Shown here: piece by piece, positions 1 to 64,000 of the stretch
How positions within the stretch are numbered: position 1 is the stretch's first letter
Layout: every line of letters begins with the position of its first letter
Source: a virus
Length of the DNA stretch: 64,000 nt
IMG/VR virus record: IMGVR_UViG_3300021962_000054
Coordinates: 1 to 64,000 of that record
Direction: 5' to 3' (one strand)
Notes under the pieces: model-generated
Told to the model about the DNA's origin: nothing
Databases searched by the model: none
The model's input: only the letters and a program-made list of their open reading frames with translations
Made by a program: the position numbers and the translations under genes

Positions 1-636
1 GTTGATGGGTTAGTGAAGTCGATAGACGAAAAAGCCAACGATGCAAACCCATACAACGATCAAATAAGTGAAATGGAAAACCAAGCACTTCAAACTATAA
101 GTTTTGATAAAATCAACGAATATACTAGAATGGTTGATCATCAAAAGTTCTTGCTTGACTTATTGACAAGCAAGGATAGTTTTGTGCGAAAGAAAATCAT
201 AGACCAAAACCTCAGTTATCTCAACGCAAGGCTCACACACTACTTGGACAAGATAGGTCTGCCTCATCAAGTTATATTTTTGAATGACCTATCGGTTGAG
301 ATAACTGAACTTGGACGCGAATTAGATTTCGACAATCTAAGTCGCGGTGAACGCAATCGACTAATTCTAGGCTTGTCATTTGCTTTCCGTGATGTATGGG
401 AAAGTTTGTATAGCCCGATCAATACGTTGTTCATTGACGAATTGATTGATAGTGGATTAGATAGCATTGGTGTTGAAAACAGCATGGCTATCTTGAAAGA
501 TATGAGTCGTAACAGAAATAAATCTGTGTGGCTCGTCTCGCACAGAGAAGAATTAGCAGGGCGTGTACCTAGCGTATTGAAGGTAGTGAAAGAAAATGGA
601 TTTACTACGTATAATACTAGTCATGATTTGGTATAA
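1..636 (+). CDS. gp46: Recombination endonuclease ATPase subunit (T4 gp46/SbcC/Rad50-like), 5'-truncated by the window edge
   Basis: Frame open from base 1; ABC signature LSRGE, Walker B LFIDE, D-loop GLD, H-loop VSH. Confidence 0.9.
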   Translation, partial: VDGLVKSIDEKANDANPYNDQISEMENQALQTISFDKINEYTRMVDHQKFLLDLLTSKDSFVRKKIIDQNLSYLNARLTHYLDKIGLPHQVIFLNDLSVEITELGRELDFDNLSRGERNRLILGLSFAFRDVWESLYSPINTLFIDELIDSGLDSIGVENSMAILKDMSRNRNKSVWLVSHREELAGRVPSVLKVVKENGFTTYNTSHDLV

Positions 637-673
637 ATTTTACGATCACCTTGTACAGAGATAAAATATAGAC

Positions 674-1240
674 ATGCCTAGTCCACAAAAACAAAAAGGT
701 TCCAGTTGGGAACGCGAAGTAGCAAGACATCTTAGCGAAACATATAATGAGAGTTTCATTCGCGCTCCTGGTTCAGGTGCTTATGTAGGTGGTAAAAATA
801 AGGCGCGTACACAGATTTTACATGAAGGACAGATACGCAGTTTCAAAGGCGATATCGTCCCGGGACAAAGTTTTCCTAAATTCAATGCTGAATGTAAAAG
901 CTATGCCGATTTCCCCTTTCATCTAGTGCTTACAGGACATTGTAAGGTATTAGATGGCTGGATAGATCAAATGATGGACGTAAGCGAACCTGATGATCTG
1001 AATATTCTTTTTATGAAATTCAATCGCAAGGGTAGTTTCGTCTGCGTACAAACAAATAAAACTTGGATCACAGATCAATTCTTATATTACACAAGTGAAA
1101 AACACAAAGACTGGCTCATTATTGAATTTGAACATTTTTTCAAACTAAACACAGAACTTCTAAAAACATATTGTTCAGGCACCGCAGACACCAAGTCAAA
1201 CACAATTCAACTAAACACGTTAGTAAACACAAACAATTAG
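674..1240 (+). CDS. Holliday junction resolvase-like PD-(D/E)XK nuclease
   Basis: KGSSWEREVA...GD...ECKS, typical of Hjc-like phage resolvases; follows gp46. Confidence 0.7.
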   Translation: MPSPQKQKGSSWEREVARHLSETYNESFIRAPGSGAYVGGKNKARTQILHEGQIRSFKGDIVPGQSFPKFNAECKSYADFPFHLVLTGHCKVLDGWIDQMMDVSEPDDLNILFMKFNRKGSFVCVQTNKTWITDQFLYYTSEKHKDWLIIEFEHFFKLNTELLKTYCSGTADTKSNTIQLNTLVNTNN

Positions 1241-1655
1241 TCTGATAGGGGTAGCCCTATCCTCCTTGAGCAAGTCTAGTATACTAGTCACCTGCGGATC
1301 TGGAGTAAAGGCACTCATTTAATTAAGTGCCGTATACCGAGTGGGCAATCGACAGGTTTGCGAACCCACAATGAGTACATATCTTATTTCGTTTTGCGGA
1401 TATGTAACATGCGTTATAGTAGATGAAAGTCTACAACTACAGTCCATAAACTTTACAGTATAACCGGTAGCGTATAACATCACAACAGGGTAGTTATACG
1501 GGAACAAACGACATGGGTGAGGGGCAGGCAAGTCCAACCTTTGGTAGTGCTGAGATAGCACTACCATGGATTCAAAGCGGCAAGTAATCTAAATCCTTAT
1601 ATGATAAAAATACTGAGTGAGCGATAGCGAACGAAGTGTTGTCCGAAGGACAACT
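1241..1655 (+). ncRNA. Candidate large structured non-coding RNA or replication-origin region
   Basis: Gap between convergent genes with at least nine inverted repeats, e.g. gataggg/ccctatc, ggcact/agtgcc, gtggg/cccac, tacatatc/gatatgta, cgtataac/gttatacg, tggtagtgct/agcactacca, gttgtcc/ggacaac; strand assumed. Confidence 0.45.
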
Positions 1656-1878
1656 AGAAATACGGCAGTCCCGAATTTTTAGTTGTTTCCATATGCTGTT
1701 CGATTATTTTATTGATATTATCTCTTTCTTCAGTACTCATGTTGAGTATGTCTTGATAGGATGCACCTCCTCTTAGGTGCCAAGACATCTGCATACAAGC
1801 ATTTTTTATAGCCTTTACGTCCGAATCGTATCTGTCAATGAGCTTCTTTACTCCATCCGGATCTAGAGTAAGAAGCAT
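1654..1878 (-). CDS. Putative baseplate hub assembly chaperone (T4 gp51-like)
   Basis: 74 aa, SYQDILNMSTEER motif, translationally coupled downstream of the gp26-like gene. Confidence 0.55.
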   Translation of the reverse strand: MLLTLDPDGVKKLIDRYDSDVKAIKNACMQMSWHLRGGASYQDILNMSTEERDNINKIIEQHMETTKNSGLPYF

Positions 1879-2708
1879 TATGCGAAAAAATCGCTTGGGT
1901 TCAACTGTATAGGTTGTTTATATTCGTTTTGACATTCGACTGCATCACAGGTGATTGATACTGGTTGCAATTCTGATTGTTCTTTTAGCGTTGTGCTATG
2001 GTCTCTAATTTTGATATAAGAATTTCTATCACAATTCCTCAAAAAATCGAGTATGTGAGCATATTCTGTTACTGTTACATCAGGAGTCTTGATATATTCG
2101 ATTCCTTTTGCTACAATTTCCATTGTGAGTTCAGTGATTTTTTTCAATGCATCCTGGCTTATCTTTATTTTTTCTTCTTCCGTCTGAGCCTCAGTCACTG
2201 AAGCAAAACGTTTTGTCAATTCAAACTGAGCTACTCCTGCTTCATTGATTTGCTTGAATTTGATAGGTTTGAATTTGATGGATAGATTATTGAGTTCTAG
2301 CTCAGATTTGTAATCGCCCGATTTCAATGATGCTAGCATTCTAGGTATCTCTAATCCATATGATGCTGTGTTAGAACACTTAGGACAAACCGTTTCAATC
2401 TCCAATACACCATTGCCGCTAGCAGCGCGTATTGATAATAATATTGTGTCCATATCTAATGCGCTGATTTCCCAAGGATCTTTTATATCAGGAATACAGC
2501 TTTTCACTATATTGATGACAGCAACACCGTTATATAAAGCATCAGGTGTGCGACTTGTGATCTCGTCAATCGCAGTCATAGGATATACGGGTAATTCGCC
2601 GTTTTCAGGAATGTTTATAGATCCTTCTTTATATCCTATACCATTGCTAGGTAATCTGATGTACACAGCTGGTCTGCGGAAATACTGACTTAATGGATTA
2701 TTGTTCAT
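1878..2708 (-). CDS. gp26: Baseplate hub assembly protein (T4 gp26-like)
   Basis: NPLSQYFRRP..YIRLPS, PMTAIDE, D.ILLSIRAAS, CPKC and a C-terminal Cys pair. Confidence 0.75.
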   Translation of the reverse strand: MNNNPLSQYFRRPAVYIRLPSNGIGYKEGSINIPENGELPVYPMTAIDEITSRTPDALYNGVAVINIVKSCIPDIKDPWEISALDMDTILLSIRAASGNGVLEIETVCPKCSNTASYGLEIPRMLASLKSGDYKSELELNNLSIKFKPIKFKQINEAGVAQFELTKRFASVTEAQTEEEKIKISQDALKKITELTMEIVAKGIEYIKTPDVTVTEYAHILDFLRNCDRNSYIKIRDHSTTLKEQSELQPVSITCDAVECQNEYKQPIQLNPSDFFA

Positions 2709-2746
2709 AAGCTTGTCAACCTCTTTATATGCGTGGTTTTTTGGGT

Positions 2747-2767
2747 CATAAATACTTAGATATTTAG
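2747..2767. promoter_or_regulatory. Back-to-back T4-late-type promoters (cataaata on +, ctaaata on -)
   Basis: TAAATA core on both strands between the divergent gp26-like and tape-measure-like genes. Confidence 0.5.
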
Positions 2768-2791
2768 TTCTCTTAAAATTGGCGTAAAATA

Positions 2792-5700
2792 ATGGATCCA
2801 GAACAATTACGAATACTTGAACAATTTAGTAACCAGCTCAGGCTTACTACGGATGAGTTACAGGATTTCAAAGACAGCGTAAAAGTCTTAGGTCCTGCTT
2901 TTGCTAAGATGCTAGATCCAGCTGGTAAGTTTGCAGATCAAATGAAGGCTGCAGCATCACAGACAGAGAAAAAAGCAAAAGCAGAAAAAGATGGAACTAA
3001 AGCTACTGAAGATCAAACCAAAGCGGTCACCAAAAATAAAAATGTCACTGATGCTCTTACTGAAGCACAAGAAGAATTAGAAGAATCTACTGAAGCACTA
3101 AAAGGTGCGATGGGAAGTCTTGCCAAAGGGGCAGCGGCGACTGCTGTGAAATTTGGTGATGCTTTATTGAGCAGCCAACAGGGTGTAAGCAAGTATGGAG
3201 AAGCTGTAGGTAAAGCAGGTGACGCAGCATTAGAGATTGGTAGCAAGTTTGGGATTTTAGGTACTATCATAGGCGGCTTGATAAAAGCAGGCACTATGGT
3301 TATAGAAGCGCAACTAAAACAAGCTGACGCACAGCGTAGTGCTATCGTAGAATTAAGTAAATTAGGCGCAGCTGGACAAATCAGTAGCAAGCAGATGATA
3401 GAATTATCTCACGCTGCTGATATCCCTATAAAAAGATTCAATGAATTTTTAGGCCCACTAAAAAGCATGGGCGATGCTATCACTGCGATAGGTGATAATG
3501 CTAAACAAAGCACTGAAAATTTTGCCAAATTTAGTAATGTAGGCGAAAAAGCCCGTGAAGGTTTCTTCAAATTAGGATTGACTAATCAAGACCTAACACA
3601 AAGCATGGCTGATTATATTTCGTTACAAAAAGCATCCGGTCGTGTAATCAAACAGCAAGAAATAGACAACGGTCAATTACAAAAAGCTGCACTGCGTTAT
3701 ACTTTGCAAATGCAAGAACTCAGCGATCTTACCGGTCTAGAACTTGAGCAAGCAAGAAAAAGGATGCAAGAAACTACTAATACTATTCAGATGGCTGTAA
3801 TTGGTATGCAGCGTAGTGAAAAATTAGGAAAAATGGAAGAACAGTTGGCAGCTGCAACAAAAGCAGGTAGAACGGAAGAAGCTGCTGCTATTCAAAAATC
3901 TATCGATCTTCATAAGAAACAAGATACTGCCATGGAAGATATGAACAAAGCCATGGCGGCGATCGGCGGCGGCGGCAAGGAAGCCGGTGCAGCGATGCAA
4001 CAATTTTTAGCTGACGGTGGTCTAAGCGAAGAGGCAAGTCGTAAGTTTGGTCAACTTGGAATGGATTTAGAAAAGTATAGACAACAAATGGCAGATGGTT
4101 CGTTTGATCAAGCTCAATTCATGGAAGAATATCGAAACGCTATTACTAAAAGGGTACAAGCAGTAGGTGCAGGCATAGTCGCTGCTGGCGCAGAAGCAGA
4201 AAAATTAGCCAAAGATGTAGGTGTAAGCCAGGAAGAAATTTTATGGGCACAAGCTAACCGTACAAAAAACTTTGCTGAAGAAGAAGAGAAACGTCGAAAA
4301 GCAACAGCAGAGGCTTTGAAAGGTGAAGGCGAAGTTGGCGCCGATCCAATGGCAACAAATCAAGCCAGACTAGCAGAAACAGAAAGACAAATGCAAATAG
4401 CAGCCGAAGCGGCTCTAGATGCAACAAATATAATGTATCAAGGCACATTGCCAAAATTCACTGATGCTGCTGAAAAGATGACAGAAATGCTAAACATGCT
4501 AACGGTCGCTTTAGGTGCCTTGTTAACAGTAACCGGCATAAAAGGTATAATCAATGTTGCTAAAGGTGCAGGCAAAGTATTGAAAGGTGCAAGCGACTGG
4601 TTCAAGAGCAAGAAAACACCGGCAATACCTACTACGACAGCACCACCTAAACCTACTGTACCAGTAGGAAAAGATGGTAAACCATTGCGTGGTGCAGCAC
4701 TAAAATCAGCAGAAGATAAAGCTGCTAGAGTAGCAGCAGAAAAAGCAGCAGAAAAAGCAGCAAAAGAAGCAGCCGAAGCAGCAGCGACAAAAGCTGCCAC
4801 AACGGCAGCTAGCGCAGCATCTCCTGCCGCTAATGCAGCAGCGAAAGGCGCAGGTATGCTCGGTAGAGCAGGTGCTGCATTAGGTCGATTTGGTAAATTT
4901 ATTCCCGGTGTAGGTCAAGTAATCACTGCAGGTTTAGCAGCAAAAGGGGCTTACGATGCCTATCAAGATGTAGAAGGAACAATGGGCGGATTGAGAGAGG
5001 GTCAAAAAGCTACAACAGGTCAAAAAGTTGCAGCAGGCGCAGCAGGCGCATTATCCTCACTAACTTTTGGCGCCATAGATGCGAAAACTATAGGCGGGTT
5101 CCTAAACAAGACATTAGGTTTAGGAGAAACAGAAGAAGAACAAGCGGCTAGAATAGCAGAAGAAACTATAGCAACAGATAAAAGCGCACAAGAATATGAA
5201 GTATTTGACAGTCTTATTAAGGATCTAGAAGGCACGAAAGAACCGCTTGACAAATTCGGCAGTCAGCTTACAGATGCAAAAACTCCTGTACAGGATTTTA
5301 GCGAAACAATGAAAAAAGCAAATGAAATGCTGTCACAAAGCGCATTCGGCGGTGGCGCGATGTCCGGCATGGGTAGCCCATTTACAATGTCTAGGGATGC
5401 AGGTTTTGCCACTCGTCGTTCTGACTTTGAGAGAGAGGCGCTGATGAGGGAGTTGGGGCTTAGTGGCGGTGCCGGTGGTGCAGGCGGTGGTGGTGCAGGC
5501 GGTGGTGGTGCAGGCGGTGCCGGTGGTGCAGGCGGTGGTGGCGGTGCAGCACCAGCAGCAGCAGGTGGAGGTGCAGGCGGCAGCGGAGTTCCTGGTTCAA
5601 GATCAAGAGGAGAAGGATTCCTAAGTCGTGTTCTTGGAATGTTTGGATTTGGGGGCGAGGACGTTTTACCAGCAGGAGACACAGAAGGTCAAGGACCAAC

Positions 5701-6484
5701 CCCGGGCCCAGATGGTAAACTTTTAGACTTTATCGCAAAATATGAATCAAGAGGAAATTATAATATTCTTGTAGGAGGCAAAACTAAAACAGATCCAGCT
5801 CTTACAGATATGACGGTAGCAGAAGTTCTTGATTTTCAAAAATCTATGCGTGGAATGGGACACGAAACCACTGCATTGGGCAAGTATCAAATCATTCGAG
5901 GCACTCTGCAAGGACTTGTCAAACGAGGCGTAGTTGGATTAGATGATAAATTTGATCAATCTACTCAGGATAAAGCAGCTATAGGTCTATTAGATATAAG
6001 AGGGCGTGAAAAATTCAAGTCAGGTAGAATAGATGCCAACACTTATGCAAATAACATTGCAAAAGAATGGGCTAGCATGCCTATGCCAAATGGTCAAAGC
6101 TATTATGCAGGTGTAGGAAGCAATGCTGCACATGCTGATAGACAAGAACTTATGAGTTCAATATCAGCAAGGATGGGAGGAATAGCTAAAGGTCCAAACT
6201 CTGGTTATCCTGCAACGTTGCACGGAAGTGAACTCATTGTGCCATTAGATCCCAATAGTATATTAGCAGAATTGGGTAAAAAATCAGCATCACAAATTTC
6301 TAGTCAGATGGAGTCTATCCAAAATAATGTAACTGCTACAAAAGACTCATCAGGAATGTCTGATGTGTTGCGCCAAAATCAAGCTATGATCGAAATGCTT
6401 TCTGACAAACTAGATAGCATGATAAAACACCTCGATACAAGCAACGATACACAAACTAAGTTATTACGTTATAGTCAGGCTTAG
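2792..6484 (+). CDS. Tape-measure-like protein with C-terminal lysozyme/transglycosylase-like domain
   Basis: 1230 aa, Ala/Lys/Glu helical composition; Gly-rich hinge; then IAKYESRGNYN...GKYQII...EWASMP, a lambda-lysozyme-like motif set. Confidence 0.7.
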   Translation: MDPEQLRILEQFSNQLRLTTDELQDFKDSVKVLGPAFAKMLDPAGKFADQMKAAASQTEKKAKAEKDGTKATEDQTKAVTKNKNVTDALTEAQEELEESTEALKGAMGSLAKGAAATAVKFGDALLSSQQGVSKYGEAVGKAGDAALEIGSKFGILGTIIGGLIKAGTMVIEAQLKQADAQRSAIVELSKLGAAGQISSKQMIELSHAADIPIKRFNEFLGPLKSMGDAITAIGDNAKQSTENFAKFSNVGEKAREGFFKLGLTNQDLTQSMADYISLQKASGRVIKQQEIDNGQLQKAALRYTLQMQELSDLTGLELEQARKRMQETTNTIQMAVIGMQRSEKLGKMEEQLAAATKAGRTEEAAAIQKSIDLHKKQDTAMEDMNKAMAAIGGGGKEAGAAMQQFLADGGLSEEASRKFGQLGMDLEKYRQQMADGSFDQAQFMEEYRNAITKRVQAVGAGIVAAGAEAEKLAKDVGVSQEEILWAQANRTKNFAEEEEKRRKATAEALKGEGEVGADPMATNQARLAETERQMQIAAEAALDATNIMYQGTLPKFTDAAEKMTEMLNMLTVALGALLTVTGIKGIINVAKGAGKVLKGASDWFKSKKTPAIPTTTAPPKPTVPVGKDGKPLRGAALKSAEDKAARVAAEKAAEKAAKEAAEAAATKAATTAASAASPAANAAAKGAGMLGRAGAALGRFGKFIPGVGQVITAGLAAKGAYDAYQDVEGTMGGLREGQKATTGQKVAAGAAGALSSLTFGAIDAKTIGGFLNKTLGLGETEEEQAARIAEETIATDKSAQEYEVFDSLIKDLEGTKEPLDKFGSQLTDAKTPVQDFSETMKKANEMLSQSAFGGGAMSGMGSPFTMSRDAGFATRRSDFEREALMRELGLSGGAGGAGGGGAGGGGAGGAGGAGGGGGAAPAAAGGGAGGSGVPGSRSRGEGFLSRVLGMFGFGGEDVLPAGDTEGQGPTPGPDGKLLDFIAKYESRGNYNILVGGKTKTDPALTDMTVAEVLDFQKSMRGMGHETTALGKYQIIRGTLQGLVKRGVVGLDDKFDQSTQDKAAIGLLDIRGREKFKSGRIDANTYANNIAKEWASMPMPNGQSYYAGVGSNAAHADRQELMSSISARMGGIAKGPNSGYPATLHGSELIVPLDPNSILAELGKKSASQISSQMESIQNNVTATKDSSGMSDVLRQNQAMIEMLSDKLDSMIKHLDTSNDTQTKLLRYSQA
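5463..5582 (+). repeat. GC-rich ggtgcaggcggt(ggt) microrepeat encoding a Gly/Ala hinge
   Basis: Tandem ggtggtgcaggc units visible directly. Confidence 0.85.
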
Positions 6485-6516
6485 TACTAAATACTTCAAT
6501 AGCCTAAAAAAACATT

Positions 6517-8313
6517 ATGCCATTCAAGAAAAAATTCGTAAACAAATCGGGTTTTGTAAGCCCTATCAGTGGTGCTAATAGCAATAGCGGCGCTTGGAAC
6601 AGCACACCGGGTAATAATTATACTCCTGACGCATATAACAATGCTGAATGGGGATATCGCAATTACATGAGCAGACTTCCCGAAGTCTATACTGGTCACC
6701 CAAATAGAATTGAACGCTATAATCAATATGAGATGATGGACGTGGATGCTGAAATCAATGCATGTTTAGACATCATCAGCGAATTTAGTACACAGAAAAA
6801 TGATCACAATCAAACACCATTCAATATAGAGTTTTTAGATGAACCTACTAGTCATGAGATTCAAATTCTAAAAGAACAATTGCAGCAGTGGTGCAAACTA
6901 AATCAATTCGATCAAAGAATCTTCAAGATATTTCGTAATGTTGTAAAATACGGAGATCAAGTGTTCGTCCGTGACCCAGAAAACTTCAAGTTATATTGGG
7001 TCGATATGGTCAAAGTTATCAAAGTCATCGTCAATGAGAGTGAAGGCAAAAAGCCAGAACAATATGTAATCAAAGACTTGAATATCAATCTACAAAATTT
7101 ATCAGTTGCGCAGAAAACTAATACGGACTTTGCCGCTAATCCGGCAACTGGATTGGGCGGTACTGGTGGCGGAACAAATACTCCTTATACAGTACCGGCA
7201 ATGCCATATAATACGTCAGGTAGCCGTTTCACATTAGGTCAGAGCGAAGCCGCTATCGACGCGAAACATATAGTACATTTGAGTCTAACAGAAGGACTTG
7301 ACCGTTTCTGGCCTTTCGGTCAGTCCATATTAGAAAATATTTTCAAAGTTTATAAACAAAAAGAATTGCTTGAAGACGCTGTGTTGATCTATCGTGTACA
7401 ACGCGCACCAGAACGTAGATTGTTCAAGATCGACGTTGGTAACATGCCAAGTCATATGGCTATGGCATTCGTAGAACGTATCAAAAATGAGATACATCAA
7501 CGTAGAATTCCTAGCGTATACGGCGGTTCAAGTATCGTAGATGCTAGCTATAATCCACTGTCAATGAACGAAGATTACTTCTTCCCAGTCACCGCAGATG
7601 GACGTGGATCAAGTGTAGAAGTCATGCCTGGTGGGCAGAATCTAGGCGAGATTGACGACTTACGTTATTTCAACAATAGATTAGCGCGTGGTTTACGTGT
7701 TCCAAGCAGCTATCTACCAACTGGCCCAGATGATAGTGATCGTCCATTAAGTGACGGTCGTGTTGGTACAGCATTGATTCAAGAATTTCGTTTCAATCAA
7801 TATTGTGAAAGATTACAAAATTATATGTCTATCACATTGGACGAAGAATTCAAATTATTCTTACGTTGGCGCGGATTGAATATTCATAGTGGATTATTCA
7901 AATTACAGTTCAATGCTCCACAAAATTTTGCTGCATATCGTCAAAGTGAATTAGATACTGCTAGAGTCAGTACATTTACTAGCATGGAAGCATTTCCATA
8001 TATGAGCAAGCGTTTTGCTATGGAACGTTTTTTAGGTCTTACTGAAGATGAGATCAACAAGAACGAAAAAATGTGGCGAGAAGAAAATGGTAAAACTGAT
8101 CTGGAAGAACCTAAAGGAAATGATCTACGCAGCGTAGGCGTAAGCAATGCTGATATCGAAACTGATCTAGAAACAGCAGACGAATTAGAACAAGCACCAG
8201 AAGGTGGAGAAGATTTAGAAGCAGCAGGACCAGTAGCTGATGCAGGAGCAGGCGGTGCACCTGCAGAGCCGGCGCCAGCAGCACCGGCTACTCCCGGAAG
8301 TCCTCCAGCATAA
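6517..8313 (+). CDS. gp20: Portal protein
   Basis: LLEDAVLIYRVQRAPERRLFKIDVGNMP, EDYFFP, LRVPSSYL are T4 gp20 hallmarks. Confidence 0.95.
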   Translation: MPFKKKFVNKSGFVSPISGANSNSGAWNSTPGNNYTPDAYNNAEWGYRNYMSRLPEVYTGHPNRIERYNQYEMMDVDAEINACLDIISEFSTQKNDHNQTPFNIEFLDEPTSHEIQILKEQLQQWCKLNQFDQRIFKIFRNVVKYGDQVFVRDPENFKLYWVDMVKVIKVIVNESEGKKPEQYVIKDLNINLQNLSVAQKTNTDFAANPATGLGGTGGGTNTPYTVPAMPYNTSGSRFTLGQSEAAIDAKHIVHLSLTEGLDRFWPFGQSILENIFKVYKQKELLEDAVLIYRVQRAPERRLFKIDVGNMPSHMAMAFVERIKNEIHQRRIPSVYGGSSIVDASYNPLSMNEDYFFPVTADGRGSSVEVMPGGQNLGEIDDLRYFNNRLARGLRVPSSYLPTGPDDSDRPLSDGRVGTALIQEFRFNQYCERLQNYMSITLDEEFKLFLRWRGLNIHSGLFKLQFNAPQNFAAYRQSELDTARVSTFTSMEAFPYMSKRFAMERFLGLTEDEINKNEKMWREENGKTDLEEPKGNDLRSVGVSNADIETDLETADELEQAPEGGEDLEAAGPVADAGAGGAPAEPAPAAPATPGSPPA

Positions 8314-8326
8314 GATAAATAAGATT

Positions 8327-8554
8327 ATGAAATTGTTTGAAATGTTTGATCCACCGGTAGCAGGTTTTCAAGATGTTGATCAAGACAACAGCAAACCTGT
8401 ATGGAGAACATCAAGAAAGACTAAACTAACTCTAAAACAAATTAGAAAACTAAGAAAGATGTTAGATGTCAGGAACTTTGAAAAGAAAGAATATCTCAAA
8501 AAGGTACGCGAACAATATAGCGCGTCCCAGCAAAATCAAGCTGCTTCAGCTTAA
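8327..8554 (+). CDS. Small basic head-module protein (hypothetical)
   Basis: ATG 5 nt after gataaata; RKTKLTLKQIRKLRKM; true start lies inside the ORF-track 8240 frame. Confidence 0.7.
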   Translation: MKLFEMFDPPVAGFQDVDQDNSKPVWRTSRKTKLTLKQIRKLRKMLDVRNFEKKEYLKKVREQYSASQQNQAASA

Positions 8555-8652
8555 AACATCCAAAAACGCAAAAAAATCGCACTTATTGAACACTTTTTTG
8601 TGCTATACACTAAATAATTCTACAAAGCCATTTTTATCCAGGAGAAATTACA

Positions 8653-9441
8653 ATGGAAAACAAGAAATTTGAACAGCTTATTGACCTAATCATCAATGAG
8701 CAAGAAGAGAAAGCACAAGAATTATTCCACGAGATCGTCGTCGAAAAATCACGCGAAATCTATGAATCAATCATGGACGAAGAGATGATGGACGAAGAAG
8801 CTGGCATGGTCGGCGAAGTAGGCGATCTAATGGACGAAATCTCAGCAGAAGAGTCAGGTGACGTTGTAGAAGCTGAAGAAGATGAAGCAGACATCGATTT
8901 TGATGACGATGCTGAAGAAGCCGGCAAAGACCTAACTCATGACCTAGAAGACGAGCATGATGCTGAAGGTTCAGTAGATAAAGAAGACCTAGGTGACATC
9001 AAAGACAAACTAGATGATTTGATGGCAGAATTCGAAGCTCTAATGAGCGGCGATGCAGGCGAAGAAGAAGTTGAAAGCGAAGAAGAAGTCGAAATCAACG
9101 AAGAAGAGATGGACGAAGAAGTAATGGAAGCAGTCCAATTGCAGAAAGTTGCTGTACACCACGGTGACGACGGCGCAAACAAGAAGAGCGTTGTAGCAGC
9201 AAACTCAGGTGCAAAGGGTATGGACAGCAAGCCAGTTAAGTTCAGCGGTGACGCAGAACCAAATCCAACTGGTCCAAAAGGTCCACATAACGAATATAGT
9301 AAGAAAGAAGGCGACTTGCCAGGCGCAGGTTCATTCAAGAATGTACCAGGCGGTAAGGCAAAAGTAGATTTGACAGCAGCTCCTAAGCCAGTAACTAAGG
9401 ACGGTGCTTCAAATGATCGTAGCCCAGTAGCAAAAGGCTAA
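8653..9441 (+). CDS. Acidic prohead core-like protein
   Basis: SD aggag; very Asp/Glu-rich; sits between portal and protease like T4 core genes. Confidence 0.6.
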   Translation: MENKKFEQLIDLIINEQEEKAQELFHEIVVEKSREIYESIMDEEMMDEEAGMVGEVGDLMDEISAEESGDVVEAEEDEADIDFDDDAEEAGKDLTHDLEDEHDAEGSVDKEDLGDIKDKLDDLMAEFEALMSGDAGEEEVESEEEVEINEEEMDEEVMEAVQLQKVAVHHGDDGANKKSVVAANSGAKGMDSKPVKFSGDAEPNPTGPKGPHNEYSKKEGDLPGAGSFKNVPGGKAKVDLTAAPKPVTKDGASNDRSPVAKG

Positions 9442-9461
9442 TAAGGGGAACTTGGAGAACA

Positions 9462-10103
9462 ATGGCTTTGTATCTCAAAGAGCACCTAACGTTCGATAGA
9501 GCGAACATGGTCGTTGAGTCTGTCAAAGAAGGCAACGACGAACTAAAGACCCTCTACATGAAGGGCATCTTTATTCAGGGCGGGGTAAAGAACGCAAATG
9601 AGCGTGTTTACCCTGTTTCTGAAATTGAAACCGCTGTCGATACGTTGAATAAGCAAATTACAGAAGGTTACTCTGTATTGGGTGAAGTTGACCACCCAGA
9701 TGATCTAAAGATCAATCTAGACCGTGTAAGCCACATGATCACAAGCATGTGGATGGATGGCGCAAACGGTTTCGGTAAACTAAAGATTCTACCAACTCCA
9801 ATGGGTCAATTAGTAAAGACTATGTTGGAGAGTGGTGTAAAACTAGGCGTTTCAAGTCGTGGATCAGGTAATGTAAACGATTTGGACGGCAAGGTAAGTG
9901 ATTTTGAAATAATCACTGTTGATATAGTCGCACAACCAAGCGCACCTAACGCATATCCTAAAGCAATTTATGAAAGCCTCATGAATATGAAGCATGGTCA
10001 TAAAGTTTTAGATATCGCTAGAGAAGCAAGGGGCGACAAAAAGGTACAAAGATACTTGGCTGAGGAAATAAAACGCCTCATCAATGATCTAAAAATAAAA
10101 TAA
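9462..10103 (+). CDS. gp21: Prohead core protease
   Basis: GIFIQG..KNANERVYP, LGEVDHP, GVSSRGSG, DIVAQPSAP. Confidence 0.95.
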   Translation: MALYLKEHLTFDRANMVVESVKEGNDELKTLYMKGIFIQGGVKNANERVYPVSEIETAVDTLNKQITEGYSVLGEVDHPDDLKINLDRVSHMITSMWMDGANGFGKLKILPTPMGQLVKTMLESGVKLGVSSRGSGNVNDLDGKVSDFEIITVDIVAQPSAPNAYPKAIYESLMNMKHGHKVLDIAREARGDKKVQRYLAEEIKRLINDLKIK

Positions 10104-10110
10104 AGGGGAT

Positions 10111-11229
10111 ATGAGCATGTTAGATGCTATCAAACCATTAGTTGAGAGCGGACTCATCAACGAAGATGTCTCAAACGAACTTCAAAAAGTTTGGGAATCA
10201 AAGTTGACCGAAGCCCGTGATCAAGTACGTGCAGAACTACGTGAAGAGTTTGCACAGCGTTACGAACATGATCGTAGCGTTATGGTAGAAGCCCTAGATA
10301 AGATGGTAACAGAGAGCCTCTCAACTGAAATTGCAGAATTTCATGAAGAGAAAAAAGCTCTAAACGAAGACCGCGTACAAGCAAAAGTCAAGCTACAAGA
10401 AAATGCTGCAAAATTCAATGAATTCATGGTTACTAAACTAGCCGAAGAAATTCGTGAATTGCGCAATGACCGCAAAGTACAGATGGAAAATCAACAAAAA
10501 CTTGAACAGTTCATTGTCCATGCTCTCGCAAAAGAGATCAAGGAATTTGCAACTGACAAACAAGCAGTTGTTGAAGCCCGTGTCAAATTGGTCGCAGAAG
10601 GTCGTGAGAAACTTGAAGCACTCAAGCAAAAATTTGTTGCAGAAAGTGCCAAGAGAGTCAACGCCGCTGTTACATCTCACTTGAAGGGTGAACTATCACA
10701 ACTCAAAGAAGATATCAAATCAGCCCGTGAAAACTCATTTGGACGCAAATTGTTTGAAGCATTTGCTAGCGAGTATTCAGTAACTTATCTAAATGATAAG
10801 GCTGAAGCACGCAAGTTAATGTCAGCAATCGCAGAAAAAGAGAGAGCATTAGCTGAAGCTACAGCAAAGGCTGTTGAAGCCCAAAAGCTAGTAGAATCAA
10901 AGGATCGTGAAGTCCGCATCATCAAAGAATCAACTCAGCGTGAAAAGGAGATGGAAAAACTTCTATCACCTCTAAACAAAGAGAAGGCTGAAGTGATGAA
11001 GGCTTTACTAGAAAGCGTACAGACACCAAAATTGAAGTCCGCTTTCGACAAATATTTACCAGCAGTTCTAAACACTGGAAGTGAAAAAGCAGGCGCTAAA
11101 ACTGCCCTAACTGAAAGTGTTGTCAAAGAAATTACTGGTGATAAAGAAACTGCCAAAAAAGAAGTTGAGCAAGATCCAGAAGCAAAAAACAATGTGATCG
11201 ATCTCAAGCGCCTGGCAGGGCTTAAGTAA
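10111..11229 (+). CDS. gp22: Prohead scaffold protein
   Basis: Long coiled-coil protein between protease and major capsid gene. Confidence 0.8.
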   Translation: MSMLDAIKPLVESGLINEDVSNELQKVWESKLTEARDQVRAELREEFAQRYEHDRSVMVEALDKMVTESLSTEIAEFHEEKKALNEDRVQAKVKLQENAAKFNEFMVTKLAEEIRELRNDRKVQMENQQKLEQFIVHALAKEIKEFATDKQAVVEARVKLVAEGREKLEALKQKFVAESAKRVNAAVTSHLKGELSQLKEDIKSARENSFGRKLFEAFASEYSVTYLNDKAEARKLMSAIAEKERALAEATAKAVEAQKLVESKDREVRIIKESTQREKEMEKLLSPLNKEKAEVMKALLESVQTPKLKSAFDKYLPAVLNTGSEKAGAKTALTESVVKEITGDKETAKKEVEQDPEAKNNVIDLKRLAGLK

Positions 11230-11253
11230 GACATAAATTAGGAGATAATGAAA

Positions 11254-12450
11254 ATGTCAAAAGTACTCTTAGAAAGCCGTTGGGACGAGACCAAGGAAGC
11301 CCTACTAGAAGGCTTGAAGGGAACTCGTCGTTCAACGATGGGTGTTGTTTTAGAAAACACTCGCAAATCATTGTTGTCAGAAAGCACAGCTGGTACAACT
11401 ACTGCAGGTAATATCGCAACTCTAAACCGCGTTATTCTTCCAGTAATCCGTCGTGTTATGCCAACAGTTATTGCTAACGAACTAGTCGGCGTTCAGCCAA
11501 TGACTGGTCCAGTTGGTCAGATCCACACATTGCGTGTACGTTATGCTCAGTCATTGACTGACAACTCAGCAGCCGCAACAAGCGTAACTGCTGGTGAAGA
11601 AGCATTGAGCCCATTCAAAATTGCTCAAGCATATTCACGTTCACCATCAAGTGCAACATCATCAAATTACTACACTGGTAATGATACTGCTGCATTAGAA
11701 GGTAACGGTGGTAAGCAAATCAGCGTACAAATCTTACGTCAGGCTGTTGAAGCCAAATCACGTAAGTTGCAAGCACGTTGGACATTTGAAGCTGCACAAG
11801 ACGCACAGTCACAACACGGTATCGACGTTGAAGCAGAAATCATGGCTGCACTAGCCCAAGAAATCACTGCTGAAATCGATCAGGAAATCTTGTTGTCATT
11901 GCGCACTCTAGCTTCAACTGAGTTCACATACAACCAAGCAACAGTATCAGGTACTGCAACATACGTTGGTGACGAACACGCTGCATTAGCTGTTCTAATC
12001 AACCGCGTAGCAAACTTGATTGCACAGCGCACACGTCGCGGTGCAGGTAACTGGGCAGTTGTATCACCAGCATCATTGACTGTTCTACAGTCAGCAACAA
12101 CTTCAGCATTCGCAAGAACAACTGAAGGCACATTCGAAGCACCAACTAACACTAAGTTCGTTGGCACATTGAACGGTGCAATGCGCGTATTCGTTGACTC
12201 ATATGCTCCAGATACTCAGCCAGTATTGGTTGGTTATAAGGGTTCAAGTGAGACAGACGCAGCAGCATTCTACTGCCCATACATCCCATTGATGAGCAGT
12301 GGCGTTGTTCTAGATCCATCAACATTCGAACCAGTCGTGTCATTCATGACACGTTATGGTTACATCGAATTAACTAACACTGCAAGCAGCTTCGGCAACG
12401 CAGCAGACTACGTTGGTGAGATCGCTGTACAGAATTTGACTTTCCAATAA
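11254..12450 (+). CDS. gp23: Major capsid protein
   Basis: VGVQPMTGPVGQI, SRKLQARWTFEAAQD, EITAEID, FYCPYIPL, TRYG; alternative start at 11248. Confidence 0.97.
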   Translation: MSKVLLESRWDETKEALLEGLKGTRRSTMGVVLENTRKSLLSESTAGTTTAGNIATLNRVILPVIRRVMPTVIANELVGVQPMTGPVGQIHTLRVRYAQSLTDNSAAATSVTAGEEALSPFKIAQAYSRSPSSATSSNYYTGNDTAALEGNGGKQISVQILRQAVEAKSRKLQARWTFEAAQDAQSQHGIDVEAEIMAALAQEITAEIDQEILLSLRTLASTEFTYNQATVSGTATYVGDEHAALAVLINRVANLIAQRTRRGAGNWAVVSPASLTVLQSATTSAFARTTEGTFEAPTNTKFVGTLNGAMRVFVDSYAPDTQPVLVGYKGSSETDAAAFYCPYIPLMSSGVVLDPSTFEPVVSFMTRYGYIELTNTASSFGNAADYVGEIAVQNLTFQ

Positions 12451-12470
12451 TAGTTGGATCGATCAGTTCA

Positions 12471-12502
12471 AAAGATTGGGCGCCTTGTGCGCCCTTTCTT
12501 TT
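12471..12502 (+). terminator. Intrinsic terminator after the major capsid gene
   Basis: gggcgc-cttgt-gcgccc followed by tttctttt. Confidence 0.8.
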
Positions 12503-12869
12503 ATGCGATGCGGATATCAGCATCCACTGTCATGTTCATGACAGATTTTTTACCCTTGCGCAATCGTTTTTTATAAAGACTGCTACAGTTTTTACAGCAT
12601 GTTTTCAAATTAGCAGGTTTTTTATTCTTTTTATTACCGTCTTTATAGACAATCTCTAGTTGACATTTATCGATTGCTTTGAAACCACAAAAGTCACATT
12701 TGTCACCCTTATGTTGTAGATGTTTGTAGTCGTCATTGTACATCATCTTGCTACAATCTATACAATACTTGTGCCATTTTTTATAACCTAACTTACTAAT
12801 ACCGTTTGGTTTTGCTGGTACTAATCCACAATGACTGCATACAGGACGTGATTTTTGTTTAGTTAGCAT
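12501..12869 (-). CDS. Zn-finger protein with degenerate HNH-like C-terminal domain
   Basis: Four CxxC pairs; CQLEIVYKDGNKKN...NLKTCCKNC resembles HNH LDVDHIDG..N...NL..LC.NCH without the His residues. Confidence 0.55.
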   Translation of the reverse strand: MLTKQKSRPVCSHCGLVPAKPNGISKLGYKKWHKYCIDCSKMMYNDDYKHLQHKGDKCDFCGFKAIDKCQLEIVYKDGNKKNKKPANLKTCCKNCSSLYKKRLRKGKKSVMNMTVDADIRIA

Positions 12870-12963
12870 GATAATATTTAGAAAAAAGTTCTAATCGGGT
12901 CTTTTTTTCATGGTATAGAAAAATATAATTTGATAAATATTATAATAGAGGACCTGTGTAATA

Positions 12964-15900
12964 ATGTCGAGTTCAGAACCGTTTAATACGTTAGGTGGCT
13001 ACTCAGTAGGTATCCCACCGGAACTAGTTATAGATGCAAATGGTAACGTTGTCAATAATGTCAACGCACCTAGTTCCAACGTCACCGCTAATCGTGTATT
13101 TGCTAATGCATATCTATATGCTAACGGTCAACCTCTTAGTATCGGTGCGTCAGGTTCCAACACACAAGTCCAATATAATAACAACGGATTGTTAGGTGCA
13201 AGTTCAGCATTCACGTTCAATAGTGCTACTAACTTGCTTACAGTCACTAAACTTCAAGTAGGAAGCAATGCAAATCTAGGAAACGTAGCAAACGTAGTCA
13301 TCTTAGGTGGTACTAACGGATACTTCTTACAGACAGACGGTGCAGGTAATCTAACATGGGCACCTGCAGGTAATGGTGGAAATGCAGGTAACGGCACACC
13401 AGGTGGTGCAAATACACAAGTACAGTTCAACGATGTAGGTGATTTCGGCGGAGATGCAGGATTCACATATAATAAAGTCACCAACGTATTGACCGTCACT
13501 GAGATATCAACAGGCAACGTATCTGCTGATGATCTATCAGTCAATGATATTTCTGCTAACAATATCACAGCAAACTTTTTTATAGGTGACGGTAGTAACA
13601 TCACCGATGTCGCAGCCGATACAGCATTAGTTGCATATAGTGTTGACGGTAGTAATGTTGTAGGTGAAGTAGATTTTGCTGCTGTTGCTAATAGCGTAGC
13701 AGGAGCAAATGTAACAGGTCAAGTCAGTTTTGCTAACGTAGCAAATAACGTAGCAGGCGCAAATGTTTCAGGTCAAGTTGCTAACGCATTAGTAGCAGGA
13801 ACAGTTTATAACTCAACACAGGCCAACATCACAAGTGTTGGCAACTTGACTTCACTAACTGTTATTGGCAATACTACATTAGGTAATCAAGCAGTAGCCA
13901 ACTATTTTATTGGCAATTTATTTGGTACAGCCAATCTAGCACGTAACGTTACATTAGCAAGTCAACCAAACATCACTAGCGTTGGTACACTAACATCATT
14001 GACTGTTAGCGGTAACACAACTTTAGGTAATAGTGTAACAGCAAATTATTTTGTAGGTAATCTTTATGGTGTTGCCAACAGTGCTGTTATTGCCAACACA
14101 GCAAATATTGCTACATTAGCAAACACAGCAACATTAGCAAACGCAGCCAACATTGCAGGAACAGTAACAGTCAATGCACAACCAAATATTACTTCAGTAG
14201 GTACACTATCATCATTGAACGTAAGTGGTAATGTTACTGCTGCTAATTTTGTAGGTAACTTTGTAGGTGATATTAGCAACGCTAACTATGCAAATTTTGC
14301 AGGAGCTGTAGTAAATTCAGCGCAACCAAATATCACAAGTGTAGGCACATTGACTTCATTGAATGTTTCTGGTATTGTCACAGCAAATTCATTTATTGGT
14401 GGAATACGCACAAACAGTCAACCTAACATTACTAGCGTAGGTACGTTGACAGGACTTGCAGTAAACGGAACAGCAAATTTAGGTAATGTCGCTAACGTAA
14501 AAATCACAGGTGGCACAAATGGTTATGTGTTATCAACTGATGGCACAGGTAATCTAAGTTGGACTGCTCAAAGTAATGGTGGTGGTAATGCTATACCAGG
14601 CGGTAGCAACACACAAGTTCAGTTCAACTCAAACGGTAGTTTTGCAGGTACACCTAATTTCACTTGGAATGATACAACAAGTGTATTGACAGTTTCTGGT
14701 AACTTAGCTGTAGCAAATAATATCACATCTAGCAATATAAGTGCAAATAGACTAACTTCTAACACTATAACAAATTCAGGTAACATAACAGCAGGAAATA
14801 TAAATGCTGGAAATTTATTGACGGCTAATTTTATAGCAGGCACATTGACTACAAATGCACAAGCCAATATCAATTATTTGGGTAATGTTGGATGGCTCAA
14901 TGTAGATACAAGTATACCTAATGCTAACGGAAACATTACTTTCAACGGTAGTATGAGCGGCATAGGGCCAGGCAGTAATATAGTCATAACAGGAAACCTC
15001 AATGCCGGTAATTATATAGAAGCTAATTTGCTTATAGGAACCCTCACATCTTCATCGCAGCCAAATATAACAAGTTTAGGCAACTTGACATCATTGACAG
15101 TAGTAGGAGAAAGTGATTTAGGAAATGTTTCTAACATTACTATCGCTGGCGGAAATGCAAATTATGTCCTCAGTACTGACGGCGCAGGAAATCTAAGCTG
15201 GGTACCACAAACCGGCGGCAACGGCGGAACACCTGCTGGAAGTAATACTCAACTTCAATTCAACGACAATGGATCGTTTGGCGGTGACACTGATCTAACT
15301 TGGAACAAAGCCACTAATTTCATGTATGTTGGTGGTAATGCTACAGTGACAGGAACCATGAATGTCAATACTACATTGAATGTAGTAAACTTGGTAAACT
15401 CGGGCACAGCAAATCTAAACGGAACTGTCAATTTAGCCAATACTACATTATTAGCAACTAAGACATTATCTGTAGCGGGCAATCTAAACACTGCAGGTTC
15501 CCCAAATATAAATCTAGGCAACATATCAAATATTCATATCAGCGGCGGTGTGAATGGATATGTACTAAGCACAGACGGTCTTGGTAACTTAAGTTGGAAG
15601 AATGCAGGTGGCAGCAACGGCGGTGGTACACCGGGAGGTAGTAACACACAGATACAGTACAACAATCAAGGTACTTTTGCTGGTAGTCCTTATTTGACAT
15701 TCAACGATGTTACAAATGAAGTCAATGTAGCGGGAAATCTGATCGCGAACTCATTCCAAATGGGTTCGGGCGTCTATGAATTCAGCAAGGCAAACGTATA
15801 TTTTGCTACAACAAATAGCACTAGTTCTCAAGTTTTATTGTCTATTGAAGCAGATGATCTTGCAGCATTAGATTTGACTATAATTAGCGATGACGCATCA

Positions 15901-16119
15901 ATTAGAAACTTTATAAAAATTTCAGCGGTAGTAAAAGGAAGCGTAGTCAACTATGTTGAACACAGCACACTACCGGTAAACGGATATACTGGAGATTTTG
16001 CTGTTGAATATAATGCAGGAAACATTATAGTTCCAGCAACAGTTCAGTTAGTCATGACACCTCAGAGCGCAAATTTGATGACTCACAGGATGCAAGTGAC
16101 AACGTATTATGTATATTGA
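12964..16119 (+). CDS. Virion fibre/structural protein 1 (Asn/Gly/Thr-rich repeats)
   Basis: QPNITSVGTL and PGGSNTQVQFN repeats; late promoter gataaata at 12932. Confidence 0.75.
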   Translation: MSSSEPFNTLGGYSVGIPPELVIDANGNVVNNVNAPSSNVTANRVFANAYLYANGQPLSIGASGSNTQVQYNNNGLLGASSAFTFNSATNLLTVTKLQVGSNANLGNVANVVILGGTNGYFLQTDGAGNLTWAPAGNGGNAGNGTPGGANTQVQFNDVGDFGGDAGFTYNKVTNVLTVTEISTGNVSADDLSVNDISANNITANFFIGDGSNITDVAADTALVAYSVDGSNVVGEVDFAAVANSVAGANVTGQVSFANVANNVAGANVSGQVANALVAGTVYNSTQANITSVGNLTSLTVIGNTTLGNQAVANYFIGNLFGTANLARNVTLASQPNITSVGTLTSLTVSGNTTLGNSVTANYFVGNLYGVANSAVIANTANIATLANTATLANAANIAGTVTVNAQPNITSVGTLSSLNVSGNVTAANFVGNFVGDISNANYANFAGAVVNSAQPNITSVGTLTSLNVSGIVTANSFIGGIRTNSQPNITSVGTLTGLAVNGTANLGNVANVKITGGTNGYVLSTDGTGNLSWTAQSNGGGNAIPGGSNTQVQFNSNGSFAGTPNFTWNDTTSVLTVSGNLAVANNITSSNISANRLTSNTITNSGNITAGNINAGNLLTANFIAGTLTTNAQANINYLGNVGWLNVDTSIPNANGNITFNGSMSGIGPGSNIVITGNLNAGNYIEANLLIGTLTSSSQPNITSLGNLTSLTVVGESDLGNVSNITIAGGNANYVLSTDGAGNLSWVPQTGGNGGTPAGSNTQLQFNDNGSFGGDTDLTWNKATNFMYVGGNATVTGTMNVNTTLNVVNLVNSGTANLNGTVNLANTTLLATKTLSVAGNLNTAGSPNINLGNISNIHISGGVNGYVLSTDGLGNLSWKNAGGSNGGGTPGGSNTQIQYNNQGTFAGSPYLTFNDVTNEVNVAGNLIANSFQMGSGVYEFSKANVYFATTNSTSSQVLLSIEADDLAALDLTIISDDASIRNFIKISAVVKGSVVNYVEHSTLPVNGYTGDFAVEYNAGNIIVPATVQLVMTPQSANLMTHRMQVTTYYVY

Positions 16120-16148
16120 GATAAATACTTTATTGGAGATTAGCAATT

Positions 16149-19100
16149 ATGGCACTTAAACCACTCAATTCCGTAGGCGGCTTCTCAGTTGGAGAAGTCC
16201 CTGCAAACGTGATTCTTGCAAACGCAGACATCACAGCAAACAAAGGTACATTCACAGGAAACCTTGCAGTTTCAAATTCAAATCCTGCATATGGTATCTT
16301 GACTGATAACTTGTATTACGCAAACGGCGTACCTTGGGACTTGCAAGAAGCAGCAGGTTCTAATACTCAAGTTCAGTTTAATAACAATAATGATTTTGGT
16401 GCAAGTGCAAATTTCACGTTTGACAGTTCGACAAATATTCTTGCTGTTACTGGTAACATCAATGCTACAAATGCTAATATTGGTTCAGGTAACATCGATC
16501 TCTATGCTAATGGTGAGATTAACACAACAGGGTTGATCACAACAAGTGCCAATGTTGATGCCAACAATGTTAACATAACAAATGAGCTTGATGGTAACAC
16601 CGCTAATTTCTCCGGTAATGTCACAGCAGCATATTTCATAGGTAACATTGAAGGTAACCTAACAATCACTGCTCCAAACACTAGCATCATCTATAGTGCT
16701 AACGGTGCAGCAGTAGGTAGCAACGCATTTACTTGGGATTATTCAAGCAATGTATTGACTGTTGATGGTACAGCAAATATCACAGGTAATACTGAAGTCG
16801 GTGCTATCTTAACTGACAACTATTACTACGCTAACGGCGCCCCAGTTGACTTCCAGCAACCTGCAGGCGGCAACACAGAAATTCAATTCAACGATAATGA
16901 TGATTTTGGTGCTAGTGCCAATTTTACTTTTGATAGCGGCACAAATACACTAACAGTAGCAGGTAATGCTAACATCACAACTGTCAACACAAGCAATGTT
17001 GTTGGCGGCGGTACTGATGTCACAATCAATGCTAACGGTTATGTTTCATCATTCTATGGTGCGAACGGACTAGTTGATCTACCAGGCGCACTAACTGCTA
17101 ACGGTAACTTGACAGTAGAAAATGCTGATCTAGGTAACTTAGCAATAGCGAACTTCATTGACATTTCATCAAATGCTCAAATCAACAATCTAACTGTAAA
17201 TCTTGAACTTGCTGGCAACACAGCAAACTTCAGCAGTAATGTTGTTGTCAATAATTTTGAAGTAAATCTTGAATTAGTCGCTAATACAGCAAACTTTAGT
17301 GGTAATGTTATACTACCTAACTTGACAGTAAACAATGAGATTGCTGGCAACACAGCAAACTTCAGTGGTAATGTCATATTACCAAATCTAACAATCAACT
17401 TAGAGTTAGCAGGTAACACAGCAAACTTTACTGGTAACATCACATCACTAAATGCTGATTTAGGTAACTTAGCAGTAGCCAATTATGTAAATGTTGCACA
17501 ACAAGTAAACGGTAATATCGCTAACTTTAGTGGCAACTTATATTCATTGAATGCTGATCTAGGCAATCTAGCATTAGCAAATTATGTAAACGTTGCTAAT
17601 GATCTAAACGTTATTGGTAATGTCAATGCAGGTAACTTAGTAGGTCCTCTTGCTAACGGTACAAGCAACGTCAGAATATTCCAAGATGCTAACGTTGAGA
17701 TCAGCGTAGCAGGCAATGCTAACGTAGCAACAATTACAGGAACAGGTTTCTTAGTAGCAGGTAACATCCAAGCAACTACAGGAAGCATGTTAGCAAATGG
17801 TAACGTCACTGCTAACGGTTTCTTAGTTGGTGCAAATGCTGTTGTAACTGGCGAAGCAAATGTTGGCAGTTTAGTAACTGCTAATATTACAGCAACTTCA
17901 GGTGATATCGCAATCAACGCAGCAGGTGCTGATGGTAGTATTGATCTTGTACCAACAGGTAATGGTACAGTTAGTGTAAGTGGTTTCAGAATCACTGAAC
18001 TAGCAGATCCAGTAAACCCAACTGATGCAACAACAAAAGAATATGTTGACGCATTAGCAGGTGAAGGTCTAGACATCCACAGCCCAGTTCGTGTTGAATC
18101 AGAATCAGCACTAAACGCAACTTATGCTCAAGGCGGTACAACACCAACTGTAACAGACATTCAGAATGGTACTGATATCGTATTCAGTGCAAGTCACGGT
18201 CTAAGTGCTAACGACGGTATCGTATTTGATAACTCATTCAATGGCTTGACAGCAGGTGAAGGTTACTGGGTATATAGCGTAGTCAACGCAACTACTATCA
18301 CAGTCAAAGATGGTTATTTCGGTGCGCAAGTCACAGGATTGACTAACGGCACTGGCTTGTCACAAAGTTCAAGAGCAAATCCAGGTGTTGGTGCAACATT
18401 GACAAATGCTGGCGCAAATGCTGCATTGTCAATCGATGGCATATCACTATCAACAAGTGATCGTGTTCTTGTTTACACACAATCAAATGCTTATGAAAAC
18501 GGTATCTATGAAGTAACAACAGTAGGTGACGGTTCAACAGCATGGGTATTGACACGTACAACTGACGCAGACAAGTATATCCCTGCTTCATCATCTGGAT
18601 TAGGTAAAGGATCATATGTATTCGTACAACAAGGTCTAACAGGTGCAGGTGAAAGTTATGTGATGACTGCTCCAAGTGGCGAAGTCATTATCGGTACAAC
18701 TAATATTACTTGGACACAGTTCAGCGCAGCAGGTGCATATACAGCAGGTAATGGTATTGCTATCAGTGGCACTACTATCAGCGCAAATACTGATGGTGTG
18801 ACAACTGCTATCGTAAGTGGTAACATCGTTGTCAAAGCAAGCGCAAATCTAACAACACCAAATATAGGTGATGCGACATTCAGCAGCTTGACTTGGAACA
18901 CACTAAGCAACGGCAACGTCAGTGCTAACAACTTGAGTATCAGCAGCATTGCTAATATCACACTGGATCTAACAGTCGGTGGTAATATTCAAGCAAACGG
19001 TACTATTAGTTCAAATGCTAACGTAAGTGGCTTGAATCTAACTACAAGCGGCAATGTTCAAGCAAGTGGTAACGTACTAGCAAACAATGTCAATGCAAAT

Positions 19101-20159
19101 ACATTGATCACTGTTCCAACTGCTAACGTTTCAAATATTGTCAATGCAGGTAATGTTGACATCACTAACGAGTTGTCAGGTAACACTGCAAACTTTGCAG
19201 GCAACGTCATACTAAACAACTTGACTGTAAACTTAGAACTTGCTGGTAACACAGCAAACTTCAGCAGCAACGTTGTAGTCAATAATTTGACAACTAACCT
19301 AGAACTTGCTGGTAACACAGCAAACTTTAGTGGTAACGTCATACTACCTAACTTGACTGTAAACTTAGAGTTAGCAGGCAATACAGCAAACTTTACTGGT
19401 AATGTTGTAGCAGCAAACTTTGAAACAGCAGGTGAAGCAAACGTTGGTAATCTAAACGTCACAGCAAATGTTGTAAGCGATCTACTACCAAACGCTAACT
19501 TGACACTAAACTTAGGTGACACAAGTCAGCGTTGGGCAGATATCTATGCAGGTAATGTAGATGCTTCAGGTGCTATTGATGCAGTAGGCAATATCACTGG
19601 TGGAAATATTGTAACAGCAGGTGAAGCAAATGTTGCTGACTTGAACGTTACAGCAAACGTAGTAAGCGATCTATTACCAAATGCTAACTTGACATTAGAT
19701 TTAGGTGATACAGGTCAACGTTGGGCAACAGTATATGCAGGTGATTTGAATGCTTCGGGCAATCTAACAGTTGCTAATATCGATGCAAATAATTTCACTT
19801 CAAATACAATTACAGCAAATACATCTGTAAACGTAGGCAACACAGTAATTGAATGGGGCACAGTAACAACTACAAGTATTACTGCTAACCAAACAATTGC
19901 TCAAGCACCATATAGTGGTGTGACTGGTGTTGACTTTATCGTAAAAGGTGAAGATAGCACCGGGGCCAAATATAGTATGGCACATGTTACTGCGGTAACA
20001 GATGGCTCAAATGTTGATTATACTACATACGGCACTGTATATCTAGGTGGAACAACAGGTTCACTAAGTGTTGCAGTAGTTGGTAGTAACGTAGAATTGA
20101 GAGTGACACCAAGTAGTTCAAACAGTACAGTATGGACTACTCAGTATAGATTAGTATAA
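16149..20159 (+). CDS. Virion fibre/structural protein 2
   Basis: LELAGNTANFSGNV repeats; DATTKEYVD...NGIY...TR..DAD module; SD ggag. Confidence 0.75.
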   Translation: MALKPLNSVGGFSVGEVPANVILANADITANKGTFTGNLAVSNSNPAYGILTDNLYYANGVPWDLQEAAGSNTQVQFNNNNDFGASANFTFDSSTNILAVTGNINATNANIGSGNIDLYANGEINTTGLITTSANVDANNVNITNELDGNTANFSGNVTAAYFIGNIEGNLTITAPNTSIIYSANGAAVGSNAFTWDYSSNVLTVDGTANITGNTEVGAILTDNYYYANGAPVDFQQPAGGNTEIQFNDNDDFGASANFTFDSGTNTLTVAGNANITTVNTSNVVGGGTDVTINANGYVSSFYGANGLVDLPGALTANGNLTVENADLGNLAIANFIDISSNAQINNLTVNLELAGNTANFSSNVVVNNFEVNLELVANTANFSGNVILPNLTVNNEIAGNTANFSGNVILPNLTINLELAGNTANFTGNITSLNADLGNLAVANYVNVAQQVNGNIANFSGNLYSLNADLGNLALANYVNVANDLNVIGNVNAGNLVGPLANGTSNVRIFQDANVEISVAGNANVATITGTGFLVAGNIQATTGSMLANGNVTANGFLVGANAVVTGEANVGSLVTANITATSGDIAINAAGADGSIDLVPTGNGTVSVSGFRITELADPVNPTDATTKEYVDALAGEGLDIHSPVRVESESALNATYAQGGTTPTVTDIQNGTDIVFSASHGLSANDGIVFDNSFNGLTAGEGYWVYSVVNATTITVKDGYFGAQVTGLTNGTGLSQSSRANPGVGATLTNAGANAALSIDGISLSTSDRVLVYTQSNAYENGIYEVTTVGDGSTAWVLTRTTDADKYIPASSSGLGKGSYVFVQQGLTGAGESYVMTAPSGEVIIGTTNITWTQFSAAGAYTAGNGIAISGTTISANTDGVTTAIVSGNIVVKASANLTTPNIGDATFSSLTWNTLSNGNVSANNLSISSIANITLDLTVGGNIQANGTISSNANVSGLNLTTSGNVQASGNVLANNVNANTLITVPTANVSNIVNAGNVDITNELSGNTANFAGNVILNNLTVNLELAGNTANFSSNVVVNNLTTNLELAGNTANFSGNVILPNLTVNLELAGNTANFTGNVVAANFETAGEANVGNLNVTANVVSDLLPNANLTLNLGDTSQRWADIYAGNVDASGAIDAVGNITGGNIVTAGEANVADLNVTANVVSDLLPNANLTLDLGDTGQRWATVYAGDLNASGNLTVANIDANNFTSNTITANTSVNVGNTVIEWGTVTTTSITANQTIAQAPYSGVTGVDFIVKGEDSTGAKYSMAHVTAVTDGSNVDYTTYGTVYLGGTTGSLSVAVVGSNVELRVTPSSSNSTVWTTQYRLV

Positions 20160-20179
20160 AAAAAATAGGGGCCTAAACA

Positions 20180-22300
20180 ATGGCAGTAAGACCACTCAAT
20201 AGTATTGCAGGATTCTCGACTGGGGATCCTGCAATTGTCGTAGTACAGGCTAATGCCGACATAACTACAATAAACCTTACTGCTAACGGTATTAGTAATC
20301 TTGGCCCTGTCAGCAATCTAATACTTACAGGTGGTAGTAATGGTCAAGCACTTACTACTGATGGTAACGGTAATCTAAGTTTCACTACATTCAATGTCGA
20401 GAGCAATCGTGCTGCTCCAATGCCATATTTGATTCCTACTGGTGAATCATATATCGTCAATGAAAACTTTCAAGGTTTATATTCACAACCAATAACTATT
20501 GATGGTGAACTAGCCGTCGACGGTATGCTGATCGAAATTCAAGATAGCATTCAATCTGATCCCACACAAGTTTTATTTGATACTAACGGTGTCGCTACTG
20601 GTAACAACGGATTTACATTTTTAGCATATAACGGTAATTTGAATGTACCAGGTAACATAAATGTAACTGGAAGTGTTATTCCTAGTGCAGATGATACATA
20701 TGATCTTGGTAGCGCAAACTATCGTTTTGCGAATGGTTATTTTGGCGGTAATACTGTTTATATAGGTGGTGCATCAATTAGTATTGATGCTAACGGATTT
20801 GTTGTCATCACTAACGAAGTTGGTGGTACATTCACTGTCGAAGGCACAAGCCCCAGTGATACATCTGAAATTGAAAACGGAACAAGTAATGTAAAAGTTT
20901 TAGCGAACGGCAATGTGACATTCAATATTGCAGGTGTTGCTAATGTTATGCAAGTTACTTCAGCAGGAGCCAACCTTACTGGAAACTTGACTACTGGTGG
21001 TATAAAAACAGATAATCTTTATTATGCAAATGGCACCGCATGGAATTTTGGACAAGATCCGGGCGGTAGCAATACACAGATTCAATTCAACGATGATGGT
21101 AATTTCGCTGCAACAGCAAACTTCACATTCAATAAGGCTACTAATTTATTGACACTTGCTGGTACAGCAAATGTCACAGATTTGAATGTTAGCGGCAATG
21201 GGATAATTGATGGCAATCTAACTATCAATGGTAATCTTGTTTATGTAAATGTTGAAGAGTTATCAATAGAAGATCCAATCATCAATTTACAAACTGGTCC
21301 AAACGGCACACCGCCTAGCAGCAATAGTGGTAAAGATGTTGGTTCAGCACTAAACTATTACGACACACAAGCCCGTGTAGCATTCATGGGTTGGGATACT
21401 AGCAATAGTGAGTTCGCATTCGGTAGCCAAACGACTATAGCAAGCGAAGTTGTCACATTTGATACATTAGGCAATGTACGTGCGCAGACATTCAAAGGTA
21501 ATATCGAAGCAACAACAATTGCCGGTAATCTTACAACTGCCACACAAAGCAATATCACAACTGTAGGCACACTAAGTTCACTAACAGTATCAGGTAATAT
21601 TTCTCCTGGTAATATTTCAGGTGCTAATGCAATTGCAGCTAATTTCTTAGTATCTAACAGCGGTTGCGTAAGCATCAATGGAGCGTTCTTAGCTTATAAT
21701 AACAGCACAGGTGCAGGCGGTATTTTCACTAGCGGACCAACAGATATCAATCTAGGTCTTGCTGCAAATATCACTATGGGTAGTACTACAGGTGATGTAA
21801 CTGCCCGTGGCAATCTAATCGCTAACAATATTTCAACTACTGGTAATCTTACTGCAAATCTCATTACTGGTACACTAACAACAGCAGCACAAGCAAATAT
21901 TACTACAGTAGGTACACTAGGTAACTTGAACGTTTCTGGTAATATTGTAGGTAATATTGCTAATGCAAATACAGTAAAAACAAATAGTGTTGAAAGTAAG
22001 CGTAGTAGCGTTGCAGTCACTACACTTACAGTTATAGATAGTTTTGCTCTAAATGAATTTAGATCAGCAAAATACGTGATAAGCAGTCAAAATGATAATG
22101 GATATGAGAGCCTAGAAGTGCTTTTGATCCATAATGACATAAATAGTTATGCAACAGTTTACGGCGCTATCAATGATGGCGGTGGAAATACAATAACAAT
22201 AAGCACTGGGATAAACAGCGGAAATGTAGAATTGCGTGCTACTGGTACAGCCGGTAACACGGAAATAAAACTATTAGGGATGTATGTCCCAGTAATATAA
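20180..22300 (+). CDS. Virion fibre/structural protein 3
   Basis: N-terminus RPLNSIAGFS is shared with fibres 1-2; C-terminal IDSF....RSAKY module. Confidence 0.75.
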   Translation: MAVRPLNSIAGFSTGDPAIVVVQANADITTINLTANGISNLGPVSNLILTGGSNGQALTTDGNGNLSFTTFNVESNRAAPMPYLIPTGESYIVNENFQGLYSQPITIDGELAVDGMLIEIQDSIQSDPTQVLFDTNGVATGNNGFTFLAYNGNLNVPGNINVTGSVIPSADDTYDLGSANYRFANGYFGGNTVYIGGASISIDANGFVVITNEVGGTFTVEGTSPSDTSEIENGTSNVKVLANGNVTFNIAGVANVMQVTSAGANLTGNLTTGGIKTDNLYYANGTAWNFGQDPGGSNTQIQFNDDGNFAATANFTFNKATNLLTLAGTANVTDLNVSGNGIIDGNLTINGNLVYVNVEELSIEDPIINLQTGPNGTPPSSNSGKDVGSALNYYDTQARVAFMGWDTSNSEFAFGSQTTIASEVVTFDTLGNVRAQTFKGNIEATTIAGNLTTATQSNITTVGTLSSLTVSGNISPGNISGANAIAANFLVSNSGCVSINGAFLAYNNSTGAGGIFTSGPTDINLGLAANITMGSTTGDVTARGNLIANNISTTGNLTANLITGTLTTAAQANITTVGTLGNLNVSGNIVGNIANANTVKTNSVESKRSSVAVTTLTVIDSFALNEFRSAKYVISSQNDNGYESLEVLLIHNDINSYATVYGAINDGGGNTITISTGINSGNVELRATGTAGNTEIKLLGMYVPVI

Positions 22301-22314
22301 CAGGAATATAAAAA

Positions 22315-25300
22315 ATGAGCCTAAAAAATTTCGTAGTCAAAAATGGATTGACAGTAGGTGTAGCAAATATTGATGCGACATCTGGTAATCTATTTGCAGG
22401 TAACGCTAATCTAGGTAATCTAGCAGTAGCGAACTTCATAAGTGGTAATGGTGCATCATTATCAAGCATCACAGGTGGTAATGTCACTGGTCAAGTAGGT
22501 AATGCTCTTGTATCAGGTACTGTATACACCAATGCTCAACCAAACATCACTTCAGTAGGTACACTGACTGGGCTCACAGTAAACGGCGTCACTAGCTTAG
22601 GTGGTAACGGTAACGTCATCATCACTGGTGGTACTGATGGACAGTTCTTACAAACTAACGGTAACGGTAACTTAGCCTGGACAACGATTGTCACTTCAGG
22701 TGTTACAAACGGTACATCAAATGTTGCGATTCCTGTAACTAACGGCAACATCAATATGTCTGTAAACGGCAACGCAAATGTCGTTGTTGTTACAGATACA
22801 GGCATCAATGTATCAGGCACACTAAATGCTACAGGCAATGCTAACGTAGGTAATTTAGGCACAGCAGGTCTTATCGTTGCAACTGGCAACATCGATGGTG
22901 GTAATCTAAACACTAGTGGTGTCGTCTCAGCAACAGGTAACCTAAGTGCTGGTAACATCAGCACAGGTGGTGCATTAGCAGTAACAGGTAATGCAAGTGC
23001 TGGTAATATTTCAACAGGCGGTGCATTAACCGTAACTGGTAACGCAAGCGCAGGTAACATCAGCACAGGCGGTACACTAAGTGTAACAGGCAATGCTAAC
23101 GTCGGTAATATCGGCGGCGGTGTTGGTGTATTCACTGGTAACGTAGATGCTGCTAACTTCAACACAACAGGCCTAGTCGCAGCAACTGGTAACGTAAGTG
23201 GCGGTAATCTAACAACAGTAGGTGCTGTTGACGCAACTGGTAACGTATCAGGTGGTAACTTAGTTACTACTGGTCTAGTTAGCGCAACTGGTAACGTAGA
23301 CGGTGGCAATGTAAACGCATCAGGTAAAGTAGTAGCAAGCACATTAGAAAGTAATGTATCAACAGGTACTGCTCCACTATCTGTATTATCAACTACATTA
23401 GTTACTAACCTAAACGCAGATTTATTAGATGGTCATAACACAGACGTAGCAGCAACAGCAAATACAGTTGTTGTACGTGATGCTAACGCAAATATTAGTG
23501 GTAATAACATCAGCGGTACATTATCAACTGCTGCTCAACCAAATATTACTAGCGTTGGTACACTAAGTTCATTAGATGTAACTGGCAACGTTACAACAAG
23601 CGCAAACATCGTAACAGATTTGATTGTCGGTAAGACAACAAGTGTTACTATCACAGCAACAGGTGCAGATAGCAATATCTTCTTGAAGCCAACCGGTAAC
23701 GGTACAGTTGATGTTTGGAACAAAGTTATTTCAAACGTTGCTACACCAGTAGCAAGCACTGATGCAGCAACTAAGGGTTATGTTGACGCAGCCGTTGAAG
23801 GCTTGCACATACATGCACCTTGCGCAGCAGCAACTCCAGACACATTAGCAACTATCACATCAGGCACTATCACATATAACAATGGTAGTAGCGGTGTCGG
23901 TGCAACTCTTGTAACAACTGGTACATATACATTGATTGACGGTGTAAACATTGCTACAGTTGGCACAAGAGTTCTTGTCAAGAACGAAGCAAATGCCGCA
24001 CATAACGGTATCTATGTTTATACAGACGGCACAACACTAACAAGAGCAAGTGATTTCGACACACCAACTGAAATGGGCGGTGGTGACTTCACATTCGTAC
24101 AGAACGGCACACTATATAATGATACTGGTTGGGTAATGACTGACCCAGTAGCAACTGTAGGTACAAGTGCTGTAAACTTTGTACAGTTCTCAGGTGCTGG
24201 TACATATAGTGCAGGCACAGGTCTAACACTAAATGGCACTGAGTTCAGTATCAGCAATACTGCTGTCGTAGCAGGTACTTATGGTAATAGTGATGCTGTA
24301 GCAAGTTTCCAAGTCAATGCTCAAGGTCAATTAGTTTCAGCAAGTAACGTAGTTATCGCTGCTAACGCAGCAAACTTGACTGGTACTACACTTTCATCAA
24401 ACATTATAAATTCAAGTTTGACAAGTGTTGGTACACTAGGCTCATTGAGTGTAACTGGTAACGTAAGTGCAGGTAATGTCAGCGCAACTGATATCAGCGG
24501 TACTACATTAGGCGGTACACTAACAACAGCAAGTCAGCCAAACGTTACAAGTGTTGGTACACTAACTTCACTAAGTGTAACTGGTAATGCTAACGTTGGT
24601 AACATTGGTGCTACAAACGGCGTATTCACAGCAAACGTAAGCGCAGGCAACCTAAGTTCATCAGGTGCATTAGCCGTAACAGGCAACGCAAGTGCTGGTA
24701 ACATCAGTACAGGTGGCGCACTAAGTGTAACAGGTAACGCAAGTGCTGGCAACATCTCAACTGCGGGAGCATTGAGTGTAACTGGTAATGCAAACGTTGG
24801 CAACATTGGTGGCGGCATCGGTGTCTTTACAGGCAACGTAGACGCTGCTAACTTCAACACAACAGGTCTAGTTGCAGCAACTGGTAACGTAAGTGGTGGC
24901 AACATCACTACAGCAGGTGTAGTAAGTGCAACAGGCAACGTAAGTGGTGGTAACATCACTACAGCAGGTGTAGTAAGTGCAACAGGCAACGTAAGTGGTG
25001 GTAACCTAACGACTGCTGGTGCATTGAGTGTAACTGGTAACGCAAACGTTGGCAACATCGGCGCAGCAGCAGGTGTATTCAGTTCAACAGTAAGTGCAAC
25101 AGGCAACGTAAGCGGTGGTAATCTAACTACTGCCGGTGCTGTAGATGCAGTTGGTAACGTAGCAGGTGGCAACATCACTACAGCAGGTGTAGTAAGTGCA
25201 ACTGGTAACGTAAGTGGTGGCAATCTAACTACTGCTGGCGCATTGAGCGTAACTGGTAATGCTAACGTTGGCAATTTAGGCACAGGTGGATTGATTGTTG

Positions 25301-26160
25301 CTACAGGTAATATTACCGGCGGCAATCTAACTACTGCAGGTGCATTGAGCGTAACTGGTAATGCTAACGTTGGTAATATTGGTGCTAATAACGCAGTATT
25401 CACATTAGTAACAGGTACACTAACAACTGCTGCTCAACCTAACGTAACAAGTCTTGGTACACTAACAAGTCTTGATGTAAACGGCAACATTGTTGCTGCT
25501 AACATCACAGCAAACACTGGTGTATTCAGCGGTAACGGTAGTGGTTTACATCACTTAGCAGGTGCTAACGTAACTGGTCAAGTTGCTAACGCATTAGTTG
25601 CCGGTACAGTATACACTAACGCACAGCCAAACATCACTAGTGTTGGTACTCTAAGTTCATTAGCAGTAACAGGTAACGTAACTGCTGGTAACGTGAGCGC
25701 GACAGATGTTTCTGGTACTACATTAGGTGGTACACTAACAACTGCTGCGCAACCAAACGTAACAAGTTTAGGTACATTGACTAGCCTAGCAACTTCAGGT
25801 AACGCAGTAATCGGTGGCAACGTCAAAGTACAGATTGGTATCACAAGCAATCGTGCGAATGTAGCAGTAGGTAATTCAGCAACAGTGATCGATCAATTTG
25901 ATCCAACTAGTTGGAGAACTGCTAAGTATGTCATCAGCGGTAGCGGTGATGATGGATATCAATCAGCAGAAGTTATTTTGGTACATGATGGAAGTGACGC
26001 ATACATATCAATCTATGGTAGCGTATGCTCAAACGTCAGTGCTGATCTGTATGAATTATCAGCAAACATAGATGGAGTAAGTGGTAACGTGACTGTTTAT
26101 GCAACTTCAGATAGCGACAATTGCTATGTGAACTTAGTAAGCAGCTACATAAAAACATAA
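22315..26160 (+). CDS. Virion fibre/structural protein 4
   Basis: 17-aa ATGNVSGGN.TTAG repeats; DAATKGYVD module; C-terminal IDQF....RTAKY module. Confidence 0.75.
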   Translation: MSLKNFVVKNGLTVGVANIDATSGNLFAGNANLGNLAVANFISGNGASLSSITGGNVTGQVGNALVSGTVYTNAQPNITSVGTLTGLTVNGVTSLGGNGNVIITGGTDGQFLQTNGNGNLAWTTIVTSGVTNGTSNVAIPVTNGNINMSVNGNANVVVVTDTGINVSGTLNATGNANVGNLGTAGLIVATGNIDGGNLNTSGVVSATGNLSAGNISTGGALAVTGNASAGNISTGGALTVTGNASAGNISTGGTLSVTGNANVGNIGGGVGVFTGNVDAANFNTTGLVAATGNVSGGNLTTVGAVDATGNVSGGNLVTTGLVSATGNVDGGNVNASGKVVASTLESNVSTGTAPLSVLSTTLVTNLNADLLDGHNTDVAATANTVVVRDANANISGNNISGTLSTAAQPNITSVGTLSSLDVTGNVTTSANIVTDLIVGKTTSVTITATGADSNIFLKPTGNGTVDVWNKVISNVATPVASTDAATKGYVDAAVEGLHIHAPCAAATPDTLATITSGTITYNNGSSGVGATLVTTGTYTLIDGVNIATVGTRVLVKNEANAAHNGIYVYTDGTTLTRASDFDTPTEMGGGDFTFVQNGTLYNDTGWVMTDPVATVGTSAVNFVQFSGAGTYSAGTGLTLNGTEFSISNTAVVAGTYGNSDAVASFQVNAQGQLVSASNVVIAANAANLTGTTLSSNIINSSLTSVGTLGSLSVTGNVSAGNVSATDISGTTLGGTLTTASQPNVTSVGTLTSLSVTGNANVGNIGATNGVFTANVSAGNLSSSGALAVTGNASAGNISTGGALSVTGNASAGNISTAGALSVTGNANVGNIGGGIGVFTGNVDAANFNTTGLVAATGNVSGGNITTAGVVSATGNVSGGNITTAGVVSATGNVSGGNLTTAGALSVTGNANVGNIGAAAGVFSSTVSATGNVSGGNLTTAGAVDAVGNVAGGNITTAGVVSATGNVSGGNLTTAGALSVTGNANVGNLGTGGLIVATGNITGGNLTTAGALSVTGNANVGNIGANNAVFTLVTGTLTTAAQPNVTSLGTLTSLDVNGNIVAANITANTGVFSGNGSGLHHLAGANVTGQVANALVAGTVYTNAQPNITSVGTLSSLAVTGNVTAGNVSATDVSGTTLGGTLTTAAQPNVTSLGTLTSLATSGNAVIGGNVKVQIGITSNRANVAVGNSATVIDQFDPTSWRTAKYVISGSGDDGYQSAEVILVHDGSDAYISIYGSVCSNVSADLYELSANIDGVSGNVTVYATSDSDNCYVNLVSSYIKT
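24877..25030 (+). repeat. Near-identical 51-nt tandem repeats within fibre 4
   Basis: gcaac(t/a)gg(t/c)aacgtaagtggtgg(c/t)aacatcactacagcaggtgtagtaagt repeated. Confidence 0.8.
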
Positions 26161-26235
26161 TATTAGACTAGCATAAAATTTCTGGTTCAATAGAAATATT
26201 GAACCAGAATCTGGTTTAGTAACAAACAGGGAATA

Positions 26236-26862
26236 TTGGGAACTGTGAGTACTAAGTATTTTAACGTCAAAAATGGAATGACGACTGGCAACTTGCTTGT
26301 CAGCGAAGGCAATGTTACATTAGGTAATGTTAGCAGCCTACATATATCCGGCGGAAACAGTGGGTATTTTCTTAGCACCAACGGTAACGGAACACTATCT
26401 TGGGCAGATGCTCAAGCATCAGTTCCAGCAGATCCAATGCCCATTGTTGTTGATGAGGGCAACACACTTACTATCAGATCAAATTACCAAGGTTTGTTCG
26501 GTACTCCACTAACTATCGATGGTACTCTTACGATTGACGGAGCATTGATTGATGTTAGTGGTCAAGGTGCCCCAGGAAGCAACGCGCAGATCAGTTTCAA
26601 TGATGAGGGTAACCCTGCGGGTAATAATGGATTTACATTCAACAAAACTACCGGAAATGTCAATATTCCAGGTAGTATTAGTGTAGGTGCATTTTTTACT
26701 TTCCCTGCGTACAGTAAAGCAGATTTAGGTAATATAACAGGAATTTTAGGACAACTAGCAGTACTCAATGATAGTAGCCCTATAGGACAATTAGTTTTTT
26801 GGGACGCAAGTAATAATCGTTGGGCTTATGTAAGTGATAACGCAGCGATTACAAGTAGATAA
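26236..26862 (+). CDS. Short fibre-module protein 5
   Basis: TTG start after ggga; KYFNVKNG N-terminus like fibre 4; PMP...QGL..P.TIDG module shared with fibre 3. Confidence 0.65.
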   Translation: MGTVSTKYFNVKNGMTTGNLLVSEGNVTLGNVSSLHISGGNSGYFLSTNGNGTLSWADAQASVPADPMPIVVDEGNTLTIRSNYQGLFGTPLTIDGTLTIDGALIDVSGQGAPGSNAQISFNDEGNPAGNNGFTFNKTTGNVNIPGSISVGAFFTFPAYSKADLGNITGILGQLAVLNDSSPIGQLVFWDASNNRWAYVSDNAAITSR

Positions 26863-26926
26863 CAATGAATTTAGATAAATACAACAATATAGTAGAGAGT
26901 GTCTATTATAGTAGGAGATTTGACAA

Positions 26927-29900
26927 ATGCTAATTTTAAAACAGAACGCAGCGAATACAGTACCAACACCCCCAAGTGGTAAGGGTACTATTTTCTTGGA
27001 TGATAGTGACGTATTGAGCGTCAAAACTAGTGATGGAAACGTCGAAAATTTTCCAACAGTAGCAGCATCCAACTCACAAGTTGTTTTCATCGATGGAACA
27101 TCACTATCAGGAGATAACTCGCTATTATACAATTTCAATACTAACGTGTTGACATTGACCGGTAATGTAGCAGCAGGCAATGTCAAAACTGACAATCTCT
27201 TATATGCAAACGGCAATCCCTGGGATCTAAGCGATCCAGGCGGTAGTAACACAGAAATTCAATTCAATGACGATGAATCGTTCGGCGGCTCATCAGCATT
27301 TACATTCAACAAAACAACTAATGCAGTTTCAATGGGCGGCGCACTCACAGTTACAGGCAATGCAAGCGCAGGCAACTTGTCAACAGGCGGTGTATTATCA
27401 GTAACAGGAAACGCAAACGTAGGCAATCTAGGCACAGCTGGTCTTATCGTAGCGACTGGCAATGTTACTGGCGGTAATCTAGTCACATCAGGTACAGGTA
27501 GCGTCGGCGAACTTGCAGTTTCAGGTAACGCAGTCATCACTGGTAACCTTGCAGTAAACGGAAACGTAGTTTATGTAAACGTCGAGACACTTGATGTCGA
27601 AGATCCTATCATCGTATTAGGTGGCGGTCCAAACGGTGCAGCACCTACTACTGATGACGGTAAAGATCGCGGTACACAACTCCAATATTATAGCGGTAGC
27701 GCAAAAAATGCATTCATGGGCTGGGACAATAGCAACGCTGAATTCGGCATGGGTGCAGTTGTCTCTATTGTCAATGATGTAGTAACTTTTAGTACGTATG
27801 GTAACTTGCGTGTAGCAAACATCATCGGTAATGGTCAGGCATTGTCTGGTCTAACTGGTGCTAACGTAACAGGTACAGTAGCAAATGCAACACATGCATC
27901 AACAGCTAATACGGTAGTCGATGCAGCACAGCCAAATATCACTTCAGTCGGTACACTGTCAAGTGTTGCTGTAACAGGAAACGCTTCAGCAAATAACTTC
28001 AATGCTGCAACATATGTAGTAGCATCTAGCGTATATGCTAATGCAGGTACAGTTGCTGGAGATTTCGTGTCAGCTAACACAGATGTCACTGCCAATAGAA
28101 ATCTTCATGGCGGAAACGTTTATGCCAACTCAGGTCTAATTCAGTCAAATAACGCAACTGTTACTGCAACTCTATCAGCAGGCAATGTCAAAACTGACAA
28201 CCTACTATATGCAAACGGTAATCCTTGGGACCTAAGCGATCCAGGCGGCAGTAATACTGCGATCCAATTCAATGATGACGAATCATTTGGTGGCAGCGCA
28301 GCATTTACATTCGATAAGTCAAGCAACTTAGTTAGCGTCACTGCCAACTTAGATGCAAACAACCTAAACGCGACAACACATATCACATCAGGAAATGTTT
28401 GGGCTAACAGCGGCACTATCGGTGCAAGTTTACTAACTGGTACATTGACTACAGCAAGTCAGCCAAACGTGACTAGCTTAGGCACATTGAGCGGACTAAG
28501 TGTCAACGGCAATATCACAGCAGCAAACATCACTGCAAATACAGGTGTGTTTACTGGTAATGGTAGTGGCTTGTCAGCACTTGCAGGCGCTAATGTCACA
28601 GGTACAGTAGCAAATGCTACACATGCTTCAACTGCAAATACTGTTGTTGATGCAGCACAACCAAACATCACTTCAGTAGGTACATTGACATCACTAGCAG
28701 TTACAGGTAATGCTACTGCTGGAAATGTTTACGCTAATAGCGGTACAGTTGGTGCATCATTACTTACAGGTACATTGACAACAGCAGCACAACCAAACGT
28801 AACATCACTTGGTACTCTAAGTTCATTGGCAGTAACAGGCAATGTGGCTGCTGGTAACGTATATTCTAATAGCGGTACTATCGGTGCAAGTCTATTGACT
28901 GGCACGCTAACGACAGCAAGTCAACCAAACGTAACAGCAGTTGGTACATTGACTGGTCTAGCAGTAAATGGCAACATCACTGCTGCTAATATCACAGCAA
29001 ATACTGGCGTGTTTACAGGTAATGGTAGCGGTCTATCAGCAATCGCCGGCGCAAACGTAACTGGCACTGTAGCAAATGCAACACATTCAAGCACAGCAAA
29101 TACAGTGGTTGATGCAGCACAGGCAAATATTACTTCGGTCGGTACACTCACAGGTCTTAGTGTCGACGGTTCAAACATCACACTAGCAAATGGTGTGTTT
29201 GTTGGTAATGGTAGCGGTCTATCCGCACTAGCAGGTGCTAATGTAACTGGTACTGTAGCAAATGCAACACACGCATCAACAGCTAATACAGTAGTAGATG
29301 CGGCACAACCAAACATCACATCAGTTGGTACATTGACATCACTAGCAGTCACAGGTAACGCAAGTGCTGGTAATATATCAACAGCAGGTATCTTCAGTGG
29401 TAATGGTAGCGGCTTATCAGCAATCGCAGGTGCTAATGTAACAGGTGAAGTAACATTCGCAGCTACAGCAAATGCAGTAGCAGGTGCTAATGTAAGCGGT
29501 GAAGTAGGATTCGCAGCAGTAGCTAATAGTGTAGCAGGTGCTAATGTAAGCGGCCAAGTAGCAAACGCACTTGTAGCCGGTACTGTATATACTGCGGCTC
29601 AACCAAATATCACATCAGTTGGTACATTGACATCACTAGCAGTCACAGGTAATGTGTCAGCAGGTAATGTAAGTGCAACAGCTGGCGACTTCACATCAGT
29701 AAGCGGTAACGGTTCTGCCCTAACAGCACTAAACGCAAGCAATATATCAACTGGTACACTTGCTCAAGCAAGATTAGCAAATGCTAGCGTAACATTAGGT
29801 AGCACAGCATTGACACTTGGAGCAACTGTAACAACTGTTACAGGTCTATCAAGCGTAACATCAACAACGTTTGTTGGCGCATTGACTGGCGCTGCAACTA

Positions 29901-32170
29901 CAGCAGGTACTGTAACAACAGCAGCACAACCAAATATCACATCAGTTGGTACTTTATCATCACTAGCAGTTACAGGTAACGCAAGTGCCGGTAACATCTC
30001 AACAGGTGGTGTACTAAGTGTAACAGGCAACGCTAACGTCGGTAATATCGGTGCAACTAATGGCGTGTTCACAAGTGTGAGCGGCAATGGTTCAGCACTA
30101 ACAGCACTTACTGGTGCTAACGTAACTGGTCAAGTAGGCAATGCTCTTGTATCAGGTACAGTATACACTAATGCTCAACCTAACATCACTAGCGTAGGTA
30201 CATTGACTGGATTGACACTAGGTGGCAATCTAGCGATGGGCAACTATAATATCACAGGTCTTGCTGAGCCAGTAAATTCAACTGACGCAGCAACTAAGCA
30301 ATATGTTGATAGTGTTGCTGAAGGTCTACACACTCATGATAGTTGTAATGCTGCTACAACAGGCACATTGGCAACAATCTCAGGTGGTACTGTAACTTAT
30401 AACAACGGTTCAAGTGGTGTTGGCGCAACATTGACAACTACAGGATCATATACAACTATTGATAGCGTAACACTATCAGATGGTATGCGTATCCTTGTCA
30501 AGAACGAAGCAAACGCAGCACACAACGGCATCTATGTAAGATCAAGTTCAACTGTTCTAACAAGAGCAACTGACTTTGACACACCAGCAGAGATGGCAGG
30601 TGGTGACTTTACATTCGTCAACGGCGGCTCATTGTATGATAACACCGGTTGGGTAATGACTGATCCAGTCACAACAGTTGGTACAAGTGATGTAAACTGG
30701 GTACAATTCTCAGGTGCAGGTACTTACACAGCAGGTACTGGTTTGACATTGACTGGTAGTCAGTTTAGTGTCAATGCAAGTCAGACACAGATCACTAGTG
30801 TTGGTACACTAGGTTCACTAACTGTGACTGGTACTGCAACTGCTGGCAACTTATCAACAGGTGGCACATTGAGCGTGACTGGCAATGCTAACGTCGGTAA
30901 TATCGGCGCAGCAGCAGGCGTGTTCACAAGCGTAAGCGGCAATGGTTCTGCTCTAACTGCACTAAACGCAAGCAATATCTCAACTGGTACTCTTGCTCAA
31001 GCAAGATTAGCAAACGCAAGTTTGACACTTGGTAGCACTACACTAACATTAGGTGGTACAACTACTACAGTTGCAGGCTTGTCAAGCGTAACATCAACAA
31101 CATTTGTTGGTGCATTGACTGGTGCAGCAACTACAGCAGGTACTGTAACAACAGCAGCACAGCCTAACATCACTAGTGTTGGTACACTATCATCATTGAC
31201 TATCGCAGCAAACGGTGATATCTCAATGAGCGGCACTGGTTCAAACATCAATGGTGTATACTTAGTAAGTGCTACTTATTTTGACGGTGATGGTTCTAAC
31301 TTAAGTTCTATCGCAGGTGGTAACGTAACTGGTACGGTAGCAAATGCTACTTACGCAGTAAGCGCAGGTAGCGCAGGTAGCGCAACTACAGCAGGTACTG
31401 TAACAACAGCAGCACAACCAAACATCACTAGTGTTGGTACATTGTCATCACTAAGTGTAAGTGGTAACGCAAACGTTGGCAACATCGGTGCAGCAGCAGG
31501 TGTGTTTACAACTGTAAGTGGCAGCGGTGCAGCGTTGACATCATTGAATGGTAGCAATATCAGTACTGGTACAATCGCAGCAGCCCGCGTTGCAACATTG
31601 AACCAAAACACAACTGGTTATGCTGCAACAGTATCAAGTGCTGCACAGCCAAACATCACTAGCGTTGGTACACTAACTTCACTAAGTGTAAGTGGTAGCA
31701 TCACGAATGCTAACCTAACAACCGGTGCAAACAGTACAGCAGGTAGCATAACTGGTAACTGGACATTGACTACTGGATCAAGATTACAAGCAACATACGC
31801 TGACTTGGCAGAAAAATATGTCTCAGACGCAGATTATGAAGTCGGCACAGTTCTTGTATTCGGCGGAGAACATGAAGTAACTCTAGCAAATGAGTTTGAT
31901 TCACATCGCGTAGCAGGTGTAGTATCTCATAATGCAGCATACATCATGAATGCAGGATGCGAAGGTGAACATGTAGTTGACTTAGCATTGACAGGTCGTG
32001 TCCCAGTCAAGGTACATGGTCCAGTCGCTAAGGGTGACTTGATGGTAACTGGTGAAAACGGTCACGCAGTCGCTAACAACATGGCACGTGCAGGTACAAT
32101 ACTTGGTAAGGCGCTTCAAAACTTTGAAGGCGGTTCAGGTATAATTGAAGTTGTAGTCGGTAGAGTATAA
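26927..32170 (+). CDS. Long fibre protein 6 with C-terminal intramolecular chaperone (peptidase G2-like) domain
   Basis: 1747 aa of QPNITSVGTL repeats; ends YADLAEKY...GVVS...GRVPVKV.G...GD....ILGKAL. Confidence 0.8.
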   Translation: MLILKQNAANTVPTPPSGKGTIFLDDSDVLSVKTSDGNVENFPTVAASNSQVVFIDGTSLSGDNSLLYNFNTNVLTLTGNVAAGNVKTDNLLYANGNPWDLSDPGGSNTEIQFNDDESFGGSSAFTFNKTTNAVSMGGALTVTGNASAGNLSTGGVLSVTGNANVGNLGTAGLIVATGNVTGGNLVTSGTGSVGELAVSGNAVITGNLAVNGNVVYVNVETLDVEDPIIVLGGGPNGAAPTTDDGKDRGTQLQYYSGSAKNAFMGWDNSNAEFGMGAVVSIVNDVVTFSTYGNLRVANIIGNGQALSGLTGANVTGTVANATHASTANTVVDAAQPNITSVGTLSSVAVTGNASANNFNAATYVVASSVYANAGTVAGDFVSANTDVTANRNLHGGNVYANSGLIQSNNATVTATLSAGNVKTDNLLYANGNPWDLSDPGGSNTAIQFNDDESFGGSAAFTFDKSSNLVSVTANLDANNLNATTHITSGNVWANSGTIGASLLTGTLTTASQPNVTSLGTLSGLSVNGNITAANITANTGVFTGNGSGLSALAGANVTGTVANATHASTANTVVDAAQPNITSVGTLTSLAVTGNATAGNVYANSGTVGASLLTGTLTTAAQPNVTSLGTLSSLAVTGNVAAGNVYSNSGTIGASLLTGTLTTASQPNVTAVGTLTGLAVNGNITAANITANTGVFTGNGSGLSAIAGANVTGTVANATHSSTANTVVDAAQANITSVGTLTGLSVDGSNITLANGVFVGNGSGLSALAGANVTGTVANATHASTANTVVDAAQPNITSVGTLTSLAVTGNASAGNISTAGIFSGNGSGLSAIAGANVTGEVTFAATANAVAGANVSGEVGFAAVANSVAGANVSGQVANALVAGTVYTAAQPNITSVGTLTSLAVTGNVSAGNVSATAGDFTSVSGNGSALTALNASNISTGTLAQARLANASVTLGSTALTLGATVTTVTGLSSVTSTTFVGALTGAATTAGTVTTAAQPNITSVGTLSSLAVTGNASAGNISTGGVLSVTGNANVGNIGATNGVFTSVSGNGSALTALTGANVTGQVGNALVSGTVYTNAQPNITSVGTLTGLTLGGNLAMGNYNITGLAEPVNSTDAATKQYVDSVAEGLHTHDSCNAATTGTLATISGGTVTYNNGSSGVGATLTTTGSYTTIDSVTLSDGMRILVKNEANAAHNGIYVRSSSTVLTRATDFDTPAEMAGGDFTFVNGGSLYDNTGWVMTDPVTTVGTSDVNWVQFSGAGTYTAGTGLTLTGSQFSVNASQTQITSVGTLGSLTVTGTATAGNLSTGGTLSVTGNANVGNIGAAAGVFTSVSGNGSALTALNASNISTGTLAQARLANASLTLGSTTLTLGGTTTTVAGLSSVTSTTFVGALTGAATTAGTVTTAAQPNITSVGTLSSLTIAANGDISMSGTGSNINGVYLVSATYFDGDGSNLSSIAGGNVTGTVANATYAVSAGSAGSATTAGTVTTAAQPNITSVGTLSSLSVSGNANVGNIGAAAGVFTTVSGSGAALTSLNGSNISTGTIAAARVATLNQNTTGYAATVSSAAQPNITSVGTLTSLSVSGSITNANLTTGANSTAGSITGNWTLTTGSRLQATYADLAEKYVSDADYEVGTVLVFGGEHEVTLANEFDSHRVAGVVSHNAAYIMNAGCEGEHVVDLALTGRVPVKVHGPVAKGDLMVTGENGHAVANNMARAGTILGKALQNFEGGSGIIEVVVGRV

Positions 32171-32204
32171 TCTCTACCGGCTTATCTTTGACGATAAGTA
32201 CACT

Positions 32205-32648
32205 GTGACGAATATTTTCCTCGCAGACTACGAGTCTCGCCTACAATCTTGGGCAAAACTTAGATTTGACTTATATGATAAACCTCTAGATAAAATTTGT
32301 TTAGAGGTTGATCAATTTTGGCAACGTGTTCCAACCCAACAACATTATCTACACACGGATTTTATAAAAGATTGGCCTAATCCTTGGCAATTATTATCAG
32401 ACAATACATATTGTTATTATGCCCGTGCTTTGGGTATGATATACACATTGTTGTTACTGGGCAACAGAAACATTGACCTTGTTGACGCAGTAGACGATAA
32501 TAGTAACGAAGTGGTATTAGTCCTAGTTGATAACGCAAAATATGTGCTGAATTACTGGCCCGACACGGCAGTAAATAATTGCATCAGTGACTTTGCGATA
32601 ACTAGACAACACGATATAACACCGCTTTACTCTAAGATAGGTCGATAA
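32205..32648 (+). CDS. Hypothetical protein (possible transglutaminase-like Cys fold)
   Basis: GTG start after gataagta; WPNPWQLL..N.YC...RALG..YTL. Confidence 0.55.
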   Translation: MTNIFLADYESRLQSWAKLRFDLYDKPLDKICLEVDQFWQRVPTQQHYLHTDFIKDWPNPWQLLSDNTYCYYARALGMIYTLLLLGNRNIDLVDAVDDNSNEVVLVLVDNAKYVLNYWPDTAVNNCISDFAITRQHDITPLYSKIGR

Positions 32649-34960
32649 TGAAAATAAATGTAGTAAAAAGAAACGGAAATAAAGAACCACTGGCCATAGA
32701 AAAATGGCAACAACAAGTAGCAAAAGTTTGTAATGGCGTAGCAGATATCAGTCAGAGTATGATTGAGATCAAGGCTCAACCACACTTTCATGACGGTATC
32801 ACTACTAGAGAAATTGACGAGATTACATTACGTGCTATCGTAGATTTGATCGACAGCGACACTAATCCAGATATCGGTCATACCAATTATCAATTCGTAG
32901 CAGGTAAGCAAAGATTATCAATGCTACGCAAAGATGTTTATGGAAGTTACACACCGCCCAGTCTATACGGTATAGTAAAGAAAAATGTAGAGTTGGGGCT
33001 ATACACTAGTGATTTATTAGAATGGTACACTGAAGAAGAATTCAATAAAATGGACGAGATGATCGACCATGAAAAAGATGAACAATATAGTTACGCAGCC
33101 ATCGAACAATTGATTGAGAAATATCTTGTCCGCAATCGTGCTACCAAAGAAATCTATGAGACACCCCAAATTCGCTACATGATCGCGGCAGCAACAGTAT
33201 TTCATAATGAAGATAAGGCACAACGACTAAAATATATCAAAGAATATTACACTTGTGCTAGTGACGGATTATTCACATTAGCCACTCCCGTTCTTGCTGG
33301 TCTTGGAACACCGACTAAGCAGTTTAGTTCTTGTGTTCTCATCAGATCAGATGATGACCTCGATTCAATATTCGCATCAGGCGAGATGATGGCTAAGTAT
33401 GCTAGCAAACGTGCTGGCATCGGTCTTGAGATCGGACGTTTACGCCCATTGGGTAGTCCTATTCGCGGTGGCGAAGTCATGCACACTGGCATGATCCCGT
33501 TCTTAAAGAAGTGGTATGGTGATTTACGTTCATGCTCACAGGGTGGTATTCGTAATGCGTCAGCAACAATATTCTACCCAATATGGCACTATCAGTTTGA
33601 CGATTTGATCGTATTGAAGAATAACCAAGGAACTGATGAAACTAGAGTACGTCATATGGACTATGGCGTAGTACTATCAGCATTCTTCTTCAAAAGGTTC
33701 AAAAACCGTGAAAATATAACGTTTTTTGACCCCAACGAAGTTCCTGATTTATACGAAGCGTTCTATACAAATACTCAGAAGTTTGAAGAACTTTACGTCA
33801 AATATGAAAAACGTAAGGATTTACGCAAAAAAGTGATGAACGCTGAAGATGTATTCAAGGGCGGTATATTGAAAGAAAGAACGGATACTGGACGTATCTA
33901 TCTAGTATTCATCGATAACGTAATGAACCAGGGTCCGTTTGATCCAGAATATCACACAATCTATCAAAGCAATCTATGTTGCGAGATATTGCTCCCAACT
34001 AAGCCATTCAAAAGATTAGATGATCCAGACGGTCGTATCGCACTATGTACATTGGGCAGCATCAATTGGGGTGCTTTCCGTAACCCAGAAGATATGCGTA
34101 GAGCATGTCGCATATTACAACGTAGTTTGTGTAACATACTTGACTATCAGGACTTCTTGTCAATACAAAGCAAGTTGAGTAACGATGAAATACAACCATT
34201 AGGAATTGGTGTTACTAATCTTGCTTACTGGCATGCAAAGCGTGGCATAAAGTATGGCGAGAGTGATAGTCTACAAGAAGTCAAAACTTGGATGGAGCAT
34301 CAGGCATATTATTTGACTGAAGCCACTGTTGAACTTGCCAAAGAACGAGGTAAGTGTGTAGATAGTGATAAGACACGTTATGGTCAAGGTATTTTCCCTT
34401 GGGAGCATAGAGCTTCCGGTGTGAACAAACTCGCAGATTTCAAGCCCGAGTTAGACTGGGAACCACTCCGAGAAGAGATGAAGCAATATGGTGTTAGAAA
34501 TGCCACACTGATGGCAATCGCCCCTGTTGAGAGTTCGTCAGTAGTGATAAACTCTACTAACGGCATAGAAATGCCTATGTCGTTGATCACGGTCAAAGAG
34601 TCAAAAGCGGGTTCGTTCACACAGGTCGTACCAGAATACAACAAGCTGAAGAATAAATATCAACTCATGTGGGATCAAACTGACTGTATCGGATACTTGA
34701 AAACAGCAGCAGTACTCGCTGCGTATGTTGATCAAAGTATTAGCACAAACACATTCTATAATCCTGCACACTTTGAAGGGCGTAAAGTTCCTTCAACATT
34801 GATCGCTAAGAATTTGATGTTAGCACATCAATATGGATTGAAGACTTTCTACTACAGTTTGATCAATAAGGCTGGATCTAAAGTAGAAGAAGAACAACAG
34901 ACCGAACAAGCTGAACATCAAGTAGTAAGCGAAGAAGATTGCGAAAGCTGTAAACTATAA
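32648..34960 (+). CDS. nrdA: Ribonucleotide reductase class Ia alpha subunit
   Basis: ATP-cone VVKRNG, QFSSCVL, SNLCCEI, APVESSS, KTFYY, C-terminal CESCKL. Confidence 0.97.
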   Translation: MKINVVKRNGNKEPLAIEKWQQQVAKVCNGVADISQSMIEIKAQPHFHDGITTREIDEITLRAIVDLIDSDTNPDIGHTNYQFVAGKQRLSMLRKDVYGSYTPPSLYGIVKKNVELGLYTSDLLEWYTEEEFNKMDEMIDHEKDEQYSYAAIEQLIEKYLVRNRATKEIYETPQIRYMIAAATVFHNEDKAQRLKYIKEYYTCASDGLFTLATPVLAGLGTPTKQFSSCVLIRSDDDLDSIFASGEMMAKYASKRAGIGLEIGRLRPLGSPIRGGEVMHTGMIPFLKKWYGDLRSCSQGGIRNASATIFYPIWHYQFDDLIVLKNNQGTDETRVRHMDYGVVLSAFFFKRFKNRENITFFDPNEVPDLYEAFYTNTQKFEELYVKYEKRKDLRKKVMNAEDVFKGGILKERTDTGRIYLVFIDNVMNQGPFDPEYHTIYQSNLCCEILLPTKPFKRLDDPDGRIALCTLGSINWGAFRNPEDMRRACRILQRSLCNILDYQDFLSIQSKLSNDEIQPLGIGVTNLAYWHAKRGIKYGESDSLQEVKTWMEHQAYYLTEATVELAKERGKCVDSDKTRYGQGIFPWEHRASGVNKLADFKPELDWEPLREEMKQYGVRNATLMAIAPVESSSVVINSTNGIEMPMSLITVKESKAGSFTQVVPEYNKLKNKYQLMWDQTDCIGYLKTAAVLAAYVDQSISTNTFYNPAHFEGRKVPSTLIAKNLMLAHQYGLKTFYYSLINKAGSKVEEEQQTEQAEHQVVSEEDCESCKL

Positions 34961-34961
34961 T

Positions 34962-35276
34962 ATGACAATAGTCCAAAAATTTATTTGGGAATATCCTGAC
35001 GGTATACAGTCAACATTAGATGATTGGGTATTGACTTTAAGTGAATATGAACAAAAACGATTCGAAGAGGCACGAAAAAACACAGATATAGGAAGACAGC
35101 AGGCTATAGATGAAGGCAGATTGATTTTAACTGATGACGGTCAATATACATGGAAAGATCAAGAAGCATTCGCACAACATAAGTATCAAGATCCTATTTG
35201 GGAAGAATACTTCAATCGATGGCTTACAGAAACAGGAATTACTTGTCGTTGGGAAATGATTGATCAAGATTTGTGA
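34962..35276 (+). CDS. Hypothetical protein between nrdA and nrdB
   Basis: Intact 104-aa ORF filling the gap. Confidence 0.6.
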   Translation: MTIVQKFIWEYPDGIQSTLDDWVLTLSEYEQKRFEEARKNTDIGRQQAIDEGRLILTDDGQYTWKDQEAFAQHKYQDPIWEEYFNRWLTETGITCRWEMIDQDL

Positions 35277-35317
35277 ACACGACTCTGTAAAATAGTACTA
35301 GCATCAGGAAATTACAA

Positions 35318-36418
35318 ATGAGCAAAGAACAATATAACCTAAAAACTAAAACTGATTATTTGAATCGCAAGATGTTCTTGGATCCAAAAGGTCCAGTAAC
35401 CATTCAAAGATTTGAAGAAGTAAAATACAACAAATTACAGAAACTAGAACAAACAGCTAGAGGTTTCTTCTGGGTTCCAGAAGAAGTCAGTCTCACTAAA
35501 GATGCTAATGATTTCAAAGAAAGTAGTGATGCTGTGAAGCATATCTTTACAAGCAACCTATTACGTCAGACTGCCCTTGATAGTTTACAAGGTCGCGGCC
35601 CTAGCCAGATATTCACTCCAGTCATCTCATTACCAGAACTAGAAGCATTAGTCTATAATTGGACATTCTTTGAAACTAATATTCATAGTCGTTCTTATTC
35701 ACACATCATTCGCAACATCTATAATGTACCAAAAGATGTTTTCAATACTATACACGATACTAAAGAAATCGTTGATATGGCAAGTAGTGTTGGCAAGTAT
35801 TATGATGATTTACATTTGCTCAACTGTAAAGTAGAAGCAGGGGAAAAGGTAAAAGAAAGTGATCATATCAAAGCGATCTGGTTAGCACTCAACGCAAGTT
35901 ACGCACTTGAAGCATTTAGATTCATGGTCAGTTTTGCCACAAGCCTCGCAATGGTTGAAAATAAAATCTTTATCGGTAATGGGAATGTCATCAGTTTGAT
36001 ATTACAAGACGAATTGCTACATAAAGAATGGACAGCATGGATCATCAATCAAGTTGTCAAAGAAGATCCAAGATTCGCAAAAGCAAAAGAACAATGTGAA
36101 ACTGAAGTTTATGAGATGTATATGGATGTTATCCGCGAAGAAAAAGATTGGGCAGACTATTTGTTCATCAAGGGCAATGTTATTGGACTCAATGCAAATA
36201 TATTGAAAGATTTCGTTGACTTCACTGCCAACACAGCACTCAAAGACATTGGTATCAAGTACCAAAATCCTGCACCCAAAATTACTCCTATACCTTGGTT
36301 CAACAAGCATAGCGATACTAGCAAAAAGCAAACAGCATTGCAGGAAAACGAAAGTACTAATTACGTCATTGGCGTGATGAGTGACCAACTAAATTATGAC
36401 GATCTACCGTCACTATAA
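35318..36418 (+). CDS. nrdB: Ribonucleotide reductase class Ia beta subunit
   Basis: FFWVPEEV, LDSLQGR, ETNIHSRSY, EAFRF..SF, DELLH. Confidence 0.97.
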   Translation: MSKEQYNLKTKTDYLNRKMFLDPKGPVTIQRFEEVKYNKLQKLEQTARGFFWVPEEVSLTKDANDFKESSDAVKHIFTSNLLRQTALDSLQGRGPSQIFTPVISLPELEALVYNWTFFETNIHSRSYSHIIRNIYNVPKDVFNTIHDTKEIVDMASSVGKYYDDLHLLNCKVEAGEKVKESDHIKAIWLALNASYALEAFRFMVSFATSLAMVENKIFIGNGNVISLILQDELLHKEWTAWIINQVVKEDPRFAKAKEQCETEVYEMYMDVIREEKDWADYLFIKGNVIGLNANILKDFVDFTANTALKDIGIKYQNPAPKITPIPWFNKHSDTSKKQTALQENESTNYVIGVMSDQLNYDDLPSL

Positions 36419-36444
36419 TATATAATAAACATAAGGAGAATAAA

Positions 36445-36675
36445 ATGAAAGCCATTGTATGGAGCAAACCTGATTGTCCCTATTGCGTAGTAGCAAAAAA
36501 ATTATTAGAAACTAAAGGATATCAAGTGGAAGAAAGAAGAATAGGATTCGGGTGGAATAGAGAACAATTGCTTGAAGCAGTACCGCACGCACGTACAGTA
36601 CCGCAGATATTTTTAGATGGACAGTATATCGGCGGAAGCGACGATCTAAAAAAATATTTCAATGAGGCAAAATAA
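36445..36675 (+). CDS. nrdC: Glutaredoxin
   Basis: CPYC, TVPQIF, IGG. Confidence 0.92.
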   Translation: MKAIVWSKPDCPYCVVAKKLLETKGYQVEERRIGFGWNREQLLEAVPHARTVPQIFLDGQYIGGSDDLKKYFNEAK

Positions 36676-36978
36676 ATGCAATTAGTAAAAGACGAGATTT
36701 ATACATTCAAACTCAATAGCGGTGAAGAATTGATCGCTAAAATCGTAGAAGTGACAGAAACATATCTAGTTCTCACTGAACCCGTGAGTATCGGTCCTAG
36801 CCCACAAGGCGGACTTGGACTAGTACCAAGTTTATTTACCTACAATAACCGAGAAAATGTCAGACTAAATACTAGTAGCCTTGCACTAGTAGCCCAAACA
36901 GACGATAATGTAAAGACAAAGTACATCGAAGCAACTACTGGATTACAAGTGCCTGCAAAGAAAGTATTGATAGGATAA
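36676..36978 (+). CDS. Hypothetical protein (Sm-like fold possible)
   Basis: FKLNSGEELIAK...YIEATTGL. Confidence 0.6.
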   Translation: MQLVKDEIYTFKLNSGEELIAKIVEVTETYLVLTEPVSIGPSPQGGLGLVPSLFTYNNRENVRLNTSSLALVAQTDDNVKTKYIEATTGLQVPAKKVLIG

Positions 36979-36981
36979 ACT

Positions 36982-37263
36982 ATGGCAGCAAAAAAACTCA
37001 GTAGGAAGGGAGACAAGAATACAACAGGTGGGGTGTTACAAAAAGGATGCAATACTGTATTTGCCAATAACAAACCAGTAGCAACACATCCTAATAAAAT
37101 TACACCGCATAGTCCTCCTAAACCTAGCATACATAAGAATGCTGTGACTACTGAAGGAAGTCCTACTGTTTTTGCTGAAAATAAGCCAGTTGTTCGTGTA
37201 GATTCTGGAAACAACTGCGGTCACAAAATTGTTGAAGGAAGCGAGAACGTTTTCGTTCCATAA
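36982..37263 (+). CDS. PAAR-domain spike tip protein (T4 gp5.4-like)
   Basis: RKGD, VFANNKPVA, H..H, GSPTVFAENKPVVR, CGH...GSENVF. Confidence 0.85.
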   Translation: MAAKKLSRKGDKNTTGGVLQKGCNTVFANNKPVATHPNKITPHSPPKPSIHKNAVTTEGSPTVFAENKPVVRVDSGNNCGHKIVEGSENVFVP

Positions 37264-37266
37264 CTT

Positions 37267-39810
37267 ATGTCAGACACAGGTATACAAAGTCCGTTAGGTG
37301 TAAACGTTGTTGCATCAACCATCCTAAATGAAGGACTAAGTATCAATCCGGTCGCACAGCGTTTGATCGGAACTAGTCAGACAAATGATACTTACACACC
37401 AGGATCAATAATAAACGATACTTGCTTGTCTTGGGCTACACAATCAATACAAGCGGCATATTATTCAAATGGTTTTAGAGACAGTGACGGCTTATCACCT
37501 ACAGAAATCATAGGTGATTTAGTTGGGATTACAAACTATCTCGGTATATTGACTGTAAAAAAAGTTATAAGAGGAGGAATAATTCCTCGCGGTCAAATTT
37601 TAGTGCAAGATATGCCTATTATATTACCTAGCAATCAAATGACGGGATTTGGTGCTAGATTCGTAATCACAGAAATGGGCGATACAGACTGGGCTAGACA
37701 AGACGTATATGGTTTTCCTCCATATAGTGATGACATGGGGAGATATCAATATGTAATTGAAATTAATCCCCAATCTAGTCCGGGAGTGTATCAGACAGAT
37801 TTTACAGTAGTAGGAGCACCCTCAAATGACGTAGGCACTGTGTTTGAATGCACGGTTTCAGGACCATCACTACCGGGCTATACACAAGGTCAAGTTAGAA
37901 GATTGGGATACAGTGTCGGGACAGTAATAGTCTCAAACGGTAGTGGAATAGGTTATGGTATCAACGGTAAAGGACAAGCACTAACTTTAGGATTCTTTAT
38001 AGGTAACTTAGTTTCGGGTGACGGTAATACACCGGGTAGTCAATGGCAAGTATATTTTCTTGATCCTGGCCCAGGCGCAGCCGGTAAATGGTGTCTGGAT
38101 TATACACCAGATGTAGCTGAATATATGAATTTTACAGACCATACATTTAGATTCCAAGTACCAAATATAACATATTATAATTCTAATATTGATAAAGATA
38201 CCTATGATAATTTACTTGCAATGGGACAAAGCAGAATTCCTGCATTATCAAACAGTTTGCCTCCAACATATCTAATCAATGATCCTTCAAACGTTTGGGG
38301 AGGGCAAGCAACAAGCGGATATGCGATATCAGGTAATGTAGGTCAAGGACAAGAAGCAAAGTGGTTTCCCTACGATACTGACAACAATAACTTTTCTGTC
38401 ACGCAATGGGGTTTTTTACGTTGCCTAGCATTGCAAGCATGGAACGTATTCAACTGGCAAGGATCAAGCCCGCTAAACGAAGATCCAGAATATAAAAATT
38501 ATACTACTCAATTTTTGAATCTAGATGGATTTATAGAACAATCCAATAAAGCATTGATGACATTGCGCAATTCAGTCGAATTTCTTGACGGGACATATAG
38601 TAATATGAATGATCTTATTACCGGCGATATTACCGGTGTAAGTTTATCTACTCAAGCATTTGGTGAAGATTTGACTAATTTAGGAAAAGCGATACCACTA
38701 TCATCAATCGCTAAGTTTGGTTTGCCTAGCGTGTTGTTACAAACACTGCAACAAAATAATGCATTGACACAACCTGTAATATTGGCTTTACTCACAAGCG
38801 GGTTGTCGCAAAATGAAATAAATGACATCAGTGCAGGAAATCTTACACCAAGTGTTGATCAAGAGCAAAAAATTTATGGAGCTTTTAGTGTAATAACCGG
38901 TCAAGATTGTAAAACTATATTGAAAACATTAGGATGTAAAACTAAAGGAATTTTGCAACTCATAGACTTATTGAACGTCAAAAAAATGTTTCCAATCAGC
39001 TATACTAGTTTGACTGTTCCGGTATATAACACTAGCCCCGGACCTACAAATAGTAAAACCTATTACTTATTATTTGTTGATAGAGAAGTTAATCCTCAGC
39101 TTTTTACAAAGAGAATGAAAGAGATGGTGGGAACGATAGAACCGATAGTAGAACCACCCCCGCCTTTGCCGGATCCTCTCCCTACTCCGGTGATAGAAGA
39201 AATTTTAGAGGTAATCGCAGAACCTCCTATATTATTACCTCCGCCACCGACACCGGATATTCCTATTCCGCCAGCAGTGCAACCACCTCCTCCACCACAA
39301 CCAGTGCCTCCACCTGCTCCAGTCAAACAAGGCGGTGGTGGTTGCGTAGCACTAGAGAGTTTCGTGCCACTGGTAGAAACAGAACAAAAGCACAATGGCA
39401 GAGAAATAACAAAAGCCTGGATGCTAGAAAGCGGTATGAAGATAAGTCTTGGCACAGAAGAGTTAGAGATAGTAGACGGCAACGTAGTAAAAACACTCAA
39501 CGATTATCAGCCTTGTGTTAGAATTAGCACAAGCGACGGTATAACACTTGTGTGCAGTACAACTGCTCCTATATTGACAAAAGACAAAGGGTTTATTCCA
39601 GCAACAGAAGTATATGGTAAACGTGTAGCAGTCATGCGTAATGGCGTAACATGGTATGATGAAGTTGTTGGACTAGAAGATGTTGGTATGAAGTTTGTGC
39701 GTGTAATTGACGCAGGTAATAATAGTTTTTGGGCAGGCGAACGTCCTGGATCATTTATACTACACCACAACGTACCAATCAAAGATGGATTCGACTACGA
39801 TAAGAAATAA
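37267..39810 (+). CDS. Putative structural protein with Pro-rich linker and C-terminal Hint domain
   Basis: GGGG-CVALESFV (Cys at 39343), LVCSTTAPI, NSFWAG...ILHHN (ends 39771). Confidence 0.7.
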   Translation: MSDTGIQSPLGVNVVASTILNEGLSINPVAQRLIGTSQTNDTYTPGSIINDTCLSWATQSIQAAYYSNGFRDSDGLSPTEIIGDLVGITNYLGILTVKKVIRGGIIPRGQILVQDMPIILPSNQMTGFGARFVITEMGDTDWARQDVYGFPPYSDDMGRYQYVIEINPQSSPGVYQTDFTVVGAPSNDVGTVFECTVSGPSLPGYTQGQVRRLGYSVGTVIVSNGSGIGYGINGKGQALTLGFFIGNLVSGDGNTPGSQWQVYFLDPGPGAAGKWCLDYTPDVAEYMNFTDHTFRFQVPNITYYNSNIDKDTYDNLLAMGQSRIPALSNSLPPTYLINDPSNVWGGQATSGYAISGNVGQGQEAKWFPYDTDNNNFSVTQWGFLRCLALQAWNVFNWQGSSPLNEDPEYKNYTTQFLNLDGFIEQSNKALMTLRNSVEFLDGTYSNMNDLITGDITGVSLSTQAFGEDLTNLGKAIPLSSIAKFGLPSVLLQTLQQNNALTQPVILALLTSGLSQNEINDISAGNLTPSVDQEQKIYGAFSVITGQDCKTILKTLGCKTKGILQLIDLLNVKKMFPISYTSLTVPVYNTSPGPTNSKTYYLLFVDREVNPQLFTKRMKEMVGTIEPIVEPPPPLPDPLPTPVIEEILEVIAEPPILLPPPPTPDIPIPPAVQPPPPPQPVPPPAPVKQGGGGCVALESFVPLVETEQKHNGREITKAWMLESGMKISLGTEELEIVDGNVVKTLNDYQPCVRISTSDGITLVCSTTAPILTKDKGFIPATEVYGKRVAVMRNGVTWYDEVVGLEDVGMKFVRVIDAGNNSFWAGERPGSFILHHNVPIKDGFDYDKK

Positions 39811-39812
39811 TT

Positions 39813-41459
39813 ATGGCAGACGAACTAAATTTTCAAATACCGCCTCGAGGATATGATTCATATCTTAGAAATATTATTCCGGAAGAATTAGGAGTATTGG
39901 CTGGTGCTTTTGGCATCAGTATGCAGCAGATCAAAAATATAGAAAATATTGATCCGCAGACGTTTGCAAAAATTGTATACTCACTTGAAACAAATAACGG
40001 ACTACCTTTGACTAACGGTACTAATGTGCCGACTAATGCTTTTACTGTTGATGCCGCATTGAGAAAAGTTGCTATAGGTTCAGGCCTTTATGGCACATAT
40101 ACGCATAGTGATTTTATGGGCTCTATGACTGCATTGCCCTATGCATTACAAGACATTTATGATGGAATCAAAGAATTGCAAACTGATAGATTGATAGAAA
40201 TCTATAAAGAAATATGGGCTCTTTGCACGTATAGTCGCGCCATTATTAATATCACGTTTAGTCAATTTGATGAGTTAGAAAATCCATTACCACCTGAGGA
40301 ATTTAGAATTACAGGGGCAAGTATTTTATATCCAGGTGGAGGATATGATCCTAATAGTCCACCAATTTTAAAACAAGAACAGGGGCCGTACACACTACAA
40401 ATAGGTACATTGACTGTAGGTAATGATCCTAATGATGCTGCTACTTATAAAAGAATTACGGGCGTAACCCTACTACCTGCTTATCAAAATAAAATTATTA
40501 CCGGGGCTTTAATACCTAGAGTAGAACCAGACCCACCAAATGATGCGTTTGGTCCTATAGACGATTTTTGGCTACAACGTAACGAGAGAATAAACGAACT
40601 TATTATCGAGGCTGATGCTGAAATACAAAACATTTTATCAAGCAGCCCTGAGAATTTTGCAAGAGCAAAATTACTCAATGCTAATTGGTATCAGTTAGGC
40701 ACAGCACTAAAAATAGAACAAAGAGCAAGATACACTGCGGTACCACCGGTACCAATTCCAAGAGATCCTTTCTTAGCATTATATCCTACAGCATTGTACA
40801 ACTTTGTTGATGCACTACCCGAACTTGCAGCAAATACTATGCCGCATGGTCCGGCACAAAGTTTAGAAATGCTTGCTGACTTCTGTACTCCGGGCGGTCA
40901 AAGTATAGTAGCCATGATGCGTCAGGAACGTAATCAGCAAAGATTGGCAGAAATAGGAATCCCGTTAGATAACAACATTCCAAATTCTTTATCAGTCGAA
41001 GATCAGAGAGAATTGATGGCTAATGGAACGAAGTGTGGTGCAACTGATGAGGGCGGGGTGAACGCAGATAACGGTCTAAGTTTCCCTATGCCGGCATTCC
41101 CAAATACTGAGGCATGCGATGGTACAGTTTTGACTATAGAGAAAAATACCACTTATGATAATACAGAATCAGCGTTACGTCTCTATGAGGATGTCAAACC
41201 GGGCACAATCGCTCCGTTACTCGGTAACCCTGATTGTAGCGTAGTTGCCGGTCCACAAATACCGGTAGGTGACTCTGAACTTCTAAGTACAGGAATTCCT
41301 AGTTTCCTAGATTTAGATTTGAATGTTTCTATAGGAAATGTCATACCAGACAATCTAAACATCAACTACATTTCGGGCATATTGTTGCCTAGCCAATACG
41401 ATGTCAACGATGCTATCGATAAAGTCATAGAATGTAACTGTGATTGTTGGGTAAATTGA
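39813..41459 (+). CDS. Putative structural protein (hypothetical)
   Basis: 548-aa acidic ORF starting 2 nt after the previous stop; ends CNCDCW. Confidence 0.65.
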   Translation: MADELNFQIPPRGYDSYLRNIIPEELGVLAGAFGISMQQIKNIENIDPQTFAKIVYSLETNNGLPLTNGTNVPTNAFTVDAALRKVAIGSGLYGTYTHSDFMGSMTALPYALQDIYDGIKELQTDRLIEIYKEIWALCTYSRAIINITFSQFDELENPLPPEEFRITGASILYPGGGYDPNSPPILKQEQGPYTLQIGTLTVGNDPNDAATYKRITGVTLLPAYQNKIITGALIPRVEPDPPNDAFGPIDDFWLQRNERINELIIEADAEIQNILSSSPENFARAKLLNANWYQLGTALKIEQRARYTAVPPVPIPRDPFLALYPTALYNFVDALPELAANTMPHGPAQSLEMLADFCTPGGQSIVAMMRQERNQQRLAEIGIPLDNNIPNSLSVEDQRELMANGTKCGATDEGGVNADNGLSFPMPAFPNTEACDGTVLTIEKNTTYDNTESALRLYEDVKPGTIAPLLGNPDCSVVAGPQIPVGDSELLSTGIPSFLDLDLNVSIGNVIPDNLNINYISGILLPSQYDVNDAIDKVIECNCDCWVN

Positions 41460-41550
41460 TACCCAAAATAGTTGTATTATTATAATCAACAGCTTATGAT
41501 ACATACATAATGTACCAACTAAAGGCAGAGATTCTGCTGGAGGAAAAGGC

Positions 41551-42084
41551 ATGTTGAAACAATCGTTGATCGCCCTAAATATAGTTTTAGGTCTTATTTT
41601 CGTTTCATTTCTAACAACTGCTGTAGCAAATCATAAGTTTTCTGAATATAGAAACCGTGATTTCACAACAGAGTATATGACCGCAGCAGAAGTAGAGAAG
41701 AATCTACAATGTCTTGCGATGAATATCTATAAAGAGGCTGGATACGAGCCGTTTGAGGGTAAGGTTGCTGTGGCGCAAGTCACAATGAATCGTGTTGAAA
41801 GCGATCAATTCCCAAACGATATCTGTTCAGTAGTACATCAAAAAAATAGATTTACTGAAAAGGTTGTATGCCAGTTTAGTTGGTATTGCGATAGCAAACA
41901 TCGTAATCGTCCCGTAGGTGAAGAAGCATACAACGAATCATACGAAGTAGCAAAGAAAGTTTTGTTAGAAAATTTTAGATTACAATCAGTTGAAGGTGCT
42001 TTATACTATCATGCCGACTACATCAAACCAAACTGGAAAAAGAAACGAGTTGCCAAGATCGGTCAACATATTTTCTATACATAA
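41551..42084 (+). CDS. SleB-like cell wall hydrolase (Hydrolase_2)
   Basis: CLAMNIYKEA..EP..GKVAVAQVTMNRV, CQFSW, ALYYHA, IGQHIFY; N-terminal TM. Confidence 0.9.
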   Translation: MLKQSLIALNIVLGLIFVSFLTTAVANHKFSEYRNRDFTTEYMTAAEVEKNLQCLAMNIYKEAGYEPFEGKVAVAQVTMNRVESDQFPNDICSVVHQKNRFTEKVVCQFSWYCDSKHRNRPVGEEAYNESYEVAKKVLLENFRLQSVEGALYYHADYIKPNWKKKRVAKIGQHIFYT

Positions 42085-42085
42085 T

Positions 42086-42421
42086 ATGAAACAATATATT
42101 TTCGTTTTAGTTGATAAAGTCAAACTGTTACTGAAGAACCTATATCAGGAATTCAAGAACAGCATCAAGGGCATCAGCATTGAAGGCATCAACTGGACAG
42201 CATTGCTCACATTACAAGCGATACTGTTGCCGTCATTGTTTGGATTGATGTCAGGTCTCACAGATGATGTGCCACCTATCGACATGGTCTTGATACTATA
42301 TGCTGCGCTAGCATTGTTCTATGTCAAGGCGATCATCGAAAAGAATGTTGTTAGCCTAATCATTATAGGCGCAGGATTTATCGGACAAAGTATTTTGATG
42401 GCTCTGATCTTCTTTAAATAG
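42086..42421 (+). CDS. Small multi-pass membrane protein
   Basis: Three hydrophobic segments; ATG right after the hydrolase stop. Confidence 0.65.
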   Translation: MKQYIFVLVDKVKLLLKNLYQEFKNSIKGISIEGINWTALLTLQAILLPSLFGLMSGLTDDVPPIDMVLILYAALALFYVKAIIEKNVVSLIIIGAGFIGQSILMALIFFK

Positions 42422-42424
42422 AAA

Positions 42425-42931
42425 GTGAGCGACGAACCTAAAAAAACAAACACAGCAAAAGGACGAGAGAGTTTCGACATAACAGTTGGAAACTCTCTTG
42501 TTTCCTTTTTCAATAGGAACATCACTGAATATCCTACAGAAGTAGGCGCACCTAAGTTTGATCTAGTTCCAGTAACTAAACAAAAAGATATCATGATCAA
42601 TGTGGCTAGATTACATGCTAGCCAAGAATATGATCGTATCATGGAACTAGTCAATGTCTTACAAAAGCAAGCACAGCAGATCAAACGCAGGCTTGAACTA
42701 ACAGACATGGTACATGGAGCAGAATACAAGTTTCAATTGTATCATAATCAATGCTACTGGTTGGTATGGGACCATACTAAAAATCTCTCAAGGCTAACAC
42801 CATTAGGACCTAATGATTGGGTGACTGGAGTACCTAGAGATTATGAGTACGTCTGTAGAGTAAGATGGTTGGGCGATTACACTTGGATCGAAGTCAACGA
42901 AGATGGCACAGATGGAATCCAAACACTTTGA
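42425..42931 (+). CDS. Hypothetical protein (DUF2452-like)
   Basis: YPTEVGAPKF...AEYKF...GPNDW...DYTW. Confidence 0.55.
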   Translation: MSDEPKKTNTAKGRESFDITVGNSLVSFFNRNITEYPTEVGAPKFDLVPVTKQKDIMINVARLHASQEYDRIMELVNVLQKQAQQIKRRLELTDMVHGAEYKFQLYHNQCYWLVWDHTKNLSRLTPLGPNDWVTGVPRDYEYVCRVRWLGDYTWIEVNEDGTDGIQTL

Positions 42932-43265
42932 TCTAGAACTTGAAATGATGAGTGCTGACTGGTTTCGCAATAAAGTGTGTGAAAGTGAAAGCTATGCACA
43001 AAACCTTTATGCTGCTATGTGTAATAATCAATTCGTAAAAAATGATGTATGGCCTATACTAGAAGATAAACGCTGGGGTTGTAGTTGGCGTTATGCGGGC
43101 GGAATCATTGCTGATCTACGCGAAGAAGGCGATTACATAGATTGGTATTGTAGCGGGATTGGAGCTGACAAGGATAACAAGTTTGTTAGTGAAGGTCATG
43201 TCACAGATGAAATACGAGATGATCTATTGAAACTAGGTTGGATAATTATAGTTAGCGAAGATTGA
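42903..43265 (+). CDS. Hypothetical phage protein
   Basis: YAQNLYAAMCNN, WGCSWRYAGGI.A, DYIDWYCSG. Confidence 0.65.
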   Translation: MAQMESKHFDLELEMMSADWFRNKVCESESYAQNLYAAMCNNQFVKNDVWPILEDKRWGCSWRYAGGIIADLREEGDYIDWYCSGIGADKDNKFVSEGHVTDEIRDDLLKLGWIIIVSED

Positions 43266-43276
43266 TAAATAACCAT

Positions 43277-43441
43277 ATGATAGATTTGCGTAATTTAGGT
43301 GGTGGGAAAAAATTGATAAAGGAAGTCATGGGCAAAAGTAAACCTGCCAACCAGCCATGGACAAAGCAAAATCAATATAAATCTGTCAAGAAACAGAAAA
43401 ACGTGTACAGCCCAGGTACGCGCCCTAAAAACATTTTCTAA
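43277..43441 (+). CDS. Small basic hypothetical protein (54 aa)
   Basis: ATG 5 nt after gataaata; MIDLRNLGGGKK... Confidence 0.5.
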   Translation: MIDLRNLGGGKKLIKEVMGKSKPANQPWTKQNQYKSVKKQKNVYSPGTRPKNIF

Positions 43442-43446
43442 ACATC

Positions 43447-43620
43447 ATGGATAAAGTAGAAAGTCCCTGCATCAGTGTATGCAGAGTAAAAAATGGAATA
43501 TGTATTGGCTGCTTTAGATCAAGTAAAGAGATCATGGAGTGGTACGATGCCGATACTCCTAGAAAAAAACAGATTGTAGAAGATGCCCGAACACGCAAAA
43601 AAACCTTTGAAGAAATGTGA
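43447..43620 (+). CDS. DUF1289-like Cys-rich small protein
   Basis: SPCISVC....CIGCFRS..EI..W. Confidence 0.75.
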   Translation: MDKVESPCISVCRVKNGICIGCFRSSKEIMEWYDADTPRKKQIVEDARTRKKTFEEM

Positions 43621-43780
43621 ATCTTGCCATACAGCTATAAAAAGTAAAAGTAAGTTACGATTTTTACTTCCTATAGTATGTGTTGCAATATTTGTATTTG
43701 CGGCGGTTGATCAATTTTTACTATAAATAAATTGGTCAAATGAAGGCAAGCTACATACTATTCATTTACAGGAGATAAAG

Positions 43781-44353
43781 ATGAAAACAGTCGGAGATAA
43801 GTTAGGTTCATTCGCAGTAACTGGTGTAAAGCCAGGTAAGTTGACCCCAGATGACGCTTTTGAAACAATTACGGATAAGAGTTTTGAAGGCAAGTGGAAG
43901 GTAATCGTTTACTATCCAAAAGATTTCACATTCGTCTGCCCAACTGAGATCGTTGCTTATGACAAACTAAACAAGGATTTCGCTGACCGTGACGCTGTAT
44001 TATTGATCGGTTCAACTGACAATGAATTCTGTAAGTTAGCATGGCGTTCAGCACATGAAGATTTGAAGAAGACCAATAGCTGGATGTTTGCTGACACACA
44101 ACGTGATTCATACAGCGACAGCGATGGTTGGAAGAATCTAAGCCTAGTCGATCAGTTAGGTGCATTCTATGCACCAGCCGGCGCAGCATTACGTGCCACT
44201 TTCATCGTTGATCCAGAGAACGTCATTCAGCACGTTACTGTCAACAACTTGAATGTTGGTCGTAGCCCAGAAGAAACATTGCGTGTATTAGACGCTTGCC
44301 AGACAGGCGAACTATGCCCATGTAATCGCACTATTGGTGGCGAGACACTATAA
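43781..44353 (+). CDS. ahpC: Peroxiredoxin AhpC
   Basis: YPKDFTFVCPTE, RATFIVDP, GR...ETLR, GELCPC; SD aggag. Confidence 0.95.
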   Translation: MKTVGDKLGSFAVTGVKPGKLTPDDAFETITDKSFEGKWKVIVYYPKDFTFVCPTEIVAYDKLNKDFADRDAVLLIGSTDNEFCKLAWRSAHEDLKKTNSWMFADTQRDSYSDSDGWKNLSLVDQLGAFYAPAGAALRATFIVDPENVIQHVTVNNLNVGRSPEETLRVLDACQTGELCPCNRTIGGETL

Positions 44354-44880
44354 TGCGCGGTTGGGTAGAAATTATCAAGGATAGCATTCCTGATCATAGC
44401 AAAGATATCAGATTGAATCTTGATAGTGTTATCAATCGTAGTCTATTGAGTGTAGAAGATACACATGCTTGCGCACTAACAGCAGCACTAGCAGCCGGCA
44501 ACGGTGAACTAGCATATGCTATCATGACAAGTGGCGAACTAGATAATTTCACAGCCGAGATGGAAGCAGCGAAAACTGCTGCTAGTCTTATGGGCATGAA
44601 TAATGTCTGGTATCCATTTGTTGAAATGTGTAACGATCCTGAACTAAAGGGACTACCTGCAGGACTACGCATGAATGCTTATGCTACACACGGTGGAGTA
44701 TCAAAGAAAAAGTTTGAACTCTATGCATTAGTAGCAAGTGCTATCGGTAAGTGTCATTTCTGTGTAAAGAATCACTATGATGTATTACGCAAAGAAGGCA
44801 TGACTGTACAAGAGTTGCATCACGCTGGTAAGATCGCTAGTGTTATCAATTCGATTGGAAAGGTCGCCCCACCAGTCTAA
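44353..44880 (+). CDS. ahpD: Alkyl hydroperoxide reductase AhpD
   Basis: KDIRLNL, MGMNNVWY, GKCHFCVKNH; coupled to ahpC. Confidence 0.92.
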   Translation: MRGWVEIIKDSIPDHSKDIRLNLDSVINRSLLSVEDTHACALTAALAAGNGELAYAIMTSGELDNFTAEMEAAKTAASLMGMNNVWYPFVEMCNDPELKGLPAGLRMNAYATHGGVSKKKFELYALVASAIGKCHFCVKNHYDVLRKEGMTVQELHHAGKIASVINSIGKVAPPV

Positions 44881-45447
44881 TCATTTCTTGCCTATAAGCA
44901 TATAGCGATCATATTTTAGATGATCATAGTCATAAGTTCGGCAACCTTCAAATAGAATATTCGATAAAGGATATTTCTGTTTGAAGGTTTCCATATCTGG
45001 AATATGATTACGAATTATCCAGTTTGGATATTGATTTTTTATTTCCGGCGAAAGATTTATAGTCTGTAGGCAAATTAGTTTCCCTTCAGGAACTAGGTCA
45101 TACCAGTCAATACCGATGTCTTCTACGCTAGTTGATACTATAACATCATATGATTTATAGTCTACGTCTTTTGCATCTTTACAAATATTGCTGACTTTTT
45201 GGTCTTTATTGATCATCCATGCATCATTGATTTGATTGGATTTAGATATTGACTCTATGTCAACATCATATCCGTCAATATGATTGTAAAGGTCTTGATT
45301 TCTAGCTAGGAGCATGAACGCTAAGACATTATACCAAGATCCTATTATGGCGACTGATTGTGGCTTTTCTGATAGTAACGGTTCTAAACTCTCACATAAC
45401 CAAAGCTTGCTTTGAATTTGCCCATGACTAAATGCTGAAAAATCCAT
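44881..45447 (-). CDS. Class I SAM-dependent methyltransferase-like protein
   Basis: AFSHGQIQSKLWL, IIGSWY, YDVD, VSTSVE, RYMLIG. Confidence 0.65.
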   Translation of the reverse strand: MDFSAFSHGQIQSKLWLCESLEPLLSEKPQSVAIIGSWYNVLAFMLLARNQDLYNHIDGYDVDIESISKSNQINDAWMINKDQKVSNICKDAKDVDYKSYDVIVSTSVEDIGIDWYDLVPEGKLICLQTINLSPEIKNQYPNWIIRNHIPDMETFKQKYPLSNILFEGCRTYDYDHLKYDRYMLIGKK

Positions 45448-45531
45448 ATTATTATTTACGATACAAATAAGGTTTTATAAATAAAGCGTGGACATAGTGT
45501 TCACATTTTCATTTATACCTAGGAGAAAAAA

Positions 45532-45747
45532 ATGAAGAATGTATTAGTACTTGGTTTAGCCGCTCTAGCATTAGTTGGTTGCGGTGCAAAGGAAGAAGCC
45601 GCAGTTGAAGCCGCAGCAGTTGAAGCACCTGTCGTAGAAGAAAATGCAGAGGCTGATGCCGCTGCTGTATTGGAAGAGGCAAAGGTTGCTGCTGAAGAGA
45701 ATCAGGCTGAAAAGTCTGTAGCAGACGGCGAAGCACAACCAGAGTAA
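45532..45747 (+). CDS. Small acidic lipoprotein
   Basis: Signal peptide with lipobox LVGC; SD aggag; tataaata at 45476. Confidence 0.8.
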   Translation: MKNVLVLGLAALALVGCGAKEEAAVEAAAVEAPVVEENAEADAAAVLEEAKVAAEENQAEKSVADGEAQPE

Positions 45748-45748
45748 G

Positions 45749-45756
45749 TATAAATA
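45749..45756 (+). promoter_or_regulatory. T4-type late promoter TATAAATA
   Basis: Exact T4 late consensus 5 nt before the leader ATG. Confidence 0.65.
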
Positions 45757-45761
45757 AAGTC

Positions 45762-45848
45762 ATGTTCAATAACTCACATATATGGCAAAGTACTACCCAG
45801 CAAGAAATGGGTAAAGACCTATGTGCCTATACAGGAGACATAGCGTAA
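45762..45848 (+). CDS. Putative leader peptide MFNNSHIWQSTTQQEMGKDLCAYTGDIA
   Basis: 28-codon ORF between a late promoter and a terminator; 24 distinct codons. Confidence 0.5.
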   Translation: MFNNSHIWQSTTQQEMGKDLCAYTGDIA

Positions 45849-45890
45849 CCGGAGTGTAAGTTGTTGATTTGATTAGACTTTCGACCCCGG
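45849..45890 (+). promoter_or_regulatory. Putative antiterminator hairpin
   Basis: ccggagt/accccgg (6 of 7 pairs) plus aagtt/gactt; overlaps the terminator 5' arm. Confidence 0.45.
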
Positions 45891-45912
45891 GCATAAAAAA
45901 CCCGGGGTTTTT
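45884..45912 (+). terminator. Intrinsic terminator (attenuator candidate)
   Basis: accccggg-cataaaaaa-cccggggt followed by a T run. Confidence 0.85.
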
Positions 45913-45923
45913 CGTTTTATCTA

Positions 45924-45951
45924 TTGACTTTGTTTAGAAATCGTATATAAT
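45924..45951 (+). promoter_or_regulatory. Sigma70-type promoter upstream of the tRNA array
   Basis: TTGACT-16 nt-TATAAT. Confidence 0.7.
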
Positions 45952-45957
45952 GCTTAG

Positions 45958-46181
45958 ATAGTGTTGAAAGGGGAACGAGGCTCCGCGAGACACTTTAAAA
46001 TTATCGCATACGGGCGGACAGTATACATGAAAGGGTTGGCGACAACTACCCAAGTAAGACTACTGACTAGGGCTTGACCCTAGTATAGCAAAGGAAACTT
46101 TGCTATTCTGTAAACATATACAAGAAAGAGGCCCCAGGCCCCTGACGCATGGAAAAGGCATTGTGTATGTTTACAGAATAG
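45958..46181 (+). ncRNA. Structured leader/ncRNA candidate before the first tRNA
   Basis: agtgtt/gacact with possible gcga/tcgc pseudoknot; cagta/tactg; ctaggg/ccctag; tagcaaag/ctttgcta; 21-bp stem 46103-46181. Confidence 0.45.
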
Positions 46182-46193
46182 TAAATAGATTGC

Positions 46194-46269
46194 GCCCCGG
46201 TAGCTCAGTTGGTAGAGCAGCGGATTAGTAACCCGCAGGTCGGAAGTTCAACCCTTCTCTGGGGCACCA
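46194..46269 (+). tRNA. trnT: tRNA-Thr(AGT)
   Basis: Cloverleaf GCCCCGG/CTGGGGC, loop TT-AGT-AA, ends ACCA. Confidence 0.85.
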
Positions 46270-46276
46270 TTTTTTT

Positions 46277-47020
46277 ATGAAGTATACTTTAGGACCTATA
46301 GACAGACAAAAAGAATTAGATTTTCATCTTATTCCTTTTAGGAATAAAGGCTTGACTGTGCCAGGCATTTTAGGTGGATACACTAAGTTGGGTGTATACT
46401 TTTCTGGTGGGTTAGATTCTACGATTACATTATGTTTGATACTTGATGAATTGCGTAAATCAAGAAAAATAGAAGAAGTTTCAGTAACATGTTTTACTGT
46501 AGTCAAAACATCTGGCTCTACTTATTATGCTAGTAGGATGCTAGAAAAGGTCAGAAAAGTATTTGATTGTGATATAAATCATATCACTAACTTAGATAAT
46601 CCTGATATTGATAAAACACCGACACCCTTGTCGTTTTCAACGATAGCAGAGTTGGTTGGTCAATATAAAGATACATTATTTTTTACAGGACTGATGTCTT
46701 ATCCTGATAGCAAAGAAAAAGATTTTGTATATAAAGAGTCGATGAGCAATATTCCTAATATTGGATTGCGGAATTACAAGGTGGTACAACCTTTGACTCA
46801 TTTATATAAATATCATGTAGTTGATTTGTACTATCAAATGAATCTTGATAGCCTCATACCTTACACTCATACATGTACAAAACAATCCATAGGTACTTGT
46901 AATATGTGTACGGGATGCGAAGAAAGACAGTGGGCGTTTGATGTTCTCAGTAAAACTGACCCTGAACCTATAATGCCTGACATCGAGGATCTGTCAAATA
47001 ACGGCAGTTGGAAATTTTAG
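46277..47020 (+). CDS. QueC-like PP-loop ATP pyrophosphatase
   Basis: FSGGLDS; PL..L.K; THTC......CNMCTGC.ER..AF. Confidence 0.7.
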   Translation: MKYTLGPIDRQKELDFHLIPFRNKGLTVPGILGGYTKLGVYFSGGLDSTITLCLILDELRKSRKIEEVSVTCFTVVKTSGSTYYASRMLEKVRKVFDCDINHITNLDNPDIDKTPTPLSFSTIAELVGQYKDTLFFTGLMSYPDSKEKDFVYKESMSNIPNIGLRNYKVVQPLTHLYKYHVVDLYYQMNLDSLIPYTHTCTKQSIGTCNMCTGCEERQWAFDVLSKTDPEPIMPDIEDLSNNGSWKF

Positions 47021-47025
47021 TTTAT

Positions 47026-47100
47026 GGACCCATCGTCTAACGGTTAGGACTCAGCCCTTTCACGGCTGCAATAGGGATTCGAATTCCCTTGGGTTCACCA
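47026..47100 (+). tRNA. trnE: tRNA-Glu(TTC)
   Basis: Cloverleaf, CT-TTC-AC, CCA. Confidence 0.93.
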
Positions 47101-47172
47101 TATTTTTGTGGTAAGATGATTGATTAGGCATCATCACGATAGTTCGCGGGTGTGCGGGCGACTATCACTTTT

Positions 47173-47246
47173 CCCGGGTTGGTCTATCGGTATGACAGCG
47201 GTCTCCAAAACCGTTAGGGGCGGTTCGACTCCGTCACTCGGGGCCA
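47173..47246 (+). tRNA. trnW: tRNA-Trp(CCA)
   Basis: Cloverleaf, CT-CCA-AA, GCCA. Confidence 0.9.
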
Positions 47247-47252
47247 TTTTAT

Positions 47253-47326
47253 TGAGGCGTCGTCTAACGGCAGGACAGCAGGTTTTGATCCTGCTTATCG
47301 TGGTTCGAATCCATGCGCCTCAGCCA
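47253..47326 (+). tRNA. trnQ: tRNA-Gln(TTG)
   Basis: Cloverleaf, U1-A72, TT-TTG-AT, GCCA. Confidence 0.93.
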
Positions 47327-47464
47327 GGCTTGATGACCTGCAGGCATGTCTGACGGGTTCATCCTATCAGTGTGAGGGCTTTTCCGTTTCGGTAGCACTG
47401 ATTGATATATGAGGTAGAACGGAATGTAAACCATATGTTGTAACCATATGGTTAAGAACAAGCC
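47327..47464 (+). ncRNA. Pseudoknotted ncRNA candidate A
   Basis: ggcttg/caagcc closing stem; atcagtg/cactgat; ttccgtt/aacggaa pseudoknot; aaccatatg/catatggtt. Confidence 0.5.
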
Positions 47465-47468
47465 TTAG

Positions 47469-47607
47469 ATGGTAGTTACTGGTATAATGCGAGGTTGTCT
47501 GTTAGTAGCGTGAATACAACAAATGGAAACAGAATAGTCTATGTTGCGTGGGGGCATAGATGAAACTAAACTGAATGGTTGATAGCCGTGCGGTTAGCCC
47601 ACGCCAT
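47469..47607 (+). ncRNA. Pseudoknotted ncRNA candidate B
   Basis: tagtt/aacta, tctgtt/aacaga, tctatgt/gcataga; loop gcgtggg can pair with cccacgc at 47598. Confidence 0.45.
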
Positions 47608-47665
47608 ATTAGTTGTAATGTAATTATATTATGTTATAATTAGTATCTAACAACAGGAGATATTT

Positions 47666-48154
47666 GTGACTATACTGAATCTTATTGATCCAAAGTTGTT
47701 AGATGCTGAAGTTGAAGATCCACGTTATGTGAATAGTCCTTTTCGCCATCTAAAACAACTAAGTGCCAAACAAAAAGGCAAACGCTATGAACTGATTACT
47801 GAATGCGTAGTCCGTAAATTAGGACATACTGTCAGTAAGCCAACTGATACTGATCATGATCGTATCGTGGATGGTTTGAAAGTCGAGATCAAAGGTAGCA
47901 CTCTAAACAAGAATACAGATCATTTCTCATTCTTGCAGATACGACCCGATCAAGATTATGATAAAATTTATTTCACTATGTTCTATCCCACTGAATTAGT
48001 CATCATGGAGATGACTAAATCAAAGGTTCTTGAAAACATTGCTAATGGCAATTTCAAGAAGCAACATGGTGGCAACAAGGCTGATAGCGGTACATATCTT
48101 TATTATGGTAATCGTGAGAGCCTTGTAAATATAGGAGCGACATTTGTACAATGA
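47666..48154 (+). CDS. Putative restriction endonuclease (PD-(D/E)XK)
   Basis: KGKRYE...D.D.IVDG.KVEIKGS...FLQIR..QDYD; GTG start after aggag. Confidence 0.65.
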   Translation: MTILNLIDPKLLDAEVEDPRYVNSPFRHLKQLSAKQKGKRYELITECVVRKLGHTVSKPTDTDHDRIVDGLKVEIKGSTLNKNTDHFSFLQIRPDQDYDKIYFTMFYPTELVIMEMTKSKVLENIANGNFKKQHGGNKADSGTYLYYGNRESLVNIGATFVQ

Positions 48155-49083
48155 GTGAACCCGCACTAGATCCCAATATCACAACTCAGGAGTTGATGGC
48201 GATAGATTATCGTTACAACTATACTGAGAAAGAACTATTGGCTGATTGGGTAAAACTCAAAAATACAACAGAGTTCAAGAAGGGCAGTCAATTCAAGCCC
48301 GGCATGAAACTCTGTCAACACTTCTTTCCTAACTTTTGGAATATCAAAAGTAGTGGCGGTGTGTCATTTGCTGATTGCTGGCAAGACCATGCTCTAATGG
48401 ATAAAGTACGATTGTGGGGCAAACAAGGCATGAGTCAGTTGTGGCTCTCTTGGGTGCGCCGTGCCGTGTTCATGGCTGGTGGACTACCTAACAGTAGTTT
48501 CTATCGCCCGCACTTTTCAAGACAAGTCATATTGAATACTGGTAAGGATGAAGGCACATTGTTTGATCCTTGCGCGGGTTGGGGCGGTCGTATGTTAGGC
48601 ACTGTTAGTGCTGGCTGGCATTATATTGCTTGCGAGCCAAACGTCGAGACATATAACAATCTCAACATTCTAATTGATTTTCTTGGTATACGTGATAGTG
48701 TTACATTATACAATATACCAGCAGAGACGTTTGACTACAAGAATCATAGTAAGGTAGATGTCGTATTGACAAGTCCACCTTACTTCAATCTTGAGGTTTA
48801 TACTACTGATAGCAATCAAAGTTATCATAAGCATAATACATTTGATATATGGGTAACCAATTGGTTAGAACCATTGATCAATAATTGTGTCGATATGCTC
48901 AAAGATGATGGACTATCAGTATGGAATGTCATGAATTTCAACAATTGTCATCTGGCAAGTAGTGTCATTGACATCCATACAAAGTTGAATTATAGTTGTA
49001 AGTACACATTAGGTTTTCAGAGTCCTATCGCAAACATTAGAACTGTGAAAAATAAAGACCTAACATATGTATTTGCTAAATAA
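48151..49083 (+). CDS. Amino (N4-C/N6-A) DNA methyltransferase
   Basis: FDPCAGWGGR (motif I) and LTSPPYFNLE.Y (motif IV); ATGA overlap with the nuclease gene. Confidence 0.85.
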   Translation: MSEPALDPNITTQELMAIDYRYNYTEKELLADWVKLKNTTEFKKGSQFKPGMKLCQHFFPNFWNIKSSGGVSFADCWQDHALMDKVRLWGKQGMSQLWLSWVRRAVFMAGGLPNSSFYRPHFSRQVILNTGKDEGTLFDPCAGWGGRMLGTVSAGWHYIACEPNVETYNNLNILIDFLGIRDSVTLYNIPAETFDYKNHSKVDVVLTSPPYFNLEVYTTDSNQSYHKHNTFDIWVTNWLEPLINNCVDMLKDDGLSVWNVMNFNNCHLASSVIDIHTKLNYSCKYTLGFQSPIANIRTVKNKDLTYVFAK

Positions 49084-49087
49084 GTTT

Positions 49088-49246
49088 TGTGAGAGTCCGA
49101 GAGCGAAGAGTCTAACCCACTACCTGGCTATCGAGGATGAACCGATCTGTTGTTAGTTCTGTTCCCGCTTATTAGGGTGTGCTGTGGTGGCACTGGAAAC
49201 AACAGAGGGCGATCTGCCCTTCAACGGATATGATAGCACTCTCACA
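49088..49246 (+). ncRNA. Structured ncRNA candidate C
   Basis: tgtgagagt/actctcaca closing stem; gctatc/gatagc; tctgttgtt/aacaacaga; possible ccactac/gtggtgg pseudoknot. Confidence 0.5.
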
Positions 49247-49264
49247 CCTATATAGGAAGTGTTT

Positions 49265-49510
49265 ATGTTTGAGGCTTTTTTAGAATGGTTGAATCCTAAA
49301 GTCGTTAGAGATACTTCTAATGACAGATTAGAAGAACCAGTTCGTATCAAGAAAAAGCCAACAGCAGAAGTTTACAAAGATAAGAAAGGTGAATTTCGCT
49401 GGCGTATAATCTCACATACAGGTGAGATTATAGGTGCAAGTTGTGAAGGTTATTCGTCAAAAGCAAGTTGTCAAAACAATTTGAAAACGATAACTAGTCT
49501 AAAGTTCTAA
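49265..49510 (+). CDS. DUF1508 (YegP-like) domain protein
   Basis: EVYKDKKGEFRWR....GEIIG.S.EGYSSK..C. Confidence 0.8.
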   Translation: MFEAFLEWLNPKVVRDTSNDRLEEPVRIKKKPTAEVYKDKKGEFRWRIISHTGEIIGASCEGYSSKASCQNNLKTITSLKF

Positions 49511-49586
49511 GGGGATGTAGCTCAGTTGGGAGAGCGCCAGCTTTGCAAGCTGGATGTCGTCGGTTCGATCCCGTCCATCTCCACCA
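49511..49586 (+). tRNA. trnA: tRNA-Ala(TGC)
   Basis: G3:U70, TT-TGC-AA, ACCA. Confidence 0.95.
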
Positions 49587-49593
49587 ATTCTAT

Positions 49594-49668
49594 TGCGGGA
49601 TAGAGAAGTAGCAACTCGTCAGGCTCATAACCTGAAGATCGGTGGTGCAAATCCATCTCCCGCTACCA
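49594..49668 (+). tRNA. trnM: tRNA-Met(CAT), initiator-like
   Basis: Unpaired 1:72, GCGGG acceptor, CT-CAT-AA; T-loop variant TGCAAAT. Confidence 0.8.
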
Positions 49669-49673
49669 AATTC

Positions 49674-49763
49674 TGAGTGTGAAAACAATACAAAGGGTGG
49701 TATGTAGTGGGGACTGTCCCCGTGAGGACCGGGATGCCCTACTAGCAACACTAGACACACTCA
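49674..49763 (+). ncRNA. Structured ncRNA candidate D
   Basis: tgagtgtg/cacactca closing stem; agggt/gccct, gggga/tcccc, ctag/ctag internal stems. Confidence 0.35.
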
Positions 49764-49773
49764 TTTTGATTAT

Positions 49774-49851
49774 GTGGAAGTGCCCGAGAGGCCCAAGGGA
49801 AGAGTCTGCAAAACTCTAAAGCCGTCGGTTCGACTCCGACCTTCCACTCCA
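49774..49851 (+). tRNA. trnC: tRNA-Cys(GCA)
   Basis: CT-GCA-AA, U73, CCA. Confidence 0.9.
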
Positions 49852-49856
49852 AACGT

Positions 49857-50005
49857 GCAGTCTAATCAACTGCTAGTCTACCCAGACGATGAGAAACGGA
49901 GTGATGTCCGTAGGGTGGTTCCAGTCTAACCGAACTGGCGCTGGCAATGCGAAAATCCTCTTTGGTCGTGATGCGGTACGAGCGACCGCCGCAGAGAGGA
50001 AGCAA
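49857..50005 (+). ncRNA. Pseudoknotted ncRNA candidate E
   Basis: Twin cagt-ctaa..a-actg hairpins; acgga/tccgt; tcctct/agagga enclosing ggtcg/cgacc with a tgcggt/gccgca pseudoknot. Confidence 0.5.
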
Positions 50006-50013
50006 CTTATTTT

Positions 50014-50100
50014 GGGTGAACGGCGAAGTTGGAGAGTCGCGCCGGACTGTAAATCCGTTGTCTTACGACTGAGTAGGTTCGAATCCTACTTCACCCACCA
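50014..50100 (+). tRNA. trnY: tRNA-Tyr(GTA)
   Basis: CT-GTA-AA, long variable arm, ACCA. Confidence 0.93.
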
Positions 50101-50160
50101 ATGTAATCATTTTGTAACACATTATTTTGTAAATAGTGTTACAAAAAAAACGGAGTATAT

Positions 50161-50532
50161 ATGAGATTTCTAACAAGGAAGTTAGTACAGCCCGGCGATC
50201 TAAACGTAAGAGGCACACTCTTTGGTGGTCGCTTATTGGCTTGGGTTGACGAAGAAGCAGCGATCTTTGCTGGTGTTGAAACTAGACACAATAAGGTGGT
50301 GACTAAAAAGATTTCAGCAATCGATTTTATCGCGCCTGCATTTCAAGGTGACATCGTTGAGATCGGCGTCGCGCTAAAACGTGTAGGCAAGACAAGTGTA
50401 ACTTTAGAAGTGCAGGTACGAAATCTAGTCACGCAAAAGGTTATCGTAAATATAGATGAAATGGTTTTTGTATGTGTCGATGAGAACGGTGTTCCCGTCA
50501 GACATATGTTAGGATTACCTAAGGGACAATAG
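50161..50532 (+). CDS. Acyl-CoA thioesterase (HotDog fold, YciA-like)
   Basis: DLN..GTLFGG.LL.W.DE, IDF..P...GD, VG.TS, VFVCVD..G.P. Confidence 0.88.
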   Translation: MRFLTRKLVQPGDLNVRGTLFGGRLLAWVDEEAAIFAGVETRHNKVVTKKISAIDFIAPAFQGDIVEIGVALKRVGKTSVTLEVQVRNLVTQKVIVNIDEMVFVCVDENGVPVRHMLGLPKGQ

Positions 50533-50598
50533 CTCAGTTGGTAGAGCAAAGTGTTGATAACGCTTAGGTCCATGGTTCGAACCCATGTTGTCCCACCA
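50523..50598 (+). tRNA. trnI: tRNA-Ile(GAT)
   Basis: TT-GAT-AA, ACCA; first 10 nt overlap the thioesterase 3' end. Confidence 0.92.
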
Positions 50599-50605
50599 AT
50601 TTTCT

Positions 50606-50697
50606 GGAGACTTGGCTGAGTGGTCGAAAGCGGCGCCCTGCTAAGGCGTTGTATGGATAACACCGTACCATTGGTTCGAATCCAATAGTCTCCGCCA
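50606..50697 (+). tRNA. trnS: tRNA-Ser(GCT)
   Basis: CT-GCT-AA, long variable arm, GCCA. Confidence 0.93.
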
Positions 50698-50700
50698 GAT

Positions 50701-50874
50701 TTAGACTACGATGTGTAATCGTTCTTCACGTTTGCGCCATGCCTCAAGATTACGTTGTATCTCTTCAGGTGATGTGACAAGCAAACTTGTATCTTTGGGT
50801 TTAGCAAGTTCTTCTTTTGTATATACAGGATCTATGAGAGGTATATACTTGTCTAATAGTTTTCCTACTTCCAT
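50701..50874 (-). CDS. Small hypothetical protein (57 aa, MEVGKLLDKY...)
   Basis: Fills the gap between two tRNAs; minus-strand taaata just upstream. Confidence 0.5.
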   Translation of the reverse strand: MEVGKLLDKYIPLIDPVYTKEELAKPKDTSLLVTSPEEIQRNLEAWRKREERLHIVV

Positions 50875-50887
50875 AAATATATTTATT

Positions 50888-50964
50888 GGTGAGGTAGCTC
50901 AGACGGTTAGAGCGATGGATTCATAACCCATAGGTCGGGAGTTCGATTCTCCCCTTCACCACCA
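50888..50964 (+). tRNA. trnM: tRNA-Met(CAT), elongator
   Basis: TT-CAT-AA, paired 1:72, ACCA. Confidence 0.88.
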
Positions 50965-50973
50965 ATAGTATTC

Positions 50974-51050
50974 GGCTCGGTAGTTCAGTTGGTTAGAATA
51001 TCGGCCTGTCACGCCGAGGGTCACGGGTTCAAGTCCCGTCCGAGTCGCCA
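50974..51050 (+). tRNA. trnD: tRNA-Asp(GTC)
   Basis: CT-GTC-AC, GCCA. Confidence 0.95.
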
Positions 51051-51073
51051 ATTTTAGTTATAAATAATTAGGT

Positions 51074-51754
51074 ATGTCACGCTTGATAACATTAGGTTGC
51101 AGCCTAACTTATGATATAGGAATGAAAGAACGGTTAGCTGAATTGCTAGCATATGACCTCATAAGTCATGCTCAGACTGCCGGCAGTAATGGCTTGCAGA
51201 TAAACAAATTTCATGAATATGTTTTAGAAAACGATGTCGATAAACAAGATTTAGTATTATGGCAAATCACAAGTCCTACTAGGAACCATGTTAGATTGTA
51301 TCCTAATATTGTCAACACAAAGAAAGTAAAAGACATTCAAGAAAAAGATTTTGCACCTAACGATAGATATCATTATATTCAGAATAGTATGAATGTGTTT
51401 GACAATTTGTCAAGGCTTGATATGCTATGCAATAGTCCATATAGTTTGGTTGAATTTGACTCTAACGAACAGTTACAAAACATACTAACTAACATAGTTT
51501 TATGTAGTAAAATATATCCCAAAACTATGATCTTGTTTGGATGGTCTCAGATGTTGAACGATAAAGAAAAAGATATATTTTTTCAATACCTAGATAGACA
51601 TAATGTTCAATACATAAAAGAATTCTATGTAGATTGGATAAAAAATAATAAATTGAAGATGTGGGATGATGACTACCATCCGGCTCCCGAGTCCGGGGCA
51701 ATATTTGCCGAACAAGTCATCATGCCGAAATTACAGGAACTGAGCTGGATATGA
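51074..51754 (+). CDS. SGNH/GDSL-like protein
   Basis: LGCSLT, GSN, C-terminal DDYHP. Confidence 0.6.
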   Translation: MSRLITLGCSLTYDIGMKERLAELLAYDLISHAQTAGSNGLQINKFHEYVLENDVDKQDLVLWQITSPTRNHVRLYPNIVNTKKVKDIQEKDFAPNDRYHYIQNSMNVFDNLSRLDMLCNSPYSLVEFDSNEQLQNILTNIVLCSKIYPKTMILFGWSQMLNDKEKDIFFQYLDRHNVQYIKEFYVDWIKNNKLKMWDDDYHPAPESGAIFAEQVIMPKLQELSWI

Positions 51755-52449
51755 CACTACCTATCGTCGATACAAAAGTTGTAGAAAACTTCTTTACTGA
51801 TGAAGAAGTAGATATGATTTTGCAAGAGTACCATAATGCAAATAGAGTTAGCAGAGAAAATCCATTCTACAGAGATGGCGTATTACAGAATTATACGCAA
51901 GGCATAATTGCTATCGACAACGGACGACAGGTTCATGTCAGGCAATTCGCTAGAACAGCAGAGTTGTTGAAAGCTAGACTGGCTATGCATTTTGGTGACG
52001 ACATCAATATCGGCACTGCGCACGTATTACGTAGCTATCAGCCATATAAATGTCACACAGACGGCGAGGACGGACAAGCAAAAATAGACGCTCAACATTA
52101 CGGAGCGTATACTTTTGTCATACCTTTAGAGACGGTTGATTCATATACGATAGTTTTCAATGAATATTTTGATAAAGGTAAATTATTAGACGAATGGTTC
52201 TTAGAAAACCCTGACATGCCTAAAAAAGATGTCATAACAGATGAAATTTATGAGAAGCACCTCAGCGCAGAATATAGAGAATATATGAGGTATCTTTCAA
52301 TCGATACTATTTTCCCTTGGAAAAGGGGATCATGTCTTGGGATGAGTAGATATAAGTTTCATGGTAGTGATAATTTTCCAACAAGAATGGAAAGTAAATT
52401 AGGAATTATAGTTTGGACTGTCTTCAATCACGGTCCTAAATCAATATAA
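51751..52449 (+). CDS. Putative 2OG-Fe(II) oxygenase
   Basis: VENFFT, HTD, FVIPL, W..GS.....FHGS. Confidence 0.6.
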   Translation: MTLPIVDTKVVENFFTDEEVDMILQEYHNANRVSRENPFYRDGVLQNYTQGIIAIDNGRQVHVRQFARTAELLKARLAMHFGDDINIGTAHVLRSYQPYKCHTDGEDGQAKIDAQHYGAYTFVIPLETVDSYTIVFNEYFDKGKLLDEWFLENPDMPKKDVITDEIYEKHLSAEYREYMRYLSIDTIFPWKRGSCLGMSRYKFHGSDNFPTRMESKLGIIVWTVFNHGPKSI

Positions 52450-52451
52450 TT

Positions 52452-52528
52452 GTGACCGTTGTCAAGTGGCCTAAGACCCCGGGTTGTGATCCCGGTATTC
52501 GTTGGTTCGAATCCAACCGGTCACCCCA
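52452..52528 (+). tRNA. trnH: tRNA-His(GTG)
   Basis: TT-GTG-AT, C73, CCA; the -1 base is T. Confidence 0.9.
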
Positions 52529-52534
52529 TTTTTT

Positions 52535-52629
52535 GCCCCTGTAGTTTAATGGTAGAACACCTGTCTTATACACAGGCTTTGGCGCCAGATTAGCGCACAG
52601 TGTCGGTTCGACTCCGGCCGGGGGTACCA
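52535..52629 (+). tRNA. Atypical tRNA, anticodon TAT (Ile), long variable arm
   Basis: GCCCCTG/CGGGGGT, CCTGT-CT-TAT-AC-ACAGG, 25-nt variable region, GTTCGA, ACCA. Confidence 0.75.
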
Positions 52630-52643
52630 ACAGTAAATAAAAC

Positions 52644-53948
52644 ATGAAGCAAAACATCTATGTTTTACCAAAAGAGTTTACTAACTTAAGTTGGTCGAAA
52701 GATTATTCTTTTGCACACATAGATGATGCATTCAAGTTCGATTCCCCAAATTTTCTTGAAAACACTGTGGGGTTAGAAGAGATATTACAAAATAATAATC
52801 TGTTATGTGAATATAAATTGATAATCATATTTCCTATGCCTTTACAAAGCACGTATCTATTAGATGAAAATTACAAAGATAACAACACTAAATGGTTTAG
52901 TTTATTGGATAGATGTCTGTTACTTTGTAAAAATAGACCGGATACTAGGATAGTGTCTGGTACAGACTGGGATGAACATAATGTAAGCTGTTACGAAAAT
53001 AAAAGTTTGATCAAACTCATAATAGACAAATTTAGATATAACAGAGTTGATTTAGCAAAACTGACGTGGCTGTACAGCAACCCATTCGTTCCGGAATGGT
53101 TAGCGCAAGAAACATCATATGACAAAACAACGGTCAATAGTTTTTACTACAGTAGCTATCTACCACGTTGCAAAGAACTTATACTGTTGTTGGGAGAACC
53201 AGACTATTTTGTAAACAAAACCCATTGGTTTTTGAGTCTCAACAGAAATGTAAGACAGCACAGAACCAATCTAGCATATTGGTGGTACAAGAATAAACGA
53301 AGACCGGCTCATATAAGCTATCGAATGATGTCCGGTTCATATGAGGTAGCAGACAAAGCTCTTATAAAAAAATGGTTCAAAGGCATTAATTTAGGCTTTC
53401 ATGATAATAAAATGAAAGATCCCGAAAACTACTATGCATTTGTAGATTCTTTACCTTGGTGTCTTGACACACCGGATGCTAAAAAAACCCTTGATATCGA
53501 ATATCAAGATTGTCTCTCAAAAAAATTTATTAGTGAATCGGCGTGTTATATTCCTACAGAGACACATTGCACTAATGATTTATACTATAAAGGATTCATA
53601 ACAGAGAAGACATACAAAACATTCGTATTTGGAATGCCGTCAATCTGGATTTCATCAGCACATACTATCGAAGCCTGTAAAAAATTAGGTTTTCGATCTT
53701 TTGGCAAACTAATCAATGAAGAGTATGATAAAGAAGAAAATTTGTCCAAAAGAATGAATATGGTTTTGCGAGAGCTAGATCGAATACAAAAAATAGAAGA
53801 TATCACGTATTGGTATAGAAAGGGCATCGATATCTATAGACATAATTTTACCAAAATAAAAGAATTGACCGAAATAAATTACGTTGACAAAGTGGGAAAT
53901 TATCATGATATCTATGCTGCTAAGTATGGAACTATCTCTAATCTATAG
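52644..53948 (+). CDS. Glycosyltransferase-like protein (GT-B/GT10-like)
   Basis: FLSLNR..R.HR...TET...FITEKTYK...LGF..F...I.E.YD. Confidence 0.5.
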   Translation: MKQNIYVLPKEFTNLSWSKDYSFAHIDDAFKFDSPNFLENTVGLEEILQNNNLLCEYKLIIIFPMPLQSTYLLDENYKDNNTKWFSLLDRCLLLCKNRPDTRIVSGTDWDEHNVSCYENKSLIKLIIDKFRYNRVDLAKLTWLYSNPFVPEWLAQETSYDKTTVNSFYYSSYLPRCKELILLLGEPDYFVNKTHWFLSLNRNVRQHRTNLAYWWYKNKRRPAHISYRMMSGSYEVADKALIKKWFKGINLGFHDNKMKDPENYYAFVDSLPWCLDTPDAKKTLDIEYQDCLSKKFISESACYIPTETHCTNDLYYKGFITEKTYKTFVFGMPSIWISSAHTIEACKKLGFRSFGKLINEEYDKEENLSKRMNMVLRELDRIQKIEDITYWYRKGIDIYRHNFTKIKELTEINYVDKVGNYHDIYAAKYGTISNL

Positions 53949-54034
53949 TATTTTTTCTATGGGTGATATAAATTTGCATTGTTCCGACGAATATATTATA
54001 ATTCAAGATAGTGATTGTACACTTGAGATATTAC

Positions 54035-54110
54035 GGGACCTTAGCTCAGATGGTAGAGCAGTAGACTTTTAATCTATTGGTCGGGAGTTCGATCCTCCCA
54101 GGTCCTACCA
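54035..54110 (+). tRNA. trnK: tRNA-Lys(TTT)
   Basis: CT-TTT-AA, ACCA; TTGCAT-17-TATAAT upstream. Confidence 0.95.
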
Positions 54111-54116
54111 ATTTAT

Positions 54117-54192
54117 GGCCTCGTAGCTCAGGGGATAGAGCAACAGCCTTCTAAGCTGTGGGTCGCAGGTTCGAATCCTGCCGGGGTCGCCA
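54117..54192 (+). tRNA. trnR: tRNA-Arg(TCT)
   Basis: CT-TCT-AA, GCCA. Confidence 0.95.
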
Positions 54193-54205
54193 ATATGAGG
54201 TGTGT

Positions 54206-54823
54206 ATGAAGATAAAAGTTTATAACAAAAATATTATATACGCAGCGTTTACTACGCAAAAGGAACTGACGTTGACTATGTGTAGACCACAAGAGTATTA
54301 TGAGTGTGATAGCATTAAGTTACGCGGTAAAGTATTTTCATACGAAAAACTCGTCGACCACTATACACAAGATGATGGGCACTTGAGTTACTTTAGTATT
54401 TGGTCAGGCTTCAACATACCCAGTTATGTACTAGAAGATTTCTTTAGTAAGTTTGAATTGACCAAACGTGAACAAAAGCTGTATAACGTCACAAGACCTT
54501 ACAGCAATAAACCATATTATTTTATTGCTAGTAAAAAGAATGACACCGATACATTACGTCATGAATTAGTTCATGCGCACTACTATCTCAATCCTGTTTA
54601 TAAACAAGCAGCAAATACATTAGTAAAGCATATGCGACCCGATTTACGTAAAAAGTTAACAGCAGGGTTGAAAGAAAAAGGGTACACTAATAGTGTGATA
54701 GTAGATGAAATAAATGCTTACATGGCAACAAGCGGTACTAAGTATCTCAAGACAGAATTTGATTTAGAAGTGACAAGAAAAGATATAAAGCCATTCGTAG
54801 ATTTGGCTAAAACAGTTTTATGA
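54206..54823 (+). CDS. HExxH-motif hypothetical protein (possible Zn metallopeptidase)
   Basis: HELVH...DEINAY; true ATG follows gagg, since the ORF-track start lies inside the tRNA. Confidence 0.65.
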   Translation: MKIKVYNKNIIYAAFTTQKELTLTMCRPQEYYECDSIKLRGKVFSYEKLVDHYTQDDGHLSYFSIWSGFNIPSYVLEDFFSKFELTKREQKLYNVTRPYSNKPYYFIASKKNDTDTLRHELVHAHYYLNPVYKQAANTLVKHMRPDLRKKLTAGLKEKGYTNSVIVDEINAYMATSGTKYLKTEFDLEVTRKDIKPFVDLAKTVL

Positions 54824-54897
54824 GCGGGATTAGTTTAATGGTAAAACAGCAGATTTCCAATCTTCGGTCGAGAGTTCGATTCTCTCATCCCGCTCCA
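54824..54897 (+). tRNA. trnG: tRNA-Gly(TCC)
   Basis: GCGGG acceptor, TT-TCC-AA, U73. Confidence 0.93.
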
Positions 54898-54917
54898 ATT
54901 ACAAAAGGTAAAGTTAT

Positions 54918-55157
54918 ATGATGGACAGCAAACAATTAGCGTTAGTATATCTCATGGAAGAGGCTAACCGCATGTCTAGTGTATGCACAAAAAATGTGCA
55001 TAGCCTTGATAAACGTAAAGCTAAAAAACAATTAGAAGAGCAACTAGGAAAGTTGTTTTCTGCTATGCGCGAAGTAGGAGAAGAGTTTGATATAGATGAA
55101 GATTCTACTATGGTTCATGCAGAAAAAGAATATCTGCGAAGATTAGAAGAGAAATAA
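54918..55157 (+). CDS. Small helical hypothetical protein
   Basis: LMEEA...LEEQLG, weakly MazG-like. Confidence 0.55.
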   Translation: MMDSKQLALVYLMEEANRMSSVCTKNVHSLDKRKAKKQLEEQLGKLFSAMREVGEEFDIDEDSTMVHAEKEYLRRLEEK

Positions 55158-55159
55158 TA

Positions 55160-55909
55160 TTAGCTGAATTCTAGATCGTCTATGTGCCTGTAATCTTGTA
55201 TGCACTCATTGACACAATCAATAAGTTGATCATGATTACCGATCGCAGTTGAATAGTTGATATTATTTGGTTGTTTTCGATATGTAAATTCTTTTATATG
55301 ATCAGGAATTTCGTCGAAAGATAATTCTATTATGTTTCTATTAGTTGTAGTCAAGAATTTTTTGAGCTTTTCCAATAGTAGTACATCTAACACAGCACGA
55401 CATATTATTGTTTTACAATCATATTTGAATTTATATTCCATATCATTAGCTTTCATCGCATGATAAAACCAGCTGCTTGCTACGTCATAGATATCTCGTT
55501 GTAGATAGTATATTTTATCAAATCGATCAAATGGAATCAATTTACTGATTTCTTGAAAAATAAATTGTTGATCATAGTCGAGTTCATAATCTGCTTTACT
55601 TAGTGGAAATGTTCTAGATAGAGGACCACAAATGAAAGGTTTGTAGTTGTTAGTATAGGTGAGCATTGTTCCCCATAATTTAGCAACAACTGCCTGATGG
55701 CTAAAAATCTCATTGATCTGATCATGCCATTTTTTGATATAAAACTCTTTTCTTGATTTTTTTATAAAAAAGTTGGGATGGATACTACTAGAGCTTTCAT
55801 GGGGAAAGTTTAGTTTTTCGTGATGATTATGGCAATCATATTTTTTTACAAGATATTCATTGAATATGGTCGATCTTGATCTGGGGGTAGAGCAAACTAA
55901 AATTCGCAT
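55160..55909 (-). CDS. Sulfotransferase-like protein
   Basis: MRILVCSTPRSRST, HE, R...D.ASSW; the ORF-track start runs through a tRNA antisense. Confidence 0.6.
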   Translation of the reverse strand: MRILVCSTPRSRSTIFNEYLVKKYDCHNHHEKLNFPHESSSSIHPNFFIKKSRKEFYIKKWHDQINEIFSHQAVVAKLWGTMLTYTNNYKPFICGPLSRTFPLSKADYELDYDQQFIFQEISKLIPFDRFDKIYYLQRDIYDVASSWFYHAMKANDMEYKFKYDCKTIICRAVLDVLLLEKLKKFLTTTNRNIIELSFDEIPDHIKEFTYRKQPNNINYSTAIGNHDQLIDCVNECIQDYRHIDDLEFS

Positions 55910-55939
55910 GATGATATATTTATTTTGGAATAATATTGG

Positions 55940-55967
55940 TTGACAATTTGCGTATAATAAGTATAAT
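55940..55967 (+). promoter_or_regulatory. Sigma70 promoter for tRNA-Leu(TAG)
   Basis: TTGACA-16 nt-TATAAT. Confidence 0.75.
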
Positions 55968-55984
55968 ATATAAACAATATATGA

Positions 55985-56067
55985 GCCCAGGTGGTGGAAT
56001 GGTATACACGGTGGTCTTAGAAGCCACTGCCTTGTGCATGGAGGTTCGAGTCCTCTCCTGGGCACCA
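55985..56067 (+). tRNA. trnL: tRNA-Leu(TAG)
   Basis: CT-TAG-AA, long variable arm, ACCA. Confidence 0.93.
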
Positions 56068-56068
56068 T

Positions 56069-56830
56069 CTATGTAAAATCGATCTTATCAGCATAGACTT
56101 GTAATTTGTTTATTTTTTCATGTATCAATCCTTCTATGTCAGCATAGTTTGTTATAAGATCCTTGTAATTGTTTTCTAAATCTAAGATTGTATTGCTCTT
56201 TACGAAATTTTGTTCGCAAAAAGCAGGTAATGTATCATAATGTAAATCTATCACAGAGAGTCCAATATTTTTTATAAAGGTGTTTATTTTTTGCTGTATC
56301 AGATATTCTAGTACTTTAAGATCTATGACTTTATGCATTTCGTCTGTGATAGTGATGGGTCTTTTTTTGATTTGATAATCCTTATGCCAGTAATTTGTAT
56401 GCACCATCCATTTGTTTTTATAATCGGCATATAGATAGCTCATTGTGCTGTCTACTGGATCCCTGTCGATATTATAAATCGCATCATACTTTTTGAAGTC
56501 ATAGGTGCTGCTAATGTTTTGGATGTATTGGAAATCATCTAAATCATTATAAAGAAGAAGGTGTTTTGGAAAAAACTTTATCACGAATCCTCTAGGGTCA
56601 GAAAATAGCTCTTCTGTAAATTTTTTAGTTTGGGTCTCAAATTGATCAAGTTCTATTTTATAATTCCTAAGTTGTAGTTTGGGCACTAATCTGAGTAACG
56701 GGTCGATTTGTAGCGAAAGCGGAATTCTGTGATAGTATTCCATTTTATTTGATATTTTATAAAATTCGGCTAATGTATAACATAATAAACTACTTCTAGT
56801 TCTATGTCTGGAAACAATAAGGATACGCAT
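56069..56830 (-). CDS. Sulfotransferase-like protein (paralogue)
   Basis: MRILIVSRHRTRSS, RDPVDSTMSY. Confidence 0.6.
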   Translation of the reverse strand: MRILIVSRHRTRSSLLCYTLAEFYKISNKMEYYHRIPLSLQIDPLLRLVPKLQLRNYKIELDQFETQTKKFTEELFSDPRGFVIKFFPKHLLLYNDLDDFQYIQNISSTYDFKKYDAIYNIDRDPVDSTMSYLYADYKNKWMVHTNYWHKDYQIKKRPITITDEMHKVIDLKVLEYLIQQKINTFIKNIGLSVIDLHYDTLPAFCEQNFVKSNTILDLENNYKDLITNYADIEGLIHEKINKLQVYADKIDFT

Positions 56831-56897
56831 CTAGGATTACCTTTATTTTTGAATGAATCAAGGGTATTTAGTATAATAATCATACGGAGATTAGCTT

Positions 56898-57065
56898 ATG
56901 AAACAGGTAACTTTGGAAAATATTTATAACAAGGAACGATATACCAGTGTGGGTAAGCAAACTAAAAAGTATATTGATGGGGTTGAATACATAAAAGTTG
57001 TTTTGGAAGGAACTCAGCGAGAAGTATTAATTCGCAGAGACTATGTAAAGAAGGTAAATAAATAA
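56898..57065 (+). CDS. Small hypothetical protein (55 aa)
   Basis: SD ggag; KYIDGVEYIKV. Confidence 0.6.
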   Translation: MKQVTLENIYNKERYTSVGKQTKKYIDGVEYIKVVLEGTQREVLIRRDYVKKVNK

Positions 57066-57074
57066 AGAGGACAT

Positions 57075-57635
57075 ATGGCAGTTTTAGCATTAGATATCAG
57101 TGGAAATCCTCGACAGTGGATAAGTCACGACATGGCTATCGTTTACCATGCAAAAAAATCTGTCGCTTGGTCTTTAGGAGAAGTGATCGCGAAGTATAGG
57201 GGCGGCTACCAAAATAACGGTAATCAATCCTATATCGAAACTCCTAGCATAATAGCTATCAGGGGAAATGGGTTCAATCCTGCAAGACAGGGACGGGTAA
57301 CATTGACAAATAAAACTTTATTCGGTCGAGACAGACATATCTGTGCCTATTGCGGAGGACATTTCCCCAACACTACCCAATTGAGCAGAGATCATATCGT
57401 ACCACGTAGCAAAGGCGGAGTAGACGATTGGATGAATGTTGTCACTGCTTGTAAACGTTGCAACACACATAAGGGTCAAAAGTCACTGAAAGAGGCACGC
57501 CTTGAGTTGATCTATGTACCTTATGTTCCTAATCATTTTGAGAATCTTATATTACAAAATAGGAATATCCTCGCGGATCAAATGGAATATCTACTATCTG
57601 GTGTACCCAAACATAGTAGAGTTTTGTTATGCTAG
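57075..57635 (+). CDS. HNH endonuclease (McrA-like family)
   Basis: RD...CAYCG...RDHIVPRSKGG..W.NVVTAC..CN..KG. Confidence 0.9.
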   Translation: MAVLALDISGNPRQWISHDMAIVYHAKKSVAWSLGEVIAKYRGGYQNNGNQSYIETPSIIAIRGNGFNPARQGRVTLTNKTLFGRDRHICAYCGGHFPNTTQLSRDHIVPRSKGGVDDWMNVVTACKRCNTHKGQKSLKEARLELIYVPYVPNHFENLILQNRNILADQMEYLLSGVPKHSRVLLC

Positions 57636-58198
57636 TTCAAAAGAATAAATTCGAGGTTCCATATTACATTTATAAAGTAGAAGATCATGAGGATCTAAAG
57701 TCCAAATTGATTCCTTTACTTGAGAAGATAGATGGAATCAATTCTGTACAGAGTTTTGAAACAATAAGCAAGTCAGATTGGAATACTAATCAGGATGCCA
57801 CTTATTTTAGAAAAAATTTCGTATTGAACAAAGAACCTAATTATTATTCTCTATTGGAACATCATATAGACAAAATTATTCATGAAGTTATTCCTGATAA
57901 AAATAAGAAATCTTTTTATGTGGGTCAAGGATGGTTTCACCAGTATAAAAAGATGAATTATTATTTTTATCACTGGCATCCGGGTTCAAGATGGGCATTA
58001 GTATACTATCTAGAGTTACCGGAAGATGGTCCTAAAACCGAGTTTGAAAACGAGTTTGGATTACCAATATGTCCTGATGTAAAAGAAGGAGATATACTCA
58101 TTTTTCCTAGCTGGATAAAACATCGGAGCCCTCCCAACAAATCTGTCGGTAGAAAGACAATTATTGCCTTTAATCTTGTAGAAAAAGAATCAGTATAG
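57629..58198 (+). CDS. 2OG-Fe(II) oxygenase
   Basis: HWH, VYYL, EGDILIFPSWIKH, IAFN. Confidence 0.75.
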   Translation: MLVQKNKFEVPYYIYKVEDHEDLKSKLIPLLEKIDGINSVQSFETISKSDWNTNQDATYFRKNFVLNKEPNYYSLLEHHIDKIIHEVIPDKNKKSFYVGQGWFHQYKKMNYYFYHWHPGSRWALVYYLELPEDGPKTEFENEFGLPICPDVKEGDILIFPSWIKHRSPPNKSVGRKTIIAFNLVEKESV

Positions 58199-58222
58199 TA
58201 CACTGATCTAAATAAACGAGTC

Positions 58223-58297
58223 GCCCACTTAGCACAGCGGTAGTGCAACTGATTTGTAATCAGTAGGTCGGGAGTTCAAATCTCTCAGTGGGCACCA
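58223..58297 (+). tRNA. trnT: tRNA-Thr(TGT)
   Basis: TT-TGT-AA, ACCA. Confidence 0.95.
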
Positions 58298-58348
58298 TCT
58301 CTTTTAGCTATAAATATAATAGTAACCCTAACATAAGGAGAAATTATT

Positions 58349-58507
58349 ATGTCATTTGAAGTAATATTGGCTATCATAGTTTTAGTAGGTTTTGGAGCAT
58401 TTCTATACCTCAGAAAAAAGAAAGCAGACGCTAATCGTGGTGCTAATGGAAGCAGCGGAAGCGGCGGCGAAATTCCAAAAACTGACGGAAAAGATAGTCT
58501 AAAATAA
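58349..58507 (+). CDS. Small single-pass membrane protein (52 aa)
   Basis: SD aaggag; N-terminal TM followed by RKKK. Confidence 0.65.
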   Translation: MSFEVILAIIVLVGFGAFLYLRKKKADANRGANGSSGSGGEIPKTDGKDSLK

Positions 58508-58608
58508 GAATTGTACAGCTTTTGTACTGTACAAAACTTCTACATTTCGGCCAGTAAGTATAAATAAGTTTGTGCAAGGATGCACAATCTACTATACAGG
58601 AGTTCGTT

Positions 58609-58860
58609 ATGAAGAAGTTAGCAATTGGTCTATTGGCATTGGTTTCTGTAACAGCAATGGCACAGGATCGTGTCAGCAAGTTTGATAAAAACGGTGACGC
58701 AAAGGTAGACTTTGCTGAACTAACATCAGTATGTGAAGTTAGCCAGAATCTTTTTATGAAGGCTGACAAGGATAATGATGGTGCATTGAGTAATGGTGAG
58801 ATGCGTACTGCTAAAGCATATTTGTTTAGCAAGTGCGGTAAGGAAGAAAAGAACGCCTGA
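58609..58860 (+). CDS. Secreted EF-hand protein
   Basis: Signal peptide AMA-Q; DKNGDAKVDFAE and DKDNDGALSNGE loops; SD aggag. Confidence 0.8.
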   Translation: MKKLAIGLLALVSVTAMAQDRVSKFDKNGDAKVDFAELTSVCEVSQNLFMKADKDNDGALSNGEMRTAKAYLFSKCGKEEKNA

Positions 58861-58900
58861 TAGTAGGTGTTAGTTTTACAACTCACCTCCAGAGGGTTGT

Positions 58901-58930
58901 GGGGCGATAGAAATATCGCCCCTTTTGTTT
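58901..58930 (+). terminator. Intrinsic terminator
   Basis: ggggcgata-gaaa-tatcgcccc followed by ttttgttt. Confidence 0.85.
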
Positions 58931-58949
58931 AGGCCATAAATAAAAATAT

Positions 58950-59528
58950 ATGAATTTGCGCGAAGTAGACAATTTTTTTCCTATTTTCTTACAAAAAGAC
59001 CTAATGGCTACCATACTCAAGACTGACTTTGTATGGGGATATACACGTAGCATCAATTCTGAAGATCAACTTCTTGTGCAAAAATGGTTGAAAAATGAAA
59101 GAGTCGTAGACGATTATGCATTTGTTCATATCCTTGACTTAGAAAGCGGAAAAGATAAAAGTTTGCTAGCGAATATAAAATTTTACATTCAAAAACATTT
59201 CAATGTCGAGGTGAATCAAATATTACGGGGAAGGTTTATTTTCTCTCCACCCAATTCTAAAGCACGTCCAGATAATATATTGATGCCACATATTGACTTA
59301 ATGACCCCTCATCAAACTCTGCTTTATTATATAAACACTAATGATGCCGAGACTGTATTTTTTGATCAATCATATAATGAACAGTTGCTAAATTATATTT
59401 TACCTGACACCTATTACGCTGTAAAACCAAAACAAGGCAAGGCTGTATTATTTGACGGACTGATACATCATGCTGGTAGGATATCAAATCAAGATAAAAG
59501 AATTTTACTAAGTGTCAATTTCATCTAA
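58950..59528 (+). CDS. 2OG-Fe(II) oxygenase
   Basis: PHID, LYYIN, PKQG.AVLFDG..HHAG, R....NF. Confidence 0.8.
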   Translation: MNLREVDNFFPIFLQKDLMATILKTDFVWGYTRSINSEDQLLVQKWLKNERVVDDYAFVHILDLESGKDKSLLANIKFYIQKHFNVEVNQILRGRFIFSPPNSKARPDNILMPHIDLMTPHQTLLYYINTNDAETVFFDQSYNEQLLNYILPDTYYAVKPKQGKAVLFDGLIHHAGRISNQDKRILLSVNFI

Positions 59529-59540
59529 ATATCAAAGTGT

Positions 59541-59616
59541 TGGCGAATAGCTCAGTCGGTAGAGCAGGTGACTGTTAATCACCCTGTCGCAGGTTCGATC
59601 CCTGCTTCGCCAGCCA
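59541..59616 (+). tRNA. trnN: tRNA-Asn(GTT)
   Basis: CT-GTT-AA, GCCA. Confidence 0.95.
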
Positions 59617-59671
59617 ACCCAATTATAATTGAATAATCATATAAATCATGTATAATAAACTTATGATGACT

Positions 59672-59748
59672 CGGGATGTAGCTCAGCCTGGTAGAGCATT
59701 TGCTTTGGGAGCAAAGGGTCCAAGGTTCGAATCCTTGTATCCCGACCA
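59672..59748 (+). tRNA. trnP: tRNA-Pro(TGG)
   Basis: C1-G72, TT-TGG-GA, ACCA. Confidence 0.95.
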
Positions 59749-59759
59749 CTAAATAAAAT

Positions 59760-60323
59760 ATGTTTACAGTTTATGAAAACTTATTGCCGAAACACTTATT
59801 CAACGGTTTGCATGACAGACTTTGTAGGGAGCCCGGTTGGAAGTATGATAATGCTTCGGATAAATCTAAAGAAAGTGAAAATAAACTAGTTTTCTGGCTC
59901 AAAGACTTAATGAATGATGAGTTATTTACTAAGGTATTGTTTGAAAAAATTTGTGAGGTAACCGAAACTAAATTTACTTTACTCAGAGTATACGCTAACG
60001 GACAGACATATGGACTGTCCGGCGATCTACACTATGATGATTCAAGGTTGAATGCACATACTTTTTTGTACTATACGAATCCTAAATGGATGGTACAGTG
60101 GGGCGGCAGCACGATATTCACGGAAATAACAAATCCAATACAAAATAAACTTACAGCAGCTACTCTCAAGGGAGATACCAGTAAGAGTGAAGTACAGCAA
60201 TTTTCGCCTAAACCAAACGCAGGGCTTTTTTATAAAAGTAATATCACACACGCAGGTCTGGAGCCCACAAGACATTGCAAAGAGCTAAGGATTACAGTAT
60301 CATATAAACTTCTTTTAGAATAG
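59760..60323 (+). CDS. 2OG-Fe(II) oxygenase (prolyl-hydroxylase-like)
   Basis: RVYANGQT.G..G.LHYD, WGG.T, H.G..P, R.TV.YK. Confidence 0.85.
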   Translation: MFTVYENLLPKHLFNGLHDRLCREPGWKYDNASDKSKESENKLVFWLKDLMNDELFTKVLFEKICEVTETKFTLLRVYANGQTYGLSGDLHYDDSRLNAHTFLYYTNPKWMVQWGGSTIFTEITNPIQNKLTAATLKGDTSKSEVQQFSPKPNAGLFYKSNITHAGLEPTRHCKELRITVSYKLLLE

Positions 60324-60324
60324 T

Positions 60325-60399
60325 GCGGGATTAACTCAGTGGTAGAGTAGCGCCTTTACACGGCGAATGTCGGGAGTTCGACCCTCTCATCCCGCACCA
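60325..60399 (+). tRNA. trnV: tRNA-Val(TAC)
   Basis: TT-TAC-AC, ACCA. Confidence 0.93.
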
Positions 60400-60450
60400 A
60401 TTCTCTTGAAATTATATACATTCTGTAGTAACATAATAAACATGAATTAT

Positions 60451-60536
60451 GCCTCGGTGGTGAAATTGGTAGACACAACAGACTTAAAATCTGTCGGCGA
60501 TTCGCTGTGCCGGTTCGAGTCCGGCCCGAGGCACCA
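60451..60536 (+). tRNA. trnL: tRNA-Leu(TAA)
   Basis: CT-TAA-AA, long variable arm, ACCA. Confidence 0.93.
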
Positions 60537-60555
60537 TATATATAGAATTTGATTT

Positions 60556-61062
60556 ATGAATAGATTTTCTGCCAATCATCAATTACAAGAAAGTAGAACG
60601 TTAGCAAAACATTATGTATTTCATATGCCTGACTTGCCTGATTTGTCGTGGGACGAGGTAGTGTCTTGCATGAATTATAATGTCAAAGAAAAAATTCCAC
60701 ATAAAACACAAGAAAATTTGGGACTAGTTTTACATAGTTGTTCTAACTTACCAAAAATTTTAGATGTACTTGACGAGTTCGCTATCTTGCAACCTGAAAA
60801 AAATCCTACAGCACATTTGTATATTTCTTTTTCTGAAAAATCAAAAACTTTTGGCTGGCATAAAGATTTTACTGAAGTTATATTTTGGCAAGCAATAGGG
60901 ACTACACTGTTTAGCGTAAAACAGGATGATACTGTTTTCAAGTACGAACTTCACCCAAATGATGTCATATACATACCTAAAGGAATGTGGCATAGCACGG
61001 AACCTCTAACTTCTAGAGTTGGAGTAAGTATGGGGTTTGATAAAGTATATAAGGGCCTATAG
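60556..61062 (+). CDS. JmjC/cupin oxygenase
   Basis: FGWHKD..V..WQ..G, L.P.D.IYIPKG.WH. Confidence 0.8.
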   Translation: MNRFSANHQLQESRTLAKHYVFHMPDLPDLSWDEVVSCMNYNVKEKIPHKTQENLGLVLHSCSNLPKILDVLDEFAILQPEKNPTAHLYISFSEKSKTFGWHKDFTEVIFWQAIGTTLFSVKQDDTVFKYELHPNDVIYIPKGMWHSTEPLTSRVGVSMGFDKVYKGL

Positions 61063-61128
61063 CATAACGGTTAATGCAGCGGACTCATAATCCGTTGAGT
61101 CTAGGTTCAAATCCTAGTGGGCCCACCA
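61053..61128 (+). tRNA. trnI: tRNA-Ile2(CAT), lysidine type (probable)
   Basis: GGGCCTA acceptor typical of Ile2, CT-CAT-AA; overlaps the JmjC stop. Confidence 0.75.
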
Positions 61129-61211
61129 TTTTTTTATATCTATCTATAATACACCCTATTTCCACCGTAAATACTACTGAGGAAACTTACCAATCCTCTG
61201 GAGGAAATAAA

Positions 61212-61442
61212 ATGGATAAAGTATTTGAACACGTAAGCGGCTTTCTAGGCCATTTAATGGATCTAGGAGTCAAATTACTAGCAGTAGGAGTACTATTCCA
61301 GATCCTATTCGGTGCAGCAGTACCGTTCTTGGGTCTTGATGTAGTCGGAGCAATCACAAACTTTGTGGGTGCTTTAGGTGAAAAAGGCCTAGTAGGCTTG
61401 GTAGCACTATGGGTATTGTTCTGGGCTTGGAATAAGAAGTAA
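61212..61442 (+). CDS. Small membrane protein
   Basis: SD ggagg; two hydrophobic segments, GLVGLVAL. Confidence 0.7.
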   Translation: MDKVFEHVSGFLGHLMDLGVKLLAVGVLFQILFGAAVPFLGLDVVGAITNFVGALGEKGLVGLVALWVLFWAWNKK

Positions 61443-61465
61443 GAACGATCTCATTGATGACAATG

Positions 61466-61497
61466 GACCCGCTTGAGCAATCAAGCGGGTTTTTTAT
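61466..61497 (+). terminator. Intrinsic terminator
   Basis: acccgcttga-gcaa-tcaagcgggt followed by a T run. Confidence 0.85.
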
Positions 61498-61533
61498 TAT
61501 AGATAGAAAACTAAGTAAATAACTAGATTACAC

Positions 61534-61623
61534 GGAGAGGTGGCAGAGCGGTTGATTGCAACAGTCTTGAAAACTGTCGAACGTGAAAGCGTTCCGTGAG
61601 TTCGAATCTCACCCCCTCCGCCA
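61534..61623 (+). tRNA. trnS: tRNA-Ser(TGA)
   Basis: CT-TGA-AA, long variable arm, GCCA. Confidence 0.93.
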
Positions 61624-61650
61624 AATCTATTAATAGGGAATATTGTATCA

Positions 61651-62202
61651 ATGATTTGTGAATCTACGCCATTATCTAATTTTATAAAAAAATTTGATAA
61701 AGTTATACCAGACAAATTGTGCGATACAATAATAAATGATTCCTATGAATACTATAAGCACCACTGGTATACAAACATCAATGGTGCAGTACCGGGTGAT
61801 AATAAAGATTTTGATCGATCATCTGTCAAAACAAAACACTATCTATTTTTGAAACCGATTCTGGATAAATGTATAGAAAAAGGACCTTTTTCAGATCATT
61901 TCAGTTTGATTGGGGAAAGTGAGGTACTTCTAAATCGATATAATGTCAGTACTAGAATGAGACCGCATTTCGATCACATAAATTCGTTGTTCGACGGACA
62001 AAAAAAAGGTATTCCAGTCTTGAGCATTGTTGGATTGTTAAATGATGATTTTGAGGGAGGAGATTTTCTTTTTTTTGAAAATTATAATATTTCTTTACAA
62101 AAAGGAGATATTGTAATTTTTCCCTCAAATTTTCTTTTCCCTCATGGGGTTTCTGATATTACCAATGGAACAAGATATAGCATAGTGCAATGGAGATGGT
62201 AA
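61651..62202 (+). CDS. 2OG-Fe(II) oxygenase (prolyl 4-hydroxylase-like)
   Basis: HFD, LNDDFEGG, FPSNFLFPH.V..I..GTRYS. Confidence 0.88.
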   Translation: MICESTPLSNFIKKFDKVIPDKLCDTIINDSYEYYKHHWYTNINGAVPGDNKDFDRSSVKTKHYLFLKPILDKCIEKGPFSDHFSLIGESEVLLNRYNVSTRMRPHFDHINSLFDGQKKGIPVLSIVGLLNDDFEGGDFLFFENYNISLQKGDIVIFPSNFLFPHGVSDITNGTRYSIVQWRW

Positions 62203-62253
62203 ATAAATTATCATGTTATACTACTATAGTCTTGCTACCGTGCTAATCTATTT

Positions 62254-62847
62254 ATGAAAGAGTGTGAAAATTTTCTTCCTCTTTTTTATCAAAAAAGGCT
62301 ACAAGGTTTGTTTGGATCAAATATTTTTCCCTGGCTTTATTACAAAAATGTAAGCGGTCTCGACGCAGCAGAGATGGCTAGCTTGTGTAAAGAAGATTCC
62401 AACATTAGAGAGGGATATGGTTTTCAACACTTGATTTATGGAGAAAATCAAAAATATGATAAACGACTATATGAAAATTTAAATTTTATAGAATTATTTT
62501 CTAAAGCAATAAAGTCAAAATTCTCTGTTGAAGTCAATCAAATACTTAGAATTATGGTTGGACTTACTTTGCCTGATATAACTTATAAACCTACTCAATA
62601 CTTTTGTCCGCATGTCGACAGGGTTACTACACACCAGACAGTTATATACAATATCAATACACATGATGCTGGCACTAGGATATTCAAAGAAAAATTTGAT
62701 GGAAAACCTAATCTCGACAAGAAAACACACATTCATACCGCTATTAGTAAACAGGGTAGTGCAATATTATTTGATGGGTTGACATATCATGCAGGCGCCA
62801 TACCAAATATGTTCGATAAACTAATAATCAACATCAATTTTGTATGA
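62254..62847 (+). CDS. 2OG-Fe(II) oxygenase (paralogue of 58950)
   Basis: PHVD, KQG.AILFDGL.YHAG, ININF. Confidence 0.8.
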   Translation: MKECENFLPLFYQKRLQGLFGSNIFPWLYYKNVSGLDAAEMASLCKEDSNIREGYGFQHLIYGENQKYDKRLYENLNFIELFSKAIKSKFSVEVNQILRIMVGLTLPDITYKPTQYFCPHVDRVTTHQTVIYNINTHDAGTRIFKEKFDGKPNLDKKTHIHTAISKQGSAILFDGLTYHAGAIPNMFDKLIININFV

Positions 62848-63656
62848 GCGATCTACTACATCTCAATACTAATTACTACGTGAACCCTAACGGGCTGGCA
62901 TTTGATTTTAGAGATAATAGTGAAATAACTTTGATAAAATTTTTAGGCTATGAAGTAAAACAAAAACCTATCGAACATTTGTTAAGATTTTGGAAAACTC
63001 TGTCACGAAAGTTAGCTGGTTCTGATTGCAACATAGTTATAGTAACAGATAGAGGTAATAATAGACATTATATCGCCAATTATTTTGGCATAGAAAATGT
63101 TTGTAACAATGTTTGGGAGTTATCGAAATTACTAAACGACAAAATCTACCTAAATAGTAAAACAAAACGATGTATCGTGTTCGCAGATTGCGGTGGCACT
63201 ATCCCCGCTATTTTGAGTTCTACCATAGTAAAATATCATAGCATAAATGTGACTACTCCCTATCTGACAATAGTCGGTTCAGAAAATGAGTTCGATACTA
63301 ATCAATATACATTGTGGTATTCTAGGGAGTTGTGTGTTGAAATATATCACGATGCACAGGAATTTAGGGATTATTACGATACTTTACAATATTATGATCG
63401 TTATACACAAGAACCAGACAGTTTATTGAATATGCATTGGGCATCTAATGTAAAAGGAACGGACCTATATTTCAGAAACAGGGCAAATCAATTACCAAAA
63501 AGATCAAATATCACAATCACAGATCATGTTTTACCGGCGCATATAGAAGGCCACAATCTAACAAAGTATCTATGGGCAAATAAGCAATATCAAGGGCTTC
63601 TAAAACAACAGTTATTGATACAAAAAGGATATCTAGATACTGTCACAAAACTGTAA
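62844..63656 (+). CDS. Hypothetical protein (degenerate alpha/beta-hydrolase-like)
   Basis: IVFADCGG resembles a nucleophile elbow; late GHNL. Confidence 0.45.
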   Translation: MSDLLHLNTNYYVNPNGLAFDFRDNSEITLIKFLGYEVKQKPIEHLLRFWKTLSRKLAGSDCNIVIVTDRGNNRHYIANYFGIENVCNNVWELSKLLNDKIYLNSKTKRCIVFADCGGTIPAILSSTIVKYHSINVTTPYLTIVGSENEFDTNQYTLWYSRELCVEIYHDAQEFRDYYDTLQYYDRYTQEPDSLLNMHWASNVKGTDLYFRNRANQLPKRSNITITDHVLPAHIEGHNLTKYLWANKQYQGLLKQQLLIQKGYLDTVTKL

Positions 63657-63760
63657 CTGTTTTACACACCATGTGCCTCTAAATACCGTTGCCCGTAAGT
63701 TTTATTTGGGTCATCGTGATCCATGTAAATAATCTCGTATAAAAACAAAGGAGACTATAA

Positions 63761-64000
63761 ATGAGTCAATTATCTGGTAAGATTTGGAGCAGGCTAACAG
63801 TTAGTTTAGCTGTCGCTTCAATAGCTCTAGTGTCACTCATGGGTAATCCCGTGAATGCGCAAGAGACGGCTGCCAGTGCTGCAGGTGTTGTTCAATCTGA
63901 ACAGGGTGCAGCTAGCGGCCTATCAGTTGAAGTGCTACACGTTCCATCAGGAACAGTCAGCAAATCAACTACTGATGCAAACGGTAGATATGTTCTACGC
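63761..64000 (+). CDS. TonB-dependent receptor-like protein, N-terminal part (truncated by the window edge)
   Basis: SD aaggag; signal peptide VNA-QET; VEVLHVPSGT....TDANGRY..R, as in the carboxypeptidase-regulatory-like domain of Oar-type receptors. Confidence 0.7.
   Translation, partial: MSQLSGKIWSRLTVSLAVASIALVSLMGNPVNAQETAASAAGVVQSEQGAASGLSVEVLHVPSGTVSKSTTDANGRYVLR

Follow-up and report, generated by a model that had tools for sequence, protein, structure and literature searches.

The window analysed here, a 64,000-nt stretch of viral DNA, carries on its plus strand a short leader open reading frame and an intrinsic terminator that together precede an array of 25 tRNA genes. Directly upstream of the leader lies a lipoprotein-like ORF of 71 aa (45532-45747), which is Ala/Glu-rich, has a signal peptide and an LVGC lipobox, shows a weak PHROG match to phrog_6360 (a family without assigned function), and is confined to group A, the subgroup of relatives to which the window belongs. 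It is followed by a TATAAATA motif (45749-45756) and, 5 nt 3' of the latter, by the 28-codon leader ORF (45762-45848 including the stop; ATG at 45762, TAA at 45846-45848), which employs 24 distinct codons and 17 amino acids, with P, R and V absent. The intrinsic terminator (45883-45917) consists of a 9-bp GC-rich stem (45883-45891/45901-45909), a 9-nt loop and a T run; at -17.2 kcal/mol it is markedly more stable than shuffled sequences (z -2.9), and its sequence is identical throughout group A. Beyond it are found a sigma70-like promoter (TTGACT-16-TATAAT, 45924-45951, matching at 11 of 12 positions) and a conserved, structured "array-head" RNA (45960-46190), made up of a core (45960-46066) and lineage-specific hairpins, that leads into the first tRNA gene of the array, tRNA-Thr(AGU) at 46194-46269. 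The promoter motif, the 28-codon ORF, the leader hairpins, the strong terminator and the tRNA array had all been named in the original prediction made from this DNA, and each was found in the place given for it. An Rfam scan of 45000-47500 with E up to 1 returned only tRNAs above the gathering score; matches to mir-287 and Clostridiales-2 scored far under their own gathering scores, and the array-head RNA matched no family at that threshold.

The original prediction had proposed that a conserved arrangement of short ORF, antiterminator and terminator be sought upstream of tRNA arrays in related phages, and such a unit is indeed shared by about 100 distinct contigs of uncultured jumbo phages, in each case ahead of a tRNA array, with an ORF of 28-48 codons whose stop lies 20-36 nt before an intrinsic terminator. 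The array-head pattern alone occurs in 65 IMG/VR loci, nearly all of them followed by tRNAs; some 50 of these have enough upstream sequence, and in 36 an ORF of 19-59 codons (as called) ends 22-36 nt before a terminator that is itself 15-75 nt upstream of the array-head RNA. A further 43 distinct modules were found via the leader peptide, with tRNA arrays 260-1170 nt downstream. The clade comprises uncultured aquatic jumbo phages related to Vibrio phage 2.275.O, PA5oct and Rak2-like phages, and a search of sequencing runs places the stretch in metagenomes of marine, estuary and freshwater origin. Two RNA libraries yielded contigs of about 90% identity that align over parts of 45740-45875 but not over 45876-45977; such contigs show neither transcript ends nor levels and were therefore not counted as evidence. 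Among cultured phages, blastn and megablast with the window region and with modules of groups B and C matched only tRNAs, tblastn with the peptide returned nothing at E up to 5, and the array-head pattern was absent from Vibrio phage 2.275.O and PA5oct with up to two mismatches allowed, such that these nucleotide, peptide and pattern searches found no culturable model system carrying the unit. The 247-aa QueC-like neighbour, used as a query, found no relatives in IMG/VR. Array-head matches in genome contigs, at least 120 across unrelated phyla, were set aside as uninformative, their number being about that expected by chance by our own estimate (20 specified bases and two flexible gaps in 596 Gb).

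The TATAAATA copy at 45749 shares the extended motif TATAAATAAAG with a late-promoter-like TATAAATA(AAG) motif upstream of the lipoprotein-like gene (45476-45483). Ten copies of TATAAATA occur in the 95.8-kb contig, seven of them in the roughly 10% that a crude gene call marked as intergenic; the copy at 45749, which would be the eighth, was counted as coding only because of a spurious antisense ORF. In groups A, B and E, the core of the motif, TAAATAAA, precedes the ATG by 5-8 nt. Judged by its sequence and placement, TATAAATA is plausibly a promoter motif, the copy at 45749 being a candidate late promoter or else a candidate A/U-rich initiation element. By the T4 late-promoter rule, a transcript from it would start at the A of the leader ATG, and no Shine-Dalgarno sequence precedes this ATG in the window. 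A caveat of the original prediction, namely that a sigma70 promoter located after the terminator could drive the array independently, has gained in weight, as this promoter is kept in group A and an analogous one occurs in 41 of the 43 group-E modules. Since the array thus has a promoter downstream of the terminator both in group A and in the largest subgroup, it is not gated solely by the leader element. In groups B and C and at loci L217 and L218, in contrast, nothing resembling a promoter lies in the gap from the terminator to the array head (mostly 18-26 nt, in some cases 63-66 nt), and upstream transcription would therefore reach the array only through the terminator. A tRNA array without a promoter of its own after the terminator is hence a feature of groups B and C and of L217/L218, but not of the window, group A or group E.

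The dominant structure of the leader, overlooked in the original prediction, is a long-range helix in which the 5' strand (region 1, 45758-45785, paired at 45758-45762, 45766-45774, 45776-45779 and 45783-45785), spanning the start codon and codons 2-8, pairs with the post-stop spacer (45849-45874). The first 7 nt of this spacer, CCGGAGT, also represent the candidate antiterminator strand (region 2). Two internal hairpins (45794-45846) lie between the strands, at 45794-45799/45808-45813 and at 45817-45828/45833-45846 (including 45819-45824/45838-45843); the first of them is longer in relatives such as L041 and lost in L086. The minimum-energy fold of the leader reaches -34.4 kcal/mol (z -3.4 against shuffles), and -48.3 kcal/mol (z -4.6) with the terminator included. 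The long-range helix is conserved in 10 group-A sequences and has equivalents in groups B and E; across these three groups, the helices joining the start-codon region to the spacer show a few compensatory pairs when the sequences are aligned by codon and their individual folds are put to a vote; with plain MAFFT alignments of group B, RNAalifold recovered the terminator only. Region 1 contains a conserved UGG, and the spacer is nearly invariant, being the most conserved part of the unit in group A.

These features could conceivably belong to a structured non-coding RNA, be it a small RNA that stops at the terminator or the structured 3' terminus of the lipoprotein mRNA, with the ORF being incidental in the window's lineage. 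The significant stability of the leader fold, the fact that the best conserved part of group A is the non-coding spacer, and the missing Shine-Dalgarno sequence would all agree with this, as would the behavior of group A taken alone, which displays no coding signature (10 synonymous versus 50 non-synonymous changes, no third-position bias) and in which changes in the 5' strand alter amino acids yet preserve pairing. However, indels are in frame and leave the ORF intact in all 10 group-A variants and in every subgroup, whereas each of the other two frames carries 1-5 stops; in addition, 63 relatives show a clear coding signature (see below) and no Rfam family matches. We therefore consider a purely non-coding function of the leader quite improbable.

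The candidate antiterminator hairpin (45849-45891), in which CCGGAGT pairs with ACCCCGG and AAGTT with GACTT, is the minimum-energy fold of this segment taken alone (-9.9 kcal/mol), precisely as it had been drawn in the original prediction, but its stability in the window is no better than chance (z -1.0, 30 of 200 shuffles folding as well), and the same holds for the corresponding duplex (-9.1 kcal/mol, p 0.13). The relatives provide a much clearer picture. There, a stretch near the stop codon is complementary to the 5' arm of the terminator and changes along with it: over 20 terminator types, the duplex between the ORF-end region and its cognate arm averages -12.7 kcal/mol versus -9.75 kcal/mol for non-cognate arms, the cognate mean being reached in 0 of 100,000 permutations. 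Relative to shuffles, the mean z is -2.5 for the 20 leaders and -3.6 for 40 group-E sequences, versus +0.19 for 15 ordinary gene-terminator pairs taken from the same contigs as a control (Mann-Whitney p 1e-5). Terminators that differ from one another have matching partners (GGGGGTAC with GTACCCC, ACTGGAGG with CCTCCAGT, CCCGGGG with CCCCTGGG), and compensatory changes are seen at L217, L218, L224 and L263, where the arms CCCCTGAGA, CCCTGAGA and CCCCGAGA go with a region 2 that reads CTCGGGG or TCTCGGGG. In 17 of the 20 terminator types, region 2 falls between -23 and +10 nt relative to the stop (one more extends to +20), and it would thus be within reach of a terminating ribosome. Taken at the level of sequence, the conserved ORF, its spacing and the co-varying complementarity support a leader-ORF attenuator. 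The attenuator geometry originally proposed therefore stands as far as the short ORF, the alternative pairings and the terminator of the relatives are concerned, whereas the antiterminator of the window itself does not rise above chance.

The peptide encoded by the leader is also conserved, which is the opposite of the poor amino-acid conservation that had been predicted. The relatives keep H, W, YPTSIRG and PG, the invariant residues varying at third codon positions only, and for single changes among 63 distinct coding sequences the synonymous to non-synonymous ratio amounts to 0.95 in frame versus 0.36 and 0.23 out of frame. Conserved Leu columns switch isoacceptor families, and it is thus the peptide, rather than the choice of tRNA, that appears to be selected; by these measures its amino acids are under purifying selection in the relatives. 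The window ORF is a truncated and divergent member of this family that keeps H-I-W and A-Y-T-G and is devoid of the SIRG and PG motifs, i.e. the most conserved peptide motifs are gone and the RNA features are retained. The N-terminal H-hydrophobic-aromatic-Q motif may resemble the T4 Stp peptide, a possible likeness to which we attach no weight. The peptide is polar and free of hydrophobic stretches; profile searches of PHROGs and Pfam gave nothing below E 0.03, an ESM Atlas search gave no usable match, and AlphaFold returned a low-confidence coil (pLDDT 62) with no secondary structure. This predicted lack of fold agrees, if weakly, with a peptide acting in cis.

Conservation of the peptide argues against a classical attenuator of the trp/his type and would suit a small protein acting in its own right. 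The unit may accordingly be read as an autonomous small gene, whose short product (28 aa here, about 45 aa in relatives) would act in trans, for example in host takeover or tRNA metabolism, whose terminator would simply end its transcript, and whose tRNA neighbourhood would reflect conserved gene order only. Besides purifying selection, with its invariant motifs and its Leu columns crossing isoacceptor families, this reading has in its favor that 87 such proteins already figure among the gene calls of public data, and that in 42 of 43 group-E modules a sigma70-like promoter precedes the ATG by 55-77 nt, in addition to the one right after the terminator, which group A possesses too. With a promoter after the terminator in more than half of the family, the unit there has the look of a self-contained promoter-ORF-terminator gene next to an array that has its own promoter. 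What it leaves unexplained, however, is why the last codons show complementarity to, and co-variation with, the terminator 5' arm, a pattern absent from ordinary gene-terminator pairs of the same contigs, why the start codon is paired with the post-stop spacer, and why the array head of groups B and C comes right after the terminator with no promoter in between. Furthermore, no fold is predicted, no known protein family matches, and the window copy has dropped precisely the most conserved peptide motifs but retains the RNA features. All in all, we deem the small-gene explanation possible but on balance rather unlikely.

Codon content, on the other hand, contributes little. The diversity of leader codons and their match to isoacceptors of the array had been taken as the hallmark of a sensor; yet this diversity falls at about the 95th percentile of 28-codon windows from the phage's own ORFs (p about 0.045), and the phage tRNAs read 26 of the 28 leader codons (93%) versus 83% of codons genome-wide, and the match is therefore not distinctive. 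There is no enrichment of a regulatory codon and no single-residue run in the leader. An eight-residue run of the window leader, with seven residues from W, Q, T and E, does match the first four tRNAs (P about 0.002), but it is absent from nine group-A relatives, and family-wide the match of leaders to the first three to four tRNAs is small (0.17-0.21 cognate versus 0.15-0.19 non-cognate, figures that are not controlled for phylogeny). The codon-matching idea is hence weak, and it was dropped.

We propose that the element is real and conserved and probably constitutes a translation-coupled, ribosome-mediated attenuator, a reading that we put forward tentatively, its chances being somewhat short of even. 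The unit would consist of the mini-ORF, the long-range helix, region 2 near the ORF end, which can pair with the 5' arm of the terminator (region 3), and the strong terminator itself (regions 3 and 4), with the long-range helix supplying a third, anti-antiterminator pairing (1:2). In the absence of a ribosome, the long-range helix would form and leave region 3 free, and the terminator would form. With a ribosome at the end of the ORF, region 2 would be covered and the terminator would form again. If, instead, a ribosome were delayed early in the ORF at the time when RNA polymerase transcribes region 3, it would keep the 5' strand occupied and region 2 would pair with region 3, such that transcription could read on towards the array-head RNA and the tRNA genes. 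That the ORF is translated, that translation is coupled to transcription, in which direction the switch works and what slows the ribosome are all parts of the model that we infer.

These states were also examined in a simple footprint model. The idea that a ribosome at the stop covers the antiterminator agrees with it, in that the terminator arm becomes free in 9 of 10 representatives once the ribosome footprint next to the stop is masked; for the window, the arm pairs with a probability of 0.42 if no ribosome is present, of about 0.70 when the A site is at codons 1-9, and of 0.41 for a ribosome at the stop. Stalling at almost any codon, as originally envisaged, is not supported as a trigger, for the model clearly favors the antiterminator only over roughly the first nine codons. 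The attenuator reading also has to contend with the window copy itself, where the 2:3 pairing is at chance level, no Shine-Dalgarno sequence and no enriched amino acid are seen, and a promoter follows the terminator. With its weak 2:3 pairing, truncated peptide and sigma70-like promoter, this copy looks like a weak, reduced version of the element, which would at most let read-through from the late transcription unit upstream contribute to an independently driven array.

The alternative pairings, supported as they are, need not be set by a translating ribosome; in principle the effector could be a protein of phage or host, or a tRNA as in the T-box. The conserved UGG in region 1 and the position of the unit beside tRNA genes would be in keeping with such a factor-dependent switch. 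A T-box riboswitch was, however, rejected, because 45000-47500 gave no match to the T-box model of Rfam with E up to 1, and none above gathering score to any family other than tRNA. Nor would a factor-dependent switch account for the conserved ORF or for the regular positioning of region 2 by the stop codon. We thus regard control by a dedicated factor as highly improbable.

Returning to the ribosome-mediated attenuator, a more specific version of it, which we consider unlikely though worth stating, holds that the peptide of about 45 residues (H..W..YPTSIRG..PG) serves as a sensing or arrest peptide inside the ribosome, slow early decoding leading to the antiterminator and hence to more transcription of the tRNA array. 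With the same low likelihood, the slowing may come from tRNA shortage, from tRNA cleavage by host defence nucleases, or from a ligand. If true, a feedback loop of this kind would gauge translation capacity and provide tRNAs as needed, and it would be widespread in aquatic jumbo phages. The pan-tRNA sensor of the original prediction has against it the purifying selection on the peptide, a codon diversity and tRNA match that are not distinctive, and the promoter after the terminator; with this promoter in more than half of the family, the window included, and selection at the protein level, a simple "tRNA sensor" story is not established, and its link to counter-defence is conjecture. On the other hand, about 100 natural variants with co-varying antiterminator/terminator pairs and a conserved peptide make the attenuator idea directly testable.

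In most discussions, the tRNA arrays of phages figure as aids to codon usage or as substitutes for tRNAs that host defences have destroyed, and to our knowledge control of their expression has been little studied. Attenuation logic is known for amino-acid and resistance genes, and no published account of a leader-ORF attenuator in front of tRNA genes was found in the full-text literature searched. If real, such an attenuator would couple tRNA supply directly to ribosome performance. Its closest likeness is to the trpL, hisL, leuL, thrL and pheL attenuators of E. coli and Salmonella, with which it shares a leader ORF, three exclusive pairings (1:2, 2:3 and 3:4), an intrinsic terminator, and a stop codon placed so that the terminating ribosome covers region 2. 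In the trp attenuator the terminator is more stable than the antiterminator, and this is also the case in the phage unit. Unlike the attenuators of amino-acid operons, however, the phage unit precedes tRNAs rather than biosynthetic enzymes, has no run of one regulatory codon, conserves the peptide itself, includes the start codon in region 1 and, in many copies including that of the window, has a promoter after the terminator.

Pairing of the start codon is reminiscent of hok-type type I toxin mRNAs, in which fold-back inhibition by 5'-3' long-range pairing hides the translation start of a small ORF within the full-length RNA, and the leader start codon is likewise engaged in 5'-3' long-range pairing. 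A hok-like toxin-antitoxin mRNA was nevertheless rejected, the phage peptide being polar rather than hydrophobic and its context a tRNA array. Amino-acid conservation, in turn, is expected of arrest-peptide attenuators such as tnaC, the ermC and mef-mel leaders and speFL, which the phage unit resembles in having a conserved short nascent peptide and in that the state of translation would decide transcription; mef(E)/mel attenuation exemplifies this ribosome-stalling class (PMC4335068). Arrest of the ribosome by the phage leader peptide would be a conjecture by analogy. In Sinorhizobium meliloti, the terminated RNA and the leader peptide of the trp attenuator, rnTrpL and peTrpL, are each functional (PMC6614838, PMC7968998). 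A dual role of this kind would reconcile conservation of the phage peptide with an RNA switch, although rnTrpL/peTrpL is a chromosomal trp attenuator with no sequence relationship to the phage unit.

Finally, the long tRNA operon (trn) of Anabaena PCC 7120 is induced under translational stress (PMC8421152, a text in which the words "attenuat", "leader" and "terminator" are absent) and is described in a second report, whose title names TrcR as a transcriptional repressor, as repressed under standard conditions (PMC10272220). Unlike the phage unit, trn is cellular, and both papers present its control as that of a transcriptional repressor. Nonetheless, like the array studied here, it is an accessory tRNA array, and its expression rises when translation is impaired.

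The features on which the original prediction rested (motif, ORF, hairpins, terminator, promoter and tRNA array) are all present in the window. The source contig, an IMG/VR fragment of 95.8 kb, is estimated to represent 27% of a genome, and its capsid protein shows 64-68% identity with the counterparts in Vibrio phage 2.275.O, PA5oct and Rak2-like jumbo phages. A TATAAATA motif at 45476 precedes a 71-aa lipoprotein-like ORF (45532-45747), and a second copy (45749-45756) is followed 5 nt further on by the ATG of a 28-codon leader ORF ending at 45848. A 35-nt spacer separates the leader stop from the terminator, a GC-rich 9-bp hairpin plus T run spanning 45883-45917. Beyond it come a sigma70-like promoter at 45924-45951 (TTGACT-16-TATAAT), ~230 nt of structured sequence and then the tRNA array, whose 25 genes begin with tRNA-Thr(AGU) at 46194. 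Seven of the ten TATAAATA copies in the contig fall within the ~10% that a crude gene call leaves intergenic, and an eighth, that at 45749, was scored as coding only via a spurious antisense ORF; since the copies are thus mostly intergenic, a promoter role for the motif is plausible. The small, Ala/Glu-rich lipoprotein-like gene (45476-45747) has a separate TATAAATAAAG motif, and its 5' leader contains a hairpin. The gene occurs only in group A, the subgroup of relatives to which the window belongs, where it replaces the sigma70-like promoter and 5' UTR that precede the leader in other subgroups. Two neighbouring ORFs (43781-44880; 190 and 175 aa), the stop of the first overlapping the start of the second, resemble by eye an AhpC-like peroxiredoxin and a CxxC-containing AhpD-like protein, the first assignment having a weak PHROG match only; if these identities hold, the two would be unusual phage auxiliary genes.

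Relatives were gathered by several routes. A neighbouring 188-aa gene led to eight IMG/VR loci arranged as in the window, a leader pattern to 11 metagenome contigs with 10 distinct group-A variants, and a pattern from the conserved post-terminator RNA to 65 loci, 52 of them distinct; a peptide profile returned 87 unnamed proteins of 37-73 aa, and back-translated F-x-P-x-YPTSI added 56 further IMG/VR loci (43 distinct), which make up group E. The resulting ~100 distinct modules have an ORF of 28-48 codons, a terminator 20-36 nt past its stop and a tRNA array downstream, and in groups A, B and E a TAAATAA motif stands 5-8 nt upstream of the ATG. Sequence and pattern searches did not find the unit in any cultured phage. 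The element is real and conserved.

The array head, as we call the RNA between the terminator and the first tRNA, is itself a conserved structured RNA (45960-46190, core 45960-46066) carrying the motifs GGAACGAG, CACT and GGGCGG. It has a GAUGAAA/AGUAAAA internal loop and three helices with compensatory changes, judged by eye, and no match in Rfam. Its pattern is exact in the 65 IMG/VR loci, and nearly all of those with enough downstream sequence have a tRNA array, starting mostly 110-330 nt past the motif. Two such loci (L032 and L063) have no leader ORF; a remnant of the spacer of group A (GTAAGTTATTGATT) persists in them, with a promoter of their own after it, which suggests loss of the leader in some lineages. 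Between tRNA-Thr and tRNA-Glu of the window lies a 247-aa ORF (46277-47020) with a QueC-like C-terminal match (phrog_1550), for which a pattern search of IMG/VR returned zero relatives. For tRNA-Ile(UAU), the call spans 94-95 nt in the window (52535-52629) and in two relatives (L009, 977-1070; L011, 529-622), far above the normal length of a class I tRNA; the gene may contain an intron or insertion.

Comparison among the subgroups indicates that an antiterminator exists at the level of the family. In each of them, a stretch in or just past the last codons (region 2) is complementary to that subgroup's own terminator 5' arm, and it changes wherever the terminator changes: CCCGGxGG or CCCGGGG is found with CCCCGGG or CCCCTGGG, GGGGGTAC with GTACCCC, ACTGGAGG with CCTCCAGT, and GGGAGGGTTC with GAACCCTCC. 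Over 20 terminator types the mean duplex energy is -12.7 kcal/mol for cognate versus -9.75 kcal/mol for non-cognate pairs, the cognate mean being attained by none of 100,000 permutations. Mean z against shuffles is -2.5 for 20 representative leaders and -3.6 for 40 group-E sequences, as compared with +0.19 for 15 control pairs, each an ordinary gene with its terminator, taken from the same contigs (Mann-Whitney p 1e-5). Compensatory changes occur as well, in that the arms CCCCTGAGA, CCCTGAGA or CCCCGAGA go with region 2 CTCGGGG or TCTCGGGG, variants that cost a Pro-to-Ser change. Measured from the first base of the stop, region 2 lies at -23 to +10 nt in 17 of the 20 types, with one more reaching to +20, and so would be covered by a terminating ribosome. 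The window copy is a reduced member of this family. Here the duplex of the ORF-end region with the terminator 5' arm is ordinary (-9.1 kcal/mol, p 0.13), and the hairpin originally put forward as the antiterminator, although the best fold of isolated 45849-45891 (-9.9 kcal/mol), does not surpass shuffled sequences (z -1.0); the window antiterminator is not distinguishable from chance.

It is in the structure that the original prediction calls for correction. When 45757-45915 is folded to minimum energy, a long-range helix (45758-45785 with 45849-45874) predominates, in which the start codon and codons 2-8 pair with the post-stop spacer, and which encloses the two leader hairpins of the original prediction and adjoins the terminator. 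Without the terminator, the leader has a folding energy of -34.4 kcal/mol (z -3.4); that of the terminator is -17.2 kcal/mol (z -2.9). Helices that join the start-codon region to the spacer recur across the family: the helix is largely invariant in group A, with G-U and bulge adjustments; in group B it consists of CTAAATAAACT..CTATG with CATAG..AGTTTATTTAG and of ACTTGTA with TACAAG, with a few compensatory pairs; and in group E of TATGATG with CATCATA and AACTTGT with ACAAGTT. Since the spacer would form the loop of the antiterminator hairpin, the two structures would be mutually exclusive, giving a classical three-state layout. This layout is supported by a footprint model, a crude equilibrium sketch rather than a kinetic one, in which the transcript was cut before the terminator 3' arm and 28 nt were masked around the A site: the predicted pairing probability of the window's terminator 5' arm was 0.42 with no ribosome, rose to ~0.70 when the A site occupied codons 1-9 and was back at 0.41 near the stop, and the drop near the stop was seen in 9 of 10 representatives.

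The family also argues that the leader ORF is real. In every subgroup the indels are in frame and leave the ORF open, the other two frames having 1-5 stops each. Among 63 distinct coding sequences of groups B and E, the synonymous/non-synonymous ratio of single-nucleotide differences is 0.95 in the ORF frame versus 0.36 and 0.23 in the other frames, and third positions vary at invariant residues (His CAT/CAC, Pro CCT/CCA/CCG, Ser AGT/AGC, Arg CGC/CGT, Gly GGC/GGT/GGA). Where Leu is conserved, TTR alternates with CTN codons, which are read by different isoacceptors, so that the amino acid is conserved and not the identity of the decoding tRNA. The expectation that short ORF, antiterminator and terminator would be conserved before tRNA arrays in related phages was borne out, whereas the accompanying one, poor amino-acid conservation, is contradicted by the in-frame synonymous bias and the invariant residues. 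The consensus peptide, roughly MMNKTCN-LKH-G-W...F-PAYPTSIRG...PGTR, matched no known family in profile and ESM Atlas searches, and its AlphaFold model is unstructured and of low confidence. H-I-W and A-Y-T-G remain in the window peptide, from which in-frame deletions have removed the SIRG and PG parts; in group A by itself third-position bias is absent. The peptide family (loci L212-L267; P0001-P0087 from the profile search) is ~45 aa long with the core motif YPTSIRG; W, Y and R never vary, and T, C, T, S, G and G hardly do. The family occurs only on uncultured large phage contigs, up to ~525 kb, and combines amino-acid-level selection with no predicted fold.

In groups B and C and in loci L217 and L218, the array-head RNA directly follows the terminator, mostly after 18-26 nt and in some cases after 63-66 nt with two small hairpins, and a promoter-like site is absent, so that transcription from upstream must cross the terminator. 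A sigma70-like promoter lies ~20-30 nt past the terminator in group A, including the window, and in 41 of the 43 group-E modules, 42 of which have an additional promoter 55-77 nt upstream of the ATG; by their promoter-like sites, the group A and E lineages appear to carry a self-contained promoter-ORF-terminator cassette and an array with its own promoter. Such flanking promoters, together with the protein-level selection on the ORF, count against a simple attenuator and keep alive the plain reading that the leader is an autonomous small-protein gene. That reading, however, leaves the co-varying antiterminator, the sequestered start codon and the constant stop-to-terminator geometry unexplained, and we regard it as rather unlikely, albeit a real contender. 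A non-coding RNA or a factor-dependent switch, even counted jointly, seems to us less probable still. A translation-coupled attenuator is the reading that we tentatively prefer, with slightly less than even confidence.

As to what such an attenuator would sense, codon diversity and tRNA match had been taken as the signature of a pan-tRNA-depletion sensor, and both turned out to be unremarkable. With 24 codons and 17 amino acids the leader stands at about the 95th percentile of 28-codon windows in the phage's own ORFs, and because the phage tRNAs read 45 codons, or 83% of usage in its own long ORFs, the 26 of 28 leader codons that are readable say little. No enrichment of any amino acid was found in the leader. 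Codons 8-15 of the window (45783-45806, W-Q-S-T-T-Q-Q-E) match the first four array tRNAs (Thr, Glu, Trp, Gln) at 7 of 8 residues, with a chance of ~0.002 among the phage's own 28-residue windows; the nine group-A relatives, whose arrays open with the same tRNAs, lack the run. Over 25-30 array classes, the leader match to the first 3-4 tRNAs is 0.17-0.21 for cognate versus 0.15-0.19 for non-cognate arrays, a small difference of about one residue per peptide (permutation p 2e-4 to 3e-3, shared ancestry ignored). Given the lack of an enriched amino acid, the unshared run and the small effect, pan-tRNA sensing and counter-defence are conjecture, and the conservation of the peptide makes an arrest-peptide mechanism a possible alternative.

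Among known systems, a T-box was ruled out, as an Rfam scan of 45000-47500 at E up to 1 gave no T-box match. In its working layout the element resembles the trp/his-type leader attenuators, two of whose defining features, namely regulatory codon runs and a promoter-free stretch after the terminator, are missing in the window. A dual role of a leader has a precedent in rnTrpL/peTrpL (PMC6614838, PMC7968998). Full-text literature searches found no description of phage tRNA arrays under attenuation. Closest among published themes is the Anabaena tRNA operon, which is induced by translational stress (PMC8421152) and for which TrcR has been described as a transcriptional repressor (PMC10272220).
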